A stretch of DNA of 64,000 bases, from the NCBI GenBank assembly GCA_002869165.1, contig PKTK01000013.1:50124-114123 (forward strand). Reading direction: 5' to 3'. Shown here piece by piece: positions 1 to 64,000 of the stretch. The notes beneath the pieces are model-generated. The model did not search any database, had not been told where the DNA came from, and worked only from the letters and a program-made list of their open reading frames with translations. Numbering within the stretch: the first letter of the stretch is position 1; every line of letters starts with the position of its first letter. Source of the stretch: Candidatus Parcubacteria bacterium (GTDB lineage Bacteria; Patescibacteriota; Patescibacteriia; Patescibacteriales; UBA12075). Position numbers and translations under genes: made by a program.

Positions 1-2
1 TT

Positions 3-380
3 ATAGCTATTAACAAACAAAAGAAGATCATCGGTGCTTATCTTTTTACCGCCATTACATCTTTAACAGCTTATGTGATCTTGATTCCAAAGTTTTCTTA
101 TTTTGCTGCTGCTTGGATAACTATTTATTCAGAAGTTTTCATTGCTCTGGCTAGCTTCTATATTGTCTGGAAATTCACCAAATTTATTCCCAATTTTTTA
201 GTAATGCTTAAAAGCTTACTAGCTTCTACAGCCATGCTTGGTTTAATTTATATACTAGAATACCAAGGGATTTTTAATTTAATCTATCTTATAAGCTCTG
301 CTTTTGTATCTTACTTTGTTTTTCTTTTTCTATTCCGAGGAATAAGCAAAGAAGATATCTTAAGTTTAATCAATAAATAA
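3..380 (+). CDS. C-terminal fragment of a polytopic membrane protein (possibly a MOP/Wzx-type flippase); the ORF is open to the left window edge
   Basis: The frame stays open from base 3 to the TAA at 378-380. The product is a run of hydrophobic helices. It lies 2 nt upstream of a glycosyltransferase gene. The family is guessed from context only. Confidence 0.4.
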   Translation: MAINKQKKIIGAYLFTAITSLTAYVILIPKFSYFAAAWITIYSEVFIALASFYIVWKFTKFIPNFLVMLKSLLASTAMLGLIYILEYQGIFNLIYLISSAFVSYFVFLFLFRGISKEDILSLINK

Positions 381-382
381 AA

Positions 383-1522
383 ATGAAAAATATCCTCATA
401 ATAAATACAAATACAAACAACGATTACTGGCTAGAATATTTTGATTATTTAAAAATAAAAAATTGTCAGCTTTTTTTTCTAAGCTCTGACAAAAAACTTT
501 TAGCATCTTTAAAAAAAAGAGGTTACTGGCACAAAAAAATATTTTGTCTTTTTAAAAACAAGCTAAGTTTTTTTAAAAAAATAATTTTTTGCTTATTGCG
601 TCCCCTTGATTTTTTGAAATCTTTTGTAATACTTTCTTATTTTAAATTATCAAAAAAAATTGATACTCTTATTCTTTTTGCAAATTCAGAAAAAATTTCA
701 TACTCAAGAGCTGCTAAACTTCTTGCTTTAAAAGTTTATTGGATAAATTCTCCAGATGCTGAACTCTCCAATACTGGCTTCTGTCCAAAAAACCTATCCA
801 AGCTTTCTCGCTTAGCTCAAGTTATAGTTATGTTAGACAAGCAAAAGAGCAAACTCTTGGAGCAAGGTTACGACGAAACTAATATCAGCAAAATTAATAT
901 CGGTATAAAAAAGAATAAACTAGCAGAACAAAAAAATATTTTTCAAAGCATTGCTCAAAACACCACCCAAGGAAATTACAAAAAATTCTACACCGTTGGC
1001 ACTATCCAGGAACTATCTGGTGATGTCAGTCACATTGAAAAACTACTTCATTCAACAAAAAACTGTCTGGATGTTATACCTCATATTCAATTAATTATTG
1101 CTGGTGAGGGTCCAGAAAGAAAAAGACTTAGCTGGATGGCTAACAAAATGGAAATCAACAATCTTGTTTGGTTTGTTGGCAACCACCGCCACCCCCAAAA
1201 ATGGCTTAGTAACTTTGATGTTTTTATTTCCACCACGCCTAAACCAAATATCAAAGATATTAGCATCTTGCTTATGGCAATGTGTAATGGCTTGTGTGTA
1301 ATTGCACCAAACAATGCCGGACTAAATGAAATAATCGAAAATAATCACTCAGGTCTATTGGCAGACATACCTGAAGGTGATGATTTAACAAGTAAAATTA
1401 TAAACTCTCAACAAAATTTTCAAAAAAGAAAAAAACTAGGTGAAAATGCCAAGCTTTTTGCCAATGAAAATTTCCGTCTACAGGACAGTTTGGAAAAATT
1501 CTATGCCACACTTGAAAAATAA
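383..1522 (+). CDS. Glycosyltransferase, GT-B fold (family 4-like)
   Basis: The C-terminal half carries a GT4-style donor-binding region: IIAGEGPERKRL ... DVFISTTPKPNIKDISILLMAMCNGLCVIAPNNAGLNEIIENNHSGLL. Confidence 0.75.
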   Translation: MKNILIINTNTNNDYWLEYFDYLKIKNCQLFFLSSDKKLLASLKKRGYWHKKIFCLFKNKLSFFKKIIFCLLRPLDFLKSFVILSYFKLSKKIDTLILFANSEKISYSRAAKLLALKVYWINSPDAELSNTGFCPKNLSKLSRLAQVIVMLDKQKSKLLEQGYDETNISKINIGIKKNKLAEQKNIFQSIAQNTTQGNYKKFYTVGTIQELSGDVSHIEKLLHSTKNCLDVIPHIQLIIAGEGPERKRLSWMANKMEINNLVWFVGNHRHPQKWLSNFDVFISTTPKPNIKDISILLMAMCNGLCVIAPNNAGLNEIIENNHSGLLADIPEGDDLTSKIINSQQNFQKRKKLGENAKLFANENFRLQDSLEKFYATLEK

Positions 1523-1547
1523 TTGTTTTTCTGCTTTAATACTATAA

Positions 1548-2261
1548 ATGAAATACGAACTAATAGACAAAACAAAAGACTATCTAGTTATTAACAAACC
1601 AGCTGGCCTACTCACACACGGGGCTCCTCATATCAAGGAGCCTTCTTTGGTTGACCAACTCATCAAAGATTTCCCCGAGATTATAGGTGTTGGAGAGGAT
1701 CCGGAACGACCTGGTATCATGCATCGACTTGATAAAATGGCTTCTGGAATATTGGTTATAGCTAAAAACATGGACAGTTTTGATTCACTCAAAAAACAAT
1801 TCAAAGAAAGAACAGTAAAAAAAGAATACTCGGCCCTTGTGTTTGGCAAACTTGAAAAAGATGAAGATGATATAAATTTCCCTATCAAACGAAGTAGCAA
1901 AGGCTTCAAAATGGCAGCCCTCCCAGCAACCAAAGATGGCAAAGACAATAAAGACGGGCGAAGAGCCATGACTCATTTCTGGGTCAATAAAAGGTTTTTT
2001 CACTATACCCTTATAAATGTAGCCATCAAAACCGGTAGAACTCACCAAATACGTGTACACATGTCAGCTTATGGACACCCACTTGTTGGTGATGATGTCT
2101 ATGGCACCAAAAAAACTCGCATCAAAAACAAAAAAATTAATCTTGGACGAATTTTCCTAGTTGCTCGTAAACTAGAATTTCAGAACTTAAAAGGAGAAAC
2201 TGTTAAATACGAAATAGATTTACCAACAGAACTAAAAGAATTTTTAGATACTATCAAATAA
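1548..2261 (+). CDS. RluA-family pseudouridine synthase (no S4 domain)
   Basis: Contains the catalytic-Asp motif HRLDKMASGILVIAKN and the motif GRTHQIRVHMSAYGHPLVGDDVYG. Confidence 0.85.
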   Translation: MKYELIDKTKDYLVINKPAGLLTHGAPHIKEPSLVDQLIKDFPEIIGVGEDPERPGIMHRLDKMASGILVIAKNMDSFDSLKKQFKERTVKKEYSALVFGKLEKDEDDINFPIKRSSKGFKMAALPATKDGKDNKDGRRAMTHFWVNKRFFHYTLINVAIKTGRTHQIRVHMSAYGHPLVGDDVYGTKKTRIKNKKINLGRIFLVARKLEFQNLKGETVKYEIDLPTELKEFLDTIK

Positions 2262-2262
2262 T

Positions 2263-2364
2263 CCCCTCTAAAAAGAGGGGTGGCCTAAAAGGCCGGGGTG
2301 TGTCTTGCATTAAACGACTTAACACTCCTCCCCCTTCGGGTACTCCCCTTGCTAGGGGAGAATT
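2263..2364. repeat. Composite G+C-rich hairpin repeat (family B), full copy
   Basis: The unit reads CCCCTC-loop-GAGGGG, GGCC-loop-GGCC, then CTCCCCCTTCGGGTACTCCCCT-loop-AGGGGAGAATT. The same composite occurs inverted at 12073-12172, and half of it at 3611-3665. Confidence 0.7.
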
Positions 2365-2375
2365 ATTCTTACTTT

Positions 2376-2417
2376 TGTCATCCTGGGGCCGAGCAGAGCG
2401 AGGAACCCGGGATCCAG
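2376..2417. repeat. Single arm of the TGTCATYCC...GGAATGACA repeat family (family A)
   Basis: TGTCATCCTGGGGCCGAGCAGAGCGAGGAACCCGGGATCCAG is closely similar to the arms at 4415-4462 and 39809-39858. Confidence 0.6.
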
Positions 2418-2517
2418 AAAAAAAATACCCCGCTTTTCATTCAATTTTTCGTCCCCTTCCTTGTTTGAAGGAGAGGCTAGGGGTGGTTTTAAAAATAAAA
2501 TTCTATACCAAAAAACT

Positions 2518-3081
2518 ATGAAAAACATATTTATAATCTCAGGTCCATCAGGAGTAGGAGAAGATTCAATTATCAAGGGACTCAAAAAAATCCTTCCAAT
2601 TGAAGTTATTATTACTACTACAACGAGAGATTTAAGACCAGGTGAATCACAAGGAAATCCTTATTATTTTATTTCAAAAGAAGAATTTAAAAACGGAATA
2701 GAGAATAATGAGTTTTTTGAATATGCCAAGGAATATAATGATAATTACTACGGGGTTACACACAAGGAAATAGAAAGAATAAAAAACAGTGACAAAATCG
2801 GAATTTGGAAGATTGAATATAAAGGAGTGATATATGCCAAAAAAATGTTTCCAAATATTATTGCTATTTTTATTAATGCACCTCTTGATATACTAGAAAA
2901 AAGAATAAGAAATAGAAGCAATGTTAGCGAAGAATATATAAAAGAAAGACTAGACTATACTAGAGAATGGTTGAAAAATATTGATATTTATAACTACAAA
3001 GTGGAAAATGAAGAAGGGAAACTAAAAGATACTATCAAAAAAGTAGCTAATATTATAGAAAAAAACTATATTGACGACTAG
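2518..3081 (+). CDS. gmk: Guanylate kinase
   Basis: Contains the P-loop ISGPSGVGEDS and the GMP-binding region TTTTRDLRPGESQGNPYYF. I placed the start at the ATG at 2518 because the upstream part of the tracked ORF lies in G+C-rich repeat DNA. Confidence 0.85.
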   Translation: MKNIFIISGPSGVGEDSIIKGLKKILPIEVIITTTTRDLRPGESQGNPYYFISKEEFKNGIENNEFFEYAKEYNDNYYGVTHKEIERIKNSDKIGIWKIEYKGVIYAKKMFPNIIAIFINAPLDILEKRIRNRSNVSEEYIKERLDYTREWLKNIDIYNYKVENEEGKLKDTIKKVANIIEKNYIDD

Positions 3082-3092
3082 CGCAGAAATTA

Positions 3093-3121
3093 TTGACAAA
3101 AAAACTAAAATACGTTAATAT
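3093..3121 (+). promoter_or_regulatory. Sigma-70-type promoter upstream of rplS
   Basis: TTGACA (3093-3098), a 17-nt spacer, then TAATAT (3116-3121). A small hairpin TAGAAC-GCTTGT-GTTCTA lies in the leader. Confidence 0.5.
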
Positions 3122-3180
3122 AACGAAAGATAATTAACGACGAAATAGAACGCTTGTGTTCTATTTTTATATTTAATAAT

Positions 3181-3573
3181 ATGTCAGAAGAAAAGAAAAC
3201 TGAATCAGTAGCCACAGCTGAAGAGGTAAAAACTGAAGAAACAAAGAATATTCCTGAATTAAAATCTGGAATGGTTATTCGTGTTTATCAAAAAATTAAA
3301 GAACTTAATATCAAAGGTGAAGAAAAAGAACGTGTTCAGTATTTTGAAGGAAGGATTATTGCTATAAAACATGGCAAGGAAACTGGTGCAACTATCACAG
3401 TTAGAAAAGTTTCTAACGGAGTTGGAGTAGAAAAAATCTTACCACTAAACCTACCAACAATTGAAAAGATTGAAATCAAAAAAGAAGCTAAAATCAGAAG
3501 ATCAAAACTATATTTCCTAAAACGTGGTTTCAAGAGAAAATTGAAAGAAACAATTTTTGCTAACAAGAAATAA
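3181..3573 (+). CDS. rplS: 50S ribosomal protein L19 with an acidic N-terminal extension
   Basis: The L19 core reads VIRVYQKIKE...RVQYFEGRIIAIKHGKETGATITVRKVSNGVGVEKILPLNLP. The start is taken at the ATG at 3181. Confidence 0.85.
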   Translation: MSEEKKTESVATAEEVKTEETKNIPELKSGMVIRVYQKIKELNIKGEEKERVQYFEGRIIAIKHGKETGATITVRKVSNGVGVEKILPLNLPTIEKIEIKKEAKIRRSKLYFLKRGFKRKLKETIFANKK

Positions 3574-3610
3574 AAACCTCATTCAACTCACATAACAAGT
3601 TTAACAATAT

Positions 3611-3665
3611 AATTCTCCCCTAAGCTAGGGGAGTACCCGAATGGAGTGAGGGGGAGGGGTGTGTA
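3611..3665. repeat. Family B G+C-rich repeat, partial copy
   Basis: AATTCTCCCCTAAGCTAGGGGAGTACCCGAATGGAGTGAGGGGGAGGGGTGTG matches, in reverse complement, 2327-2364 and, directly, 12073-12115. Confidence 0.65.
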
Positions 3666-3725
3666 GCCGTGGAGGTTTCCGCCCAAGGCGGACCAGGTCG
3701 GATGACCTGGCAAGTCCATTTTTAT

Positions 3726-3812
<87 letters not shown>

Positions 3813-3844
3813 AAAAAAGATTTTAAAAACAAAATAAATATCAC

Positions 3845-3918
3845 GGATGCATAGCTCAGTTGGCTAGAGCACCTCGTTTACACCGAGGGGGTCCGGGGTT
3901 CGAGTCCCTGTGCATCCA
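3845..3918 (+). tRNA. tRNA-Val (anticodon TAC)
   Basis: Acceptor stem GGATGCA/TGCATCC. D-arm GCTC...GAGC. The anticodon loop is TTTACAC in stem CCTCG/CGAGG. The T-arm is CGGGG-TTCGAGT-CCCTG. CCA is not encoded. Confidence 0.85.
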
Positions 3919-3929
3919 CAACTAAAAAG

Positions 3930-3955
3930 CTACACCGGAAGGTGTAGTTTTTTTG
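3930..3955 (+). terminator. Intrinsic terminator after tRNA-Val
   Basis: Stem CTACACC-GGAA-GGTGTAG followed by T7. Confidence 0.7.
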
Positions 3956-3982
3956 TTGCGGATGCATTGGGAAATCGAACCC
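3955..3982 (-). repeat. Inverted degenerate copy of the tRNA-Val 3' half
   Basis: The reverse complement, GGTTCGATTTCCCAATGCATCCGCAAC, compares with the tRNA 3' end GGTTCGAGTCCCTGTGCATCCACAAC. Confidence 0.7.
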
Positions 3983-4074
3983 CGGATTTGGATGGATCAA
4001 AAGAAGTTCAAAGTTAGTGGCTTGAAAGAAATAACATAAACTACATAATAAACGTATTCGACTGAAGTCGGTGA

Positions 4075-4095
4075 GAGTCCCTGTGCATCCACAAC
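4075..4095 (+). repeat. Direct 21-nt copy of the tRNA-Val 3' end (att-like)
   Basis: GAGTCCCTGTGCATCCACAAC is identical to 3902-3922. The identity starts inside the T-loop. Confidence 0.8.
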
Positions 4096-4099
4096 AAAA

Positions 4100-4130
4100 A
4101 GAACACTCTGAAAAAAGGGTGTTCTTTTTA
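4100..4130 (+). terminator. Intrinsic terminator-like hairpin after the tRNA-Val 3' copy
   Basis: Stem AGAACAC...GTGTTCT followed by TTTTTA. Confidence 0.55.
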
Positions 4131-4155
4131 TTCAAATCTAAGACCTTATAGACTT

Positions 4156-4320
4156 TTATCTACTCCTCAAATCCTTAATCTCCACTCTTCCTCTTCCCTT
4201 ATCTACAATCTCCATTTTTTGCTTTTCTTTCCAGTTGTACTTTTCTATGATCTCTTTGGGAATTACCAAATAGTAGCTATATTTGGATACTTTTGTTAAT
4301 TTTGATATGTTTTTTTTCAT
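4156..4320 (-). CDS. AbrB/MazE/SpoVT-type small DNA-binding protein (antitoxin-like, no adjacent toxin)
   Basis: The 54-aa product contains YYLVIPKEIIEKYNWKEKQKMEIVDKGRGRVEIKD, the swapped-hairpin pattern (x-IPKEI-x ... G-x-V/I-E-I). I used the ATG at 4320; the tracked start at 4338 is a TTG. Confidence 0.5.
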   Translation of the reverse strand: MKKNISKLTKVSKYSYYLVIPKEIIEKYNWKEKQKMEIVDKGRGRVEIKDLRSR

Positions 4321-4342
4321 GATTTTATTATAACACAAAAAT

Positions 4343-4376
4343 AGTACGTACTATAGTACGTACTATGGTACGTACC
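4343..4376. promoter_or_regulatory. Three tandem 10-bp palindromes (candidate operator) upstream of the AbrB-like gene
   Basis: AGTACGTACT is at 4343 and 4355, and GGTACGTACC at 4367, giving a 12-bp period. They overlap the expected -35 region of a minus-strand TATAAT (4331-4326). That TATAAT lies only 5 nt from the ATG, which implies a leaderless mRNA. Confidence 0.5.
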
Positions 4377-4400
4377 AAACCCTTCTAGTTCTTTAAATAT

Positions 4401-4627
4401 TTAGTGTGACATTTTTGTCATTCCCGGCCGGAGCGAAGCGAAGGGGAAGGGAATCCTAGGGGTGCTAGTAAAAATATCAATAAAGAACAAAAAGTAATTA
4501 AGAGATAAGAAATGTTTTATATTAGTATTTTTATTCCTAGCTCTTGCCCCTAGATTCCCTTCCCCTTCGCCATTTGCTCGCTTCGCTTGCAAGGCTTCGG
4601 CCGGGAATGACAAAAATGTCACACTAA
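4401..4627. mobile_element. MITE-like palindromic element (family A): roughly 65-80-bp inverted arms around an AT-rich core
   Basis: The left arm is TTAGTGTGACATTTTTGTCATTCCCGGCCGGAGCGAAGCGAAGGGGAAGGGAATCCTAGGGG. The right arm is its imperfect reverse complement, ending GGCCGGGAATGACAAAAATGTCACACTAA. It has no coding capacity. Confidence 0.65.
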
Positions 4628-4729
4628 ATGTTACAGAGCCGCCCTTCCTTGCAATATTAAAGCACATATAATATACTAACTTTAATTAAATTTTATACAA
4701 ATAGTTCATTGAAAAAAAGGAGAAAAGTT

Positions 4730-5200
4730 ATGGCTGGAAGTGCTGTAGTAGGATTTCATATGGACGACCTGAATAAACCTCGTTATTGTCGACTCTGTGA
4801 CAAAAACCATTCACCAGAGGAACATCCAGAGGTTCCGCCTAGACTGAAAATGCAAATTGAGTTTGAGGAATACGAAGAAATTCTGAAAAAAATTCCCCTG
4901 ACAATTACCTGCCGGAAACAAATCAAAAAAAATCTAGCAGAACTCAGAAAAACCAAAAACATTACAGAAGAAAAAATTACTATTACAACTAAAAGATTCC
5001 TTGAATTAAGTCAAGCTTTTCACAAAGAAAACAATAGTGTTTTTCAATACTACCATAACGAAATGGCATGTTCTGTGGTATCCAATGCTTATAGCAGGAT
5101 TATCTCAAAAATTATCATTAACTGTCTTGAAAATACACCGGTAACTGAAGGGCAGTCTAGGGTTTTACTAGAAATTATCAATTGGCTAAAAAAATTATAA
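4730..5200 (+). CDS. Hypothetical protein
   Basis: An AGGAG Shine-Dalgarno sequence lies 8 nt before the ATG at 4730, and a strong terminator follows. I recognised no family. The N-terminus contains CRLCDKNH. Confidence 0.5.
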   Translation: MAGSAVVGFHMDDLNKPRYCRLCDKNHSPEEHPEVPPRLKMQIEFEEYEEILKKIPLTITCRKQIKKNLAELRKTKNITEEKITITTKRFLELSQAFHKENNSVFQYYHNEMACSVVSNAYSRIISKIIINCLENTPVTEGQSRVLLEIINWLKKL

Positions 5201-5214
5201 CAATCCCCAAAAAA

Positions 5215-5240
5215 CCGTAAGCAAAAAACTTACGGTTTTA
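5215..5240 (+). terminator. Intrinsic terminator
   Basis: CCGTAAG-CAAAAAA-CTTACGG followed by a T-run. Confidence 0.75.
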
Positions 5241-5316
5241 TATTTAAAATTAGCAAAATCGACCTCTCTTCCCTTTTTTAAAAAAATAATATATAATACA
5301 AGCAACAAACAAAATA

Positions 5317-5417
5317 TAAAACCTGGTAGATATGTGGATGTCACTCTTCATTTTATGCCGATGCTATCCAAAATCCCTCTCTTTCTCTCTCCGACAGATA
5401 CTGTTTACCAGGTTTTA
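5317..5417. repeat. Perfect 12-bp inverted repeat enclosing 77 nt
   Basis: TAAAACCTGGTA (5317-5328) pairs with TACCAGGTTTTA (5406-5417). The interior holds a CT-rich tract and no ORF. Confidence 0.5.
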
Positions 5418-5459
5418 TTTTCAATTTAAAAACCAGGAAAAAATTCATGGTTTCTTTTT

Positions 5460-5933
5460 TTAGGCATATCTTTTCTGTTTTTTTCTTCTGTATAGATGTG
5501 CTAAAGATAATACAATTGCCATTGCTACGACCCATTGAAATAAAGTCAGAAGAAAAAATGGTTTTTCTCTGATTGCTTGTTTGATGAGAAGCTCAATTAC
5601 TATAGCTGAGATTGGAGAAAAAGAAATAACTAGTAATATTCTATCTTCAAAGCAGTAGCCAAACCCAGACTGAAGCAAGGGCGAAGCGGAAATTGTGATC
5701 ATCAAAAATAAGAAAAGAAAAGAAAATATTCCTGAATAATTCTCCAAAGTTATTGGAAAAATAATACCAAACATTAAAGTAACAAGCATTGACATAGCAA
5801 CAAAAGAAATAACAAAAAGCGCTTCCATGCCACTATATTCTGGTCCATGATCCTCAAAGTTTTTGGCTGATATAAACAAAAATATCGCACAGATTGCTAA
5901 CAAAACAATTACACTCGAAATGTTTAAAATCAT
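5460..5933 (-). CDS. Hypothetical polytopic membrane protein
   Basis: About 5 predicted TM helices and a basic C-terminal tail (RRKKQKRYA). It overlaps the upstream gene by 4 nt. Confidence 0.5.
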   Translation of the reverse strand: MILNISSVIVLLAICAIFLFISAKNFEDHGPEYSGMEALFVISFVAMSMLVTLMFGIIFPITLENYSGIFSFLFLFLMITISASPLLQSGFGYCFEDRILLVISFSPISAIVIELLIKQAIREKPFFLLTLFQWVVAMAIVLSLAHLYRRKKQKRYA

Positions 5934-6406
5934 TTCTTCACCCTTTTCCTTTTATTTTTACCAAAATAAATACTCATCTCAAAAGTAATAATAGGTAAAA
6001 ACACGACAAAAAACCAAATAGTTAGAAGTCTTTGAAAATCTGGTGCTAAAGAAAAATAAGAACATCGATAAAACTCAAATAAAGTAAGTAAAAACAATGA
6101 AACAAATCCTGCTTGCGGAAACCTAAGACGAAAGTTAGTTCTTTCCTCGTTTGGGAAAAACAGAATCAACACAAACAAAAGAAAACAAAAAACTATTAAC
6201 GTGTAAGAATACATCTCTTCTGAAAGTATTGGTATTTTTGTGGAAACAAAAAAAGTGCCCACGAATACGAATATAGATATTCCAATTGCCCTAAGCGCTT
6301 CTGAATTTCTAAAATCTAAATCTTTTGCTTGCATTCTTTTTTTTATTATTTCTGAAAAAACACCTAGTAAAACCGCAATAATTGCAATATTTAATAATGA
6401 TTTCAT
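5930..6406 (-). CDS. Hypothetical polytopic membrane protein, similar in size and layout to its neighbour
   Basis: About 5 TM helices and a basic tail (KNKRKRVKK). It is translationally coupled to 5460-5933. Confidence 0.5.
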   Translation of the reverse strand: MKSLLNIAIIAVLLGVFSEIIKKRMQAKDLDFRNSEALRAIGISIFVFVGTFFVSTKIPILSEEMYSYTLIVFCFLLFVLILFFPNEERTNFRLRFPQAGFVSLFLLTLFEFYRCSYFSLAPDFQRLLTIWFFVVFLPIITFEMSIYFGKNKRKRVKK

Positions 6407-6540
6407 GTCTTCCTCCTTTTTTTAATGAACGTGCTTACAGAATATCTAATATTTTAGCTAATGTCAAACAATTATTGACAAATAGCGATTCACAAACTAA
6501 ACTATAATAAATACGTTCTTTTTAAAAAAAGGAGATAGAA

Positions 6541-6738
6541 ATGTTATATAATTTTGCAATAGTTATTATAATTATTGGCATATCAAGCTATATTTACAAC
6601 TTAAAAAATAAGCATTATTACGATGAGGAAAATTGCAGTACCTTCAGGTTTGCTTCAGTGATAATTACTGAAATTGCATGGAAGCTTTGTTTGCTTGGTC
6701 TTTTTGTTTGTTTAATCTTTGCTAGTTTTTATAGGTGA
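6541..6738 (+). CDS. Small two-TM membrane protein
   Basis: A GGAG Shine-Dalgarno sequence precedes the start. The 65-aa product has two hydrophobic helices. Confidence 0.4.
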   Translation: MLYNFAIVIIIIGISSYIYNLKNKHYYDEENCSTFRFASVIITEIAWKLCLLGLFVCLIFASFYR

Positions 6739-6741
6739 GAC

Positions 6742-7134
6742 ATGACTAGAAATATCAATAATTCAACAATTGTAAATTGTTTTGAAGCAGCTAGAAGCTT
6801 GCGTGAATACTTGGTTTATGAGGAATATAATGTTTTCTCATTCCAAGCAGAAACCCAACACAAAAAGCACGAGCCTTTTATAGTAATAAATCTACCGTTT
6901 ATGTGTATATTGGATAACTTGCCGGTAAACTGGGATGGTTTTCATGTAAAATATATATTTTGTGAAGACCCTGAACATCAAATCAACGAATATACGATTA
7001 TTACTTCTACCAAAAAAAATCAAGCTGACAAACTACATCTTAATTTGGAGGATTTTGAAAAAGTTAAAACAATTCAAGAAAAATCTGTCAAAATACTATC
7101 AAGTATAGAAAAAAGTTACCGATTTATAAACTAA
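6742..7134 (+). CDS. Hypothetical protein
   Basis: It is coupled to 6541-6738 by a 3-nt gap and a terminator follows. I recognised no motif. Confidence 0.45.
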   Translation: MTRNINNSTIVNCFEAARSLREYLVYEEYNVFSFQAETQHKKHEPFIVINLPFMCILDNLPVNWDGFHVKYIFCEDPEHQINEYTIITSTKKNQADKLHLNLEDFEKVKTIQEKSVKILSSIEKSYRFIN

Positions 7135-7160
7135 AAACCCGAGAAGCATCGGGTTTTTTA
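7135..7160 (+). terminator. Intrinsic terminator
   Basis: AACCCGA-GAAGCA-TCGGGTT followed by T6. Confidence 0.75.
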
Positions 7161-7202
7161 ATTTGACTGGATTTTTTTCTGATTTTTAGCTAATCTATAA
7201 CT

Positions 7203-7625
7203 ATGAAGATTATTACCAATACAAGTGAAGAAACACAAGATGAGGCCATGAAATTTGCCAAAACTTTAAAAGGTGGGGAAATTTTTGGCCTAATTGGCGA
7301 CCTAGGAGCTGGCAAAACTACCTTTTGCCAAGGAATTGCCAAAGGACTAGGGATAAAGCAAAATGTTAATTCCCCTACTTTTGTTATTATGAAACAATAT
7401 AATATTGAAGGTAATAGCAACATAAGCAAGCTAATCCATGTTGATGCTTATAGACTGGATTCAAGTCAAGGACTGGACGCTATTGGTCTGCCTGAATTTT
7501 TTGCTAGAGATGATGTTGTAATTCTAATTGAATGGCCGCAAAACATAAAAACCTCCCTTCCTGCAAAAACCAAATATATCAGTTTTGATAAAGACAAGAA
7601 AAAAAGAATAATTTCTTATAACTAA
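7203..7625 (+). CDS. tsaE: tRNA t6A37 biosynthesis ATPase TsaE
   Basis: Contains the Walker A region GDLGAGKTTFCQGIAKGLG and the motifs SPTF and HVDAYRL. Confidence 0.85.
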   Translation: MKIITNTSEETQDEAMKFAKTLKGGEIFGLIGDLGAGKTTFCQGIAKGLGIKQNVNSPTFVIMKQYNIEGNSNISKLIHVDAYRLDSSQGLDAIGLPEFFARDDVVILIEWPQNIKTSLPAKTKYISFDKDKKKRIISYN

Positions 7626-7653
7626 AAACTGTCACGATGGTGACAGTTTTTTA
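7624..7653. terminator. Bidirectional terminator between tsaE and lspA
   Basis: ACTGTCAC-GATG-GTGACAGT is flanked by an A-run and a T-run. Confidence 0.7.
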
Positions 7654-7668
7654 AATATTTTAAAAATG

Positions 7669-8130
7669 TTATGTTTTTTGTCTATCATTTTTGATAGACA
7701 CAAATAGAAAAATAATCACTCCACAAACTATCATTGTATCCGCCACATTAAAAACCGTAAAATATTTCAAATCTAAATAATCTACCACATAACCATACTC
7801 CAACCTATCATAAAGATTGCTAATTGCTCCTGCAAAAACACATAAAAGAAGTGAGGATTCTAATATTTTTCTTTCTTTGATCAATTTATAAATAAAATAC
7901 AAAAGTGTTAACAGGATTAACAATATTAATATAAGTAAAAAATTGCCTGACAAAGGAATGGAAAAAGCAATAAAATAGTTTTTTACAAAATTAAACTTAA
8001 AAAAATCAGATACTAGATTAATTTCTTTGCCATCTAGACCCAAGGCCAAATATTTTAAATACCGATCTAAAACAAACAAAAAAACAGCTACTAATAAGAT
8101 ATAAGCTGTTTTTTTTATATGTAAAAACAT
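7669..8130 (-). CDS. lspA: Lipoprotein signal peptidase II
   Basis: Contains NLYDRLEYGYVVDYLD and FNVADTMIVCGVIIF. I placed the start at the ATG at 8130 (MFLHIKK...) because the longer tracked ORF runs into the dksA-like gene. Confidence 0.8.
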   Translation of the reverse strand: MFLHIKKTAYILLVAVFLFVLDRYLKYLALGLDGKEINLVSDFFKFNFVKNYFIAFSIPLSGNFLLILILLILLTLLYFIYKLIKERKILESSLLLCVFAGAISNLYDRLEYGYVVDYLDLKYFTVFNVADTMIVCGVIIFLFVSIKNDRQKT

Positions 8131-8134
8131 TTTT

Positions 8135-8524
8135 TTATACTTGGCTTTGCAATTTTGTTTTACAGGCGATACAAGCAGAAGCAACCGGACGCGCTTGCAT
8201 ACGTTTTTTAGAAATAGGCTCTTTGCAGTATTTACAAATACCGTATTCACCTTTTTCAATTCTATCAAGAGCTGAATCAATATCTCTTAATGTTCCTTCT
8301 AACACCTTGTCAGTGGCAAGATTGGTGGTATATTCACCAATTTCCTGGGCATTTTCATCAGATTTATCACCATATTCAGGAAATTTAACTTTTTTCTTTG
8401 CTTCACCATCTTCACTTGTATCTACAATATCTTCCAAATCTTCTAAAATTTGTTTTTTTCTATCTAGAAGCTCTTCCTTAATTTTTTTGATATCTTCTTT
8501 ATTTAATACATCTGTATTTGTCAT
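8135..8524 (-). CDS. DksA/TraR-family C4 zinc-finger protein
   Basis: An acidic coiled-coil N-terminus is followed by CKYCKEPISKKRMQARPVASACIACK (CxxC-N17-CxxC). Confidence 0.75.
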   Translation of the reverse strand: MTNTDVLNKEDIKKIKEELLDRKKQILEDLEDIVDTSEDGEAKKKVKFPEYGDKSDENAQEIGEYTTNLATDKVLEGTLRDIDSALDRIEKGEYGICKYCKEPISKKRMQARPVASACIACKTKLQSQV

Positions 8525-9092
8525 ATTTTTATTTTTTTAAATAAATAAAATCAGGCCTTCCATTGTCTGAAAGTAATTATATTATATGTCAAAACCTAAT
8601 ATTTGGCAAGATAGTCAATATTTTAGGTATTATAAAAGGGCCCATTAGGCCTCCGTAATTTTTATATTATATATGAGTCCTTTAAATGAGCCCTACCTCT
8701 AAAAAATTGTTATAATATCGCTTTTTATAGCAATATCTATAAATCCCTTTTTCAGAGCTCATTTGACTATTCAACTTCTAGTCAATATTTTTTACCAATC
8801 TAGTGGTTTTTTTCAGAAATTTTTTTGTTTTTTTTATTTTCCAGAAAAAACCTTTGTTTTGTTTTTGTTTTTGATCTTTTTAAAGATTTGTATAAATTGT
8901 GTTGAATCCAATTTTACCGATCAGTAAAAAACAGAAAATTATATCAAATTTTTTGATATACTTTTCTTAATTGTGCAAAGAACATTTAACTATTATTACT
9001 ATACCATATAAATACGACTCGGTCAATCATATATTATCATTTTTTTTATACTAAAGTAAGGCAAAAATATGAACACATTTTTTATACACAAC

Positions 9093-9400
9093 TTAAGTCT
9101 ACACTAATGTAGACTTAAGTCTAAATCTTCAACAAACATATCCCCATTTTTTATGCTTTATCCACATATTAGTGTTGATAAGTCCACAATATTGTGGACT
9201 TAAATCTATTACTTATTTTAAACTGTTTAATTTTCCTCAATTTTCTTTCTATTTTAAGTCTACGCTAGCGTGGACTTAAATTAACTATTTTCTAAACAAC
9301 ATCCACGTTATATCATTAATACATTAATAAAAGGAATTGAAAGATAAAAAAACCATTATAAAATATACCCCAACTTAAGTCTATAATAGCGTGGACTTAA
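9093..9400. repeat. Cluster of four 26-bp palindromes, consensus TTAAGTCYAC-N6-GTRGACTTAA
   Basis: Copies lie at 9093-9118 (perfect), 9178-9203, 9254-9279 and 9375-9400. A fifth copy is at 36543-36568. The spacing is irregular (85, 76 and 121 bp). Confidence 0.8.
9158..9166 (+). promoter_or_regulatory. Perfect DnaA-box consensus TTATCCACA
   Basis: This is an exact 9-mer. Nearby degenerate boxes include TTATACACA (9081-9089) and AGTCCACA/TGTGGACT inside palindrome 2. Function is unproven. Confidence 0.35.
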
Positions 9401-9413
9401 ATTTTGACTTTCT

Positions 9414-9439
9414 AGATTCCTGCTTCCATAGGAATGACA
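9414..9439. repeat. Family A short hairpin unit
   Basis: AGATTCCTGCTTCCATAGGAATGACA. Confidence 0.55.
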
Positions 9440-9484
9440 AAAAAAGGAGTAAGGAATAACAGAGGTAGAAGTATTGTTTTGTGA

Positions 9485-9552
9485 AGGCGGCCACTTGCAG
9501 TGACCTACTCTACCTCACGTTCAAGAGATTCCTCGTTTCACTCGGAATGACA
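9485..9552. repeat. Family A long-form unit
   Basis: GGCGGCCACTTGCAGTGACCTACTCTACCTCACGTTCAAGAGATTCCTCGTTTCACTCGGAATGACA is collinear with 52214-52281. Confidence 0.7.
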
Positions 9553-9617
9553 AAAAAATAAGGTCTGGACCGCCCAGTCATCTGACTGGGCAAGGATTCT
9601 TACATTATTAAGTGATA

Positions 9618-9666
9618 TTTGAGGTCTGGACCGGATTCGAAGAGGCGGAAGCCTCACACCCTCAAG
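9618..9666 (-). repeat. Direct copy of the tRNA-Cys 3' end, fused to a 19-nt arm shared with the tRNA-Lys locus
   Basis: Positions 9618-9641 are identical to 9791-9814 (tRNA-Cys T-loop to 3' end plus flank). Positions 9633-9660 are the reverse complement of GGTGTGAGGCTTCCGCCTCTTCGAATCC, also found at 37532-37559 and 37710-37737. A shorter 12-nt copy is at 9561-9572. Confidence 0.8.
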
Positions 9667-9738
9667 AATTTTAATATGATCTTAAAAAATACTGTTTTAA
9701 CATTGGCATCATTTTTTTATCTATTTTTACATCTCAGG

Positions 9739-9762
9739 CACCGGTTCGAACCGATCCAGACT
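9739..9762 (+). repeat. Inverted degenerate copy of the tRNA-Cys 3' half
   Basis: CACCGGTTCGAACCGATCCAGACT compares with the tRNA sense sequence CACCGGTTCGAATCCGGTCCAGACC. Confidence 0.65.
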
Positions 9763-9786
9763 AAAAAAAGAACCCCATCTGGGGTT
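9763..9786 (-). terminator. Intrinsic terminator after tRNA-Cys
   Basis: The minus-strand sense reads AACCCC-AGAT-GGGGTT followed by CTTTTTTT. Confidence 0.7.
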
Positions 9787-9794
9787 ATTTTTTG

Positions 9795-9866
9795 AGGTCT
9801 GGACCGGATTCGAACCGGTGAATAACGGTTTTGCAAACCGTGGCCTTACCACTTGGCGACCAGACC
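9795..9866 (-). tRNA. tRNA-Cys (anticodon GCA)
   Basis: The reverse complement reads GGTCTGG..ACGGT-TTGCAAA-ACCGT..CCGGTTCGAATCCGG..CCAGACC-T. The cloverleaf is consistent. CCA is not encoded. Confidence 0.85.
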
Positions 9867-10041
9867 AGTATATTTATTTCAAAAATTTTAAATAAAAAAT
9901 TTTGAAATTTTTAACTAATTTTACTTTATAAATAATATCAGAAAGATTGATAAAAGACAAGGTTTTGATATTTTTCCTAAAATTAAAAAGGGGTCAAAAT
10001 TTGCCCCTTTTTATTTTAAAATATTTAGCCGTTATTATATT

Positions 10042-10113
10042 TGTCATTCCTGTGAGGGTAGAGATCTCATAGCCTTCTTATTTTACGAGATTCCTGCCTC
10101 CACAGAAATGACA
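10042..10113. repeat. Family A inverted-arm element
   Basis: TGTCATTCCTGTGAGGGTAGAGATCTC ... GAGATTCCTGCCTCCACAGAAATGACA. Confidence 0.6.
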
Positions 10114-10151
10114 CGAGAATGGATAAAAATTATATTTTTAAGCTTATAATT

Positions 10152-10697
10152 TTATTGATTCAATATCTCAATAGTAGCGTACTGAACACAAAAATCTATA
10201 GCATTTTCATGTGACAACAACCATACATCTACTCTGTCAGTATAACGCTTATTCATTCTATCTCTTACGACAAACACTCTATCTCCAAAAAGTTCTGGAA
10301 TACGTACCTGGGTGCCAAATTTTAGAAAATTTGCAGCAATTGTGTATTCAATGCCATGTTCACAAACATTAAAACCATTAGCTGTAATACAAGGGCTGTC
10401 GTCAGTTTGGCCTGGCTCTGAATTATATGCGGTCATAACCACATTTTTAGTCCAAGCTATATCTGATTCCTCTTCTTCGGCTATCATATTTACTGCTGTA
10501 ATATTAGCTGAAACTTCTGATTTTTGGCTATTACTAGCAAATATTTTTAAATCTGTTTTAATCATCTCTTTCATATTAACACCCTCTTTACTAAAACCAG
10601 CGTATGGAAATAATAATAATTCCATAATCATAGCCATCATAACAAATGGAATAACTGGATTTGTGATAAAACTAGATTTTTGATTTAATGTTAGCAT
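10152..10697 (-). CDS. 3D-domain (DPBB/MltA-like) cell-wall protein with an N-terminal membrane anchor
   Basis: The C-terminal half reads AYNSEPGQTDDSPCITANG...IAANFLKFGTQVRIPELFGDRVFVVRDRMNKRYTDRVDVWL. This carries the 3D-domain aspartates. Confidence 0.65.
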   Translation of the reverse strand: MLTLNQKSSFITNPVIPFVMMAMIMELLLFPYAGFSKEGVNMKEMIKTDLKIFASNSQKSEVSANITAVNMIAEEEESDIAWTKNVVMTAYNSEPGQTDDSPCITANGFNVCEHGIEYTIAANFLKFGTQVRIPELFGDRVFVVRDRMNKRYTDRVDVWLLSHENAIDFCVQYATIEILNQ

Positions 10698-10889
10698 TTT
10701 TTTAAATGTTATAATTATACTGTTATCTAATATTAGCTATTTATCTAAAAATTTTTTTGCCTTATTAAATAACATTAAATAATAACATATTTTTCTATTT
10801 TTGTCAATGGTAATACCTTTTAGTCTTTAAAAAAATAATAAACTCCTCACCTTGTGAAGAGTTTATTATTTAATTTAAAATTCTAAGGA

Positions 10890-12062
10890 CTAGTCTTCTT
10901 TTTTCTCCGTTTTTGTTTCCTCTTTTTTGGCTTTTTCTGTTTTTTCTGTTTTTTCTTCTTTTTTATCAGTTTCTTTTCCGTATGAAAGACCTAATCTGTG
11001 TTCTTTGGCCTCGATAGACACTATAGTAAATTCATATTTTTCCTTGGCTTTGAATAGATCAAATATTTTTTGACCTGGAGCTAAGTTTAGTTGAGATATA
11101 TGAGCTAAACCGTGAATATCATCATCTAAAGAAACAAATAAACCAAATGGATTTACCTTAAGCACAGTTACTTCTACTACTTGTCCAACTTTATATTTTT
11201 CTTCTACACCTGACCATGGATCTTTGATAAGATTTTTGGCTGACAAGAAAATCTTTGAATTATCAAGGTTGATAACCTCAGCTTTGATGGTATCACCAAC
11301 CTTATATAAATCATTTGGATCATCGATTCTTTGCCAAGCTAATTCAGAAATATGAATAAGGCCTTCTAAATTTTCGCCAAAGGAAATAAAAATTCCAAAA
11401 TCAGTAATTGCAGTAATATCACCTTCAACTATTGTTCCTACTTTATATTTTGAAATAATATCTTTTTGCTTTTCGTTCCATGCTTCTTTTTCAGAAAAGA
11501 TTATTTTGTCTTCTTTTTCATCAAGAGTCATAAGTCTTACGGTAAATTCTTTACCTACAAAACTTCTAAGTTTTTCTAGAATTCTACCTTTGTCACCACC
11601 ATTAATCCTAGGATAATTCTCAGGAGCTAGCTGTGAAACTGGTAAAAAGCCTGGAATTTGACGATATTTTACTAGCAAACCACCTTTATTAGCGTCCACT
11701 ACTTTAACCTTAATATTGGTTTTATTGTCTCTAGCATCAAATAAACCTTGCCAAGCACGTTCTTGGCCAGCAAATTTAAATGATAGCTCTAATTCACCGT
11801 TTTCATTTTCACCTTCGATTACTGTAGCTTCAACTTCGTCACCTGGTTTTAAATTTGCGTAATCATCATCTTCTTCATATAATTCTGGGCCTCTAACAAC
11901 ACCTGTTAGAACTCCATCAATATCAAGCTTTACTTCAGCTTTTGAAGCAGTAATAACCTTACCTTTTACTAATTCGCCAATTTGGGGAACTTGAAAGTCC
12001 CAATCATCAAGCATTTTATTAAACTCATCATGAGCTTTTGTTTGTTTTTTTTCTTCTGACAT
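10890..12062 (-). CDS. rpsA: 30S ribosomal protein S1 (four S1 domains, K/E-rich tail)
   Basis: Repeated S1 OB motifs are present: GELVKGKVI.., VEGDITAITDFGIFISF.., GQVVEVTVLKVNPFGLFVSL... Confidence 0.8.
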   Translation of the reverse strand: MSEEKKQTKAHDEFNKMLDDWDFQVPQIGELVKGKVITASKAEVKLDIDGVLTGVVRGPELYEEDDDYANLKPGDEVEATVIEGENENGELELSFKFAGQERAWQGLFDARDNKTNIKVKVVDANKGGLLVKYRQIPGFLPVSQLAPENYPRINGGDKGRILEKLRSFVGKEFTVRLMTLDEKEDKIIFSEKEAWNEKQKDIISKYKVGTIVEGDITAITDFGIFISFGENLEGLIHISELAWQRIDDPNDLYKVGDTIKAEVINLDNSKIFLSAKNLIKDPWSGVEEKYKVGQVVEVTVLKVNPFGLFVSLDDDIHGLAHISQLNLAPGQKIFDLFKAKEKYEFTIVSIEAKEHRLGLSYGKETDKKEEKTEKTEKAKKEETKTEKKED

Positions 12063-12072
12063 ATTATTTTAT

Positions 12073-12172
12073 AATTCTCCCTTTTTTAAGGGGAGTACCA
12101 CGAAGTAGGGAGGGGTTTAGTATATAAAACTCCCCGGCCTTCGGCCACCCCTCTTCAAGAAGAGGGGAATTA
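12073..12172. repeat. Family B composite G+C-rich repeat (inverted relative to 2263-2364) inside the rpsA leader
   Basis: AATTCTCCC..GGGGAGTACCACGAAGTAGGGAGGGG ... CTCCCCGGCCTTCGGCCACCCCTCTTCAAGAAGAGGGGAATTA. Confidence 0.7.
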
Positions 12173-12431
12173 TCTCTTTCTTACACTGTTTTAAATTTAC
12201 CCAATAAAAAACAGCTCTTTTAACCTATCCGTCTGTTTTTTCTACGGAATCAGTTCTTTGGCCGCCTTTATTCACCAAAGAATTATATTATAGGCGCTAA
12301 GTTTTTAATATACTTAGTATACTTGATTTTTAGATTTTGTCAATAATCTATTACAATTCTAAAAATATTCTACAAAAACTACAAATTAGGAATAAAAAAA
12401 CCAAACATTTTTATTAATGTTTGGTGATTAT

Positions 12432-12508
12432 TGGTCGGGACGATAGGATTTGAACCTATGACCTCCGCGTTCCGAACACGGCGCGCTACCAAACTGCGCT
12501 ACGCCCCG
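12432..12508 (-). tRNA. tRNA-Pro (anticodon CGG); CCA is encoded
   Basis: The reverse complement reads CGGGGCG-TA-GCGC..GCGC-G-CCGTG-TTCGGAA-CGCGG-AGGTC-ATAGG-TTCAAAT-CCTAT-CGTCCCG-ACCA. Confidence 0.85.
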
Positions 12509-12610
12509 ACTTAAAATAATGATCAATTAATTATTAAAATATATCAATCATTTTCTTTTGTCAAATAAAATAGGCTGTTTTTCCTTTTTCCTGGAAAAAC
12601 AGCCTTGAAG

Positions 12611-12721
12611 CTATTCTTTTTCAAGCAAGTGTTGATTTTCGACAAATGCCTTTACAACGATAATTGACATTGGAAGGGAAACGATTCCTAGCCAAATTGC
12701 GGGGGTAACATTTTCAAACAT
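12611..12721 (-). CDS. Putative 36-aa single-TM peptide
   Basis: A GAGGAGG Shine-Dalgarno sequence precedes the ATG at 12721. The product is MFENVTPAIWLGIVSLPMSIIVVKAFVENQHLLEKE. The longer tracked ORF (64 aa) has no Shine-Dalgarno sequence. Confidence 0.3.
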   Translation of the reverse strand: MFENVTPAIWLGIVSLPMSIIVVKAFVENQHLLEKE

Positions 12722-12845
12722 TTTCCACCTCCTCAAGTCGCCTGCTTTCTTTTCCGGCTGCTTTACACAAACCCAGTACCAGTGTAAATACAAAAACTGA
12801 TACAATCACAACAACACCAACAACAATACTGACAATTATGTTCAT
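12714..12845 (-). CDS. Putative 43-aa single-TM peptide
   Basis: AAGGAG precedes the ATG at 12845. The product is MNIIVSIVVGVVVIVSVFVFTLVLGLCKAAGKESRRLEEVENV. It overlaps the next small ORF by 8 nt. A TTGACA-17-TATTAT promoter lies upstream. Confidence 0.3.
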   Translation of the reverse strand: MNIIVSIVVGVVVIVSVFVFTLVLGLCKAAGKESRRLEEVENV

Positions 12846-12976
12846 TCTATTTCTCCTTTTTTAAATTACAATATTTTGATAATTTTAATAATAACATATT
12901 ATTTAATATTTGTCAACTAAACCAAAAACAGCTCCTTATAAAAAGAGCTGTTTTTTATTTTAAACCTTATATTCAA

Positions 12977-13960
12977 CTAGCTTCCACACTCAGCTGCGGT
13001 TGCTGACCCAGAGCCGTCAAATCCAAATCCAGGAGCTGGAGATACAGCTGATAGTTCTGTATTACATTCACTTGGGGCATTCTCAAAACCAGCACAAATA
13101 GTTCTAAGAAGAGTTGAAGAATCTCTGCCGCTTGAAATCTTAGTACCATTTATGACCAAAGAAGGTGAACCTGATACAGCGTACTTAGCTGCGTCATCCT
13201 CATATATTGGAAAAGTAGGATATGAACCACCCTTCCAAGTATTTCTATCATTATACATCTCTGTAATCTTGTATTCATTGTCGGTTGCAGTCACACATGA
13301 ATCAAGACTGCTTTTGTTTATACCTACACTAGCCACGCACCGCTCACCATCTGCATCCTCTAAGAAACAATACAAATATTCTTTAAGCTTTTCTGGTTCG
13401 TTCTTTTGAATACAGTATTGGGCAATTTGTTCATCAACTTCCTTTTTATCATGCATAGCATAATCACAGAACTTCAGCTCGAAATCAACCTTATCACCCA
13501 AAGTATCTAATACTTGTAAAATACCTTTTTCCATTTGAGTACCATATAGACAATGACTCATCACAAATAGTTCTACTTTTGGAGTTTTTTGTTTAGAAAC
13601 ATCAGCCAAAGTTGCCTCTTGACTAGCATTTTGCGAACTAGCTGATGCTTCAGCTTCACCCTCTACCTCTGCTATATCTAAAGCACTTGGAAAAAATGTT
13701 TTGCCATCCAGTGACAAATAACTTTCAGTTACTTGTCCGCCTGGAACATTCACTGATGCTCGATACAGACTATTTTCTTTTACTACTTCAGAGATAGACA
13801 CCTCTTGACCTTGTTGCATCAGATATTCATTAATAAAATCTGCTATAATAACTTTAGCTTCTTCCAAAGTAACCTCCTTAGCTTCGTTTTTATCTCCGAC
13901 TAAATTACAGCCGCTTAAAAAAACCAAGAAAAATAAGCTTAACACAAATATTTTTTTCAT
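12977..13960 (-). CDS. Lipoprotein with a thioredoxin/DsbA-like region (degenerate CxxC)
   Basis: The lipobox is FLVFLSGC. The region VELFVMSHCLYGTQMEKG resembles a DsbA-type active-site region but reads C-L-Y-G. Several Cys residues lie downstream. Confidence 0.4.
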   Translation of the reverse strand: MKKIFVLSLFFLVFLSGCNLVGDKNEAKEVTLEEAKVIIADFINEYLMQQGQEVSISEVVKENSLYRASVNVPGGQVTESYLSLDGKTFFPSALDIAEVEGEAEASASSQNASQEATLADVSKQKTPKVELFVMSHCLYGTQMEKGILQVLDTLGDKVDFELKFCDYAMHDKKEVDEQIAQYCIQKNEPEKLKEYLYCFLEDADGERCVASVGINKSSLDSCVTATDNEYKITEMYNDRNTWKGGSYPTFPIYEDDAAKYAVSGSPSLVINGTKISSGRDSSTLLRTICAGFENAPSECNTELSAVSPAPGFGFDGSGSATAAECGS

Positions 13961-14117
13961 GAGTTTTGTTATTTGTTATATTATTAATTATACGTCATGG
14001 AAAATGATAAAATTTCTTGCTTACTAACTCTATCATTTTTTAATACAAAGCGTCAAACAAGCACTCTCCTTGTTTAACGCTTTTTTTTTTTTATTTAAAT
14101 TTTTCTTTAATTCAAGT

Positions 14118-16709
14118 CTAAACCCAAGTTACGCAAGCCACATTATCACCAGGGTTTTTAAAACGCATCAATTTCACACCTTGAGTATCACGTCCAGCTT
14201 GATTAATACTTTTGTAAGGAAGTCTAATAACCTGGCCCTTGGTAGAAATAATAATCATATCCTTTTCTTTCATTCCTTCCGAATTTACTACAAAAGCATT
14301 GACCAATTTTCCTGTTTTGGCTGTCACTTTTGCTGTTTTAATACCTGAACCACCTCGACCCTGTACTTTATAGAGAGCCAAATCGGTTCTTTTGCCAAAG
14401 CCTTGTTCCATTACTGTTAAAACCTGATATTTAACATCTTTTTTGTTTTTAGCGACTCCCATGCCAATAAGCATATCATCAGATTTAAGTCTAATGCCAT
14501 GAACACCAGCCGCATTTCTACCCATTTCCCTCACATCAGCTTCTTTGAAACGTATAGCCTGTCCGTTGGCAGTTACAAGCTGGATATCGTCAGAACCTGA
14601 AGTGGGTTTACACCAAATAAGTTTATCTTCGGGTTTAATCTTGATAGCAATCAACCCTGATCTTCTCACTTTTTCAAATTCTTCAATTCTAACCTTCTTA
14701 ACTAAGCCTTTTTCGGTTGCAAAGAAAAGAAATTTAGCTGAGCCAAGCTTATCTAACGGCAATATTGAAGAGACCTGTTCGCCTGGTGACAATTGAAGGA
14801 AATTAACAATTGCTTGTCCCTTGGCAGTTCTTGCTGCTGCTGGTATCTCATGAGCTTGAAGTTGAAACACTCTTCCACGTGTCGTAAAGAAAAGCACATT
14901 GGAATGGGTCATAGTGGTAAACATAAGCTCCACCATATCTTCTTCTTTGGTAGTTAAACCTATAACACCCTTGCCACCACGCCCTTGTACTTTGAAAGTA
15001 TCTGGTACGGTACGTTTAATATAACCATCACGAGTCATTAATACCAAAACTTCTTCATTTGGCACTAAGTCTTCAAGTGAAAAATCCTTCACACCTCTGG
15101 CCACAACATTTGTTTTTCTGTCATCACCAAACTTTTCAGTTAATTTTTCTAATTCATCTTTTACAATTCCCAAAATCTTTTTAGTTGATTTCAAAATAGT
15201 TTCCAATTCCTTGATAAGCTTCTTTTTATCTTTAAGTTCGTTTTCAATTTTCAATCTTTCTAAATTAGCTAGATTTTGTAATCTCATTTCCAAAATAGCA
15301 GTTGCCTGAATTTCTGATAACTTAAATTTCTTCATCAAATTCTGTCTAGCTGTTTCTTTGTCTTTGGAGGTTTTAATTACTTTAATTACCGCATCAATAT
15401 TGTTTAAAGCAATCATTAAGCCCTCTAAAATATGAGCCCTAGCCAAAGCTTTGTCTAATTCATATTGAGTTCTTCTCCTTACCACCACTTGTCTGTGTTT
15501 AATGTATTCTTCCAAAACCATTTTGAGTGTCAAAACCTTTGGCTGAATACCATCAATTAAAGCAAGCATGTTAACATGGAAAGTAACTTGCAATTGTGTT
15601 GACTTGTACAAACTATTTAGGATCTTTTTTGGATAAGCATCTTTTTTTAGATCAATTACAATCCTCACACCATCTTTATCTGATTCATCACGCAAATCTT
15701 TGATGCCGATCAACTTCTTGTTTTTAATCAAATCGGCAATCTTTTCTACCAAGGTTGCTTTATTTACCTGATAAGGAATTTCAGAAATTACGATTGAAAA
15801 GGCACTATTCTTAAGTTCAACAATCTCAGCCTTACCTCGAAGAACGATACCGCCTTTGCCAGTAGCGTATGCTTGTAAAATATCTTTCTTGTTATAAATT
15901 ACACCACCCGTTGGAAAATCTGGACCAGTTACATGATTCATTAGATCTTCAACGGTTGCATCAGGATTTTCAATTAACAAATTAATGCCAGCAGTTAACT
16001 CTCGCAAATTGTGTGGAGGGATATTCGTTGCCATACCAACTGCAATACCCATAGTACCATTGAGAAGTAAATTAGGAAGCTTGGCTGGCATTACTTGGGG
16101 TTCTTTTTGAGAACCATCAAAGTTTGGTGAAAAATCAACCGTATTCTTTTCGATATCAAATAAAAGTTCCTCAGCAATTGCAGTCATCTTGGCCTCAGTA
16201 TAACGCATAGCAGCAGCACTATCACCATCCATAGAACCAAAGTTACCCTGACCATTAACCAAAGTATATCTCATAGAGAAGTCCTGGGCCAAACGAACCA
16301 TGGACTCATAAACTGCAGAATCTCCATGAGGGTGGTATTTACCAAGCACTTCACCAACTACAGTAGCTGATTTTCTAAATTTAGCGCCTGACCTAAGGCC
16401 CAATTGCCACATAGCGTACAAAATACGCCTATGAACTGGTTTTAAGCCATCGCGTACATCAGGCATAGCACGAGTTACAATTACGCTCATTGCATAATCA
16501 AGATAAGACTTCTTCATCTCCTCAGTGATCGCCAATGGTTCAATCAAACCATACAAAGTTTTTTGCTTACCATTTGTTGTTGTAATATTTCCTCCGTCTG
16601 CCACTACTTCTCCCGCTACAGCCTTATCCTCTTTTTTTTCTACTTTCTCTTCTTTTTTTACCTTTTTATTTGGGGCAGCCTTCTTTTTTGTTTCTTTTTT
16701 CTTTGCCAT
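14118..16709 (-). CDS. gyrA: DNA gyrase subunit A (with a Lys-rich N-terminal extension)
   Basis: Contains [38 protein letters not shown], the active-site AAMRYTE, and C-terminal beta-pinwheel repeats. Confidence 0.95.
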
Positions 16710-16727
16710 GTATTTATATTATTTATC

Positions 16728-17600
16728 TTATAAATTATTTTTATTGATTGATTTAATATTATTATCTTCATCAAGTTCAAATATCACATACTTATCATCC
16801 TCTGAGGCTTCGTTTTCATATTTAGCCGAAGTATAATAAGTTAAAGTTCTAGAGATAAATACGCCTCTCCTGTCCTTATTGATCTGATCTGTATCAGGGA
16901 TATCTAAATTATCAATTATTATTTTTATATCATCTCCAATCTCAATTGCCTCCAGTTTATTTGTAAAATCAAGCATTTCATCCTCGCTTAAGTGTTTGAA
17001 ATATTTAAGCTCTCCAGTTTCCGCTTCCAATTTTTCTTTTAGGGCTTCAATTGTTTCACTTGAACTAGTTGCTTGAAGATACTCAAACTTTTCTTCATCA
17101 CCAATCTCTTCTTCTGAGTCATCAATAGAAAAATTACGAATCTCTTCTAAGTCGTTTTTTAGACCCTCTATTTCACCGCTCAAATCATCAGTCATTTTCT
17201 CCCAAGTTCCCAAAGACCCATCATCTAAATCCTGACTAATTTCATTGATGCTACTTTTCAAGCTAAAACTCCAAACAACAATAACAACTAGCATCGAAAT
17301 AAGCACCAAAGTCCACAGAAGTATAATCCTGTTCTTTTCCTCATTTTTTCTCGCTATCAAAGACTGCTTACTTATCACAAAGTTATCATCTTTCTTAACT
17401 TCTTCGATCTTCTCATTAGTAGTAGCTGGCTTTTTTTTGTTGATTACTTGTTTCTTGCTATCTTTTTTCAAAACAATATCACTGTTTCGTCTTGTTCTTT
17501 TAATCGGTTTCTTTTCTACTTTTAAATCTATCTTAGAAACTCTGGTATTTTTTTTAGCAGTTGTTTTTTTTGATTTTTTTTCTTCTTTACTCCTTGTCAT
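16728..17600 (-). CDS. Hypothetical membrane-anchored protein (basic N-terminus, one TM helix, acidic C-terminal domain)
   Basis: The ORF lies 18 nt downstream of gyrA on the same strand. The TM helix is ILLWTLVLISMLVVIVVWSF. I recognised no family. Confidence 0.5.
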   Translation of the reverse strand: MTRSKEEKKSKKTTAKKNTRVSKIDLKVEKKPIKRTRRNSDIVLKKDSKKQVINKKKPATTNEKIEEVKKDDNFVISKQSLIARKNEEKNRIILLWTLVLISMLVVIVVWSFSLKSSINEISQDLDDGSLGTWEKMTDDLSGEIEGLKNDLEEIRNFSIDDSEEEIGDEEKFEYLQATSSSETIEALKEKLEAETGELKYFKHLSEDEMLDFTNKLEAIEIGDDIKIIIDNLDIPDTDQINKDRRGVFISRTLTYYTSAKYENEASEDDKYVIFELDEDNNIKSINKNNL

Positions 17601-17779
17601 ATTTATTTTAAAAACAAAAAAATAGTCTGATTTTGCAAACCTTTATTACTCAAATCTTATCATAATATTAGCCAAAAGTAAAGGCTTTTTTACTTAATTT
17701 TTGTGGTATTTTTTGGCTAAATTTAGACACAAAAAAACAAGTAATTTATTTATAAAAATACTTGTTTTTTTATTGTTTA

Positions 17780-18424
17780 TTATACGCTAAGTATAACTAA
17801 TTCCATATCCTCTACTGGCAGATCTTTTTTGGTAATTTTAAGTTTTTCTTCTTCTGACGGTTTAATGCCAAGCTCTTTGACAAATTTTTCCACTCCTTCT
17901 ATATCGATTTTATTACCTTTAGTTTTGTAATGCATTGGGATAACTATCCTAGGCTCAATTTGAGATACCGCCTCAACGGCTTTTTTGGCCTCCAGGGTGT
18001 ACTTGCCGCCAACTGGTATAAGTAAAATATCTGTGCCTTCCAAAACTTCAAGTTGTTTATTATCAAGTTCATGTCCCAAATCCCCAAGATGCACAACATT
18101 GATATCATCTACAGTAATACGATAGATTATATTATTGCCCCTATCTTTTCCTTCTTTCGTGTCATGATAGGAGGCTACTCCTCTCACTGCTACCCCCTTC
18201 ACGTCATATTCACCAGCTGAATCAATCACAAATGGCTCACCTCGTAAAGACGCAACATTATTGTGATCAGCGTGATCATGACTAACCGTTACTATATCAG
18301 ATTCAAAATTTGGTACTTTGAGCCCAACTGTTTTATCAAAAGGATCAGTGGTTATAGTTACTCCATCCGGTCCTACCTTGTTTTGAATTTTAAAGCATGA
18401 ATGCCCACACCAAGTTATTATCAT
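17780..18424 (-). CDS. Metallo-beta-lactamase-fold hydrolase (UPF0173-like)
   Basis: Contains ITWCGHSCFKI and VSHDHADHNN (the HxHxDH motif). I chose the ATG at 18424 because the tracked start at 18439 lies inside a repeat element. Confidence 0.75.
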   Translation of the reverse strand: MIITWCGHSCFKIQNKVGPDGVTITTDPFDKTVGLKVPNFESDIVTVSHDHADHNNVASLRGEPFVIDSAGEYDVKGVAVRGVASYHDTKEGKDRGNNIIYRITVDDINVVHLGDLGHELDNKQLEVLEGTDILLIPVGGKYTLEAKKAVEAVSQIEPRIVIPMHYKTKGNKIDIEGVEKFVKELGIKPSEEEKLKITKKDLPVEDMELVILSV

Positions 18425-18433
18425 ACATTTTAC

Positions 18434-18566
18434 TGTCATTCCCGGCTGGAGTAGCGAGCGCTAGCAAGCTACGGAAGGGAAGGGAATCTACGTATTAAAG
18501 AATAGCAACGCGTAGATTCCCTTCTCTTCCGCCCTCGCCTTCGGCGGGCTACAGCCGGGAATGACA
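18434..18566. mobile_element. MITE-like palindromic element (family A)
   Basis: TGTCATTCCCGGCTGGAGTAGCGAGCG...GGAAGGGAAGGGAATCTACG / CGTAGATTCCCTTCTCTTCC...CAGCCGGGAATGACA. The termini and inner GGGAAGGGAATC motif match 4401-4627. Confidence 0.7.
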
Positions 18567-18581
18567 AAACTATTTTTATTA

Positions 18582-21293
18582 TTATTTTGCAAAAAAATTA
18601 TCATCTTCTTCTGAATCGCGTGCGAGCGATTCATCCGCCGCACCGGAGGTGCTTTGGGCGGAATCATCAACCTCCTCGTCATCATCGTCTTCCTCTTCAT
18701 TTTCTTCCTCTTCGTCTTCATCTTCTTCATCTTCATTTTCTTCTTCATCTTCATTTTCCTCATCTTCATCGTATTCTTCATCCTCATCTTCTTCATCATC
18801 TTCATCATTTTCTTCTTCGTCTTCATCATCAGAATCTTCTTCTTCGTTGTCATCTTCTTCATCTTCATTTTCATCTTCATCTTCATTTTCCTCATCTTCA
18901 TCGTATTCTTCATCCTCATCTTCTTCATCATCTTCACTACCTTTTAATACTGGAGGTGAATCAGCTTCTTCGCCTAGATAGTTTTCTCTTGGTTCTTCTT
19001 CGTTCATATTATGCATTGCCACTCCACTAACTCCTTGAGCCTCTAGACCAACTAATTGTTCTTTGGTAATCAAAATATCTCTTGCTTTTGATCCATTAGC
19101 AGGTCCTATCACGCCAGCTTCTTCAAGTTGATCCATAATGCTTGCTGCCCGAGCATAACCAATTCGCAATTTTCTTTGCAAAAATGAAGTAGAGGCTTTG
19201 CCCATGTTTACAACAATCTCTCTAGCCTCACCAAGTAAATCATCTCCTCCATCATCTCCGCCACTATCAAGTCCAGCGCCCCCTATACCACTTACTTTTT
19301 GTGAATCAGTAATTCCACCTAGATACTCTATAGTATCTGCGCTTTTCTTAATATAGCTATTTATTTTTTTTATTTCAAGTTCTGACAAGAATGCCCCTTG
19401 TAGTCTGACTGGTTTGGATATTTCGGCTGTTTGAAAAAGCATATCACCTCTACCTAGTAATTTTTCCGCTCCCAGGGTATCCAAAATCGTTCTAGAGTCA
19501 GTGCTTGAAGCTACTGAGAAAGCAATCCTAGCTGGCATATTGGCCTTGATAAGACCGGTAATTACATCCACCGAAGGACGCTGAGTTGCTAGTATCAAGT
19601 GGATGCCAACCGCCCGAGCCATTTGTGCTAATCTAATAACTGAGGCTTCAATCTCCTTGGAAGCTGCTACCATCAAGTCAGCAAGCTCATCAATAATAAA
19701 CACCAAATATGGCATATTAATTTCGTGTGACTCATTATAAGTTTGAATGTTCTTATTTCCACTTTGTTTAAGCACTTCATAGCGCCTATCCATTTCATTT
19801 AGACACCATTTAAGAGCATTGATGGTTTTCTTTACATCAGTTATCACTGGCGTCAATAGATATGGCGAACCATCATAGGGAGTTAGCTCAACCCGCTTTG
19901 GATCAACCATAATAAAGCGTAAATTATCAGGATTGTTCTGATACATCAAAGAAATAATAATTGTATTTAAACAAACTGATTTACCAGAATTAGTTGCTCC
20001 TGCCACAAGCAAATGAGGCATGCGAGTGATATCAGCCAACCATGATTTGCCAGCTACATCCTTTCCTAAAGCAAGCATTGTATTTTCTTTTCTTTCTTTG
20101 TAAGTTTTGGAATTCAAAATTTCTCTAAGACCTACCATAGCCTTGGTTTGATTGGGAACTTCAACCCCCACCAAAGGCTTGCCAGGAATCGGGGCTTCAA
20201 TTCTAATTGGATGAGCTGCTAGAGCAAGAGCTAAATCATTGCTTAGATTAGTAATCTTTGACAACTTAACTCCCTGCGCTGGCCTAAAAGTATATTGTGT
20301 AACTGTTGGACCTACTGCAATTTCTCCCATTTCCACAGGAATATGAAAATCCTCCAAAGTTCTTCGAATAATTTCTTTGTTTTCTTTGATATCTCCACTG
20401 GTTGGCTTACCTTTCTTGCCATTTAGAAGTTTCATGGGTATATCAATTTCAACTCCAGTTGGTTCCATCCACCAAATAGGCTCAGCTTGAGGAACTACTG
20501 GTTTAAGTGGAGCTGGAGCTGGTCTTGGTTTTTCTTCCTCTTCCTCTTCCTCCTCCTCTTCTTCTTCCTCTTCCTCCTCTTCTTCTTCATCTTCTTCGTC
20601 TTCTTCCTCGTCTTCCTCTTCACCTTCTTCGCCTTCCTCCTCTTCTTCTTCCTCATCCTCATCTTCCTCTTCATCTTCCTCTTCATCTTCTTCTTCCTCA
20701 TCTTCTTTATCTAATCTGAATATTTTTGCAATTAAAAAATGAAATGGATAAAAAAGTTTTCCAATAAATGATTCTTGGCCAATAAGATTTTTAAGCGAAG
20801 TGTCAAATATTATCAAAAATGACATAAGAACAAGGCCAAGAGAAATAAAAAATGAAGCAATAAAACCAAGCCAATCAATAAACAAGGCTGCCAACCAAAA
20901 ACCAAGACTTCCTCCTCCTCGTCCTTCTACCACTGCCATACTCCAAGTATTTCTGTCAATCAATAAAGAAAAGAATAAATGAACAGAAACAATAAAAAGA
21001 ATCATACCAAAATATGATGATCTGCGAATTTCAAATCGCTCATCATCATAAAGCATATAGCCCCAGATAATGAAAACAACTGGCAAAATAAATCTACCCC
21101 AACCAAATGACCACAACATAAAGTGATTGATATAAACACCTGATTTTCCCGCCATATTAAAAAGTCCCAAAAAAGAAATTAACCCAAATGCAAATACTAG
21201 CAATATAAAAATTCCTTTTTTTGTCTCTTCATCAAGATCAATACTAGGTATGGTAAAAAATCTTAATAAACCTCGTTTTTTTCGTCTGGCCAT
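18582..21293 (-). CDS. ftsK: DNA translocase FtsK/SpoIIIE with poly-acidic linker and tail
   Basis: Has N-terminal TM helices, the Walker A GATNSGKSV, IDELADLM, and the gamma winged helix SFLQRKLRIGYARAASIMDQLEEAGVIGP. There are two long D/E tracts. Confidence 0.9.
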   Translation of the reverse strand: MARRKKRGLLRFFTIPSIDLDEETKKGIFILLVFAFGLISFLGLFNMAGKSGVYINHFMLWSFGWGRFILPVVFIIWGYMLYDDERFEIRRSSYFGMILFIVSVHLFFSLLIDRNTWSMAVVEGRGGGSLGFWLAALFIDWLGFIASFFISLGLVLMSFLIIFDTSLKNLIGQESFIGKLFYPFHFLIAKIFRLDKEDEEEEDEEEDEEEDEDEEEEEEEGEEGEEEDEEEDEEDEEEEEEEEEEEEEEEEEEEKPRPAPAPLKPVVPQAEPIWWMEPTGVEIDIPMKLLNGKKGKPTSGDIKENKEIIRRTLEDFHIPVEMGEIAVGPTVTQYTFRPAQGVKLSKITNLSNDLALALAAHPIRIEAPIPGKPLVGVEVPNQTKAMVGLREILNSKTYKERKENTMLALGKDVAGKSWLADITRMPHLLVAGATNSGKSVCLNTIIISLMYQNNPDNLRFIMVDPKRVELTPYDGSPYLLTPVITDVKKTINALKWCLNEMDRRYEVLKQSGNKNIQTYNESHEINMPYLVFIIDELADLMVAASKEIEASVIRLAQMARAVGIHLILATQRPSVDVITGLIKANMPARIAFSVASSTDSRTILDTLGAEKLLGRGDMLFQTAEISKPVRLQGAFLSELEIKKINSYIKKSADTIEYLGGITDSQKVSGIGGAGLDSGGDDGGDDLLGEAREIVVNMGKASTSFLQRKLRIGYARAASIMDQLEEAGVIGPANGSKARDILITKEQLVGLEAQGVSGVAMHNMNEEEPRENYLGEEADSPPVLKGSEDDEEDEDEEYDEDEENEDEDENEDEEDDNEEEDSDDEDEEENDEDDEEDEDEEYDEDEENEDEEENEDEEDEDEEEENEEEDDDDEEVDDSAQSTSGAADESLARDSEEDDNFFAK

Positions 21294-21503
21294 AATATTT
21301 ATTTTTTATATATCGTCATTTTTGACGTAAAACAAAATATATCTTGCGGATTTTTGCAAGATTAAATACTTTTAATATATATTTATTATACTACAAAGTA
21401 ATAAATTAACAAAGAAATTGACAAAATAACTAAAATATGATAAAAAATACTATCAAAACTGTTATTTAACAATCTAAAATAATACCTAAAATGGAGAAAT
21501 TAA

Positions 21504-21974
21504 ATGAGGGCTAGGAAATACACAAATGATGAACTCCTTTTTCTAAAAAAGTTAAAAGGAAGACTCAATCGGATGAAATTAGTAAAAAGAACCAGAAATT
21601 CAGTAATTCGCTGGAGCAGTCCTTTTGATAAAAAAAACGGAAAATATGCTTATCACCACACTGTTATCAGTAAATTTGGCAGAGGCACTGAAATCAGTAT
21701 AATTCTCAGACGCCAATCAGATGAAAAAATGATTGAATTCAGTTGCCCGCATGAAATACGCATCCAAGCAACGAACTTTGCGGTTTACCAAGGAAATAAA
21801 ACTGGTTTTGACAAAACCGTAAATCACGATGATATTGGCACTGATATGTATAACTTGTTCATAGAAATATTTTTCAAGGCTTGTACAAAAGCAATTGACG
21901 AATTTCAACCAAGAGGACTTAGCTACAAACCGCGTGTACTAAAATCAATTATAAAAGATTTGGAGAAAATATAA
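21504..21974 (+). CDS. Hypothetical protein, paralogue 1 of 3
   Basis: A TTGACA-17-TAAAAA promoter and a GGAG Shine-Dalgarno sequence lie upstream. It shares its N-terminal pattern with the next two ORFs. Confidence 0.5.
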   Translation: MRARKYTNDELLFLKKLKGRLNRMKLVKRTRNSVIRWSSPFDKKNGKYAYHHTVISKFGRGTEISIILRRQSDEKMIEFSCPHEIRIQATNFAVYQGNKTGFDKTVNHDDIGTDMYNLFIEIFFKACTKAIDEFQPRGLSYKPRVLKSIIKDLEKI

Positions 21975-22427
21975 GTGAGAAAAATGAATACAGAAGAAAG
22001 TGAATATCTGGCTTTTTTGGAAAATCTTTTGCCCAATATCAATCGCTATAAATGGATTTACAGCAATAGAAAGTTTCCTGATATATCAATAAATGAATGC
22101 AATAATTGTGAGTTTAACAAGTCCTTTACCACCATATCAACCAAACTAAAGAATAATCATCGACTTGTGATTACTTTTATTTATGATAACGATGGATACG
22201 AAAATCCATTCTTAAATGATCATTACATTGTAATCAACCTTATATCATACAACTCTCACGGTGAAAGCATTATCAGACATTCAATATATGTTTTTTCTGA
22301 AGACAAAGAAAAGGAACATTATTTACTTCCTTTTGATATTTTACTCAGCAGTTGGAATATAGCTAAAGAAGAAGATGAAATCGATAACTTATATTCAAAA
22401 ATCATAGACTTACACTCACTTCTATAA
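21975..22427 (+). CDS. Hypothetical protein, paralogue 2 of 3
   Basis: The GTG start abuts the previous stop codon. Shared features are E-x-x-F-L, NRYKW and ENPFLN. Confidence 0.5.
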   Translation: MRKMNTEESEYLAFLENLLPNINRYKWIYSNRKFPDISINECNNCEFNKSFTTISTKLKNNHRLVITFIYDNDGYENPFLNDHYIVINLISYNSHGESIIRHSIYVFSEDKEKEHYLLPFDILLSSWNIAKEEDEIDNLYSKIIDLHSLL

Positions 22428-22441
22428 ATAGGAGTTAAAAA

Positions 22442-22924
22442 ATGAAACTAAATAAAGAAGAGATCAAATTTATCACCAAGATATTTTCAAAAATTGCTGA
22501 TAAATACTCTTGGCGGAAATACATCAGATCAAGAGTTCGACCTGTTTATGATGATTATTTTACTGCCAGTTCCTGTCATGATTTGCATCACTGGGTCTTG
22601 AAAGCCACAGTTGAAATTCCTGAGGGTACATATGAATTCGAATTCCGAGTAACCTGTCAACCTAAAAATTATAATGACAATACAGAAAATCCCTTTAACA
22701 GAAAAAATAAAATTTCTTTGAGTATAAGAGATTTTTATCAAGATACGGGAAGAATTGTTGTCTATGATTTTCAGTTAAAAAGCAGTTCCAAAAATATATA
22801 CTATAATCTTCTTAAAGAAGAATTTATCAAACTCTGGGAATTCGCTGTTTATTGCAGGGAATGTGAAAGAACCAGTAAAAAAGATGCTCAAAAACGCTTC
22901 AATAAATTTATTGTAAATTCCTAA
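22442..22924 (+). CDS. Hypothetical protein, paralogue 3 of 3
   Basis: A GGAG Shine-Dalgarno sequence precedes it. Features are EEIKFI, DKYSWRKY, ENPFNR and a C-terminal CRECE. A terminator follows. Confidence 0.5.
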   Translation: MKLNKEEIKFITKIFSKIADKYSWRKYIRSRVRPVYDDYFTASSCHDLHHWVLKATVEIPEGTYEFEFRVTCQPKNYNDNTENPFNRKNKISLSIRDFYQDTGRIVVYDFQLKSSSKNIYYNLLKEEFIKLWEFAVYCRECERTSKKDAQKRFNKFIVNS

Positions 22925-22989
22925 AAACAAAAAACGCCAAAGCTATAAAAGCTACGGCGTTTTTTCTTTTTTTAATGTATATACATTTG

Positions 22990-24543
22990 TTAATACGTAT
23001 AAGTTGCTATTATTTCATCACTTGGATTTAATAAATATGCTTCATCACCTGAATTGTTCCAAATCGCCGAGTAAGTATGACACCAATACAGCTCTTGGCT
23101 AGTATCCTCTCCACAGCCAGTAAATACTTTAAAAGACTCTCCTGAAGCAATACCAAAATCATCAAATACATACGACTTGCCACTTCCATCTCTAATTTCA
23201 TAATCATCCATACTCAAAGCCTCACCATTGTTTTGTATCTCTATATATTCATCCTCCTCTTTATCACTAGCTACCCCATCATAAAATATATTTACAATTT
23301 CAAGTTCTGACGAACTACTTGCCTTCACCAAACTATTCATTCCACCAAATTCCAAGCAAGCACCATCTGCCCATATACCTTTTTTGTTTTCCTTGGCCCG
23401 AGCTTCGGCTAATTTGTAAATCCCCGCATATTTACTAGCTACATTATAAGTATACTCGTTAGCATATCCTTCTTCTATCATAAGCTCAGCAAAATTTTTC
23501 CCATTAGGCATTATTACGTGCCTGAGAAGTCTGTCGTATTTATCTAAATTTCCTTGTGTTTCATCAAACTCAAGTTCTACATAAGTTCCTTCTAATATTG
23601 TCTTGGCGTATTCACTGGCTTCTTCACCAAAGCACTCTTCTGCTCGATATGAACTCATCACCTCTGGTGTATCCATACCTATTACCCTTACACTAGTCTT
23701 CTTACCATTTTCATAAACCAAAAAGGTGTCACCATCAACCACATAGTCAACATAGTACATTCTATTCTCTATAACTGGCTCTACAATATCCTTAGCTCCC
23801 TTTTGTGACTCAAGAAGATCAATAATTTTTACTCCTGTGGTATCAGCTGTTCCAAAACCCGTGATAGTCTCTCCGCCTATCACTGTGAAGGGCACACCTC
23901 GTATTTCTATACCATAAACTTCTTTAAATTTTTCCAAAATATCTCTATTAGCCTCATCATACCATGTCTCCATCATTACGACTTCGATATCATCTCTAGC
24001 AAGCACCAATTCATCCAAAAAGGCTATTTCATTATGACAATGCGGACAACCAGAACCGTAAAACAAATATAGTTTTTGTTTATCGTTATCAATTATTCGC
24101 TCCTCGCTCACTTGATAACTTGAGTTCATAACTATTTCAGAAAGATCACTTGTTCTGATACCAAGCCCCAGATCACGCATAACCTGAAAGGCATCCACTG
24201 GTTTTCCTAGATAATGCAAATGCAAGTCAAGCGGATTTATATAATAGGCCTCCCCAGAGGCTTCTACTCGCAAAACTATTCTTCCCGATAAACTAGCAGG
24301 AGCAATCATTTTCCAGGAAGAAAAATCCTTTTCATTTACCCCAAGCCCAAGCTCTCGCATTATCCTAAAAGCATCTTGAGGTCGAGACAAAAATATCCTC
24401 TCCTTGGTACTAGGCTCAACATACCATGCTTGCCCTTCGTCCTCAACTTGCAAAAGTATCCGTCCAGCCAAGCGTTCTCCCATATCCTGGGCTAAAACAG
24501 GTAAAGCAAAAAATATAAAAATAAATATTAATACTTTTTTCAT
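22990..24543 (-). CDS. Secreted multidomain protein: tandem N-terminal repeats, thioredoxin-like CPHC domain, staphylococcal-nuclease (SNase) domain, lamin-tail domain
   Basis: Has a signal peptide, then YGSGCPHCHNE. The SNase motif is VVDGDTFLV...VRVIGMDTPE. The lamin-tail-domain motif is EDEYIEIQNNGEALSMDDYEIRDG. Confidence 0.75.
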   Translation of the reverse strand: MKKVLIFIFIFFALPVLAQDMGERLAGRILLQVEDEGQAWYVEPSTKERIFLSRPQDAFRIMRELGLGVNEKDFSSWKMIAPASLSGRIVLRVEASGEAYYINPLDLHLHYLGKPVDAFQVMRDLGLGIRTSDLSEIVMNSSYQVSEERIIDNDKQKLYLFYGSGCPHCHNEIAFLDELVLARDDIEVVMMETWYDEANRDILEKFKEVYGIEIRGVPFTVIGGETITGFGTADTTGVKIIDLLESQKGAKDIVEPVIENRMYYVDYVVDGDTFLVYENGKKTSVRVIGMDTPEVMSSYRAEECFGEEASEYAKTILEGTYVELEFDETQGNLDKYDRLLRHVIMPNGKNFAELMIEEGYANEYTYNVASKYAGIYKLAEARAKENKKGIWADGACLEFGGMNSLVKASSSSELEIVNIFYDGVASDKEEDEYIEIQNNGEALSMDDYEIRDGSGKSYVFDDFGIASGESFKVFTGCGEDTSQELYWCHTYSAIWNNSGDEAYLLNPSDEIIATYTY

Positions 24544-24572
24544 AAATAAATTTATTTACTAACTATTATTTA

Positions 24573-27500
24573 TTATACATTCTTAAAAAATAAAAATCTA
24601 ATTAAATAAATAAAAGCTACTAAAAATATTACCCCCACGATAATCAAACCATAAATTTTCAACCTATTGTCTTTTCTTTTTTTAAGTGTCCATTCTTTTT
24701 TTTCAATACTTTCACCAAGCACTTGTCCTTCATTATCGCCTCGCTCAATTAATTCTATTTCATTTTCATTTCTTAGTTGCAAACGTCTGCCTGAACTAGA
24801 ATTCTGCACTATTCCTCTAGCCAGAACTCTATCTCCCAAAGAAAAAGAAGACAAAAAATCGTTACTAGCATTTTTTAAATACACTTGTGTTTCGCCACTT
24901 TCATCACCCAAATATACTTTATCAGTTTGAATATCAATGATTTCTGCTTCTACCTGTGCCAAGCTTGCTTCTTGAATTTTGTCAATTTCCGAACAATTAC
25001 ATTTTTGAGTCTTTAACTCCAATCCATTTTTTATTACTTGAATATTACTTGCTTCCTTGGTTTTGACCCGCAACTCGCTACCTGTTTTAGACACTTCTCC
25101 ATTCACCTCTATCAAATCTCCAATTTCCAAATCTGGAAAATCTTTGTAATAACTATAAATTTGCAAACCAAGAGAGTCATCAGATATATAAAAATATTGA
25201 CTAGACAATTCTCCAGGCAGAGAGCTTACTATTCCTTGAATAGCTATTTTTTTTGATAAATATTCTTGATTTAAATCCTTAATATTTATATTATTTTTCA
25301 GTTCAAACTGACTTGTACCTTGTGCCAAAAAAACACTTCCTCCTTTTTTTTCTGAAACAGATGAATCAACAAGAATTTTATTCAAATTACTAGGACCATA
25401 GACTTCCCCCTCTTTGGTTTTTCCATATTCTTGAAAATCTATCACTTCACCGTTTGGGGCAATTAGCCTGACCTCATCATCAAAATTATTAAGTGCTATA
25501 CCAGAATCCTCTCGACTAAGATTGTAATATTCACCCGCCTTCAAAAAAACATTATCGGTAAACTTGTATGGCCTTGAACCTCCTTCCATATCATCCACAC
25601 TCCAATTCAAAAGATTAATATCATTTTCACTACTATTAAAAAGTTTGATATATTCTCCTTCTTGGTCACTGCCAACTGGATTAGGCAAGAATTCATCAAT
25701 CTTAATATCAGAAAAATCTATTTGCAGATCAGCGCTAGTTGCTTGACTCAAGTCTAAACTCCAATCAAAAACAACCAGTTCTTTTTCAATTTGTTTATCA
25801 AATTCACCATCATTTACAACCAAAGTGACTAAATATTTTCCTGATTTGCCGAAAATATGATCAGGATTGGGAAATTCAGAATAAAAACCATCATCAAAAT
25901 CCCAGAAATATTTAAGTTCGTCCTGATCAGGATCAATCGTATCACTACTATCAAAAATAACTGGCATGCCAACGAATAAATTCTCAACTACTGAAAAATC
26001 AGGAATTGGTTCTCGATTGGGTAATTCTATCTCATTTGTTTCACCTGGTGTCAAATTCGTACTCCAACTACAATCAAGATTAGGCAACACCCCCAAAAGC
26101 TCTAAATCTTTAGTCAAGCAATTCAGACTCATCCCCTCACTTGAATTTTTGTAATTCAAACTATCAATTGCCTTTTTTTTATCGATCTGAAACAAATAAA
26201 CCGTATCACCAGAATTATTCAAAGCTAAATTCGTCTCATCTTTAAAAAAAACTAAATAATCATGTGAATCAATATAAAGATACCTCTCAATTCTATAATT
26301 ATACTCACTCTCATCACCAAGTTGCCAACCATAAAGGTTGATTGCTTCTTCGCTTCTGTTATAAAGCTCAATATATTCTCTATCTGCATCCACTCCATCT
26401 GGATCAGGATATATCTCGCTTATAAATATAGCATTTTTTATATCTGCACTTGTTTTTAACTCATCTTCGCTAATAACATTACTTTTACCCTTGGTCACCT
26501 GACTGGTAACACAAAAATCAACTGAATCATTGCCAGTATTTCTGCCATCTTCTATACGAGCCAAAGAAAATGGATCCTTGGCTACAATTGCATTGTCACT
26601 AGGGTCCTCATCGCTCCAATCTCCATAACACAAAGAGTCAATATATACTCCACTTGAATCACGAAGAATAACAATATCCCCGGTGTTATTTAAATTTCCT
26701 TTTAGTTTTTCAATAACCAAAAACCTTTCACTCCCACTTCTACCAATAGTTCCTGTAAGGGATGTTTTGGCTCCACTTCCTTCTTCCAAAAACCAACCAC
26801 TCAAATCTATATCCTCTATACTTGTATTAAAAAGCTCGACCCATTCATTCTCACCATCGATCGGGTCGCTTACAATTTCGTTTATTACTACAATCCCAGA
26901 AAAATTTATTTCTTCATCACTCGATTTTATTTTGGTATTTTCTCCATTCTCCTCCCTAACAACTTGGTTGTCTGTACTAGTGGCCTCGTTTTCCTCACTC
27001 TGCTCCAAGTCATTACTAGAGTTATCTTCTTCTTGATTACTTTCATTGTTTGAATTATTAATAATATTTTCTTGACCTGGTGTGCCACCAACATCATCAC
27101 TGGTCACCCAAACACCACCAGAATTTAAAGACATTGTTTGTTTGGTGTCATTGTCTCCAGATGACCACGCGGTGCTAGCATTTATTTCATCAATTATCTC
27201 CCCTGAAGAATTTTTTAAAATTAAATACTCTCCGGTGTTGCCCAAAGCACCGGTATAGATTAACTGGGCCTCAACATCATCTACGCTAAAATCATCTGTT
27301 CGCTCAAGTAAATAATATGAATTGACATCAACAAAACCACTTAACTCAATTTCTGGGCTTCCGTCTTGCGCTACTAGCGTCAACCCGCTTAGATCAATAA
27401 CAACTGAGCCAGGGTTATATAGTTCTATCCATTCATCAGAACTTGAATACTCTGTACCCATCCAGGCAATCTCATTTATTCGTAATGAATCAGAGTTAGC

Positions 27501-27596
27501 CTGAACTATAGCCCCAAAATAAAAAATTCCTGAGATTAAAACCCCAAGAATCATGAATAATTTAATAAAATCAATGTTTCCTCCTTGTTTGTTCAT
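24573..27596 (-). CDS. Large surface protein with four lamin-tail domains, a PKD domain, OB-fold-like modules and a C-terminal TM anchor
   Basis: The lamin-tail motif recurs four times: INEI..DEWIELYN, NEWVELFN, REYIELYN and GEYIKLFN. The PKD motif is YFWDFDDG...GKYLVTLVVNDG. The C-terminal helix is IYGLIIVGVIFLVAFIYLI. Confidence 0.7.
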   Translation of the reverse strand: MNKQGGNIDFIKLFMILGVLISGIFYFGAIVQANSDSLRINEIAWMGTEYSSSDEWIELYNPGSVVIDLSGLTLVAQDGSPEIELSGFVDVNSYYLLERTDDFSVDDVEAQLIYTGALGNTGEYLILKNSSGEIIDEINASTAWSSGDNDTKQTMSLNSGGVWVTSDDVGGTPGQENIINNSNNESNQEEDNSSNDLEQSEENEATSTDNQVVREENGENTKIKSSDEEINFSGIVVINEIVSDPIDGENEWVELFNTSIEDIDLSGWFLEEGSGAKTSLTGTIGRSGSERFLVIEKLKGNLNNTGDIVILRDSSGVYIDSLCYGDWSDEDPSDNAIVAKDPFSLARIEDGRNTGNDSVDFCVTSQVTKGKSNVISEDELKTSADIKNAIFISEIYPDPDGVDADREYIELYNRSEEAINLYGWQLGDESEYNYRIERYLYIDSHDYLVFFKDETNLALNNSGDTVYLFQIDKKKAIDSLNYKNSSEGMSLNCLTKDLELLGVLPNLDCSWSTNLTPGETNEIELPNREPIPDFSVVENLFVGMPVIFDSSDTIDPDQDELKYFWDFDDGFYSEFPNPDHIFGKSGKYLVTLVVNDGEFDKQIEKELVVFDWSLDLSQATSADLQIDFSDIKIDEFLPNPVGSDQEGEYIKLFNSSENDINLLNWSVDDMEGGSRPYKFTDNVFLKAGEYYNLSREDSGIALNNFDDEVRLIAPNGEVIDFQEYGKTKEGEVYGPSNLNKILVDSSVSEKKGGSVFLAQGTSQFELKNNINIKDLNQEYLSKKIAIQGIVSSLPGELSSQYFYISDDSLGLQIYSYYKDFPDLEIGDLIEVNGEVSKTGSELRVKTKEASNIQVIKNGLELKTQKCNCSEIDKIQEASLAQVEAEIIDIQTDKVYLGDESGETQVYLKNASNDFLSSFSLGDRVLARGIVQNSSSGRRLQLRNENEIELIERGDNEGQVLGESIEKKEWTLKKRKDNRLKIYGLIIVGVIFLVAFIYLIRFLFFKNV

Positions 27597-27869
27597 TATT
27601 TTTTTAATTTATTTTTTATGTTTCTTTAATATTATCATTTTTTTATATCTATTTCAATTATTGTTTATCAAGAACATAAATAAAAAACATTTGAATTTTA
27701 TTAATATTATTTTAATATAATTATTATAAGATACAAACCATATATAATAAAATATTTTACCAAACAACTATTGACAAATTAAAAAAATTAATGTAAGGTA
27801 TTTTATTGTCCGCTCTTTTATAACTTAATCAAGCGAAAAATTGCTATTATTAAACAAAAAGGGGATGTA

Positions 27870-28328
27870 ATGGAAAGAGGAAATAAGCGTTCTAATCTAT
27901 TATTTTTGCTTTTATTGTTATTTTTGTTCTGCTTTTCCGGTTGTGCTACCCCCACGGGGTTAAGATACAACTATGGTATCTTTGCGGTTGATCAGACCAT
28001 TAGCGACAGCGATGGTAATGTATACGATATTTATGATGACATCAAGGTGCCAAAGGATAAAAAATGGTTGTCATTGAATTTAGCTGTACACAACCCTGAT
28101 AATCTAAGATTGTTCATTGTAATTCATGATTATGATGGGGAAAAAATTAGCAAAAAGCCTTTGTGGAATGTGGAAGCATTCCAGGAAAAGCCTAAAAGTT
28201 CGGTTGTCAAATTTAGTTTTAGCTGTCCTGATAGAGGATACAAAAACACCTTGATAACCGAGATAGTTAATGATGAGGGGGAAACTTTGAAAGAATTATT
28301 CCCTATAACCTATCAATTTACTAACTGA
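27870..28328 (+). CDS. Lipoprotein, unknown function
   Basis: The signal peptide carries the lipobox CFSGC. A TTGACA-17-TAAGGT promoter and a GGGG Shine-Dalgarno sequence lie upstream. Confidence 0.55.
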   Translation: MERGNKRSNLLFLLLLLFLFCFSGCATPTGLRYNYGIFAVDQTISDSDGNVYDIYDDIKVPKDKKWLSLNLAVHNPDNLRLFIVIHDYDGEKISKKPLWNVEAFQEKPKSSVVKFSFSCPDRGYKNTLITEIVNDEGETLKELFPITYQFTN

Positions 28329-28404
28329 TAGAAAGTGGAGGTCAATGCTATCATTGCAGACACAAAAAAAACAAAAAACAAAAAAAGAAGAAAGGAGGCT
28401 TTAA

Positions 28405-29307
28405 ATGAAAAGTAAGATTCTTGCAATTTTTGGTGCACTTCTGCTCACTTCTGGATCAGCTTTTGCAACAGGTGGACCCGGTGGATGTAATGGTTGTCAG
28501 GATGACTTCGCATTTGTCCAGGTCGGTCAGGATCAGGTTCAGACTTATGACGGCATTTCCTTTGGAACTCCAATGGGTGGGTTAACCATTCATGGTGGAA
28601 TGCAGGCCCAGGAAAACAGTGGTATAGCGTTCAACGGGAATGGTGCAGCCTATCAATCCGAAGAGCAGGGACATGAATATGGCGGATCAGCTTACTCGCC
28701 ATTTGCATTTTCCGAACAAACCGGTAGCAGCCTCATGACTGCCGATAACTTCGGAACAGTTAATAACTGCGGCTCATTTACCTCGAATGCCGAGCAGCTC
28801 TATGATGCAAAAATCGAAAATTTCAACACGATAAACTTTACAGCTTCCGGAATCAAAGAAGGCTTCGGCCAGAACATTTCCGGTTTTGCTACTCCTGGCG
28901 CCGAAGTCGGCAACAGCCTTGGGCTGAATTCCTATAATTCATATTCATCCGGTTCTTATTTTGGCAATGACTATGTCTACAACGATGGCATGGCTTATAC
29001 CAATTCCTATCTCAACGGTGAAGTTGCCAACAGAGGCATGGGAATGTACGAAGGATCGATTTCCGGTTTCCAGGAAGGCAATACAATGACTGCTCAGGAT
29101 GGAAATGGTACTTTCCAGATGGCCGGTCAAACTGCCATAGCTGAACTCAGTCTGGATGCTTGCGCCATGGGGAGAGCCCACATAGAAGGTGGCGCCGATA
29201 TGTTCCAGGGTTACGGATATGAACAGTACAACCAGGGCAAAAACGGCTTCCAGTATCAAACTGGCTCAGTCTCAACCCAGGTGGAAGTAAGCACACACAT
29301 TCACTGA
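28405..29307 (+). CDS. Secreted G/N/Q/S/Y-rich protein, unknown function
   Basis: An AGGAGG Shine-Dalgarno sequence precedes it. The signal peptide ends AFA-TG. The composition is low-complexity and rich in G, N, Q and Y. The DNA is about 50% G+C in the sampled stretch. Confidence 0.55.
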   Translation: MKSKILAIFGALLLTSGSAFATGGPGGCNGCQDDFAFVQVGQDQVQTYDGISFGTPMGGLTIHGGMQAQENSGIAFNGNGAAYQSEEQGHEYGGSAYSPFAFSEQTGSSLMTADNFGTVNNCGSFTSNAEQLYDAKIENFNTINFTASGIKEGFGQNISGFATPGAEVGNSLGLNSYNSYSSGSYFGNDYVYNDGMAYTNSYLNGEVANRGMGMYEGSISGFQEGNTMTAQDGNGTFQMAGQTAIAELSLDACAMGRAHIEGGADMFQGYGYEQYNQGKNGFQYQTGSVSTQVEVSTHIH

Positions 29308-29382
29308 TATTTCAAAATGTTTCGGGGCTCTACCAATCCTGGTAGAGCCCATATATAACCTACCAAAAAGGAGAGAAAAACT

Positions 29383-30249
29383 ATGAAGTATCTCAACACC
29401 CTGTTAGCATTATTCGCAATTTTACTTTTTACAGGAACTGCATTTGCTGGTGATATCTCCAACAATGTTGGTGCTAAATCTGATGCTAGCCAGGGCCAAA
29501 GTCAAGGCCAGACCAGCATGAATGTAAATGCCCCATCGCAAAGCACCTACGTCGACAACAAACCGACATTCGTTCAGTCTTTCGTATCCAAAGGCTCACC
29601 AACCCACCATATTCCAGCTGATATAACCTTTCCTGGTATGGTTGGAAACCTGACTTCCGGAAACGATAAAGGACCGAACTTCACCAGCATGTACGATCTG
29701 CTCAAATACAAATCAGTCGAAGTTGGTGGACCAGCAACTTTTACCCGTGAAGAACTCGAAAACATCGCTGAAGATGCCGAGAACTGGCTCGGAAATGATC
29801 CAGGGCTGGAAGCAAGGTACTATGGAGGGCAAAAACGTGAAGCCGTAGACGAAATCACTGTTCTCTTTTCCCCCACCATTATTGCAAAAACCAAAGACGG
29901 TCGTGTAAACGTATTCGTCGGCAAAAAACTTCCAGGCATGAAAGTCGCCGGCCAAATCCATTCCAGTGCTTGGGATGAGGATATTGTTTCACTTGACGTT
30001 CTAGCAGTTGCTTTGATCGATGCCATGAATAATGGTTGTAACGCAGCAGACGTTACCACTGAAGACGTAGTTGATGTTCTCAAAGTTGGGAGCTGGGGTC
30101 TCGGTTTTAACATGAGCGCAGCAAGTGCAACCATGGACTCTGGTCACAGTGCAATTTCCAGCGCAGGTGGCGGTGGAACAGGCGTTTCAGAAAATGAAGC
30201 CTATCATGCAAAGAAACCTTATCTGCAAATGGCCGTTGGAGTCAAATAA
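29383..30249 (+). CDS. Secreted protein, unknown function
   Basis: An AGGAG Shine-Dalgarno sequence precedes it. The signal peptide ends AFA-GD. The DNA is about 50% G+C. A terminator follows. Confidence 0.55.
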   Translation: MKYLNTLLALFAILLFTGTAFAGDISNNVGAKSDASQGQSQGQTSMNVNAPSQSTYVDNKPTFVQSFVSKGSPTHHIPADITFPGMVGNLTSGNDKGPNFTSMYDLLKYKSVEVGGPATFTREELENIAEDAENWLGNDPGLEARYYGGQKREAVDEITVLFSPTIIAKTKDGRVNVFVGKKLPGMKVAGQIHSSAWDEDIVSLDVLAVALIDAMNNGCNAADVTTEDVVDVLKVGSWGLGFNMSAASATMDSGHSAISSAGGGGTGVSENEAYHAKKPYLQMAVGVK

Positions 30250-30298
30250 ATAAATTTCGCATAATAATTTTAAAAGAAGTAGCCAATCACTACTTTCC

Positions 30299-30329
30299 AA
30301 GAGGTAACAAACAGTTACCTCTTTTTTAT
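30299..30329 (+). terminator. Intrinsic terminator
   Basis: AGAGGTAAC-AAACA-GTTACCTCT followed by T6. Confidence 0.75.
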
Positions 30330-30392
30330 TTTCCCTTGAAAAAATAAACAATCTCCTTTAATATAATAATAAACAATAACAAAGGAGAGAAA

Positions 30393-30719
30393 ATGAGGAA
30401 TATTTTTCCAAGTCTAGAAGAAACAGTTCTTTCTAAAATAAAAGAAATTGATAATTTGATTCAAATCTTAGAAAATATTAAACAACAAGAGGAAGAAATA
30501 AAGAGCATAGCAAGCAAATTATTAAATAGTAAACTGAAAGCTCATAAAAATGAAATTAAAAAGTATTATTTGCATTCCAAAAATACTTACAAAGAACTTC
30601 TTTTAATCTGCATAAAAATACTACTTGACGAAACTAGAAAACAAGGCCAAGTTGCAAAATCAAATATTGATTTTGAAACAAAAATCAAAAAACTTGAAGA
30701 AAAACTTGCAGAAATTTAA
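30393..30719 (+). CDS. Hypothetical coiled-coil protein
   Basis: An AGGAG Shine-Dalgarno sequence precedes it. The sequence is K/E-rich with a heptad character. A terminator follows at about 30729-30757. Confidence 0.4.
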   Translation: MRNIFPSLEETVLSKIKEIDNLIQILENIKQQEEEIKSIASKLLNSKLKAHKNEIKKYYLHSKNTYKELLLICIKILLDETRKQGQVAKSNIDFETKIKKLEEKLAEI

Positions 30720-30930
30720 AATTCAAAAAACCCGTAAAAAAAATTCGGGTTTTTTTATTTCCTTTGTTATTTCTTTAGATATTAACTAATTAAATAACAA
30801 CTCCATTATTGAGGAGACTTGATTGCCAAAAAAATTAATCTTGTGTCAATCTATCGCCTAATAGTTATCTCAAAACAAACATGCTAGGGGTGTGTTATAT
30901 GTCTTAAGAATTGTACTTTTCACAATCTAA

Positions 30931-30978
30931 CACCACTTCCTCCAACAAACTGGAGTACTCTCCTCAAGGGGGTGATTT
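30931..30978. repeat. Degenerate family B repeat copy
   Basis: CACCACTTCCTCCAACAAACTGGAGTACTCTCCTCAAGGGGGTGATTT aligns with the reverse complement of 3611-3665. Confidence 0.4.
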
Positions 30979-31189
30979 TTATTAGTAAATTTTTTAACAC
31001 ATACAAATCTAAATACCGAAAACGATTCAAAGAAAATAAATTTCAAAAAAAAGCAACCAGCTTTTTCAAGCTGATTGCTTTATATTTTTTTCATTTATGT
31101 TTTTAGCTTATTTTTCTTAGTTCCCCACTAATCTTTTATAAGACTAATTCTATTATATACAAAGAAAATTAAAACAATATTAATTTAAG

Positions 31190-31498
31190 CTACTTAATTG
31201 TTGCTTCAACCAAAGAATTCAAGACAAAATTGGCAATAGAATAAGAAGACAGAACTATTATTAGACCAGTCACTGCATTTACAAGTGTTTTTTTAGCCTT
31301 GGTGACTTTCACTACATTACCAGCCGATGTCATCCATACAAAACCGGCATAAATCACCAAACATAAGAAAATTATACCAAGTAAAGACAAAACAACCGCA
31401 ATCAAACCACCTACTATAGCTCCAATTCCTTGAGGTTCACCAAACCCAGCCACTCTGGCGGTTTGCTCTAACATTTCCATTATTAAACTTGTATCCAT
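31190..31498 (-). CDS. TrbC/VirB2-like small pilin-family membrane protein
   Basis: A two-TM hairpin with IYAGFVWMTSAGN..KVTKAKKTLVNAVTGLIIVLSSYSI. This is the pattern of the small type IV secretion pilin-like family common in Patescibacteria. It starts 2 nt after the smc stop codon. Confidence 0.5.
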   Translation of the reverse strand: MDTSLIMEMLEQTARVAGFGEPQGIGAIVGGLIAVVLSLLGIIFLCLVIYAGFVWMTSAGNVVKVTKAKKTLVNAVTGLIIVLSSYSIANFVLNSLVEATIK

Positions 31499-31499
31499 A

Positions 31500-34130
31500 T
31501 TATCTTGTTTTTACTTCATCTAACTTAACTGACAAAAGCTTAGAAATACCATCATCTCCCATAGTAACACCATACAGAATATTTGCCCTTCGCATGCTAG
31601 CACGATTGTGAGTAATCACAATGAACTGAGTTTTGTGAGATAGCTCATCTAGAATCTTAGCTAGCCTTTCTGAATTAGCCTCATCAAGTGCTGCATCCAC
31701 CTCATCCAAAACTACAAACGGAGATGGGTTGGATGAAATAATAGCACAAATCAAAGCAATTGCAGTTAAGGCTCGCTCACCTCCAGAAAGCATAGAAATA
31801 GAAGTAATTTTCTTGCCTGGAGGAGTGGCTTTGATTTCAATTCCAGCTAGACCTGTAGCGTTATGTTTTTGTAAAAACTTAATTTTTTTAAGATCCGTCA
31901 AGTTTACCTGTTCATCTTTTTTCTTTTCTTCAGCTTCAGTCTCTTTTTCTTTAACATTTTGCTCTTCCATTACCTTGTCAATCCGAGCAGATCCTCCATT
32001 GAAAAGAACCTTGAAATATTCCTCAAATTTCTTAGCAATCAATTTAAATTCCTTGTCAAATTTATCCCTGATCACTATATCTAACTCCTTGATCACCTTT
32101 TCAAGTGAATCAATAGTTTTACTCAAGTCACTAGTTTGATTTTCCAAAAAGTCATATCTCTCTTTTGTCGATGTGTATTCATTTTCAATAGCTGGATCAA
32201 TTCCGCCAATTTGCTCAAGTTGTCTTTTGATATAAGTGATTTTTTCCTTAGCTTCTGCTAGATTATCCATTTTCTCGTCTGTGTCTTTTTTTAGGGCCTC
32301 CATACTGCCTAGCTCTTCTCGAATCTCAATTTCCAAATCTTCAAGCTTGGTTTCATGACGAGTTGAATCAATTTTAATAGCTTGTAAATTATTATTCAAA
32401 CCATTGATCTCATTTTGCAGATTTTGCAAATCTTTTTGCAGGGCAAAAAGTTTTTGCTTTTGTTCATCTTCTTTTTGTGATACTTGAGATAGTTTTTCTT
32501 TAACCCCTGCAATCACCTCTTCTTGTTTTGTTAATTCTTTATTTAAGTCTTCTAATTCTTTTTCTTGTTTGCCATCTCCGACCTCACCAGAATAAGTGCT
32601 AATCTTTTGTGTGATAGCTGTTTCTTCGCTTTTTAGACTGGCTAATTTTTCATTTTGTAGTTTGATTCTTTCTCCTTTTGAACCAATTTGCAAATTTAGC
32701 TCGGTTATTCTTGCGCTTAGTCCTTCCTTTTCTTCACTAGCTTTTTCAAGGGAAAGATGAAGCTTGGTCCATTCTTCATTTGGACTTTCATCACTTTCTT
32801 CTTCTTCGGTTAATTTAATAGCTTTTTCAATTTCCTCCTCAAGTTCTCTGGCAACTCTCTTGATCTCCTCAATATCATCAAGACTTACTAATGTTTTTAA
32901 CTTGGCTGAAATTACAGCTAGCTGCTCCTTGATGTCCTCGCTCTCTTCAGTGTCTGCTTCAATCCCAATCTGCCTTAAGTCATTATTTATTTTTTGGATA
33001 TTTTTGTTTATTGTTTCTTTTTCACTATTAAGTTCAGTCATTGCTCTTTTTTCCTTTTCTATTTCTTGCTCAAGAGACTGAACATCGCTGGCGATATCAG
33101 TCATGCTTTGTCTAATATCTTCTTTTTTATTCATAAGGAATGATAAATCAAACTTTCCTTCGGCTTCTAGTTTTACTTCAATTTGTGCTTCAATTTTGGC
33201 AATTTGCCTAGTTAGCTCGTTCCGCTTGCTTTGCTCTCTGGATAGCTCAGCTTGTAATTCCTCAAATTCACTGCTTCCCAAACTCTCATTTTTCATTTTT
33301 TCAAGATCAGCGTTTAGTCCTGCAAGTTTCTTGTCTTTGGCAATTTTATCTTTTTCAATTTCTAGATATTCATCATTAGCCTTTTTAAACTTGGCACGTA
33401 AATCGTTCCATATTTCTGAATAATACGCAGTTTGCAAATCTTCAAGCTCTGTTTCAAGCTCACCTCTTTTTCTTAGTTTATTAACTTGTCTGGTTAAACT
33501 TTTAATTCGTGGCTCAATCTCCTGAACCAACATCTGAGCTTGTAGTAAATTCTCATAGCTGTTGCGCAATTTATTCAAAGCTTCATCACGCTTGATCTGA
33601 TACTGCTTTACTCCAGTGGCTTCATCAAAAAATTCCTTTCTCTCAGCCAGAGAAGTGTTCAAAAATCTCTCCACCATACCCTGACCAATCACTGAGTAAG
33701 TCTTTTGTCCAAAACTAGCCTTGGCAAGTAGCATCTGAATATCAGCCAATCTTACCTTGGAGTTATTGATTAAATATTCAGAATCTCCGTTTCGATACAA
33801 ACGACGAGTCAAAACAATTTGCGAATAATCAATTGGTGCTTTCTTGTCTTCATTATTTAAATGTAAAGAAACCTCGGCCATACCGAGTTTACCTTTCTTG
33901 TCGGAACCAGAAAAAATAACATCTTCGCTTTTTTTACCACGAAGTGTTTTCATACTTTGTTCACCAAGTGCCCAACGAACTGAATCAGCTACATTTGACT
34001 TGCCTGATCCATTTGGTCCAACTACTGCGGTGATTCCCCGCTTGGTTCCATCCAACATTCCAGGAAAAATCAAGGCGTTCTTATTGGCAAATGATTTAAA
34101 TCCTTGTACTTCAAGTTTTTCTAAAAACAT
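31500..34130 (-). CDS. smc: SMC-family chromosome condensation ATPase, short form (876 aa) with no recognisable hinge
   Basis: The N-terminal head is FLEKLEVQGFKSF...VVGPNGSGKSNVADSVRWALGEQS. The C-terminal head is LSGGERALTAIALICAI...VLDEVDAALD. The middle is continuous coiled coil with an acidic loop (TEEEESDESPNEEW). Confidence 0.85.
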   Translation of the reverse strand: MFLEKLEVQGFKSFANKNALIFPGMLDGTKRGITAVVGPNGSGKSNVADSVRWALGEQSMKTLRGKKSEDVIFSGSDKKGKLGMAEVSLHLNNEDKKAPIDYSQIVLTRRLYRNGDSEYLINNSKVRLADIQMLLAKASFGQKTYSVIGQGMVERFLNTSLAERKEFFDEATGVKQYQIKRDEALNKLRNSYENLLQAQMLVQEIEPRIKSLTRQVNKLRKRGELETELEDLQTAYYSEIWNDLRAKFKKANDEYLEIEKDKIAKDKKLAGLNADLEKMKNESLGSSEFEELQAELSREQSKRNELTRQIAKIEAQIEVKLEAEGKFDLSFLMNKKEDIRQSMTDIASDVQSLEQEIEKEKRAMTELNSEKETINKNIQKINNDLRQIGIEADTEESEDIKEQLAVISAKLKTLVSLDDIEEIKRVARELEEEIEKAIKLTEEEESDESPNEEWTKLHLSLEKASEEKEGLSARITELNLQIGSKGERIKLQNEKLASLKSEETAITQKISTYSGEVGDGKQEKELEDLNKELTKQEEVIAGVKEKLSQVSQKEDEQKQKLFALQKDLQNLQNEINGLNNNLQAIKIDSTRHETKLEDLEIEIREELGSMEALKKDTDEKMDNLAEAKEKITYIKRQLEQIGGIDPAIENEYTSTKERYDFLENQTSDLSKTIDSLEKVIKELDIVIRDKFDKEFKLIAKKFEEYFKVLFNGGSARIDKVMEEQNVKEKETEAEEKKKDEQVNLTDLKKIKFLQKHNATGLAGIEIKATPPGKKITSISMLSGGERALTAIALICAIISSNPSPFVVLDEVDAALDEANSERLAKILDELSHKTQFIVITHNRASMRRANILYGVTMGDDGISKLLSVKLDEVKTR

Positions 34131-34311
34131 ATTTCTTTAGCTTTTAGCTTTTAGGTTGTAGCCTTTAGGTAGAATATTAAAATAATTGCCCATAAAAGCT
34201 AACAGCTAATACCTAGAAGCTAATTCTAATTATACAATATTTAAGAAAAAAATAAAAACAAAATAAAAAAACGGTAATTTCTGCAAAGAAATTACCGTTT
34301 ATTGAATTTTT

Positions 34312-35685
34312 TTAGAGTATTGTTGCTCCAAGTTCAGCAAGTTCGGATCTTTCACCCTTTTTAAGCTCAATATGAGCATAAAGCCTTTGGTCTTTCATTT
34401 TATCAATCAAGACACTTAGGCCATTGGAATTAATTCCCAAATATGGATGATCAATTTGACAAATGTCTCCTGTAAAAATAATCTTGGTTCCTTCACCTGC
34501 TCTTGTGACAATTGTTTTAACTTCATGAGGTGTCAGATTTTGCGCTTCATCAACTATCATATACATCTTCACAAGAGACCGGCCTCTAATATAAGCCAGT
34601 GGTTCAATGATTAACTTTTCCTCATCCAACATCTTTTGAAGTCTCTGAAACATTTCGGACTTCTCAGGAAATTGACTCCTTATCACAGCCAGATTGTAAT
34701 ACAAAGGCTGCATATAAGGCTTAATCTTGCTGTTTATATCTCCAGGAAGAAATCCAATGTCTTTGTTTGACAAAGGAACAATTGGACGTGCTAAAACTAT
34801 CTGACGATAGGAGCTCCTAGCTTCAAGCGCCGCTGCCAAGGCCATTAATGTTTTACCTGTGCCGGCTTTCCCACTAATAGTGACCAGCTTAACCTCGGGA
34901 TTTAATAAAGCGTGGACAGCAAATGATTGTTCGGCGTTTTTTGGAATAATCCCATATGCCTGTCTTTTAGAAACATGACGAAAAAAATGTCCTTCCCGCT
35001 CACCATCAGATTTAACAAAAGTTGCCAATGCAGATTTCTTGCCATTTTTCAATACAATAAACTCATTACAAGAAAACGAATTGGATTTTAGATTAAAATC
35101 ATCTACAGGAACACACTTACCTTCTTCATACAGACTATCAATTGCTTGAGAATTTACCCCTTCCTCCAGTCGACTTCCCGAATACAAATGCTCTACATCA
35201 ACATTGTCATTCGAATAATCTTCAGCATTTATCCCAAGCATGCAAGCTTTCATCCTGAGATTCACGTCTTTTGAAACCAAAACAACTTCCTCGTATTCTT
35301 TCTCTTTTGGATCAGCAGAAAAGCAATAAACAAAATTTAATATTTCGTTATCGTCTTTTTTCTTTCTAGGGAATGCCTTACTTAGATCATTATGGTATTC
35401 ATACTTATTGGGTTTGAGACGAATACAACCTCTGCCCTTACCAAGACTTACTCCTCCATTAAACATTGCCTTATCGTCAAAACTAGCAATGCGTCTGGTG
35501 AATGCTCTGGCATTATAGTTGTTTGTTACATTTCCTTTCTTAAAATCATCAAGTTCCTCCAAAACATGAGAACAAATAATAATATCATGCTCTTGAAAAT
35601 GTTCAGTACAAGAACTATCATGAAGGATTACATTTGTGTCAAGGATGAAAACCTTTTTCTTGCTACCACCTTGTTTCTTGGGCAT
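34312..35685 (-). CDS. PIN-domain plus PhoH-like ATPase (PhoH2/YlaK type)
   Basis: The PIN domain is VFILDTNVILHD. The PhoH Walker A is ISGKAGTGKTLMALAAA. Also present are VDEAQN and IIFTGDICQID. Confidence 0.85.
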   Translation of the reverse strand: MPKKQGGSKKKVFILDTNVILHDSSCTEHFQEHDIIICSHVLEELDDFKKGNVTNNYNARAFTRRIASFDDKAMFNGGVSLGKGRGCIRLKPNKYEYHNDLSKAFPRKKKDDNEILNFVYCFSADPKEKEYEEVVLVSKDVNLRMKACMLGINAEDYSNDNVDVEHLYSGSRLEEGVNSQAIDSLYEEGKCVPVDDFNLKSNSFSCNEFIVLKNGKKSALATFVKSDGEREGHFFRHVSKRQAYGIIPKNAEQSFAVHALLNPEVKLVTISGKAGTGKTLMALAAALEARSSYRQIVLARPIVPLSNKDIGFLPGDINSKIKPYMQPLYYNLAVIRSQFPEKSEMFQRLQKMLDEEKLIIEPLAYIRGRSLVKMYMIVDEAQNLTPHEVKTIVTRAGEGTKIIFTGDICQIDHPYLGINSNGLSVLIDKMKDQRLYAHIELKKGERSELAELGATIL

Positions 35686-36172
35686 TTTTCTTCCTTTGGG
35701 CTATAGGTTTTTGATTTTTCAGCCGTTTTATCCTCTATTTAATTGCCCGCTCCCGGCGAGCATTTGTTATCAATGAACTATTTTTTTCTTAATATTAGCA
35801 TAACATAAACATTAAAAAAAATCAATACAAAAACACCGCCCAATTTAAGAGTCCTGGCGGTGTTTTTGTTTCCTGCCTACAGTTCCTAAAAAACGTATAG
35901 GCAGGTTATTATCCCCATGCTCACCTATTTTCAAAGAAAATAGGTAAGAAAGAGAGGGCTTGTGAATGTTTTTCTTTTACGTTCTATCTTCTATTACTTC
36001 TTTTGCTTGTTGTTCGTTTTAGTATCTCCAACTTAAAACAAGCCCTTTTAATAGCTTTTTTAGCTATTTCTTGCTTCCTTTTTTTAAAGAACAGTTTGTT
36101 TTTTAATCTTTTGCGTTCAAATTTTACTGGAACGACTTATTTTTTATTTTATTTTACTAAAATAAGCTAACA

Positions 36173-36514
36173 TTAAACAATTTCTGATTTTTTTTCTATT
36201 ATTAGGGTATTTACTCCAATTTCTGAATGATTTATATAATTTTTAAAATTTCTTGTATTGATATTCTCTAACATATATATCTGAAAACTTCTAGAATTTT
36301 GACTAATTTTAGTACTTTCAAGTGACTGATAGGTAAAACTAAGAACTAAGGCTGAACTTATTACAATAAAAAAAGCAATGGACAAACTAAGGAAAAGTCC
36401 AGACCAACTGAACTCCTGCTCCATTGCTTTCTTTTTTATTGTATTGTAATACTTCCAGCCAATGTGACCAATAACTTCACCTTGGTTTTCAGTAATATTA
36501 GTGTATGCGTTCAT
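36173..36514 (-). CDS. Hypothetical single-TM membrane protein
   Basis: I used the ATG at 36514 (MNAYTNI...) because the promoter and palindrome occupy the upstream part of the tracked ORF. The TM helix is LFLSLSIAFFIVISSALVLSF. Confidence 0.4.
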   Translation of the reverse strand: MNAYTNITENQGEVIGHIGWKYYNTIKKKAMEQEFSWSGLFLSLSIAFFIVISSALVLSFTYQSLESTKISQNSRSFQIYMLENINTRNFKNYINHSEIGVNTLIIEKKSEIV

Positions 36515-36542
36515 TTTTGTGTTTTTGTGTTTATTTTTGCAC

Positions 36543-36568
36543 TTAAATCCACAATACTGTAGACTTAA
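36543..36568. repeat. Fifth copy of the 26-bp palindrome TTAARTCYAC-N6-GTRGACTTAA
   Basis: TTAAATCCAC-AATACT-GTAGACTTAA. It shares the extended flank TAATAGATTTAAGTC with copy 2 (9178-9203). Confidence 0.75.
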
Positions 36569-36578
36569 ATCTATTATA

Positions 36579-36607
36579 ATTGTATCAAATATTAGTATTT
36601 TTGTCAA
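36579..36607 (-). promoter_or_regulatory. Sigma-70-type promoter for 36173-36514
   Basis: The minus-strand sense reads TTGACA (36607-36602), a 17-nt spacer, then TACAAT (36584-36579). The palindrome starts about 4 nt after the predicted transcription start. Confidence 0.55.
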
Positions 36608-36625
36608 TGTGCATAACTTAAATAA

Positions 36626-36654
36626 TTGACATATTTTAAATTATTTATTATAGT
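36626..36654 (+). promoter_or_regulatory. Divergent sigma-70-type promoter for 36667-36909
   Basis: TTGACA (36626-36631), a 17-nt spacer, then TATAGT (36649-36654). The TTG start lies 12 nt downstream, so the mRNA is nearly leaderless. Confidence 0.5.
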
Positions 36655-36666
36655 ATTTACAATAAC

Positions 36667-36909
36667 TTGTTCTTTTTTAATAATAATTTGGAGCTAAAAA
36701 TTAAAATAACAGATGCACTAATTATAGGAATTTTCTTATTTTTTTTAAGCTATGCAACGGCTTATAGTGTTGAAATAATTGTTGAATTCTTTGGAGGGAC
36801 TATAAATTTTAATGGGTTCTTAAAAATGATGATGTTTGTAATATACACACCTTTCTTTTATATATTTGCAATACATAATTCAATAGAACCAAAAAATAAA
36901 GAGCTGTAA
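36667..36909 (+). CDS. Small two/three-TM membrane protein (TTG start)
   Basis: An 80-aa hydrophobic product. A terminator-like hairpin AAAGAGC-TGTAAAAG-GCTCTTTTTT overlaps the stop codon. Confidence 0.35.
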   Translation: MFFFNNNLELKIKITDALIIGIFLFFLSYATAYSVEIIVEFFGGTINFNGFLKMMMFVIYTPFFYIFAIHNSIEPKNKEL

Positions 36910-37061
36910 AAGGCTCTTTTTTATAAAATACATAAAATTTATTTTACTAAATATCCCAAAAAAGCCCTTGAATAGCGTTTTTCAAAAACTTTATTTTCTT
37001 TTAAAAAGGTGATATAGTTTTTGAAAGGAAATTTGTCTCCTTTTTTTGTTTTTCAAAAATT

Positions 37062-37135
37062 GTATCTGTAGCTCAATTGGATAGAGCACTTGGCTTCGGA
37101 CCAAGGGGTTGTGGGTTCGAGTCCTACCAGATACA
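37062..37135 (+). tRNA. tRNA-Arg (anticodon TCG)
   Basis: GTATCTG..GCTC-AATTGGATA-GAGC-A-CTTGG-CTTCGGA-CCAAG..GTGGG-TTCGAGT-CCTAC-CAGATAC-A. Confidence 0.85.
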
Positions 37136-37163
37136 CAAGTTTTTATACTTAAAATTCATAAAA

Positions 37164-37237
37164 GGCTGGGTAGCTCAGATGGTTAGAGCGCGGCACTCAT
37201 AACGCCGAGGTCGAGAGTTCAATCCTCTCCCCAGCCA
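37164..37237 (+). tRNA. tRNA with CAT anticodon (elongator Met, or Ile2 if lysidine-modified)
   Basis: GGCTGGG..GCTC..GAGC-G-CGGCA-CTCATAA-CGCCG-AGGTC-GAGAG-TTCAATC-CTCTC-CCCAGCC-A. It lacks initiator features (positions 1:72 are paired, and there is no GGG/CCC in the anticodon stem). Confidence 0.75.
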
Positions 37238-37318
37238 CATACTTAATTCGGATTTTTGATTGTGGATTGCGGAGCTACAAATTCCGAATTCCAAAATCAG
37301 AAGTCCGAATTTTGATAA

Positions 37319-37391
37319 GCGCCCATAGCTCAGTTGGTAGAGCAGTTGCCTCTTAAGCAAATGGTCGCAGGTTCGAATCCTGCTGGGCGCA
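37319..37391 (+). tRNA. tRNA-Lys (anticodon CTT)
   Basis: GCGCCCA..GCTC-AGTTGGTA-GAGC-A-GTTGC-CTCTTAA-GCAAA-TGGTC-GCAGG-TTCGAAT-CCTGC-TGGGCGC-A. Confidence 0.85.
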
Positions 37392-37785
37392 CAAAATAAA
37401 GCGCCGCCTGAATAGGGCGGTGTTTTATTTTGTGTGACTAGCAGATGAGAACCTGCTCTGAGGTGCAGGGGAAGAATAAAAGACAAGCTATTTGCAAAAA
37501 TATTATCAAAAACTAAACATGTTATTTTGATGGTGTGAGGCTTCCGCCTCTTCGAATCCTGCTGGGCGCACAAAATAAAAGACGTCTCGAAGAGGCGTTT
37601 TTTGTTTTGTGTGACTAGCAGATGAGAACCTGCTCTGAGGTACAGGGGAAGAATAAAAGACAAGTTATTTGCAAAAATATTATCAAAAAACTAAACATGT
37701 TATTTTGATGGTGTGAGGCTTCCGCCTCTTCGAATCCTGCTGGGCGCACAAAATAAAAGACGTCTCGAAGAGGCGTTTTTTGTAT
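37372..37785 (+). repeat. Tandem array of about 179-bp units, each beginning with the tRNA-Lys T-loop-to-3'-end segment (att-like)
   Basis: TTCGAATCCTGCTGGGCGCACAAAATAAA occurs at 37372, 37551 and 37729. The two intervening units are near-identical and end in GGTGTGAGGCTTCCGCCTC. Confidence 0.85.
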
Positions 37786-37799
37786 TTAAAAAAATTTTG

Positions 37800-37838
37800 C
37801 AAAAAAAAAGAAGGGCCGTACATTTTTGTACGACCCTT
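37800..37838 (-). terminator. Strong intrinsic terminator (minus strand)
   Basis: The minus-strand sense reads AGGGTCGTACA-AAAA-TGTACGGCCCT followed by TCTTTTTTTTT. Confidence 0.8.
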
Positions 37839-38408
37839 GCACCAGTTATGTTTTATGTTAGAGTCAGAGCATTTTACCTCCATTTTTCTGGGCAGATTCC
37901 AGGCGCTTTTCGTTTGGCCTGGATTGGATTTATGACATTTTTCTATGACCGCTGCAATGACCTCGTCTTATCGCGGCTCCCTGCTCCAATACCTCTATGG
38001 GTATGGGGGGGAGCAAGCGCATCATTTTTGACGTTCCAGTTCATCGCAGTACTTCCGAAATGGTGCCGAATTTACTTATCGACCGGTGACTTGAGATTTT
38101 CAAAGTTTTTAGATGGTCAGTCGCATCTGTTCTCCTCTTTCGCCGGAAGAATTGTGCCAGAGCAATTCGTTGCTCCCGAGCACAGGAATGAAAGATTACC
38201 GGGACTATCCAAGGTGCTGTATGGAGCAGTTCCATGACAGCGGGCTTAATCCAGTTCTTCTTCAGGTATTGTCTGCTTAAATCTTTACGGCGGGTCTTTG
38301 TTTGGCACGATTGCCTCTTTGTTGAGGTTAAGGTTTTTTGCGGTTTCTTTAAATGTACTTACATCTTTTTCTTATCGCGGCCCTCTTGGCCTGCATCGAT
38401 GCATAATT
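37803..38408 (-). ncRNA. Candidate large (about 600 nt) structured non-coding RNA of unknown class
   Basis: It is bounded by a canonical promoter and terminator. Two hand-counted 60-nt samples gave 45-52% G+C, against about 22% in a flanking sample. All frames are broken and no Shine-Dalgarno-led ORF exists. There are several 5-9-bp local hairpins. The class is not identifiable by eye. Confidence 0.45.
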
Positions 38409-38414
38409 GTTTTC

Positions 38415-38443
38415 ACTATATCATATATAAGTATATTTGTCAA
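38415..38443 (-). promoter_or_regulatory. Sigma-70-type promoter driving the candidate ncRNA
   Basis: The minus-strand sense reads TTGACA (38443-38438), a 17-nt spacer, then TATAGT (38420-38415). This is the same architecture as promoters upstream of several genes in this window. Confidence 0.6.
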
Positions 38444-38480
38444 GTATTTAATTTTTAAATTTAGGTTATTAGCTAAAATT

Positions 38481-38521
38481 AAAGAAAAAATGCCTTGATT
38501 ATTTTATAAATCAAGGCATTT
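38481..38521 (-). terminator. Intrinsic terminator-like hairpin (better T-run on the minus strand)
   Basis: AATGCCTTGAT-N10-ATCAAGGCATT. In minus-strand sense it is followed by TTTTTTCTTT. Confidence 0.5.
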
Positions 38522-38740
38522 TAGTTTGAATCACAAAAAAATAATTCCCTAAAACAAATACTGTCTTTTTGTGAAAAAATAATCTATTTTTTTCATACTC
38601 CTTGTTCAGCACTTTTAAGCTTACTCCCAGAATACTAAAAAATAAAAATATTTGCTTTATTTCCTTATTATTTTGGATTCTTTATTAACAAACCATAACT
38701 AAACCTTATCGAATACTTCCGCCCAGAATAGCTGATTTGT

Positions 38741-38773
38741 TAATAAAACGCGGAAGTTTTTGAAACTTCCGCG
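38741..38773 (-). terminator. Intrinsic terminator (minus strand) inside an ORF-free stretch
   Basis: The minus-strand sense reads CGCGGAAGTT-TCAAAA-AACTTCCGCG followed by TTTTATT. Confidence 0.55.
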
Positions 38774-39093
38774 ACTACGTGATGGATTTAGCCAATAATT
38801 TATCTTGGTATCCGGTCAAGTACCTTGAAAAACTACTGACAGACAGAGGAAATTTTAGCCAAATAAGCTCTTCCGCACTGGTTTGTGTATACGCTTTTCT
38901 ATCATGAATTCTTTTTTTTGTTTAAAATTAACATTTTTTCCTTAACCTCCTCCAAGGTTGTTTTCTCTATTGATATTTTTATTATGTGCGTCAATAGAGC
39001 GCACTTGAATCAGGTAACCATAGTCACTCCCGTTTTTGTTTTGGAAAGAGCTTTTTAATATTTTAGCCGATTTTTTTTATTTTGTAAAGTTAG

Positions 39094-39798
39094 CTATTTT
39101 GTTAAGACTAAATAATAATTGTATTTATCTGTAAAAATCTTTTTTTTCTTAAAACCAGCTTTTTTGGCAATTTTTTTGAGTTGTTTTTTGGAAAAAGCAT
39201 GATAATATCTTTGTGATACTCGCTCACCTGCTTGATTCTTCCAATCCCACAAAATATCTCCAAAATCCATTTTATTTTTTCTAATCAATTTAAGGAAAAA
39301 AAAGCGCCAAATTAGTTTTCCGTATGTTTCATGACGCCAGAGATTCCAAACTGTGACTACCACGGTTCCACCTTTCTTGGTCTTGTTCCACAGCTGTCGC
39401 AGAGCCTGAGTTTGCATTTCCTGCCCTGGCAAATGATGTAAAACAGCAATTGAAAATACAAAGTCAAAGTCATACTCTTTGACTTCGCCCAAATTTAATA
39501 TATCTCCTTTTCGAAAATCTGCATCTTTATAATTTTCCTTAGCATGACTCAATAATTTTTCGCAAGTATCCAGGCCAATATATTTTACTTCTTTCCCTAT
39601 AAAAGCTTCTTGGAGTCTACCATTACCACAACCAACATCAAGAATCTTGTCACCTGATTTAACCTGTTTGGTGATTTTGATAAGCTCATTCCAAAGAGGA
39701 AACATATTCTTCTTTCTAGTTTCGTTGTACTGATCTGCTATACTGTCATAGTTTCTCTCAACAATCTTGAGTAACTCTTTTTGTGTTTGTTTATTCAT
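39094..39798 (-). CDS. Class I SAM-dependent methyltransferase
   Basis: Contains motif I ILDVGCGNGRL, and later the post-I and motif II-like stretch FDFVFSIAVLHHL. Confidence 0.75.
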   Translation of the reverse strand: MNKQTQKELLKIVERNYDSIADQYNETRKKNMFPLWNELIKITKQVKSGDKILDVGCGNGRLQEAFIGKEVKYIGLDTCEKLLSHAKENYKDADFRKGDILNLGEVKEYDFDFVFSIAVLHHLPGQEMQTQALRQLWNKTKKGGTVVVTVWNLWRHETYGKLIWRFFFLKLIRKNKMDFGDILWDWKNQAGERVSQRYYHAFSKKQLKKIAKKAGFKKKKIFTDKYNYYLVLTK

Positions 39799-39808
39799 TT
39801 ATACAATT

Positions 39809-39858
39809 TGTCATCCTGGGGTTACGAAGCGAATACGAAGGAGAGCCTCAAAATGACA
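39809..39858. repeat. Family A repeat unit
   Basis: TGTCATCCTGGGGTTACGAAGCGAATACGAAGGAGAGCCTCAAAATGACA. Confidence 0.6.
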
Positions 39859-39882
39859 AAGAATAATATTTTTTAAATAGTA

Positions 39883-41970
39883 TTATAAATGGAGTATTAA
39901 TTTAATTGTATCATAGTCAACTGTTTCTCCCAATTCTTCATAAATTGGTTTCAACTTTTCGTCTCCTACTTTTTTAATAGCTTTTTTAACTGCCTTGATA
40001 TCAGCATCATTTACTAATTTCTTGATTTCTGTTTTTGGCAATACTTTTTTGTCTACTAAGTAAGAAATATGGTCTACTACAGTAGATTTTTTGATTCCTC
40101 TTTCACTAGCAATCTCATCAAGACTTAGACCGCGGTTATAAAGCTCTAATGTTTCTAATTGAGTTAGCTTGGTGCCAAGCATGGATCCGCCTGATTTGCT
40201 TTCAATTTTTTCTTTTCGTTTTTTTATATATTCACTTCTTTCTTCTGAGTGATAAGAGTTCAAACATACATCACATCTTCCACACTTACCGCTCATTTCT
40301 TCACCAAAATAATCAAGCATATACTTCTGTCGACATATTGTCTCATATACATAATCTTCCATTCGGTCTAACTTCTCATAAGCTTCTCGCAATTTTTTCT
40401 TGAGCCCGAGATCCTCTAATTTTATTTTCTTTGGTTCTTCTTTTTGTAGTATCCTAATCTCACTTCCTCGAAAAGGAGGTTTGTACTCGAACAAATTTTG
40501 CTCAACCATTTTTTTAATAACCCGTAAAAGCGAATCCTTCTTTATTTCCAGGGTATCAGCTGTTAATTCAAGATTGATGTCCCAACCATTTTCTAGTTCA
40601 CTGGTGTATTTATCTTTGAGCTTAGAAAATATTTCTTTTTGTTTTTTTGCTCTGGGACTTATCTGATCCATTATGTAATCAACATTCTTGAGTGCTTTAA
40701 TATAAGCTGAACCTGTTTTTTCACTAGAACGAGAAACCAGACCAAGTTTTTCCAAAATCTTAATACTTGTACCAATCGCCATATCAGGTACTGTTCCCAA
40801 TAACATCTCGGCGATTTCAGCATAAGTGATCATTACGATGTCAGTTTCGTAAGAAAGCAAGATATTATAAATCTCTCTAATTATTTCAGGTGGCGGATTA
40901 TCCCCTTTGATAAAAAATTCATGCAAATGCCTGTCACGCGAATTAAAAAGAAGCATGCACAAACTAGCCTTACCATCTCGACCTGCCCTACCTGCTTCTT
41001 GATAATATGCCTCAACTGTTCCTGGCATATCATAATGCACTACATAACGCACATCCCTCTTGTCAATTCCCAAGCCAAAAGCATTGGTAGCGACGATTAC
41101 TCGAACATCAGACTGAAGAAATCTATTCTGTACCCACTTTCGATCATTTGCTTCCATGCCAGCATGGTATGATACTGCTTCAATATTGTTTTCTAATAAA
41201 ATTTGCGTCAATTCATCTACTCTTGATCTGGTGCTAGCATAAACTATACCCGTTTCCGTAGGAAAAGAATTTACCACATCCATGACTAGTTGTGGTTTTC
41301 TTGCTTCCTTGGCCTGAACTACACCAAACTGCAAATTTGGTCTCCTAAAACCAGTTATTACTCTTTGTGGATTTTTCAAATCAAGTTGTTTTATAATATC
41401 TTCCTTTACTTCAGGTGTAGCAGTAGCTGTAAGTGCTACCACGGTGGGATTGTTTAAGTGATCAATAGCAAATTTGAGCCTGGTGTAACTAGGACGAAAA
41501 TCATGACCCCATTGACTAATACAATGCGCTTCATCAACGGCAAATAAACCAACTTTAATATTTTTCAAACTATCTAAAAAATGCTGATTATAGAATCTTT
41601 CAGGGGCAATATAAAGCAATTTAAAATTTCCCAGTTTAACCCCTTCTAGTCTCTTTCTTGTTTCATCCAGACTGATAGATGAATTAATAAATGTTGCTGG
41701 AATACCAATATCAGTCAGTGAATCGACCTGATCCTTCATGAGAGCGATTAAGGGAGAAATTACAATAGTAACACCTTCCATTACCAAGGCTGGCAGTTGA
41801 TAACAAAGCGACTTTCCACCTCCAGTTGGCATGATCACTAAAGTGTCATTTTGCGTTAACAAATTATCAATAACGTTTTCCTGCCCAGGTCGAAAATCAT
41901 CATAACCCCAATGAAGTTTAAGTAATTCTTTAGCTTGTTGTTTTTTGTCATTTATATTCATAATACTCAT
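39883..41970 (-). CDS. recQ: ATP-dependent DNA helicase RecQ (C-terminal HTH-like module in place of a clear HRDC domain)
   Basis: Contains [37 protein letters not shown], and the zinc-binding CGRCDVC. I placed the start at the ATG at 41970; the tracked GTG at 42003 adds a hydrophobic leader. Confidence 0.85.
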
Positions 41971-42141
41971 ATTAGCAATAATAAAAAATATTAGCAATTT
42001 CACTTGAAATTAGCTAAAATTATTGCTAAAATAGTATAACATTAATTATAGATTCTTGAGACTATTAAGACCATTGGGATCCTTGCTCAATCTTAAGGGT
42101 TCCAAAAATCACAAATATCTCAAGAATCCTAACGCAATTAT

Positions 42142-43800
42142 ATGTCTAGTGATATCCAAATAGCTCAGAGAGCTAAAATGCAAAAAATAAAGGAGATAGC
42201 TAAAAAAATTGGCATTAATGAAGATGAATTAGAGCTTTTTGGTGATTATAAGGCAAAATTGTCTGATAAGCTCTGGAATAGAGTTAAAGACAAACCAGAT
42301 GGGAAACTAGTACTAGTAACAGCTATTAATCCAACTCCAGCTGGAGAAGGAAAATCAACCACTATGGTAGGGCTCGGTCAAGCCATGTGGAAAATAGGTC
42401 AAAAATCAATTGTGGCAATTCGTGAACCAAGCATGGGTCCAGTTTTTGGTATCAAAGGTGGTGCTGCTGGGGGTGGACATGCACAAGTTGTTCCTATGGA
42501 AGATATCAACCTTCACTTTACAGGTGACATGCATGCCATAAGCTCTGCTAACAATCTTCTCTCAGCTATGATTGATAACCATATTCAACAAGGAAATGAA
42601 CTAGGAATTGATACTCGACAAATTACCTGGAAACGTTGCGTTGATTTGAATGACAGAAGCTTGCGTAATGTTGTAGTGGGTCTTGGTGGCAAAATGCAAG
42701 GAGTGCCAAGAGAAGATGGTTTTAATATTACTGTTGCTTCAGAAATCATGGCTATTCTTTGTTTGGCTAATGATTTGGATGATTTAAAAAATCGACTAGC
42801 AAATATTATTGTCGGCTATAATCATGACGGAGAAAAAATTACTGCCAAGGACCTACGCGCTGAAGGTTCTATGGCTGTGATCCTGAAAGATGCTATCAAG
42901 CCCAATCTAGTTCAAACTTTAGAAAATACTCCAGCCATCATGCATGGTGGGCCTTTTGCTAATATTGCTCACGGTTGTAATTCTGTCCAAGCCACACGTC
43001 TAGCGCTCAAATTGTCTGATATTGTCTTAACCGAAGCTGGTTTTGGAGCTGATCTTGGGGCGGAAAAATTCCTAAACATCAAATGCAATCTTGCCAAGCT
43101 AAAACCTAATGCTATAGTTTTGGTAGCCACACTTAGAGCACTTGCTTATAATGGCAAAAACAATGAAGACAAAACCAGACTTGAGTCTATAAAAAAAGGG
43201 ATAGTAAATCTAGAAAGGCATATTGAAAATTTACAAAAATTTGGTGTACCTGTAGTAGTTACTCTAAACGCTTTTACCGAAGACGAATCAGAAGAAATCG
43301 AATTTGTAAAAACTTTTTGCGAAAAACTCGGTGCTGACTTTGAAATATCCGAAGTTTGGGAAAAAGGTGGTGAGGGCGGGGTCAAGCTAGCAAAAAAACT
43401 AGTTACTACGCTTGAAAATAAAACATCAAATTATGCGCCACTTTATGACATTAACTTAAGTATTCAAAATAAAATTGAAATAATTGCAAAAGAAATATAC
43501 CGAGCAGAAAAAGTAAACTTCTCTCAAAAAGCACTTAAAAACATTGAACAAATCAAAAAACTAGAAAAAGACAAGTTACCGATATGTATGGCCAAAACCC
43601 AATATTCTTTTTCTGACGACCCCAAGAAACTAGGTGCTCCTAAAAACTTTGAAATCACCATCAGAGAACTTAGATTATCGGCTGGGGCTGGATTTATTGT
43701 AGCTCTAGCTGGTGATATTATGACCATGCCCGGGCTACCAAAAAAACCAGCCGCTGAAGAAATTGGTATTAACAATGAAATAATTGAAGGATTATTTTAA
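42142..43800 (+). CDS. fhs: Formate--tetrahydrofolate ligase
   Basis: Contains [34 protein letters not shown], and the C-terminal [14 protein letters not shown]. Confidence 0.95.
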
Positions 43801-43813
43801 TTTATTATTTCAT

Positions 43814-43838
43814 CATCCCTGCCTCAACAGGAATGACA
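43814..43838. repeat. Family A short hairpin unit
   Basis: CATCCCTGCCTCAACAGGAATGACA, located between fhs and folD. Confidence 0.5.
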
Positions 43839-43848
43839 AAAAATAATC

Positions 43849-44685
43849 ATGACAAACATAATAGACGGTAAAGCCGTTGCACAAAAAATTAAAGATCAAG
43901 TGAAAAATGAGATAAAAGAAAATAATCTCGACCCAGGACTCGCAGTTGTTTTAGTTGGTGACAATCAAGCTTCTCAGGTATATGTTAAAAATAAAAAAAA
44001 GGCTTGTGAATATGCTGGTATAAAATCTTTTTCTTTTAATCTGCCTAAAGAAACAGACGAAGAAGAACTTTTAAAATTAATTGAAAAATTAAACAAAGAC
44101 AAAGCAATAGATGGTATCTTGGTACAGCTCCCTTTACCAAAACATATCAATAGTACAAAAATATTACTGGCAATCAATCCTGACAAGGATGTCGATGGTT
44201 TTCATCCTGTAAACGTTGGCAAGCTTTACACTGGAGCTAAAGGGCTTAAGCCATGTACACCCGCAGGTATAATAGAACTTCTAAAAAATTATAATATTAA
44301 AATCTCAGGCAAACATGCTGTTGTTTTAGGTAGAAGCAATATTGTAGGTAAACCTGTAGCACAAATGCTACTTGAAAACAATGCTACAGTTACGATTTGT
44401 CATTCCCGCACAAAAGCTCTAGAAAAAATAACCAAAAAAGCGGATATTCTAATAGCTGCTATTGGAAAAGCTAAATTTGTAAAAAAAGAGATGCTAAAAA
44501 AATATGTGATAGTTGTTGATGTTGGCATGAATCGTGATGAAAATAACAAGCTCTGTGGTGATGTTGACTATGAGCAAGTCAAAAAAGTCTCCTCCTACAT
44601 CACACCTGTTCCCGGAGGAGTTGGCCCCATGACAATTGCCATGCTTATAAAAAATTGTTTAGAAGCACACAAAAACCTACATTAA
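43849..44685 (+). CDS. folD: Bifunctional methylenetetrahydrofolate dehydrogenase/methenyl-THF cyclohydrolase
   Basis: Contains [54 protein letters not shown] and [10 protein letters not shown]. Confidence 0.95.
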
Positions 44686-44688
44686 AAA

Positions 44689-44716
44689 AACTCTTGGATG
44701 AACCAAGAGTTTTTTA
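44689..44716. terminator. Bidirectional terminator between convergent folD and the folD-N-like gene
   Basis: ACTCTTGG-ATGAA-CCAAGAGT is flanked by A7 and T5. Confidence 0.7.
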
Positions 44717-44729
44717 TTATTTAAAAATA

Positions 44730-45197
44730 TTATTGACTATTTTTTTCTTTATCTTTCATTATATCTATACAATACCTAAAAAGCTTAGCTATTTTTATTT
44801 CTTCATTATTATTTTCAAGACTAGAATTTAAATTTTTACTTGTCTCAATTGTAGAAATAATTTTTTCATAATCAAATTCTTCTGGGACTTCCTCGTATAG
44901 ATAAATACCATCGATCAACTCATCCTCATTTAAACACTCTGTCATTGCTTCGATTTCTTCCATGTCAGAATCAAGAGGACAAATATAACTATGAATATCA
45001 ATACCCACTTTCTTTGCTTCTTTTTCAAGATTGGCTAATTTGTTTTTGCATTCCATTTCATCTCCAATAATAAGCACTGCCATATTTGGCCTAAGCTGAG
45101 CATCCCCAGCCTTGCCTTTATTTATAGCTACTATGTCTTTTACTATCTCATCTTTTATTATTGTAGCTTCATTAGCTTGGGGATTTTTTTTATTCAT
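44730..45197 (-). CDS. FolD N-terminal (catalytic) domain-like protein lacking the NAD(P)-binding domain
   Basis: PNMAVLIIGDEMECKNKLANLEKEAKKVGIDIHSYICPLDSDMEEIEAMTECLNEDELIDGIYLY parallels FolD LAVILVGD..S.VYV..K.KA.E..GI......L......EL...I..LN.D..V.GILVQ. It ends before the Rossmann domain. Confidence 0.45.
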   Translation of the reverse strand: MNKKNPQANEATIIKDEIVKDIVAINKGKAGDAQLRPNMAVLIIGDEMECKNKLANLEKEAKKVGIDIHSYICPLDSDMEEIEAMTECLNEDELIDGIYLYEEVPEEFDYEKIISTIETSKNLNSSLENNNEEIKIAKLFRYCIDIMKDKEKNSQ

Positions 45198-45825
45198 TTA
45201 TATAAGTTAAAAGTTTGTTAATGATTTTTTCCATTGACTGTGGGTGAGGAAGTAATACAAAATATGAATGAAATAATTTATCAGCTTCTTCCATTTTGGT
45301 ATTAAATATTAAAGCAGTACTAATGTCTTTTACTTTCTCTCTAATTTGCCCAACTACAGATCCTGGTAGGTCTTCTTTGAGTTCTGGAGGAGTTAGCAAC
45401 ACTTTTGATTCAACAAAGTCCCCCAATGCGTTTGCATAAGCAGATACAATAATATTGCCAACCTCCATAATTGCAGATTTCTCCATATCACCAAGCTTCT
45501 TTGAAGATCCAGCCTCTCTACCCATCAAAATATCAGACAAAGCAAGCGCTGATGGTTGAGAAAAAATATAGAGAATAGACCCAGAGAACTCATCGGTTAA
45601 CTCCAAATAAACTCCAGTTGCTTCAATAGAATCATCTATGAAACCAGCTAAATGTAATTTAAAATCATCAATTGGCGCAAAACGAATCTCGGGTACAGAA
45701 ATATTAATACGCTTATTTATCATTTGTGAAACAGCAGTAGCTGCATGACTAGAGCCAATATTACTAGTTTCTTTCAAGATATCAATCTCTAAATCATTTA
45801 GCTTTTTTACAATATCTTTATCCAT
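45190..45825 (-). CDS. cheC: CheC-type CheY-P phosphatase family protein (both active-site motifs intact)
   Basis: There are two exact matches to D/S-x3-E-x2-N-x22-P. The first is DILKETSN followed by 22 aa then P (..INISVP). The second is SAIMEVGN followed by 22 aa then P (..VLLTPP). At 211 aa its size is typical of CheC. Confidence 0.7.
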   Translation of the reverse strand: MDKDIVKKLNDLEIDILKETSNIGSSHAATAVSQMINKRINISVPEIRFAPIDDFKLHLAGFIDDSIEATGVYLELTDEFSGSILYIFSQPSALALSDILMGREAGSSKKLGDMEKSAIMEVGNIIVSAYANALGDFVESKVLLTPPELKEDLPGSVVGQIREKVKDISTALIFNTKMEEADKLFHSYFVLLPHPQSMEKIINKLLTYINE

Positions 45826-45829
45826 ATAT

Positions 45830-47071
45830 TTAATTTATAGGTAAAAGAAATTCCTTACATATTTCCCTAACCTCTTTTTTTATAATATCTATATTATCAT
45901 TATTTAATGCTCTATCAATTAAATCTGCTAATTTTTTAATTTCTTTTTCCTTCATGCCTCTGCTTGTTAGGGCTGGTGTGCCCAAGCGAATTCCACTTGG
46001 ATTCATTGGTGGTTTCAAATCATTGGGAATCGTAGAGCGAGAAACAGAGATACCAACTTTTTCTAGCAAAACCTCAGCATCTTTACCTCCAATATTTTTA
46101 TCTGACAAATCTACTACCACTAAATGGTTGTCTGTTCCACCAGACACTATTTGATAACCTTTTTCAATCAAACATTTACTTAACTCCTGAGCATTCAAAA
46201 TAACTTGCTTGGCGTATTCTACAAAATCATCCTGCAAAGCCTCTCCAAAAGCTACTGCCTTAGCAGCAGTAATATGATCATGCGGTCCACCCTGCATACC
46301 CGGGAAAACTGCCCTATCAACTTGTTTGGAAAATTTTTCTTTACACATTATCATCGCCCCTCTTGGACCTCTTAAAGTTTTGTGAGTTGTTGTTGAAACT
46401 ACATCAAATATTGGTACAGGGTTTTTCATTTGCTTACCAGCTATTAAACCAGCTGTGTGAGCTATATCTGCAAATGTATAAGCTCCTACTTCATCAGCTA
46501 TTTCTTTGAAACGTTCCCACTCAATCTCACGAGAGTAGGCTGAAAATCCAGCAACTATCATTTTTGGTTTTTCTTTACGAGCAATTTCTGCCACCTTGTC
46601 CATATCAATAAAACCTGTTTCTGGGTCTACTTCATATTGAACAAAGTCATACAACATACCTGAAAAATTCACCGGATGACCATGAGACAAATGTCCTCCA
46701 TGATCTAGCTTCAATCCCAACACCTTATCTCCAGGACGCAAAAATGCAAAATATACTGCCGCATTAGCCGGACTACCTGAAAGTGCTTGTACGTTTACAT
46801 GTTCAGCCTGAAAGAGTTTCTTGGCGCGCTTGATTGCTAGCTCTTCAACATCATCAATTAGTGCATTACCACCATAATATCTTTTACCAGGATATCCTTC
46901 TGAATATTTGTTTGTCAAAACCGAAGCCATAGCTTCCATAACAGCACTAGATACATAGTTTTCAGAAGCAATTAACTCAAGTTCGTTCTTCTGTCTTTCC
47001 TCTTCTTTTTGGATTGCTACAAAAACTTCTTTGTCTTGTTTTTCTAAATTTTTATAATCCATATTAGCCAA
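45830..47071 (-). CDS. glyA: Serine hydroxymethyltransferase
   Basis: Contains LIASENYVS, the PLP-lysine region VVSTTTHKTLRGPRGAMI, and GSPANAAVY. Confidence 0.95.
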   Translation of the reverse strand: MANMDYKNLEKQDKEVFVAIQKEEERQKNELELIASENYVSSAVMEAMASVLTNKYSEGYPGKRYYGGNALIDDVEELAIKRAKKLFQAEHVNVQALSGSPANAAVYFAFLRPGDKVLGLKLDHGGHLSHGHPVNFSGMLYDFVQYEVDPETGFIDMDKVAEIARKEKPKMIVAGFSAYSREIEWERFKEIADEVGAYTFADIAHTAGLIAGKQMKNPVPIFDVVSTTTHKTLRGPRGAMIMCKEKFSKQVDRAVFPGMQGGPHDHITAAKAVAFGEALQDDFVEYAKQVILNAQELSKCLIEKGYQIVSGGTDNHLVVVDLSDKNIGGKDAEVLLEKVGISVSRSTIPNDLKPPMNPSGIRLGTPALTSRGMKEKEIKKLADLIDRALNNDNIDIIKKEVREICKEFLLPIN

Positions 47072-47222
47072 TTAATAGCACGAAAACGAGACAAACAAAG
47101 TCCCGTTTATTACTAATATTTTAGCTTTTTTTGAGTTTTGTGTCAAAAGATTTTAAATAACTATATTGTCATATTGCTAAATTGTTATATTTTGTAATCA
47201 CACTCCTCCAGTTAATAAAATA

Positions 47223-47612
47223 TTACTTGATATATTCAAAATATCTTAAAGTTGGAATAATATTTGGGGCTATATCAGTAGGCAAATCATTCACATTAAA
47301 CCACTTCCACTCTATTACTTCTTTTCCTGCTTTTATTTTACCTTCAAAATCTGCTAAATAATGCGCCAACAACACATCTTTTTCCTCGTCTCCAAGTTTT
47401 TTAACATGTATAATAAAAGGTTTTTTGTTTAATATTTTTATTTCCGCTCCCATTTCTTCTCTAAATTCTCTTGTGGCCGTTTCTTCTAAATTTTCATTTT
47501 TCTCTACTTTTCCACCACAAAATTTCCAAAAATCATCACTACCTGATTTATTTAGAAGTACTTTTTTATCTCTAACAATAACAGGCCCTGAGGCAATAAT
47601 TACTTTTTTCAT
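47223..47612 (-). CDS. NUDIX hydrolase
   Basis: The Nudix box is GGKVEKNENLEETATREFREEMG. Confidence 0.8.
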   Translation of the reverse strand: MKKVIIASGPVIVRDKKVLLNKSGSDDFWKFCGGKVEKNENLEETATREFREEMGAEIKILNKKPFIIHVKKLGDEEKDVLLAHYLADFEGKIKAGKEVIEWKWFNVNDLPTDIAPNIIPTLRYFEYIK

Positions 47613-47693
47613 ATTTTTGATTATACTCTATAATAATTATAACAAATAAACATTAAAAAAACACTCGTTTTTTAAAAACGAGTGTTATAGACT

Positions 47694-48635
47694 TTAAATA
47701 AACAGACTGCTTACACTATCCTCCTTATAAATCCTGTCTATTGCTTCAGCCACGATGTCTGAAGCTGAAACAACTTTTATGTTTGGGCACTTCTTTGCTT
47801 TTCCTTTCAAGGGAATGGTGTTTAAGACCATCAAAGATTTTATTTTTGATTTTCTCAATCTTTGAATGGCCGGGCCTGACAAAACAGGATGAGCACAGCA
47901 AGCATGAACTTCTTTGGCGCCACATTTTAACAATTCATTTGCGCCACCACACAAAGTACCTGCTGTATCCACCATATCATCACAGAGTATAGCAATTTTT
48001 CCCTTCACATCACCAACAACATTTATTTCTTCTATTGAATTTGGCTTGTCTCGACGTTTGTCAATGATAGCAAATCCAACATCAAGTGCTTTAGCGAAAT
48101 GTCTTGTACGTTCAACGCCTCCGGCATCAGGAGATACCATAATAATTTTTTTCTTTCGAAATTTCTTTTTAATGTGAGGTATAAATACAGTTGATGAATA
48201 CAAATGATCTACTGGGATATTAAAAAATCCTTGAATCTGGCCAGCATGTAGATCAACGCTTAAAACTCTTCTAACCCCAACTGCGGTTAGCATATCTGCA
48301 ACTGCTTTGGCTGAAATAGGTACTCGAGGGGCTTTCTTTTGGTCCTGTCTAGCATAACCATAGTACGGCATTACAGCCGTAATTCTTCTCGTTGAAGCTC
48401 TCCTTAGGGCATCTACCATAATAAGAAGCTCCATAAGATTGTCATTTACTGGTGAACATGTTGGCTGAACAATAAAAACATCACAACCCCTAACATTTTC
48501 ACCAATTTCTACAAATATCTCACCATCACTGAATTTTTTTACAGTTGCTTTTCCTAAAGGAATTTTTAAATACTCTACAACTTCTTTTGCCATTTCTTTG
48601 TTTGCATTCCCAGAAAAAACTTTAATCTTCTTCAC
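47694..48635 (-). CDS. prs: Ribose-phosphate pyrophosphokinase
   Basis: Contains [10 protein letters not shown], the PRPP loop DDMVDTAGT, and [13 protein letters not shown] chose the GTG at 48635, preceded by AAGGGGGA; the longer tracked ORF overlaps the elp3-like gene. Confidence 0.9.
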
Positions 48636-48663
48636 TGCACAATCCCCCTTTTTTTTAAGATCA

Positions 48664-50235
48664 TTATAATTTCTTTTCCATATAGGTATTTTTAAGCCTG
48701 TATCCAAGCCTTCTATAATACCCTCTAACACCAACTCCAGAAATCACTTTTATCTTACTACAATTGTTATTTTTGGCAAGTTTTTCAGTTTTTTCCATTA
48801 ATTTCCGCCCAATTCCTGTGTGTTGAGTCTTTTTTTTGCCTCCAATACTTGCTAGTTCCCCATAAACATGAAGTTCACGCACATAAGCAGTTTTTTTATC
48901 ACTTGCTAACCTAAGCCGACAAAAACCAAGGAGCTTTCTCTCTTTATTGATAATTTGAATAAAAAATTCCTCACCGCCTGAAGCCTGATACCTAATAATG
49001 TCTAAAATCTGGTTTTTAATATCTATTTTTTCATTCTTCACTTCTCGACAACGAATACAGGAGCATTTCACCCCACGCTGTTGCATTACCTGACGTAGAT
49101 TGGTCACCTTATTTCCTGCTTCAATCGACTCACCAGTAATATCACGAATCAAACGAATTATTCGAACATACTCAGGTGTGTTGGTTTTACAATGTACTAT
49201 CAAATCTTCAAGTTTCTTGGTGGTATAGGGCTTGAAATTTCCTTGTTGCCACCATTTATACATTTCTGATCCTTTGGTAACTACTGTCGGATAGAACTTA
49301 ATCTGATCTGGTTGAAATCTCGCATCACTAAAAAGTTGGTCATACATTTCTTTGTCACGTTTAACCGTTGCTCCAGGAAGTCCTGGCATCAAATGATAGG
49401 TAATCTTAAATCCATATTCCTTCAACAAGCGAGTAGCTTCAACAATTCTATCAACACCATGTCCTCTTTTGTTCTTTTTTAATATTTTATCATCAATTGC
49501 CTGCACACCTATCTCCACTCGAGTACACCCAAGCTCTCTCATCTCTTCTAACTCTTTCTCATCAATATAATCGGGTCTAGTCTCAAGAGTCAGGCCAATA
49601 ATTTTGTATTTGGCTTTTTCATTCTTTTTCTGTTCTGAAATCAATGCCTCTTCTAATTTTTTGATAGACATTGAATATTTATATTTTTCCTTAATTCGTA
49701 ATTCGTAATTTTTAATTGAAAATTGATTTGCTGCCGCAAATAAATTAGTCACATACCACAGTTTATATTTTCTTGGTAATACTGACCATGTTCCGCCAAT
49801 CACAATCAATTCTATTTTAGTTGGTTCATGTCCATTGGCAATTAATGCTCTTAGCCTGTCTTGCACTTGAACATAAGGATTATAAGCACATCTAATCGCT
49901 CTCATTACAGCTGGTTCATTAGATAGGTATGATGTAGGTACATCATTTTCACGAGGACAATAAGCACAAGTTCCTGGACAATCATAAGGCTTGGTGAGAA
50001 CCGCTACTGGGGCAATTCCTGACATTGTTCTAATGGCTCGTTTACGAAGAAGCATAGGAAATCCTGAAATTTCCTTGATTTTACCTTTTTTTAAGGCTTG
50101 ATTATAATATTTCAAAATTTCTGAATTATCAATCAAACCACAAGCAAATTCCCGCGCAATTTTCCTCTTGGCCATCATTAGATCATTACGTGATTTTATC
50201 TTCATTTTTAATAGTTTTTTTATTGCTTCTTGCAT
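48664..50235 (-). CDS. elp3: Elp3-like radical SAM / GNAT acetyltransferase (tRNA wobble-uridine modification family)
   Basis: The radical-SAM cluster motif is CPGTCAYCP. The Elp3-type central region is [20 protein letters not shown]. The C-terminal GNAT region reads RELHVYG...[10 protein letters not shown]. Confidence 0.8.
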
Positions 50236-50299
50236 TTGTTTTATGATATTATTACTAGTATACTATAACTAATATTAATTTATTACAAGTAAAATATAT

Positions 50300-51646
50300 A
50301 TGAAAGTAAATCCTAATATTTTCAAAGCTTATGACATACGAGGAGTTTATAAAGTAGACTTTGGTAGGCGCACGACTTACAAAATCGGTCGAGCTATCGC
50401 TACCTATACCAAAGCTGAAACCATAGTTGTTGGCAAGGATATGCGAACAAGTTCTGATGAAGTAGAAGAACACTTGATCAAAGGTTTGATTGATCAAGGT
50501 TGTAATGTCATAAAAATCGGTATGTCAACTTCACCCATGCTTTATTATGCCAGTGGTTGTTTGCCAGTGGACGCTGGCATCATAATCACAGCTAGTCACA
50601 ATCCCGGCGAATATAATGGCTTCAAGATGTGTAGAAAAAATGCTGTGCCAATCGGTGAAGGAGCGGGCATGGAGGAGATCAAAGCCTTGGCTGTCAATGG
50701 AGTATTTGAAGAACAAAAAGAAAAAGGTAAAATTACTGAAAATGAAGACTTTGTTAACCAATACCGTGATCATATCAAACGTTTCTTTAGTACTAAAACC
50801 AACAAAAGAAAAAAGGTTGTTTTTGACTACGCCAATGGTATGGGCATTCTGGATAAAAAAGTTTTTGATGAATTAGAGGCCTATATCGAGTCAATCCCAA
50901 TGTTTGATGAATACGACGGAAATTTCCCAAATCACGAAGCCAATCCCCTAAAAACCGAAACCCTAAAACCTCTTCAAGAAAAAACAGTTCTAGAAAAAGC
51001 AGACTTTGGTGTTTCTTATGATGGTGATGCTGACCGGGTTGGTTTTGTGGATGAATTGGGCTACGTGGTTCCCATGGACTATATCACTGCTTTGATAGCT
51101 GAAGAAATTCTCAAAAAGTATCCAGGCGGACTAGTGCTAGTTGATCTTAGAAGTTCTAATGCTGTTTTTGAACATATTCATAAGGCTGGTGGCAAAACCA
51201 ATCTTTGTCGAGTAGGGCACTCACTCATCAAAAAACAAATGCGTGACGAGGGTGCGGTCTTTGCTGGCGAACTAAGCGGGCACTACTACTTTGAAGAAAA
51301 TTACCACGCAGAATTATCTAGCCTAGCAATTATTATGATAACGAATCTACTTAATGAAACTGGCAAAACATTGTCTGAACTAACTAAGTCGCTTAAAAAA
51401 TATCATCACTCAGGAGAAATTAACTCACAAGTTGAATCGCGTGAAAAAACTCTAGCTAGAATCAAGCAAAAATATTATGATGGAAAACTAAATGAACTTG
51501 ATGGCGTACGTATCGACTATGATGACTGGTGGTTCAATGTTCGCCAATCCAACACCGAACCAATCATCCGACTAAACCTAGAAGCAAAGACTAAAGAAAA
51601 AATGAGAGAAAAAAGAGATGAACTACTATCTATTATTCGGGCGTAA
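50300..51646 (+). CDS. Phosphomannomutase/phosphoglucomutase (alpha-D-phosphohexomutase)
   Basis: The active-site loop is TASHNPGEYNGFK. The metal loop is DGDADR. The sugar loop is GELSGH. Also present is FKAYDIRG. Confidence 0.85.
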   Translation: MKVNPNIFKAYDIRGVYKVDFGRRTTYKIGRAIATYTKAETIVVGKDMRTSSDEVEEHLIKGLIDQGCNVIKIGMSTSPMLYYASGCLPVDAGIIITASHNPGEYNGFKMCRKNAVPIGEGAGMEEIKALAVNGVFEEQKEKGKITENEDFVNQYRDHIKRFFSTKTNKRKKVVFDYANGMGILDKKVFDELEAYIESIPMFDEYDGNFPNHEANPLKTETLKPLQEKTVLEKADFGVSYDGDADRVGFVDELGYVVPMDYITALIAEEILKKYPGGLVLVDLRSSNAVFEHIHKAGGKTNLCRVGHSLIKKQMRDEGAVFAGELSGHYYFEENYHAELSSLAIIMITNLLNETGKTLSELTKSLKKYHHSGEINSQVESREKTLARIKQKYYDGKLNELDGVRIDYDDWWFNVRQSNTEPIIRLNLEAKTKEKMREKRDELLSIIRA

Positions 51647-51869
51647 ATAAAATAACTTATTTATATAATTAAAACCAGTGAAACTATCACTGGTTTTAAA
51701 TTTTGTAATTTTTAATTTCTTAATTTAAAAAATCACACAGACATCATTTATCTGTTAAGCTTACCTTGAAGATTAAACAAGAATATCTACTATCTTTACA
51801 TCTGTGCAATATTATGATAATTTTCTTTTAATACGTTCTTTTTAAAAAATTACAAAAAGAGGTGAAACA

Positions 51870-52145
51870 ATGTTCCACTTATGGCTAGATATTAAAATAC
51901 TTTTTCTTCTTATTGTTCTGTTTATGATTCCGGCATTTTTCTTTTATGCATTTATGTTTATTTTTCTTAGCTTTTTATCAACCAAACATCGATACCTGCA
52001 CTTTCTTGAAATATCAGATTGCAATTATGCTCGTCCAGGAGATACATACTATGCATTTAAAAAAGAATTTGATATCCTGGTTTATAAATCTCTTAAATTT
52101 TTAGAAACACACCCGAGACTAGAACATCTTGTATATCATTTCTAA
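51870..52145 (+). CDS. Hypothetical small membrane protein
   Basis: A GAGGTG Shine-Dalgarno sequence precedes it. It has one or two N-terminal TM helices. A strong terminator lies at 52150-52181. Confidence 0.4.
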   Translation: MFHLWLDIKILFLLIVLFMIPAFFFYAFMFIFLSFLSTKHRYLHFLEISDCNYARPGDTYYAFKKEFDILVYKSLKFLETHPRLEHLVYHF

Positions 52146-52202
52146 AACAAAACCCTTGTCAGATAAGACAAGGGTTTTTTAATATAATATTTTGTTTGGC
52201 TT

Positions 52203-52281
52203 ACCATTCCAGATGGCGATCACCTGCGGTGACCTACCTCTTTCCACATTTAAGGGATTCCTCGCTTCGCTCGGAATGACA
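52203..52281. repeat. Family A long-form unit
   Basis: ACCATTCCAGATGGCGATCACCTGCGGTGACCTACCTCTTTCCACATTTAAGGGATTCCTCGCTTCGCTCGGAATGACA. It is collinear with 9485-9552. Confidence 0.7.
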
Positions 52282-52319
52282 CTTAAAGTGAGACATTCTT
52301 AATTCTTAATTCTTAATTC

Positions 52320-53306
52320 TTATCTCACTCCAATCTTCTTCTTCACATCTCCCATAACCCTCTCAGCAATAGGTTTAATTTTTTTCGCACCATCGTCAAG
52401 AATCTTTCTCACTTCTTCGTCGGTTATTGCATTGTACTTTTCCTGAAAGTTAATCAAAAATTTCTCAACTGCTTCTGCTACGCCTTTTTTGAAGTCACCA
52501 TACATCTTGCCTTCGTATTTCTTTTCCAAGTCTTCTATGGAAGTTTTGGTCAGCAGTGATTCGATCACTAGTAGATTGGACACGCCTGGCTTTTCTTCTG
52601 GATCGTATTTAACTTCAGCACCTGAATCAGTGGTTGCTTTCATAATCTTCTTCTTGGCAACAGCTGGATCATCTGTTAGGGCGATGAAGTTGGCTTCTGA
52701 GCTAGCGGACTTACTCATCTTCTTGGTCGGATCATCTAGCCCCATGATACGAGCTCCCTCCTTTCTGATACGAGCTTCTGGTATAACTAACACATCACCG
52801 AATCTACTATTAAATCTTCTAGCTAGATCACGAGCAAGTTCTACATGTTGTAACTGATCATCTCCCACAGGTACCACTTCAGTGTCATAAAGTATAATAT
52901 CAGCAGCCATTAAAACTGGATAATCAAACAAACCAACTGATACATTTTCTTGATTATCCCCTGACTTATCTTTGAACTGAGTCATTTTATTCAAGTCACT
53001 CATTCTAGCAGTAGTGCAATTCAATACCCAGGCAAATTCTGTATGTTCTTGGATGCTTGATTGTTGAAATATTACCGACTTTTCTCGATCAATTCCTGAA
53101 GCTAAATAAATTTTAGCAATTTCAATTATCTTCTTTTTTAATTCTTCTGGATCTTGTTCAACGGTAATCGCATGATAGTCAACTACACAAAAAATACTCT
53201 CAAATTCATCCTGCATGTCCACCCATTGGCTAATTGCCCCTAAATAATTACCAATATGCAAGTTTCCACTTGGCTGTACTCCAGAAAAGATTTTCTTTTT
53301 GCTCAT
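52320..53306 (-). CDS. trpS: Tryptophan--tRNA ligase
   Basis: The HIGH-type motif is GNLHIGNYLG. Also present are KMSKS and VPVGDDQLQHVEL. Confidence 0.95.
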   Translation of the reverse strand: MSKKKIFSGVQPSGNLHIGNYLGAISQWVDMQDEFESIFCVVDYHAITVEQDPEELKKKIIEIAKIYLASGIDREKSVIFQQSSIQEHTEFAWVLNCTTARMSDLNKMTQFKDKSGDNQENVSVGLFDYPVLMAADIILYDTEVVPVGDDQLQHVELARDLARRFNSRFGDVLVIPEARIRKEGARIMGLDDPTKKMSKSASSEANFIALTDDPAVAKKKIMKATTDSGAEVKYDPEEKPGVSNLLVIESLLTKTSIEDLEKKYEGKMYGDFKKGVAEAVEKFLINFQEKYNAITDEEVRKILDDGAKKIKPIAERVMGDVKKKIGVR

Positions 53307-53504
53307 ATTTTTAAAACAATAAATAATAATAACTATAGTATAGCCCTAAAAATAGATAAATTCAAGTTATTACCCTAAAAATAGCCAAAAACTAGTCTAT
53401 ATCATTGACAAAAATACATAAATATGCTATTATATAAGAGAGTGAAAGATACACTTTTTAAAAATGACATTTAAATACAATAAAAATAGAAGGAGATAAT
53501 TATT

Positions 53505-53705
53505 ATGAATGAAAATGGAATGGCAGTAAAATGTGAAAAAAGCGAAAACATTTATTCCCAATGGGGATGGTTGAAAATTTTTCGCCGCTATGTAACAACA
53601 AAAGTTATTTGCGGTAACTGCGGTAAAGTTTTCGCTTCAGACAAATCAAAAAAAGAAATGTATGTGATTTGCCCCGGTTGTAAAATCAGCAACAAAATCC
53701 AATAG
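53505..53705 (+). CDS. Small zinc-ribbon protein
   Basis: Contains CGNCGK...CPGCK (two CxxC pairs). An AGGAG Shine-Dalgarno sequence and a TTGACA-17-TATTAT promoter (53406-53434) lie upstream. Confidence 0.45.
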   Translation: MNENGMAVKCEKSENIYSQWGWLKIFRRYVTTKVICGNCGKVFASDKSKKEMYVICPGCKISNKIQ

Positions 53706-53714
53706 AGGTAAGAT

Positions 53715-54116
53715 ATGTCTGATATAAATAAAGTTAGTGATGAAATTATGATTTGTCATGTATGCGACGAGTTGCACTTCCTTACATTTAAACCAGGTGA
53801 AACAGCTAAAAAGCTTAAGTGTCATGGAATAACAATGTATGCACGGAGAGGAAGTGAAACTCTCCAGTTCCATTATCAAGAAATAATCAGCAAAAAGAAC
53901 ATGGTTTTCGGAAGGTGGAATGACTACAAAATGATCAAAGTAGAGTTTGCTGAAGAGGATCGTGCTGCCGGAGGAAAGGTTGTTTATATTGACAACCAGC
54001 CCTACTGGGCTGCGTTCAACAAGTCGATACGCCTGATATCGACTCTCAAAAGCGCTGGAAAATCTGATCCAAGAGGCAATCTCAAATCCCTGGATCAACA
54101 AACTTCCTTTTGCTGA
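53715..54116 (+). CDS. Hypothetical protein with an N-terminal CxxC...CH motif
   Basis: It starts 9 nt after the previous stop codon. It contains CHVCDE..KCHG. A 60-nt sample is about 47% G+C. A terminator lies at about 54124-54159. Confidence 0.45.
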   Translation: MSDINKVSDEIMICHVCDELHFLTFKPGETAKKLKCHGITMYARRGSETLQFHYQEIISKKNMVFGRWNDYKMIKVEFAEEDRAAGGKVVYIDNQPYWAAFNKSIRLISTLKSAGKSDPRGNLKSLDQQTSFC

Positions 54117-54280
54117 TTCTTCAAACCGCAGTAAGATATATATCCTACTGCGGTTTTTAAATAACAATTAAAATCAAAAAACATACTTTCAAACATTTAA
54201 AATACCTGAATTTACATTATCTAAGCTAAAACATTGACTAAATTGAAAAAATATCTAATAATACATATAAATAAAGATAT

Positions 54281-55114
54281 ATGAATTTTTTACATACATT
54301 TACACCAAATTCAGTTCTAATCTCATTTGGGCCATTTACCATTTACTTTTATGGCTTTTTTATTGTTTGTGGAATATTACTTGGATCTACCATTGTTTTA
54401 AAACTGGCCGAAAAATACCATATAGAAAAAAATACTATTATTGATATGGCTTTTTGGGTAATTATTGTCTCAATTGCTGGTGGTCGTTTATATCATATAT
54501 TTCTAGAACTTCCTTATTATCTTGAGCATCCTTTGCAAACCGTTATGATCTGGCGTGGGGGCCTAGCCATTCATGGAGCTATAATTGCTGGATTTTTTAC
54601 TACCTATTTTTTGGCTAAAAAAAACCAGGTCAATCCCATACAACTACTAGCAATGTTTGCTCCAGCCTTGGCTTTGGGACAGGCTCTGGGGAGATGGGGA
54701 AATTATTTCAATCAAGAACTTTTTGGTTTGCCAACTAACCTACCTTGGGGTATCCCAATTGAATACCAAAAAAGAGTAGCTGGTTTTGAATTTTATGAAT
54801 ATTTTCACACTACTTTTTTGTATGAATCTATTGGTAGTGTTTTCATAGTAATATTTCTATTATATTTACATAGAGTATTTATTAAAAACAAAATTGATAA
54901 ATACGAAATAATCGTTGCCTTTTACTTGTTATTATATTCTATACTGAGATTTAGCCTTGAGTTTGTTCGAATCGACAAAACACCTGAACTTTTAGGTCTG
55001 CGCTTTCCGCAAATTGCCAGTATTATTTTAGCAATCATTTCTTTATACGTAATTTTTAAGAATAAAAAAACACTTTGCTCTTTAATCAAAACCAAGGAGA
55101 GAAAAAATGCCTGA
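54281..55114 (+). CDS. lgt: Prolipoprotein diacylglyceryl transferase
   Basis: Contains GRLYHIF, WRGGLAIHGA and GRWGNYFNQELFG. Confidence 0.9.
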   Translation: MNFLHTFTPNSVLISFGPFTIYFYGFFIVCGILLGSTIVLKLAEKYHIEKNTIIDMAFWVIIVSIAGGRLYHIFLELPYYLEHPLQTVMIWRGGLAIHGAIIAGFFTTYFLAKKNQVNPIQLLAMFAPALALGQALGRWGNYFNQELFGLPTNLPWGIPIEYQKRVAGFEFYEYFHTTFLYESIGSVFIVIFLLYLHRVFIKNKIDKYEIIVAFYLLLYSILRFSLEFVRIDKTPELLGLRFPQIASIILAIISLYVIFKNKKTLCSLIKTKERKNA

Positions 55115-55367
55115 TTATGACTACCTGGTTGAGTATGTTGACAATTCCAGCCTACCCTCTTCAATGCCTCACTCTTACCCGTTTTCCTTTTCTGCCTCAG
55201 AGGATTTAGATCCTGACGAAACGGCTAAACACATCATTGAAGAATTTTTTAGAGTCGAAGGCAAGCTTACTTCTGATAACTGTGGAAAATTTGGAATTAT
55301 AAATCTCTACAGAGTTGAAGAAAAGCTGAATAAAGTTTTTCCAAACAATGACCAATCAACAAACTAG
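55107..55367 (+). CDS. Hypothetical acidic protein
   Basis: An AAGGAG Shine-Dalgarno sequence lies inside the lgt 3' end, giving an 8-nt overlap. A terminator lies at about 55374-55401. Confidence 0.4.
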   Translation: MPDYDYLVEYVDNSSLPSSMPHSYPFSFSASEDLDPDETAKHIIEEFFRVEGKLTSDNCGKFGIINLYRVEEKLNKVFPNNDQSTN

Positions 55368-55489
55368 AGTAAAAAGCCCTGTAAAATTCAGGGCTTTTTT
55401 ATTACAAAGGGGACTTGCCAAAAACAAAAAAACATGTTAGTATTTTCTAGTAACTCTCACACCTATTTTATTAAATATATTAGTAGAAT

Positions 55490-55759
55490 ATGCCAAATAT
55501 CAAATCAGCAAAAAAAGAGCTAAGAAAAAGTAAAAAAAAGGCTCTAGAAAATAAAAAAGTAAAGGATAGCATGAAGTCTTTTATCAAAAAGACCACGAAA
55601 GCAATTGAGGCTAAAGACAAAAACGCCAAAGAACTTTTAGATAAAACTCTAAAAACTATTGATAAAGCTGCCCAAAAAGGCATTATCAAAAAAAATACTA
55701 GAGACAGAAAAAAGTCTAGACTTCATACCAAATACAACAAATCAGAGGCCAAGGCCTAA
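55490..55759 (+). CDS. rpsT: 30S ribosomal protein S20
   Basis: MPNIKSAKKELRKSKKKALENKKVK... is a basic helical protein typical of S20. Confidence 0.85.
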   Translation: MPNIKSAKKELRKSKKKALENKKVKDSMKSFIKKTTKAIEAKDKNAKELLDKTLKTIDKAAQKGIIKKNTRDRKKSRLHTKYNKSEAKA

Positions 55760-55930
55760 AACAAAAAACTGTAATACCTGTTTTTATTTTTCGTATTACA
55801 GTTTTTTGTTTGCTCACATTTTCATTAATGCGAGCTATTAGCTCTTTGATTCCCTTGCTCTTTTTTTAAAATATTAATTGCAATTATAATACAAAAGCCT
55901 CATCGAATAAATATGATTGAGGCTTTTGTA

Positions 55931-56914
55931 TTATAATTTCATAAATAATAGATCAATAGTGATTTTAAAATCACTTTGGCCGGTTTTTAATTCTTTATCC
56001 AATTTAAGTAATTTAGAAAAGATTATTTTAAGTTTTTGCTCTGTGAAATTACCAGCTTGTTGAATGCTCTTTTGCACTACATAAGGATGCAATTTAAGCT
56101 CAGTAGATATTTTTCTTTGACTGAGCCCGTCATCAAGTGCTCTTCTGACTTGAATAAGAATACGAAACTGTCTTGTTATCATGTGCATCAAATAAGTAGG
56201 CGCTACTCCAGCTTCAAGTTCATTTTCTAGTAACATCACTGCTTGGCTTTTGTTTTTGTTAGCAATCGCATCCGAAAAAGCAAAAATATTTTCATCCACA
56301 TTCCCTCTACACATAAGTTCTATATCATCATCCTTTATTTCTGTTACGGAGTCTAGTAGCTTTGATACTTTGGCATTTTTATAGTTGATTAACTTATTTA
56401 ACTCACTATCCAGCTTCCACAGATCACTACCAAATAAAGCAGTAAGTTTTAGACTAGCGTTCCTGCTTATATGTGCCTGCTTATTTTTTGCTCGTTCAAC
56501 CACCCAAGCACTAGCCGCAGTGGCACTGAGTAATTCAAATTCCTGAACAAACTTCTGACTACTTAAATATTTCCACAACACACTACGTTTATCAATATTT
56601 CCTGAATGTATGATAACAAATATATTTGAATTCTCATCTTGTTTTTTTTCTTGTTCTTCAAAATAAGTTTTGAGCTCTTTTAAAATTTCCTTATTTTTAT
56701 TTTCAAAAATATTTTCAATTATTATCAGTCTTTTTTTAGAAAATAAAGAACCCGCTCCGCTAGCTTCATTTATCTCGTTTATATCCGCTTTTTCACCATC
56801 AATAAACATAATAGCAGAACCAGTTTTATCAACCTCTCGCTCGAATTTGTTCTTTATTTCATTTAGTTTTTCCTTACACCTAAATGTATCTTGTCCGTGT
56901 ATAAAAAATAACAT
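55931..56914 (-). CDS. holA: DNA polymerase III delta subunit
   Basis: It has the length and pattern of HolA: FIHGQD.F....L..I.......D......F.G......EI......GSLFS.KRLIII.N. It lies 1 nt downstream of murD. Confidence 0.75.
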   Translation of the reverse strand: MLFFIHGQDTFRCKEKLNEIKNKFEREVDKTGSAIMFIDGEKADINEINEASGAGSLFSKKRLIIIENIFENKNKEILKELKTYFEEQEKKQDENSNIFVIIHSGNIDKRSVLWKYLSSQKFVQEFELLSATAASAWVVERAKNKQAHISRNASLKLTALFGSDLWKLDSELNKLINYKNAKVSKLLDSVTEIKDDDIELMCRGNVDENIFAFSDAIANKNKSQAVMLLENELEAGVAPTYLMHMITRQFRILIQVRRALDDGLSQRKISTELKLHPYVVQKSIQQAGNFTEQKLKIIFSKLLKLDKELKTGQSDFKITIDLLFMKL

Positions 56915-56915
56915 C

Positions 56916-58262
56916 TTACAATTTTTTTACTTCTTCTTGAAACTTATCTCCTCGTTCTTTATAGTTATTAAACATTCCAAAACTAGCACAAGCAGTAGAC
57001 AAAAGTACTACAAAACCTGCTTTTGAAATAGCTTGGGCTTTTTTCACAGCTTCAGTCATAGACTTTACTTTATAAATCTTGTGAGACGGGAAACCAGCCG
57101 ACAAAAGCTCCTGGTTGATGTGTGGACTTGCTTCTCCTAATAATAAAATTACTGAATCAACATTTTTCTTGGCTGTTTCTTTACCTAAATTTTTAAAACT
57201 TGATCCCTTGTCTGCTCCACCAAGAATTAATATTATAGGCTCTACAAAACAATTTATATCATTAATAGTAGCTACGGGAGTTGTAGCAAAACTATTGTCA
57301 TAATATTTTACACCTGCCACCTCTTTTACGTACTCGATTCTATGAGGAAGACCGTGAAAATTTGCCACTGCTTTTTTGGTCAGACTTGGTTTGATCTTCA
57401 AAATTTTTGCTACTTCTGTAGCTGCGCCAATATTTTCCTTATTGTAAGCCCCGATTAATTTTGAACTATACTCAGATTTGGAAAAATATATTCGTTTAGC
57501 ATTACCTAATTTATTCTCTTTACCTCGATAGAAAAATGGCGCCTTATCCTTTAAATTTTCATTTATTACTGCCCAATCGCCTTTTACTTGATGTCTTAGA
57601 ATAGTTAATTTAGCTCTAGCGTAATCATCGATTGATTTATGATAATTAGGATTCATTGGATCAGCTGGACGTAAATGCTCTTCGGTAATATTGGTTATAA
57701 CTGCTATGTGTGGAGAGTTCTCTAAATCCTCCAACTGAAAACTGGAAAGCTCAAGCACCACCCAACTATCTTCTCTAATCTCATCTATAAATGAAAATGG
57801 TGCCACGCCAATATTTCCACCTAATAAAACAGGAATTTCTGCTTGTTCTAATATATTAGCAATTAACGACGAAGTAGTTCCCTTGCCCTTTGAGCCAGTC
57901 ACTCCGATCGTATTCTTGCTTGGACAAAGTTCAAAAAATAATTTCATTGCTGAACTAATAATCACCCCTGCTTCTTTTGCTTGAACTAAGTTTTCTTTAA
58001 AAAGTGGAAAGCCTGGAGAACGGAAAATAATATCATAGGTAGAAAAATTATTTTCATCACTCTGTTTGATTAGTTTATACTTTTCGTTTTTCTCAAGGTT
58101 TTTTATTCTACCATTTAATTCTTTTTCTGGGCGCATATCAAAAATATCAATTCTAGCCTCTAAGCCTTGTTTTTCAAAATATTCAAGCATAGCCAAATTC
58201 TCAATCCCAAGCCCCAGAATCGCTATTTTTTTCTTATTTAATTTGGCTAATATTTCATTCAT
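56916..58262 (-). CDS. murD: UDP-N-acetylmuramoyl-L-alanine--D-glutamate ligase
   Basis: Contains IAILGLGIEN, the P-loop GVTGSKGKGTT, and GLPHRIE. Confidence 0.9.
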   Translation of the reverse strand: MNEILAKLNKKKIAILGLGIENLAMLEYFEKQGLEARIDIFDMRPEKELNGRIKNLEKNEKYKLIKQSDENNFSTYDIIFRSPGFPLFKENLVQAKEAGVIISSAMKLFFELCPSKNTIGVTGSKGKGTTSSLIANILEQAEIPVLLGGNIGVAPFSFIDEIREDSWVVLELSSFQLEDLENSPHIAVITNITEEHLRPADPMNPNYHKSIDDYARAKLTILRHQVKGDWAVINENLKDKAPFFYRGKENKLGNAKRIYFSKSEYSSKLIGAYNKENIGAATEVAKILKIKPSLTKKAVANFHGLPHRIEYVKEVAGVKYYDNSFATTPVATINDINCFVEPIILILGGADKGSSFKNLGKETAKKNVDSVILLLGEASPHINQELLSAGFPSHKIYKVKSMTEAVKKAQAISKAGFVVLLSTACASFGMFNNYKERGDKFQEEVKKL

Positions 58263-58296
58263 AAATATTTATAAATACATAAAATTTTATTTAAAA

Positions 58297-61095
58297 TTAG
58301 CTAAAATCCTCCATTTCATTCCAGTTTTTACCGATTTTCACATCAACTTTCATTTCTACATCTAATGCAACTATATTTTCCATTATTTTTTTAATTTTGG
58401 CAATACATTCCTTTTCCTTGTTCTTTTTTATCTCAAACACCAATTCATCATGTACTTGAAGTAACATTTTGGCATTTTCTCCAAAATCCTCTTCTGAAAC
58501 TTTTATCATAGCCATTTTTATAATATCAGCAGCCGTTCCCTGAAGCGGTGTATTAATCGCTACTCTCTCCGCTGCTTTTTTTACCATGACTACACTAGAA
58601 TTTATATCAGGAAGATTTCTTACTCGACCAAACATAGTCTTGATATACCCATGCTCACGAGCAAAATCAATATTTGAATCCAAATATTTTTTAACCCCAG
58701 AATAAACAGTAAAATATTGATCAATGAATTGCCTAGCTTCAAAATACGAAATATCTGCTGTTTGTGACAAGCCATGTGGACCCTGACCGTAAAGAATTCC
58801 AAAATTTATTGCCTTGGCCTCTCTTCTTTTATTTTTATCTACTTCATCAATTGGGATATCATTTATATTAGCTGCTGTTGAGGCATGAATATCTTCTCCA
58901 TTTTTAAATGCAGCAATCATTTTTTTATCTCCTGACATATGAGCAGCTAATCTAAGCTCGATCTGTGAATAATCAAGTGACACAAGAGAATAGCCACGTT
59001 TAGCTACAAATGCTTTTCTTACTAATCTGCCTAGTTCGGTTCGAATTGGAATATTTTGAAGATTCGGATCTGTACTTGAAAGTCTGCCAGTAGCGGCAAT
59101 AGTTTGATTAAAACTAGTATGAATACGCTTAGTTTTTTTGTTTACCAGCTTAGGCAAGGCTTCAATATATGTACTCTGAAGTTTAGTAAGCTCTCGATAT
59201 TCCTGAATAAACTTAATGACTTTATGCTTGTCTTTGATTTTTTCTAATTCATCAAATGCAGTTGAAAAGCCAGTTTTGTTTTTCTTGATCCCTGCTGTAG
59301 AAATTCCCAAGTCTTCAAAAAGCACTTGAGATAATTGCTGAGTTGATTTAATATTAAACTCTTTATTTGCAAGCTCGAATATTTTCTTTTCATGTTTGTT
59401 AATATTGGTTTGCACCTTTTTCTGAAGATCTTTCAAAAAACCTGTATCAAGTTCTATGCCCTCATTCTCCATCTTAGCTAAAACCAAAATCAAAGGAACT
59501 TCTATTTCTTCAAATATCTTATCAAGTCCTTCCTCTTTTAATCTTGGTTTGAGTTTCTGATATAAACGTTCAGTAAAATCAGCATCTTCACAGCTATATA
59601 TATACATTCTCTCTGTTTCAACCTGAGAAAAAACTAGTTTGTTTTTGCCCGTGCCTAGCAAATCGTCTTTGTTAATCTTTTCGAAAGCAAATTCTGTAAA
59701 AGTCATAGCATCCAAGCTATTTTGTCTAGCGCCTGGATTGAGTAAATATCCTGCAATCATTGTATCAAATTCAAGTCCTTTAAGCTCAATATTATTAGCT
59801 GCTAAAACCTTGATATCAAATTTGGCATTGTGAGCATTTTTTTTGATTTTTTCATCTTTAAAAATTGGTGCTAATCTAGTTAGCCAGGGATGAGTTTGTA
59901 GTTTTTTAGTATCATCCGCAAAATCAAATAAATTGCCTTGTTCTTGGGTTGGAACTTTTTCCTCGAGCTTGTTTTTGAAATTTAAATAATATGCCTCACC
60001 CTCATTCCAAGAAAATGAAATACCAAGTAAGCTACATGTAAAAAAATCAAAGCCAGTGGTTTCAGTGTCAAAGGAAAAATGTTTTTGTTTTTTAAGTTTT
60101 GTAAAAAATTTTTCAAAAGCCTTATCGTCATCAATTAAAACATATTTAAAATCTTTTTTGTTGCGTTCAAATTTATTTATCTTTTCACTAACATCAAGTC
60201 TCTCATCCGCTTTGCCAAAAAGCTCATGTGCTCGTGTTAGTAAAGACCTGAATTCATATTTAGAAAGAGTAGAAATAATTTTTTCTTTATCAAAATCATG
60301 AATCTGAGCTTTTTTTATATCAAAATCAAGCGGAACATCACATTTGATAGTTGCTAGATCTTGCGATATATAAGCCTCTTTTTTGTGTTCAAGTAATAAA
60401 TTTCGAATTCGATCTTTTATCTTGTCTGAATTTATATTTTTATAAACTCCATCCAAATCCTTGAAATTAATAAGCAAATCAGTAGCTGTTTTTTCACCTA
60501 CTCCTTTGACACCTGGAATATTATCTGATGGATCGCCTCGCAAGGCTTTGTAATCAATTACTTGATCAGGAGAAAAAGAATATTTTTCCTTAACCTTCTT
60601 AGTGTCATAAATCACTGAGTCTGACATGCCCCTACTCATGGTATAGACATGAGTATGAGAATTTACCAGTTGCAAAGTATCCATATCACCGGTCACCACA
60701 ACTTTTTCGATATCTTCGGGTACCAATTTAGTAATCGTACCAATTAAATCATCTGCCTCGAAACCATCCTGTTCAAAAATTGGAATATTAAAAGCCTTTA
60801 CTATTTCCTTAACTGCCGGAATTTGCATATACAGTTCATCTGGAGCTTTGGTTCTAGTAGCTTTGTATTCCTTATATTTTTTATGCCTAAAAGTAGGCCC
60901 CTTCTTATCAAATGTTACCACTATATAATCAGGTTTCAAATCCTTGATAGAACGAAGCAAAACTGAAGTAAAGCCAAAAACAGCATTTACAGGACTTCCG
61001 TCTTTAGTAGTCATAGTTGGAGGTAAAGCATGAAATGACCTATGGATTAGGGCATTTCCATCAATTATGGCTAATTTTTCTTTTTTCTTTGTCAT
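58297..61095 (-). CDS. polA: DNA polymerase I (5'-nuclease, 3'-5' exonuclease-like and polymerase domains)
   Basis: Contains LAIIDGNALIHRSFHA, GVKGVGEKTA, FSFDTETTG, DYSQIELR, RREAKAINFGILYG and QVHDELVFE. Confidence 0.95.
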   Translation of the reverse strand: MTKKKEKLAIIDGNALIHRSFHALPPTMTTKDGSPVNAVFGFTSVLLRSIKDLKPDYIVVTFDKKGPTFRHKKYKEYKATRTKAPDELYMQIPAVKEIVKAFNIPIFEQDGFEADDLIGTITKLVPEDIEKVVVTGDMDTLQLVNSHTHVYTMSRGMSDSVIYDTKKVKEKYSFSPDQVIDYKALRGDPSDNIPGVKGVGEKTATDLLINFKDLDGVYKNINSDKIKDRIRNLLLEHKKEAYISQDLATIKCDVPLDFDIKKAQIHDFDKEKIISTLSKYEFRSLLTRAHELFGKADERLDVSEKINKFERNKKDFKYVLIDDDKAFEKFFTKLKKQKHFSFDTETTGFDFFTCSLLGISFSWNEGEAYYLNFKNKLEEKVPTQEQGNLFDFADDTKKLQTHPWLTRLAPIFKDEKIKKNAHNAKFDIKVLAANNIELKGLEFDTMIAGYLLNPGARQNSLDAMTFTEFAFEKINKDDLLGTGKNKLVFSQVETERMYIYSCEDADFTERLYQKLKPRLKEEGLDKIFEEIEVPLILVLAKMENEGIELDTGFLKDLQKKVQTNINKHEKKIFELANKEFNIKSTQQLSQVLFEDLGISTAGIKKNKTGFSTAFDELEKIKDKHKVIKFIQEYRELTKLQSTYIEALPKLVNKKTKRIHTSFNQTIAATGRLSSTDPNLQNIPIRTELGRLVRKAFVAKRGYSLVSLDYSQIELRLAAHMSGDKKMIAAFKNGEDIHASTAANINDIPIDEVDKNKRREAKAINFGILYGQGPHGLSQTADISYFEARQFIDQYFTVYSGVKKYLDSNIDFAREHGYIKTMFGRVRNLPDINSSVVMVKKAAERVAINTPLQGTAADIIKMAMIKVSEEDFGENAKMLLQVHDELVFEIKKNKEKECIAKIKKIMENIVALDVEMKVDVKIGKNWNEMEDFS

Positions 61096-61195
61096 GCTTA
61101 TATTACATCATATTGGCTGTTTTTAAGCAAATTGACTCATTCTTTTTGTTATTATAAAATTCATATAAGAAATATTAATAAAAATGGAGGGGAAA

Positions 61196-61540
61196 ATGGC
61201 AAAACAACCAATCAGCACAGAACTTGGTGAGCTTAATTTAAATTGTGATATAAGGGCAATTGACGACTACGGAAGAGAAATTATAATTGAATCTAAAAAA
61301 GCTCTAAGAGTTTTTGGCGCTAGAGATGTTTCAAAGTTTGGAACTGTACTTTTAGCTAAAGTTAAAAATAACTGCATTGCTATTGGTTGTCCAATTTTTA
61401 TTCGCTCAAACAACAAAGAAATCCAAGATGAAATTGCCAGTCTAGAAATTGAAAGAGAAAGAATAAACATTGCTCTAGCTAATGAAAAAGTTGGTATTTG
61501 TCTGCGAAACACTGACATTTATTACCTGCAAAATCTCTAA
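61196..61540 (+). CDS. Hypothetical protein
   Basis: A GGAGGGG Shine-Dalgarno sequence precedes the ATG at 61196. A terminator-like hairpin GGTCAACT..AGTTGACC follows. Confidence 0.4.
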   Translation: MAKQPISTELGELNLNCDIRAIDDYGREIIIESKKALRVFGARDVSKFGTVLLAKVKNNCIAIGCPIFIRSNNKEIQDEIASLEIERERINIALANEKVGICLRNTDIYYLQNL

Positions 61541-61593
61541 ATCAAAAAAGGTCAACTCTAAAAAGTTGACCTCTTTTTTATATTTTGGTGCTA

Positions 61594-62568
61594 CTATATT
61601 TTTTTTACAAAATCCTTCATAAATTTCAAATATTTCTTAGCAAGTTCGGCTTTTTTACTATCTGCTTCGCCTAATTTAAACAAAGTCGGAATTGACACAA
61701 GCCCACCATACAAAAGATAGAAATTTTCATTATCCTTGTTTAATTTAAAATTAGAAATATTCTCAAAAGTTCTTTTAAGCTCTTCGTAATTTGCTTTACC
61801 CGACAAAGCCAGTATATCTATCGCACATCGATAAAAATTTAAATTCATATCAGCTACAACCCATTCTTTTTTGGGCATATAGGAGTCAATGATCAATAAT
61901 TGCCCATCAGTATAAATTAGATTTTCTAAATGAATATCCAAACAAGGGCCAAAAGCCTGATTTTTATGAATAGTTTTTGCGTACACCTTGTATAATTCTT
62001 CAAATTTCTTTTTGAATGAACTTAAGGTTTTACCTTTTACATGTTCGGGCACTGAAGATATCCAATCCAAAGTGGTTTGTCTTCTGACTTCCATAGCCTC
62101 AGCAAAACTAAGCTCTGCCTGAACCTCAGGTAAACGATTTAATTGAATAGCCAATTGGCTACCAATATCTCCTGCTTTACTTTCATCAATTTTATCATTA
62201 TAAAGAAGTGCGGCTAGACCGTTCTCGGTGTCAATCTTGTTCATTACCACTACCAATTCTTCAGCGATTTCATGATTTACAAAAACGATCTCACCGTCTT
62301 TGAGTTTGCACCCAAACAAATCAGTGTAAACATTTGGAGTAAAAAAATTATTCCAATCAAAATCTCTTTTGGAAAAATCAAAACGATTATCTTTCTTAGA
62401 AAGATCAAAAAATAACTCATTAAAAAATTCACAATCATCCTTGTAAATTTTATAAACTTGGGTTTCAAAAATAAAAACATTGGAAATAGTTGTTTCTACG
62501 TGCTTTGGCTTAGATTTTTCACTTTCCAATTTTCCATCTTTAAAAGCCTTAATTAATTCTTTTTGCAT
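61594..62568 (-). CDS. Kinase-like (aminoglycoside/choline-kinase fold) protein, tentative
   Basis: LDIHLENLIYTDGQLLIIDSY resembles the H-x-D-x4-N ... IDf catalytic and metal loops of APH-fold kinases. The rest is unrecognised. Confidence 0.35.
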   Translation of the reverse strand: MQKELIKAFKDGKLESEKSKPKHVETTISNVFIFETQVYKIYKDDCEFFNELFFDLSKKDNRFDFSKRDFDWNNFFTPNVYTDLFGCKLKDGEIVFVNHEIAEELVVVMNKIDTENGLAALLYNDKIDESKAGDIGSQLAIQLNRLPEVQAELSFAEAMEVRRQTTLDWISSVPEHVKGKTLSSFKKKFEELYKVYAKTIHKNQAFGPCLDIHLENLIYTDGQLLIIDSYMPKKEWVVADMNLNFYRCAIDILALSGKANYEELKRTFENISNFKLNKDNENFYLLYGGLVSIPTLFKLGEADSKKAELAKKYLKFMKDFVKKI

Positions 62569-62569
62569 A

Positions 62570-63307
62570 TTAAAAATTTATTTCTCTTGTATCACGATCA
62601 AAAACCACTTGTCTTTTTTCTCCCCGAAAACTCACAGTCATTGGCACTTTACTCTTGTCGAGTGAGTATTCAAAATCAATATCAACGTCTTCTACATAAT
62701 CTAAAATATTATCCTTAGTAATTTCCAAATCAAATATCTCAAACACCAAAGGACTAATCACTTCAAAATGACTAGCAGCAAAAACATGTGGAATTTTATT
62801 AGTTAAATTCTTATCAAATGACCTAATCAAAAACTCTATAGCTCTGGATGCTCTTTTTCTTACATTGCTTTGTGGTTCAACTACATCTGGTCTGTTTTCA
62901 AATCTTTCATCCTCTTTTACTATTTTAGCAAAATTTTCTGGATTTTGATAATTATTGCTAATTTCTACAAACCACTCTTTGACCAACTCCTTATTATTCA
63001 AGTCAAACGCTCTAATAGAGTCACTAAAATGCGTTTCTTTGCCTTCACCAAATGAATCTTTGACTTGATCTAGGGTAGCTTCAGCTCTTGGTCTGGGAGA
63101 AGAAACAAAGAATAATTCCTCTTCACCCTTGGAACTTTTATGCTTTTCGGTGATTTCTTTGGCTCTTTTTTGAGCTAATTCCATGCCCTCATCAGTCAAA
63201 TCTGGATATTTTTCTGTATATTTAGTCTTAGAATGCCGTAAAACAGTAAGTCGTCCGAGCAGTACCCGAGGATTCTCCTTTTTTTCAAAACTTATTTGTT
63301 CTTTCAT
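62570..63307 (-). CDS. Histidine phosphatase superfamily (phosphoglycerate-mutase-like) protein
   Basis: The N-terminal LTVLRHSKT matches the RHG-type motif. The later FAASHFEVI supplies the second His. It lies 1 nt upstream of the kinase-like gene. Confidence 0.55.
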   Translation of the reverse strand: MKEQISFEKKENPRVLLGRLTVLRHSKTKYTEKYPDLTDEGMELAQKRAKEITEKHKSSKGEEELFFVSSPRPRAEATLDQVKDSFGEGKETHFSDSIRAFDLNNKELVKEWFVEISNNYQNPENFAKIVKEDERFENRPDVVEPQSNVRKRASRAIEFLIRSFDKNLTNKIPHVFAASHFEVISPLVFEIFDLEITKDNILDYVEDVDIDFEYSLDKSKVPMTVSFRGEKRQVVFDRDTREINF

Positions 63308-63565
63308 ACTTTAATTGTAGAGAAATATTAGAAATTAGGCAAATAAAAAAATACCTAATTTAAAATAGGTATTTTTGTACATTTTTTTATATTTTTTAAT
63401 TATTATAATTCCATTATAACAAAAATCGCCATTTCTGACGATTTTAAATTTGCATATTTATAGTGCATGTTACTCTGAATAAACCAAATATGACAAATAA
63501 ACAATAAAAAGATATAATAAAATAAGAAAATTATATTCAATGCTAAAATAATTATAAAGCAATAT

Positions 63566-63940
63566 ATGATTAAAAAAAATTCCGATTATATTTTAATTTT
63601 AGTAAACTTAGCTCCAGTTTCCTGGGCATTATACAAAATTGTTTTGTCTGTCAAAATCACATTATTTGCCATAGTATTTTTTATCATATTTTCAATTATC
63701 TTTGCCCTCTTCATAAAAGCAGACCATGATCCAAAACTTTACAAAGCAAAAAACTGGGAAAAGGTATACCTCTCACTTTTTGTGATTCTGATAATACTAA
63801 ATAGCAATTATATCCAAGAACAATTCATTCATCAAAACTTCAAAGACTGGCTAATGATCTTCAACTCCTTCTTCATCACTATCGGTATGTATGTTCTATT
63901 TTTAAGAACAGGAGATACTCTAACTAAAAGAATTAAGTAG
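63566..63940 (+). CDS. Hypothetical four-TM membrane protein
   Basis: The hydrophobic helices span the ORF. I recognised no family. Confidence 0.4.
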   Translation: MIKKNSDYILILVNLAPVSWALYKIVLSVKITLFAIVFFIIFSIIFALFIKADHDPKLYKAKNWEKVYLSLFVILIILNSNYIQEQFIHQNFKDWLMIFNSFFITIGMYVLFLRTGDTLTKRIK

Positions 63941-64000
63941 TCACACACAACTCTTAAATACAAACAAAAAAACACTGATTTACTGTCAGCGTTTTTTTAA

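Follow-up and report, generated by a model that had tools for sequence, protein, structure and literature searches.

The window (the whole stretch of Parcubacterium DNA that was analysed, 64 kb in length) carries an ORF-free segment between a methyltransferase gene and a cluster of tRNA genes, and within this segment we find a candidate transcription unit read from the minus strand. The position that the original prediction gave to the unit, beside tRNA-Arg, tRNA-Met and tRNA-Lys and next to att-like repeats, is correct: the three tRNA genes occupy 37062-37392 and adjoin the unit, and the tRNA-Lys 3' end is present in three copies, one within the tRNA gene and two partial ones downstream. The main features of the locus are as follows.

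37372-37791, plus strand: tRNA-Lys 3' end and two tandem units of ~178 bp, an att-type integration scar abutting the terminator of the unit
37795-39093, no strand assigned: lineage-specific segment of ~1.3 kb (unit and spacer), absent from the equivalent interval in three relatives (L004, L007 and L044)
37801-38408, minus strand: predicted transcript of ~608 nt (A 35%, U 20%, G 22%, C 23%), with no credible ORF
37801-37838, minus strand: intrinsic terminator, a hairpin (37838-37811) of 12 pairs (6 G-C) with a 4-nt loop, then CTTTTTTTTT / CUUUUUUUUU (nine T)
38443-38415, minus strand: promoter, with −35 TTGACA (38443-38438), a 17-nt spacer ending in TGA and −10 TATAGT (38420-38415)
38446-39093, minus strand: ORF-free spacer of 648 nt, running from the methyltransferase stop codon to the promoter of the unit and part of the same lineage-specific insertion
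37713-38237, plus strand: ORF of 174 aa, NCBI hypothetical protein C0583_06720, which begins in the tRNA-fragment repeat and crosses the terminator hairpin

The promoter is of the sigma-70 type, agrees with the consensus at 11 of 12 positions and carries a TG extended −10 (TGnTATAGT). It is the top-ranking promoter-like site within 36900-39200, and when the 64 kb were scanned on both strands (128 kb), only five sites combined 11/12 with the TG, this one among them. The other four (at 10807, 12916, 36607 and 53405) lie in intergenic DNA upstream of genes; since the architecture recurs there, we regard it as the real promoter form of the organism and dismiss a chance match. The scan agrees with the original prediction on both counts, namely that a minus-strand TTGACA / 17 nt / TATAGT promoter is present and that genes in the window share it. 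We would place the start of transcription at about 38408-38406. The terminator has a folding z-score of −5.2 and lies ~575 nt downstream of the promoter on the same strand, and no gene intervenes; it is the hairpin that had been claimed ~600 nt downstream, with a stem of 12 bp as against the 11 bp claimed. The sequence thus provides a strong promoter and an intrinsic terminator on one strand at the spacing expected of an independent, if only predicted, transcription unit. Both signals count in favour of a non-coding RNA (ncRNA) gene: the promoter because it has the same form as the gene promoters of the window, and the terminator because it is strong, on the same strand and reached without an intervening gene.

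One of the other promoters of this form belongs to a second unit next to a tRNA gene. On the minus strand at 12916-12572, an 11/12 + TG promoter and a terminator with a 13-bp stem bound a unit beside tRNA-Pro. It holds a 43-aa hydrophobic ORF (12845-12714), for which reason its sequence is probably that of a small membrane-protein gene rather than of an ncRNA.

The base composition of the unit sets it apart from its surroundings. The G+C content of the unit body is 45.4% versus 34.0% for the 64-kb window; in 200-nt windows, it stays at 44-48.5%, and the promoter-side flank falls to 19.5-23%. The description of the interval as G+C-rich and ORF-poor is upheld by these values and by the finding that no frame looks coding. 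An AT-rich genome should erode the composition of neutral DNA, and the fact that 45% G+C has been kept therefore counts for an ncRNA gene; the higher G+C is also compatible with horizontal acquisition. Elsewhere in the window, two adjacent plus-strand ORFs of 300 and 288 aa (28405-30249) have ~50% G+C in a 34% window and no Pfam domain in precomputed annotations, and these may be foreign DNA.

A protein-coding reading of the unit would rest on the 64-aa ORF (38235-38041), the 174-aa C0583_06720 or a frameshifted pseudogene. It draws on the NCBI annotation of the plus-strand ORF as a hypothetical protein, on a plus-strand frame with only two stops in 223 codons, and on the longest frames being marginally above shuffled sequence (P about 0.05). 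On the minus strand, the longest frame has 105 codons (P = 0.058 in dinucleotide shuffles), and on the plus strand 131 (P = 0.046), so that on either strand the open frames in the unit are only marginally longer than in shuffled sequence. Each of the three minus-strand frames contains 6-12 stop codons over the 570-nt body. None of the six frames of the unit matches Pfam. The 105-codon K/R-rich frame, which contains the 64-aa ORF, found no match by phmmer among 1.84 billion representative proteins, and when the translations of the remaining five frames of the 1.3-kb segment (37796-39093) were joined into one query, it gave none at E <= 10 among 5.8 billion clusters. No Shine-Dalgarno sequence was found upstream of the 64-aa ORF; the good Shine-Dalgarno motifs within the unit precede only ORFs of 2-7 codons. 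The absence of a convincing frame had been anticipated, down to the 105-codon frame and the 64-aa ORF without a Shine-Dalgarno sequence, and the Pfam and protein searches and the shuffles support it.

The annotated plus-strand gene fares no better. We conclude that C0583_06720 is probably a spurious gene call: its start in a tRNA-fragment repeat, its passage through the terminator hairpin and its antisense orientation to the promoter-terminator pair all argue against it, the low A content of the plus strand (20%) accounts for its open frame, and a search of 5.8 billion protein clusters matched only its own NCBI entry, without any relative. The possibility of a decayed gene had also been raised, and the translated-frame searches returned nothing beyond that self-entry. 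Neither an open frame nor protein similarity thus marks the unit as a protein gene or pseudogene, and we judge the protein-coding explanation to be highly improbable. The stops in every frame of the transcribed strand, together with the lack of protein similarity, count instead for an ncRNA gene.

If the product is an RNA, it matches no described class. At gathering thresholds, a cmscan of the whole window against 4227 Rfam families returned only the seven tRNAs. When the filters were relaxed and E <= 10 was allowed (37380-38600 and 37795-38450, both strands), nothing was found in the body of the unit, the sub-threshold noise being confined to the terminator hairpin; the adjacent spacer at E <= 10 also gave only noise. 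Kinship with classes of the GOLLD and ROOL type, which the original prediction had suggested, therefore failed, as none of the 4227 families gave anything in the body at E <= 10. For ROOL, no covariance model match was obtained in the whole window at the gathering threshold or in the unit at E <= 10; with regard to context, three tRNA genes are adjacent, phage genes are lacking within 10 kb, and phage DNA gave no match. GOLLD has a 3' region that is conserved universally, and many of its members exceed 800 nt; its model gave no match at E <= 10, and the unit measures ~608 nt. OLE, RNase P RNA, tmRNA, SRP RNA, 6S RNA, group I/II introns and HEARO/omega gave no match at the gathering threshold or at E <= 10, and ARAGORN identified no tmRNA. 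A resemblance to RNase P seen by eye (GGAUAGUCCCGG and CUUAUCG recalling the P4 and 3'-end motifs) was rejected, as neither strand scores with any RNase P model.

It could be argued that the unit is a highly divergent ROOL, GOLLD, OLE, RNase P RNA or tmRNA, or a remnant of a group I/II intron, that the Rfam models miss. The size of ~600 nt, the tRNA cluster with its mobile-DNA scar and the lack of an ORF do resemble the ROOL/GOLLD habit (PMC12286853). The permissive scan of both strands, with nothing above terminator noise at E <= 10, speaks against this explanation, as do the ARAGORN result and the lack of a phage or prophage context, and we consider it barely credible. The unit is a G+C-rich, ORF-free intergenic candidate transcription unit and is in no named family.

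The predicted fold distinguishes the two strands. The full unit, terminator included, has a folding z-score of −4.0 on the minus strand and −1.8 on the plus strand; without the terminator, the values are −2.1 and −0.55 (100 shuffles). The drop from −4.0 to −2.1 indicates that much of the full-unit signal comes from the terminator. Eight coding control segments of the same length gave −1.2 to +0.8. Within the unit, the 5' 116 nt score −2.4, the 121-nt section 38140-38020 scores +0.7 and the 3' parts score −1.5 to −1.8. The folded and repeated elements are listed here.

38141-38292, minus strand: best-supported folded domain, 152 nt, z = −2.8, with 0 of 200 shuffles folding as well and pair probabilities > 0.9
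38370-38381, minus strand: GCCGCGAUAAGA copy 1, directly 3' of hairpin GGCC-AAGAG-GGCC
37966-37977, minus strand: GCCGCGAUAAGA copy 2, directly 3' of the long hairpin GCUCCC...GGGAGC (38014-37976)
38075-38081, minus strand: third CGAUAAG heptamer in the unit, from a post hoc motif count

The 152-nt domain is closed by CGCCG/CGGCG and holds two strong hairpins (GCUGU-AUGGA...UCCAU-ACAGC and GUGC...GAGCAA-CGAA-UUGCUC...GCAC). All four helices listed in the original prediction are recovered with a pairing probability > 0.9; its claim of a high density of local helices does not hold, as they are not unusually dense and z is −2.1 once the terminator is set aside. We view the strand-specific folding signal as real but modest and as no substitute for covariation. 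The difference between −2.1 and −0.55, with −2.8 for the central domain, counts for an ncRNA gene; the modest overall signal and the +0.7 of the 121-nt section count against one.

The short repeat reported near both ends of the unit does exist, although its length was understated: the 11-mer is in fact the 12-mer GCCGCGATAAGA, at 38381-38370 and 37977-37966. It extends to 15/17 matching bases, and a repeat of at least 12 has a shuffle P of 0.024. Both copies follow a hairpin, which we count in favour of an ncRNA gene. The heptamer CGAUAAG occurs six times in the 64-kb window, and four of these occurrences are on the minus strand within 37967-38711, a count made post hoc. In a test for any 7-mer present three times, the result was not significant (P = 0.48), and the clustering of CGAUAAG is a lead only.

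The spacer between the methyltransferase gene and the unit is far more hairpin-rich than the unit itself (z = −7.4 for 38446-39093). Its long hairpins are AT-rich, and around 39000-38960 there are hairpins that exclude one another. Two terminator-like sites are on the minus strand, at 38773-38749 and at 38522-38487; a weaker promoter-like site (39088-39060) and the fourth CGAUAAG (38711-38705) are also present. An ORF of 10 codons, MLILNKKKNS (~38934-38902), stands behind a strong GGAGGAGG/AAGGA ribosome-binding site. The spacer could be a leader or attenuator remnant, or could encode further small RNAs.

Evidence from related genomes is of two kinds. Four assemblies of one species (the window and those from ENA, JGI and Logan) carry the unit with 100% identity. 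The genome-wide divergence among them is ~0.1-0.2%, so that about one SNP is expected over the length of the unit, and the identity gives no evidence of conservation or covariation. We also compared nine loci that surround homologues of the methyltransferase (60-73% identity). The unit is missing from each of them: blastn and nhmmer were negative, and nhmmer with the unit and the adjacent spacer returned nothing. Relatives whose methyltransferase is 71-73% identical keep the order RecQ - methyltransferase - tRNA-Lys/Met/Arg without the unit. L004, in which the contig reaches further, also keeps the small ORF and PhoH; there, 70 nt separate the methyltransferase stop from the tRNA-Lys fragment, and no unit is present. 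In L007, a 99-aa ORF takes the place of the unit in the methyltransferase-to-tRNA interval. L044, with a 62% identical methyltransferase, has a NUDIX gene and ~400 nt of unrelated non-coding DNA at the spot. All three relatives that keep both landmarks, the methyltransferase (62-73% identical) and tRNA-Lys, are thus without the segment, and the spot between these genes differs in each of the four lineages examined. The absence from the syntenic locus in three relatives counts against an ncRNA gene.

Two of these relatives share a further arrangement. The conserved small ORF that separates the tRNA cluster from PhoH has a promoter upstream of it, and the −35 TTGACA of this promoter is directly adjoined by a perfect DnaA-box-like TTATCCACA in L004 (10743-10757) and L007 (2315-2329). 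The equivalent site of the window is without this arrangement.

Wider searches did not yield a homologue. Against phages and plasmids, blastn gave only a 36-nt AT-rich chance match. Four scans of viral contigs with short seeds or motifs gave no homologue; a degenerate-motif match in a 362-kb viral contig and a translated-frame seed match in a viral contig were both put down to chance. Among 185,579 species genomes, a six-seed translated-frame scan led to no confirmed match, and a double-motif scan led to six matches, all of them chance. A triple-motif scan of JGI metagenome contigs, among which the source contig is evidently missing, picked out 23 loci, all tandem repeats or TPR-type genes with no further similarity. 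These scans covered at most 6-10 short seeds per collection, and their negative outcome falls short of proof of absence. The lack of a homologue in the phage, plasmid, viral, genome and metagenome searches counts against an ncRNA gene within that seed limit. The original prediction had named an absence of both sequence conservation and covarying pairs as evidence against a structured RNA; as regards conservation, our results lean that way, as the unit is missing in three relatives, and are not decisive, as the searches were seed-limited.

On the tRNA side of the candidate unit, each 178-bp tandem unit is made up of ~150 nt and a box, GGTGTGAGGCTTCCGCCTCTTCGA, which is joined at the T-loop to a copy of the 3' end of tRNA-Lys; a terminator follows. 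Counted start to start, there are three tRNA-Lys-fragment copies in the window (37393-37791) versus two in L001 and L002 (12013-12248), which are full-length assemblies from the same species. The box has the consensus GGTGTG(A/G)GGCTT(C/T)CGCC(C/T)CTTCGA and comes with a partial 3'-end copy of the tRNA that lies ~130-180 nt upstream. It was located at the following sites.

37532-37579 and 37710-37757 of the window: boxes at tRNA-Lys
9637-9660 of the window, minus strand: box at tRNA-Cys
10075-10115 of L004: box at tRNA-Lys
1963-2003 of L007: box at tRNA-Arg
7706-7746 of L044: box at tRNA-Lys

These tRNA-fragment units resemble miniature integrative elements, or att scars, for which the tRNA T-loop would provide the att core, and they are spread across a Parcubacteria clade. 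Because they recur across several related genomes, they are perhaps the more general finding. The candidate unit is situated just outside them, with att copies on the tRNA side only, and the Pfam annotations of the neighbouring genes include no integrase or recombinase within 10 kb of it. Att repeats on both sides and a mobility gene, the marks of an integrated mobile element, are accordingly not found here.

Such scars raise the question of whether the unit is a remnant of foreign or mobile DNA and is now inert: an element beside tRNA-Lys would have lost its genes, the promoter and terminator would be leftovers or chance, and any RNA would be functionless. The 1.3 kb are lineage-specific in a spot that differs in each of four lineages, they lie right against tandem tRNA fragments of att type, which differ in copy number from one assembly to another, their G+C is atypical, like that of the two G+C-rich ORFs without Pfam domains at 28405-30249, the searches run gave no homologues and no conservation signal, and the structure z-score is modest, all of which suits this explanation. 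It has difficulty with the att copies, which are not on both sides, and with the lack of an integrase within 10 kb. Neither age suits a relic well. If the gene had died recently, it would keep a near-open frame and protein similarity, and here each minus-strand frame has 6-12 stops and there are no matches; an old relic should have shed its G+C excess in a 34% G+C genome. Moreover, a near-perfect promoter with a strong terminator is unlikely to arise by chance, given five such promoter sites in 128 kb. In the end, we consider an inert relic, the main rival of the ncRNA gene, to be somewhat unlikely.

On balance, we suggest that the unit is an orphan, stand-alone ncRNA gene, probably horizontally acquired, and would give this reading an even chance. 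The proposal of a large structured ncRNA stands in part: the unit is non-coding in all tests and has credible transcription signals on one strand, and no link to any described class was obtained. We infer that transcription takes place, that the RNA itself carries the function and that this function is exerted in trans. In this model, the housekeeping RNA polymerase would start at ~38408 from the extended −10 promoter (38443-38415), make an A-rich, G+C-enriched RNA of ~600 nt and stop at the intrinsic terminator (37838-37801). The RNA would remain untranslated and would fold into local domains, from a 5' region through the 152-nt multi-branch domain and a long hairpin to a 7-bp hairpin close to the 3' end. 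The 1.3-kb ORF-free segment would have been gained in the variable spot beside the tRNA-Lys integration site, or else retained only in this lineage. As to function, our guess is that the RNA might serve as a trans-acting scaffold or decoy, offering repeated hairpin-plus-GCCGCGAUAAGA modules to a partner.

A bolder form of the ncRNA gene would make it the first known representative of a class, so far undescribed, of large Patescibacteria ncRNAs that are highly expressed and carried on tRNA-targeting mobile DNA, a functional analogue of ROOL/GOLLD. We regard this as unlikely. If it were true, the hairpin-plus-GCCGCGAUAAGA modules and the self-complementary (palindromic) 5' GCAUCGAUGC could serve self-assembly or partner binding, and the relatives would be unsampled or would have been missed by the seed-limited searches.

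Patescibacteria genomes are tiny and tightly packed, which makes 1.3 kb without a gene unusual, and we know of no described large ncRNA class of unknown function from this group. If the ncRNA gene is real, its 600-nt RNA, driven by a strong promoter, would join the small number of large bacterial ncRNAs of unknown function. As a single-species candidate, the unit has exact coordinates and predicted ends to offer, which make it a concrete target.

The known systems that come closest are ROOL and GOLLD, ncRNA genes on tRNA-integrated genomic islands, and the candidates derived from G+C-rich intergenic regions. ROOL and GOLLD are large ornate RNAs that form nanocages seen by cryo-EM, and ROOL occurs in phages and prophages, often near tRNA islands (PMC12286853). 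Our unit is likewise non-coding and several hundred nucleotides long, with tRNA genes and mobile-DNA scars adjoining it and no associated protein gene. The likeness is confined to this genomic habit, that is, large, ORF-free and near tRNA genes (PMC12286853). The unit differs in that it has no model match at E <= 10, lacks a phage or prophage context and resides in a Parcubacterium; in addition, its predicted fold is not 'ornate', and no homologue family defines a conserved structure. With ncRNA genes on tRNA-integrated islands, it shares the adjoining tandem copies of a tRNA 3' end, the variable spot and the atypical base composition, whereas the segment lies outside the att-bounded intervals and is accompanied by no integrase or other island gene. 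Accepted GC-IGR candidates need several homologues with covariation, and our unit, which is without any homologue with covariation, is unlike them in this respect. As outlined in the description of the GC-IGR approach that we drew on (Breaker lab; PMC8632094), long, G+C-rich intergenic regions in AT-rich bacterial genomes are taken as candidates. Compared with that description (PMC8632094), the unit bears the same signature, with a promoter and a terminator of its own.

What the first reader, a model, noticed from the sequence alone, without database searches (positions are those of the whole stretch)
45190..45825. A fully motif-intact CheC phosphatase embedded in the glyA one-carbon operon
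The 211-aa ORF matches the CheC/CheX/FliY active-site pattern D/S-x3-E-x2-N-x22-P exactly, twice. The first match is DILKETSN followed by 22 aa then P. The second is SAIMEVGN followed by 22 aa then P. It starts 4 nt after the glyA stop codon and overlaps the next gene by 8 nt, so it is almost certainly co-transcribed with serine hydroxymethyltransferase. No other chemotaxis or flagellar gene lies in this 64-kb window, and such systems are generally sparse in reduced genomes. An intact CheY-P phosphatase in a metabolic operon suggests it may have been recruited to a different response regulator or a different role.
Basis: partly seen in the sequence, partly recalled or inferred. Interest (0 to 1): 0.6.

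Follow-up and report, generated by a model that had tools for sequence, protein, structure and literature searches.

The report
CheC phosphatase fixed in glyA–folD operon
A gene for a chemotaxis-type phosphatase (CheC), closest to archaeal versions, sits permanently between two folate-metabolism genes in a small group of tiny non-motile bacteria, which suggests a signalling protein re-used outside chemotaxis.

Summary
ORF 45190..45825 (minus strand, 211 aa) belongs to the CheC family: Pfam CheC scores 63.5 bits, the AF2 model (pLDDT 87) matches T. maritima CheC at TM 0.83-0.85, and both E/N active-site motifs are intact. It lies 4 nt after glyA and overlaps by 8 nt a 155-aa protein that consists only of a catalytically dead FolD N-domain.

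The host is a Parcubacteria (CPR) MAG. I found no receiver, che or flagellar gene in about 83 kb of contiguous sequence.

The placement is not an accident. Seven further metagenomic or MAG loci carry glyA–CheC(–CheC)–FolD. Synonymous sites are saturated while dN stays as low as for glyA, and the catalytic helices are the best-conserved part of the protein. None of the other 160+ CheC loci examined has glyA or folD nearby; most sit in che operons.

The closest relatives (46-54% identity) are the third CheC, next to cheD, in Thermoplasmatota-type archaeal che operons. That points to an old archaea-to-CPR transfer.

My best reading is a retained receiver aspartyl-phosphate phosphatase, co-expressed with the serine/one-carbon module and acting on an unidentified response regulator. 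A role as a FolD- or SHMT-binding partner is the main rival. I rate it a new variant of a known kind, of moderate interest.

The parts
47118..47146 (-). Best sigma-70-like promoter match (TTGACA-17-TAAAAT, 11/12) upstream of glyA. Candidate operon promoter.
   Evidence: This is a consensus match only, with no functional evidence.
45830..47071 (-). glyA, serine hydroxymethyltransferase. The likely true start is the ATG at 47062.
   Evidence: Pfam SHMT 544 bits. 80% and 71% identical to the gene upstream of CheC in L010 and L012. Start inferred and the MDYKNL/MEYKNL N-termini of L172/L173.
45190..45825 (-). CheC-family protein, 211 aa (PLX26700.1, annotated 'hypothetical protein C0583_06750').
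   Evidence: Pfam CheC 63.5 bits. PDB 1XKR/2F9Z phmmer E 6e-27, full length. AF2 pLDDT 87.4. Foldseek 1XKR E 2.7e-18, TM 0.83/0.85.
45691..45783 (-). Active-site motif 1: D15-x3-E19-x2-N22-x22-P45, on helix alpha1 (model H11-36).
   Evidence: E19 and N22 are invariant in all 10 CPR-clade sequences and in the 65 archaeal relatives.
45385..45477 (-). Active-site motif 2: S117-x3-E121-x2-N124-x22-P147, on helix alpha1' (model H113-137).
   Evidence: Intact in all single-copy CPR members and in paralogue C2. Degenerate (N to E) only in paralogue C1 of the two-copy loci L172/L173.
44730..45197 (-). FolD N-domain-only protein, 155 aa. It has no NAD(P)-binding domain. The catalytic S-x2-Y-x3-K, the Q of VQLPLP and D-x-D-G-F are all lost. 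Its start overlaps the CheC stop by 8 nt.
   Evidence: Pfam THF_DHG_CYH 47.6 bits only. Alignments. Homologues of 157-169 aa: P0239-P0242. dN 0.36 vs dS about 2 against L010. Closer to the operonic FolD of L012/L172/L173 (35-40%) than to the window's own FolD (28%).
44685..44715 (.). Palindromic terminator-like hairpin (13-bp stem flanked by A and T runs) between the convergent folD(+) and FolD-N(-) genes. Candidate bidirectional terminator closing the operon.
   Evidence: Pattern match only.
43849..44685 (+). Full-length folD (278 aa, catalytic motifs intact), convergent to the operon. It probably made the operonic folD redundant.
   Evidence: Pfam, both domains. Motifs SQVYVKNK / VQLPLP / DKDVDGF.
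42142..43800 (+). fhs, formate-tetrahydrofolate ligase. It completes the serine to formate one-carbon module.
   Evidence: Pfam FTHFS 881 bits.
47223..47612 (-). Nudix hydrolase. Part of the syntenic block shared with L172/L173 (Elp3-like / Nudix / glyA / CheC / FolD / RecQ / methyltransferase).
39883..42003 (-). RecQ helicase. It marks the downstream edge of the shared syntenic block. In L172/L173 it follows FolD, directly in L173 and after one Y1 transposase-like gene in L172.

Best explanation
**What is shown.** The ORF encodes a real, folded CheC-type protein. Its lineage clusters with the third, cheD-adjacent CheC of Thermoplasmatota-type archaeal chemotaxis operons. It was probably acquired by an ancestor of a narrow Parcubacteria/Patescibacteria lineage. 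There it became a fixed member of the glyA–cheC(–cheC)–folD transcription unit.

**What is inferred.** It most likely still works as CheC proteins do. Helices alpha1 and alpha1' would dock on a phosphorylated receiver domain. The conserved Glu/Asn pair would then enter the receiver's active site and accelerate hydrolysis of the aspartyl-phosphate. No chemotaxis machinery is nearby, so the substrate would be one of the few non-chemotaxis response regulators of the cell, encoded elsewhere. Co-transcription with SHMT and FolD (the serine to glycine + formate + ATP/NADPH route, completed here by fhs) would then tie the lifetime of that regulator's phosphorylated state to expression of the one-carbon module.

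**Status of the steps.**
- Shown: family, fold, motif integrity, conserved operon position, purifying selection, archaeal affinity.
- Inferred: phosphatase activity, a receiver-domain target, the physiological coupling.
For: **Family and fold.**

**Catalytic residues are selected.**
- E19, N22 and E121 are conserved in both the CPR clade and 65 archaeal relatives. Overall identity within the CPR clade is only 39-74% between lineages.
- alpha1 and alpha1' hold the densest run of positions conserved in both groups.
- In the two-copy loci, one paralogue keeps both sites. The other has lost only site 2 (N to E). That is the pattern expected if catalysis is what selection maintains.

**Purifying selection.** dS is saturated (>1.8 or undefined). 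CheC dN is 0.047-0.079 between L172 and L173, against 0.079 for glyA. CheC dN/dS is about 0.09 for window vs L010.

**Fixed position.**
- Eight loci carry glyA–CheC(–CheC)–FolD, with 3-36 nt spacers or 8-nt overlaps. In L011 the contig ends before glyA.
- None of the other loci fetched through CheC homology has glyA or folD within the flank.
- Most of those loci have cheA, cheD or cheY next door.

**No che partner locally.**

**Patescibacteria in general.** They lack flagellar and chemotaxis genes but keep about 5 two-component genes (PMC7137472).

**Not a recent insertion.** GC of the gene (0.33-0.35) matches its surroundings.
Against: - No receiver-domain protein was found in about 83 kb around the gene or in the related loci. 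The proposed substrate is hypothetical.
- CheY-P phosphatase activity has not been confirmed even for archaeal CheC proteins (PMC7289035).
- Class I CheC is a weak phosphatase without CheD (established knowledge: Szurmant 2004; Chao 2006). No CheD is present here.
- Several alpha1 surface positions that are fixed in the archaeal relatives vary in the CPR clade (A16, Q18, T20, C25, S26). That could mean a changed partner, or relaxed constraint.
- A strict position between two folate enzymes, plus retention of a dead FolD N-domain translationally coupled to it, fits a direct metabolic partner at least as well as it fits a remote response regulator.
Confidence: 0.45

Rival explanations
1. The CheC-like protein is a regulatory or scaffolding partner of the folate enzymes themselves: FolD, its N-domain, and/or SHMT. 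FolD would occupy the place that CheD has next to CheC3 in the archaeal operon. The CheC fold would bind the FolD N-domain. It could either modulate flux through SHMT/FolD or use folate status to switch its own activity. It need not be a response-regulator phosphatase at all.
For: - The gene is always immediately upstream of FolD or FolD-N, with 3-16 nt gaps or an 8-nt overlap, in all eight loci.
- In the window/L010/L011 branch FolD has lost its NAD(P) domain and catalytic residues. It is still kept as an ORF under purifying selection, with the 8-nt overlap conserved. A non-catalytic role for that domain is therefore likely.
- In the archaeal relatives the orthologous CheC is immediately followed by its binding partner CheD.
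- CheC-fold proteins do bind metabolic enzymes elsewhere: the FliM–SpeE complex 5X0Z appears among the fold hits.
Against: - Scaffolding alone does not explain why the four catalytic E/N residues stay conserved. Non-catalytic CheC-fold proteins such as FliM have lost them (established knowledge).
- Four more FolD-N-only proteins (P0239-P0242) exist for which no matching close CheC was found in the protein search. FolD-N may therefore occur without CheC. Their context could not be checked.
- No interaction evidence of any kind was obtained.
Confidence: 0.27
2. Ordinary chemotaxis CheC. The genome has a complete che (and motility) system elsewhere, and this copy merely happens to sit next to glyA.
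For: Only about 83 kb of the genome could be inspected. NCBI's pipeline names the L172 homologue 'chemotaxis protein CheC'.
Against: - The same position between glyA and folD recurs in eight loci spanning 39-74% CheC identity. A chance displacement would not be conserved like that.
- Patescibacteria average 0.7 motility or chemotaxis genes per genome and lack flagella (PMC7137472).
- No che gene appears in any CPR locus fetched.
Confidence: 0.06
3. The protein hydrolyses a small-molecule acyl phosphate linked to the pathway, such as formyl phosphate (the Fhs intermediate) or acetyl phosphate, rather than a protein aspartyl-phosphate.
For: Aspartyl-phosphate is an acyl phosphate. fhs lies in the same gene cluster in the window.
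Against: - Established mechanism (CheX–CheY3 structure 3HZH; CheC, Park 2004): CheC and CheX only supply two side chains to the receiver's own active site, and they have no phosphate-binding or metal site of their own.
- fhs is absent from the related loci L172/L173.
Confidence: 0.04
4. Functionless passenger: a horizontally acquired gene that is neutrally retained.
For: None beyond the lack of an identified partner.
Against: - dN is far below dS, and dN equals or undercuts that of glyA.
- The ORF is intact in eight loci.
- Composition is fully ameliorated.
- After duplication the paralogues lost sites asymmetrically.
Confidence: 0.03

Closest known systems
Thermotoga maritima / Bacillus subtilis CheC (class I CheY-P phosphatase; PDB 1XKR, 2F9Z)
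   Same: Same Pfam family. Full-length alignment at 30% identity. Same pseudo-twofold alpha/beta fold (TM 0.83-0.85). Two D/S-x3-E-x2-N-x22-P sites on alpha1 and alpha1'.
   Different: Not in a che/fla operon. No cheD, cheY or cheA nearby. Scores below the NCBIfam equivalog cutoff (124.6 vs 250 bits). The host is a non-motile CPR bacterium.
Third CheC ('CheC3', cheD-adjacent) of Thermoplasmatota-type archaeal operons cheF-cheY-cheB-cheA-cheC-cheC-cheC-cheD-cheR (e.g. MEM0492968.1; L001, L004, L007, L013-L024)
   Same: Closest sequence relatives at 46-54% identity, against 24-29% to the other two CheCs of the same operons. They form one clade with 90% NJ bootstrap. Active-site helices are identical in pattern.
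   Different: The archaeal proteins carry a C-terminal extension of about 15-25 residues that all CPR members lack. They are followed by cheD, whereas the CPR genes are followed by folD. Many positions fixed in the archaeal group vary in the CPR group.
FliY / CheX / FliM middle domain (other CheC-fold proteins)
   Same: Same fold superfamily: Foldseek E 1e-15 to 1e-7.
   Different: FliY has an added FliN domain. CheX has one site and forms a dimer. FliM lacks the catalytic residues. The ORF is clearly closest to CheC proper.
Stand-alone CheC homologues in other non-chemotaxis gene clusters (seen here, apparently undescribed)
   Same: The Atribacteria-type cluster PFK–SurA-like–CheC–Memo–PD-(D/E)XK/GGDEF (L042, L045, L048, L078), and a CheC after mevalonate-pathway genes (L105). 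They too are CheC-family genes among metabolic genes with no che neighbour.
   Different: Different partner genes, and only 33-37% identity to the window protein. No glyA or folD link.

Membership tests
CheC family (Pfam PF04509; CheC/CheX/FliY phosphatases) | Profile match above the curated threshold | tested here: met
   PF04509 scores 63.5 bits vs cutoff 22, in two stretches. A profile built from the clade and searched against 1.84 billion representatives returns only CheC-like proteins.
CheC family (Pfam PF04509; CheC/CheX/FliY phosphatases) | Two pseudo-symmetric active sites D/S-x3-E-x2-N-x22-P | tested here: met
   D15..E19..N22..P45 and S117..E121..N124..P147.
CheC family (Pfam PF04509; CheC/CheX/FliY phosphatases) | CheC fold, with the active-site residues on long helices alpha1 and alpha1' | tested here: met
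   AF2 pLDDT 87.4, pTM 0.84, helices 11-36 and 113-137. Foldseek 1XKR E 2.7e-18, rmsd 2.5 Å over 202 columns.
CheC family (Pfam PF04509; CheC/CheX/FliY phosphatases) | Hydrolysis of CheY-P or another receiver aspartyl-phosphate | not testable with these tools
   Needs a biochemical assay. No candidate receiver was identified.
Chemotaxis CheC in the functional sense (equivalog of Thermotogales/Bacillus CheC) | NCBIfam equivalog score | tested here: not met
   NF041093 CheC_Thtogales scores 124.6 bits vs cutoff 250.
Chemotaxis CheC in the functional sense (equivalog of Thermotogales/Bacillus CheC) | Genomic association with cheA/cheY/cheD/MCP or flagellar/archaellar genes | tested here: not met
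   None in the 64-kb window, in +9.6 kb and +9.3 kb of flanks, or in L010-L012 and L172-L175.
Chemotaxis CheC in the functional sense (equivalog of Thermotogales/Bacillus CheC) | Binding to and activation by CheD | not testable with these tools
   No cheD was found near any CPR-clade member. The alpha2' region (residues about 150-170) has the lowest confidence among the structured parts of the model, and only P154 there is conserved in both groups.
FolD, bifunctional methylene-THF dehydrogenase/cyclohydrolase (for the downstream 155-aa ORF) | N-terminal catalytic domain PF00763 | tested here: met
   47.6 bits vs cutoff 32.8. All Foldseek hits of the low-confidence model are FolD/MTHFD.
FolD, bifunctional methylene-THF dehydrogenase/cyclohydrolase (for the downstream 155-aa ORF) | NAD(P)-binding domain PF02882 | tested here: not met
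   Absent. The ORF ends after the N-domain and is followed by only a 44-nt spacer.
FolD, bifunctional methylene-THF dehydrogenase/cyclohydrolase (for the downstream 155-aa ORF) | Catalytic S-x2-Y-x3-K, Q of VQLPLP, D of DVDGF | tested here: not met
   The window protein has CKNKLANL / LYEEVP / SKNLNSS. All seven complete FolD-N proteins aligned have lost both the Y and the K.

The most novel reading that the evidence does not exclude
In these Patescibacteria the CheC-type protein and the FolD N-domain form a dedicated pair, with FolD having replaced CheD as CheC's neighbour and partner. In the window lineage FolD has been reduced to a catalytically dead, possibly folate-binding module. The pair would act as a metabolite-gated phosphatase or adaptor. 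It would report one-carbon/folate status to a response regulator, or directly control SHMT/FolD flux. That would be a chemotaxis adaptation module rewired into a metabolic sensor in a non-motile, genome-reduced bacterium.
Probability: 0.12. Interest if true: 0.8.

Novelty: new variant of a known kind. Interest (0 to 1): 0.55.

Why it matters
CheC-type phosphatases are understood almost entirely as chemotaxis components. Here one is conserved under strong selection inside the serine/one-carbon operon of non-motile, genome-reduced CPR bacteria. Those organisms keep very few signalling genes, and this pathway is one of their few routes to ATP and reducing power.

If the protein still dephosphorylates a receiver, it identifies a minimal signalling circuit coupled to core metabolism in organisms that cannot yet be grown alone. 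If instead it binds FolD or SHMT, it is a new function for the CheC fold.

The locus also appears to record an archaea-to-CPR transfer. That transfer was followed by duplication, asymmetric loss of active sites, and conversion of FolD into a pseudoenzyme. This gives a compact, testable case of domestication.

The side observation that CheC genes sit in other metabolic clusters (Atribacteria-type, mevalonate-linked) suggests a wider, undescribed 'beyond chemotaxis' use of the family.

Tried and rejected
- **Riboswitch or leader upstream of glyA.** Rfam at gathering score over the whole window found only 7 tRNAs. Rfam at E ≤ 1 over 44600-47750 found nothing.
- **Species-representative genomes.** The scan of 185,579 genomes found no glyA-linked member and not the window's own genome. 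It returned only archaeal and bacterial che-operon CheCs.
- **JGI metagenome contigs.** No additional glyA-linked member above 51% identity. The extra members came from a second protein search seeded with the profile hit P0078.
- **Literature.** No paper in the library mentions CheC together with Patescibacteria or Candidate Phyla Radiation. The two papers that mention CheC with SHMT and FolD are irrelevant proteomics lists. Muff & Ordal 2008 is not held.
- **Halobacterium interaction network.** I checked it for a CheC–folate-enzyme link. The folate-dependent PurNH binds CheA, not CheC, so it is at best a distant precedent.
- **FolD-N structure.** Only 5 sequences in the alignment, pLDDT 58. 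This was too weak for anything beyond confirming FolD-like hits.
- **CPR monophyly and direction of transfer.** The NJ bootstrap does not resolve CPR monophyly (37%). Single versus multiple transfers is left open.
- **dN/dS as a ratio.** Synonymous sites are saturated, so only dN << dS and the comparison with glyA are used.
- **Small-molecule acyl-phosphatase idea.** Rejected on mechanistic grounds.
Full report
**1. The observation**

The ORF is real but lies on the minus strand (45825→45190, ATG, 211 aa).
- Pfam assigns it to CheC (PF04509, 63.5 bits, cutoff 22, two stretches). CheX gives a sub-threshold hit.
- NCBIfam's Thermotogales CheC model aligns end to end at 124.6 bits. That is family level, not equivalog level, since the cutoff is 250.
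- Both copies of D/S-x3-E-x2-N-x22-P are exact: D15/E19/N22/P45 and S117/E121/N124/P147.
- In the six-frame translation of the whole window the pattern occurs three times, two of them in this ORF.
- The gene starts 4 nt after the glyA stop. Its last 8 nt (ATGAATAA) overlap the start of the next gene.
- An AlphaFold2 model built on 48 homologues is confident (pLDDT 87.4, pTM 0.84). The two motifs sit on long helices 11-36 and 113-137.
- Foldseek against the PDB puts T. maritima CheC first: 1XKR, E 2.7e-18, TM 0.83/0.85, rmsd 2.5 Å. The CheC–CheD complex 2F9Z comes next, then FliY, a haloarchaeal CheC-like protein, FliM and CheX.

**2. The surroundings**

Pfam annotation of the ORFs of at least 100 aa judged to be real genes gives a typical CPR/Patescibacteria gene set. 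It includes L19, GyrA, FtsK, S1, LspA, Lgt, TsaE, PolA, MurD, HolA, SMC, PhoH, RecQ, an Elp3-like radical-SAM/GNAT protein, PRPP synthase, Nudix, T4SS-type pilins and large LTD/PKD proteins.
- NCBI holds the identical protein as PLX26700.1, 'hypothetical protein C0583_06750 [Candidatus Parcubacteria bacterium]'.
- No receiver domain and no chemotaxis or flagellar gene is present in the window. tblastn with archaeal CheF/Y/B/A/D/R, an archaellin and E. coli CheY finds nothing below E 0.2 except this ORF.
- Extending the sequence by 9.6 kb and 9.3 kb through other assemblies of the same organism adds none.
- Patescibacteria in general lack flagellar and chemotaxis genes and keep about five two-component genes (PMC7137472).

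The local unit reads as follows:
- a promoter-like site at 47146-47118 (11/12 match);
- glyA;
- CheC;
- a 155-aa ORF;
- a palindromic terminator-like hairpin at 44685-44715.

Convergent to this unit are fhs and a complete folD. No Rfam family matches the region even at E ≤ 1. The GC content of the CheC gene equals that of its neighbours.

**3. The downstream gene**

The 155-aa product matches only the N-terminal domain of FolD (PF00763, 47.6 bits).
- It lacks the NAD(P) domain.
- It has lost the S-x2-Y-x3-K motif (CKNKLANL), the Q of VQLPLP (LYEEVP) and DVDGF (SKNLNSS).
- It is not a one-off remnant. Homologues of 157-169 aa with the same losses exist: L011 and P0239-P0242. L010 carries a partial copy cut by the contig end.
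- dN (0.36) is far below the saturated dS (about 2) against L010.
- It is closer to the FolD found downstream of CheC in relatives (35-40%) than to the window's own complete FolD (28%).
- Inferred history: the operonic folD became redundant once the fhs–folD pair was present. It was then reduced to a non-catalytic N-domain that is still maintained.

**4. Related sequences**

The protein search gave two kinds of hits.

(a) A few proteins of 206-211 aa at 51-70% identity. Their contigs repeat the arrangement.
- L010: glyA (80% identical) – CheC – FolD-N.
- L011: CheC – FolD-N. The contig ends before glyA.
- L012: glyA (71%) – CheC – full FolD.

(b) About 60 proteins of about 225 aa at 44-50% identity. 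Each is the third of three tandem CheC genes, immediately before cheD. They sit in canonical archaeal operons cheF-cheY-cheB-cheA-cheC-cheC-cheC-cheD-cheR, next to archaellin genes.

Further searches extended both groups.
- In the species-representative genome collection the best hits (46-49%) are Thermoplasmatales, Thermoplasmatota and 'Methanobacteriota' MAGs.
- A profile of the clade searched against 1.84 billion representatives finds only two representatives above 260 bits. One of them, P0078, is a new clade member.
- Seeding a second search with P0078 gave four more loci:
  - L174 and L175: glyA 3' end – CheC – FolD.
  - L172 (a Patescibacteria MAG, MFC1678324.1) and L173: Elp3-like – Nudix – glyA – CheC – CheC – FolD – RecQ – methyltransferase. 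L172 has an extra Y1 transposase-like gene between FolD and RecQ. L173 has a formyltransferase gene between RecQ and the methyltransferase.
- That is the same block as window 50235→39094. The window differs by having PRPP synthase and the inverted fhs–folD pair inserted, and one CheC fewer.
- Of the loci fetched through CheC homology, only these have glyA or folD within the flank. Most of the others have cheA, cheD or cheY next door.

**5. Evolution of the clade**

- All CPR sequences, including both paralogues of L172/L173, are 39-54% identical to archaeal CheC3. They are only 24-29% identical to CheC1 and CheC2 of the same archaeal operons.
- In an NJ tree, CPR plus archaeal CheC3 form a clade with 90% bootstrap, nested among other archaeal CheCs. 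The archaeal CheC3 group is monophyletic (95%). CPR monophyly is unresolved (37%).
- Paralogue C1 groups with the L012/L174/L175 sequences (83%). So the duplication probably predates the split of these lineages and was followed by differential loss.
- The CPR proteins lack the C-terminal extension of about 15-25 residues found in the archaeal group.
- Chemotaxis context is the rule across the rest of the family. I therefore infer transfer from a Thermoplasmatota-like archaeon into a Parcubacteria ancestor. The direction is an inference.

**6. Selection and the active sites**

- Synonymous sites are saturated in every pair compared.
- Between L172 and L173, dN is 0.079 for C1 and 0.047 for C2, against 0.079 for glyA and 0.162 for FolD.
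- Window vs L010 gives dN/dS of about 0.09 for CheC and 0.06 for glyA.
- Every single-copy member keeps both E/N pairs.
- In the two-copy loci, C2 keeps both pairs. C1 keeps site 1 but has N→E (and S→N/G, and E→D in L172) at site 2.
- Positions conserved in both the CPR and archaeal groups concentrate on alpha1 (D15, E19, N22-G24, H27-A31, S33), P45, alpha1' (E121, G123, V127, A129, Y130, A133, L134), P147 and the sheet core. Many positions fixed in the archaeal group vary in the CPR group.

**7. Mechanism**

Established knowledge comes from Park et al. 2004, Szurmant et al. 2004 and the CheX–CheY3 structure 3HZH. CheC and CheX dock on phosphorylated CheY and insert the conserved Glu and Asn into the receiver's active site to position the hydrolytic water. 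They have no phosphate site of their own.

These residues have no other known role. Here they are retained over deep divergence and decay only where a paralogue makes them redundant. The best-supported reading is therefore that the protein is still a receiver aspartyl-phosphate phosphatase. It would act on a non-chemotaxis response regulator encoded elsewhere, and its dosage would be tied to expression of the serine/one-carbon operon.

The weak points:
- No receiver was found.
- Archaeal CheC activity itself is unconfirmed (PMC7289035).
- Class I CheC needs CheD for full activity.

The main rival is that the partner is FolD/FolD-N (or SHMT) itself. Three observations favour it:
- the invariant CheC→FolD adjacency;
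- the translational coupling;
- the maintained dead FolD N-domain, which stands where cheD stands in the archaeal operon.

Against the rival, the conserved catalytic residues are unexplained by scaffolding. In addition, FolD-N-only proteins may exist without a matching CheC. The two readings are compatible if FolD-N modulates a phosphatase.

**8. Comparison and novelty**

Membership in the CheC family is met on profile, motif and fold. Membership in the functional class 'chemotaxis CheC' fails on context and on the equivalog score.

No paper in the searchable library links CheC with Patescibacteria/CPR or with SHMT/FolD.

CheC genes outside che operons are not unique to this clade.
- I saw an Atribacteria-type cluster PFK–SurA-like–CheC–Memo–PD-(D/E)XK/GGDEF in four loci.
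- I saw a CheC after mevalonate-pathway genes.
- I saw a receiver–CheC fusion.

I therefore rate this a new variant of a known kind, not a new category. Interest is moderate. It is a clean, conserved, testable case of a chemotaxis component domesticated into core metabolism of a genome-reduced bacterium, with a companion pseudoenzyme.

Noticed in passing
window 44730-45197 (-); also L010 1848-2240, L011 662-1141, proteins P0239-P0242: A small family of FolD N-domain-only proteins (155-169 aa). They have lost the catalytic Y/K and DxDGF motifs but are under purifying selection. They derive from the operonic FolD lineage, not from the window's own folD. Likely a pseudoenzyme with a non-catalytic role.
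   Followed up: partly
L172 5865-7131 and L173 4467-5735: Two tandem CheC paralogues lie between glyA and folD. The downstream copy keeps both active sites. The upstream copy keeps site 1 and has a degenerate site 2 (N to E). The tree suggests the duplication predates the split of the CPR lineages, with differential loss afterwards.
   Followed up: partly
L045 742-5934 (same cluster in L042, L048, L078): Atribacteria-type MAGs carry a CheC-family gene with intact-looking motifs. It sits in a tight cluster: phosphofructokinase – SurA-like – CheC – Memo – PD-(D/E)XK/GGDEF. No che gene lies within the flanks.
   Followed up: partly
L105 1486-4871; L145 5983-6639; L082 2956-3954: More CheC homologues away from che genes. 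One follows GHMP kinase, UbiD-like and PAC_bac genes (mevalonate-type context). One follows an HD-domain gene, an aminoacyl-tRNA synthetase and an acylphosphatase-like gene. One is a receiver–CheC fusion in a Thermoplasmatales MAG.
   Followed up: partly
window 47085-47115 (-): A 9-bp hairpin (AAACGGGAC-TTTGTTT-GTCTCGTTT) lies in the glyA leader, between the promoter-like site and the start codon. No Rfam match. Conservation in relatives was not checked.
   Followed up: no
window 47062-47071 (-): The mechanical ORF call starts glyA at a TTG (47071). The ATG at 47062 gives MDYKNLE..., which matches the N-termini of the L172/L173 SHMTs and is the likelier start.
   Followed up: yes
window 3902-4101 and 9618-9814 versus L176: The blastn segments of the window against another assembly of the same organism (ERZ794999 NODE_10, 330 kb) overlap by about 200 bp at two places near tRNA genes. 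This suggests short repeats or assembly differences.
   Followed up: no
window 42142-44685 (+) versus L172/L173: The fhs–folD pair is inserted in inverted orientation between FolD-N and RecQ. The relatives lack it: L172 has an IS200-like Y1 transposase gene between FolD and RecQ, and L173 goes straight from FolD to RecQ, followed by a formyltransferase gene. This rearrangement probably triggered the decay of the operonic folD.
   Followed up: partly
window 22990-27596 (-): Two adjacent large secreted-type proteins: a 1007-aa protein with 4 lamin-tail domains, PKD and an OB fold, and a 517-aa staphylococcal-nuclease–LTD protein. Looks like a surface nuclease/DNA-uptake arrangement, as in CPR bacteria.
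   Followed up: no
literature, PMC3579733: In Halobacterium salinarum the folate-dependent enzyme PurNH binds statically to CheA. This is a reported but unexplained physical link between one-carbon-dependent metabolism and Che proteins. It does not involve CheC.
   Followed up: yes
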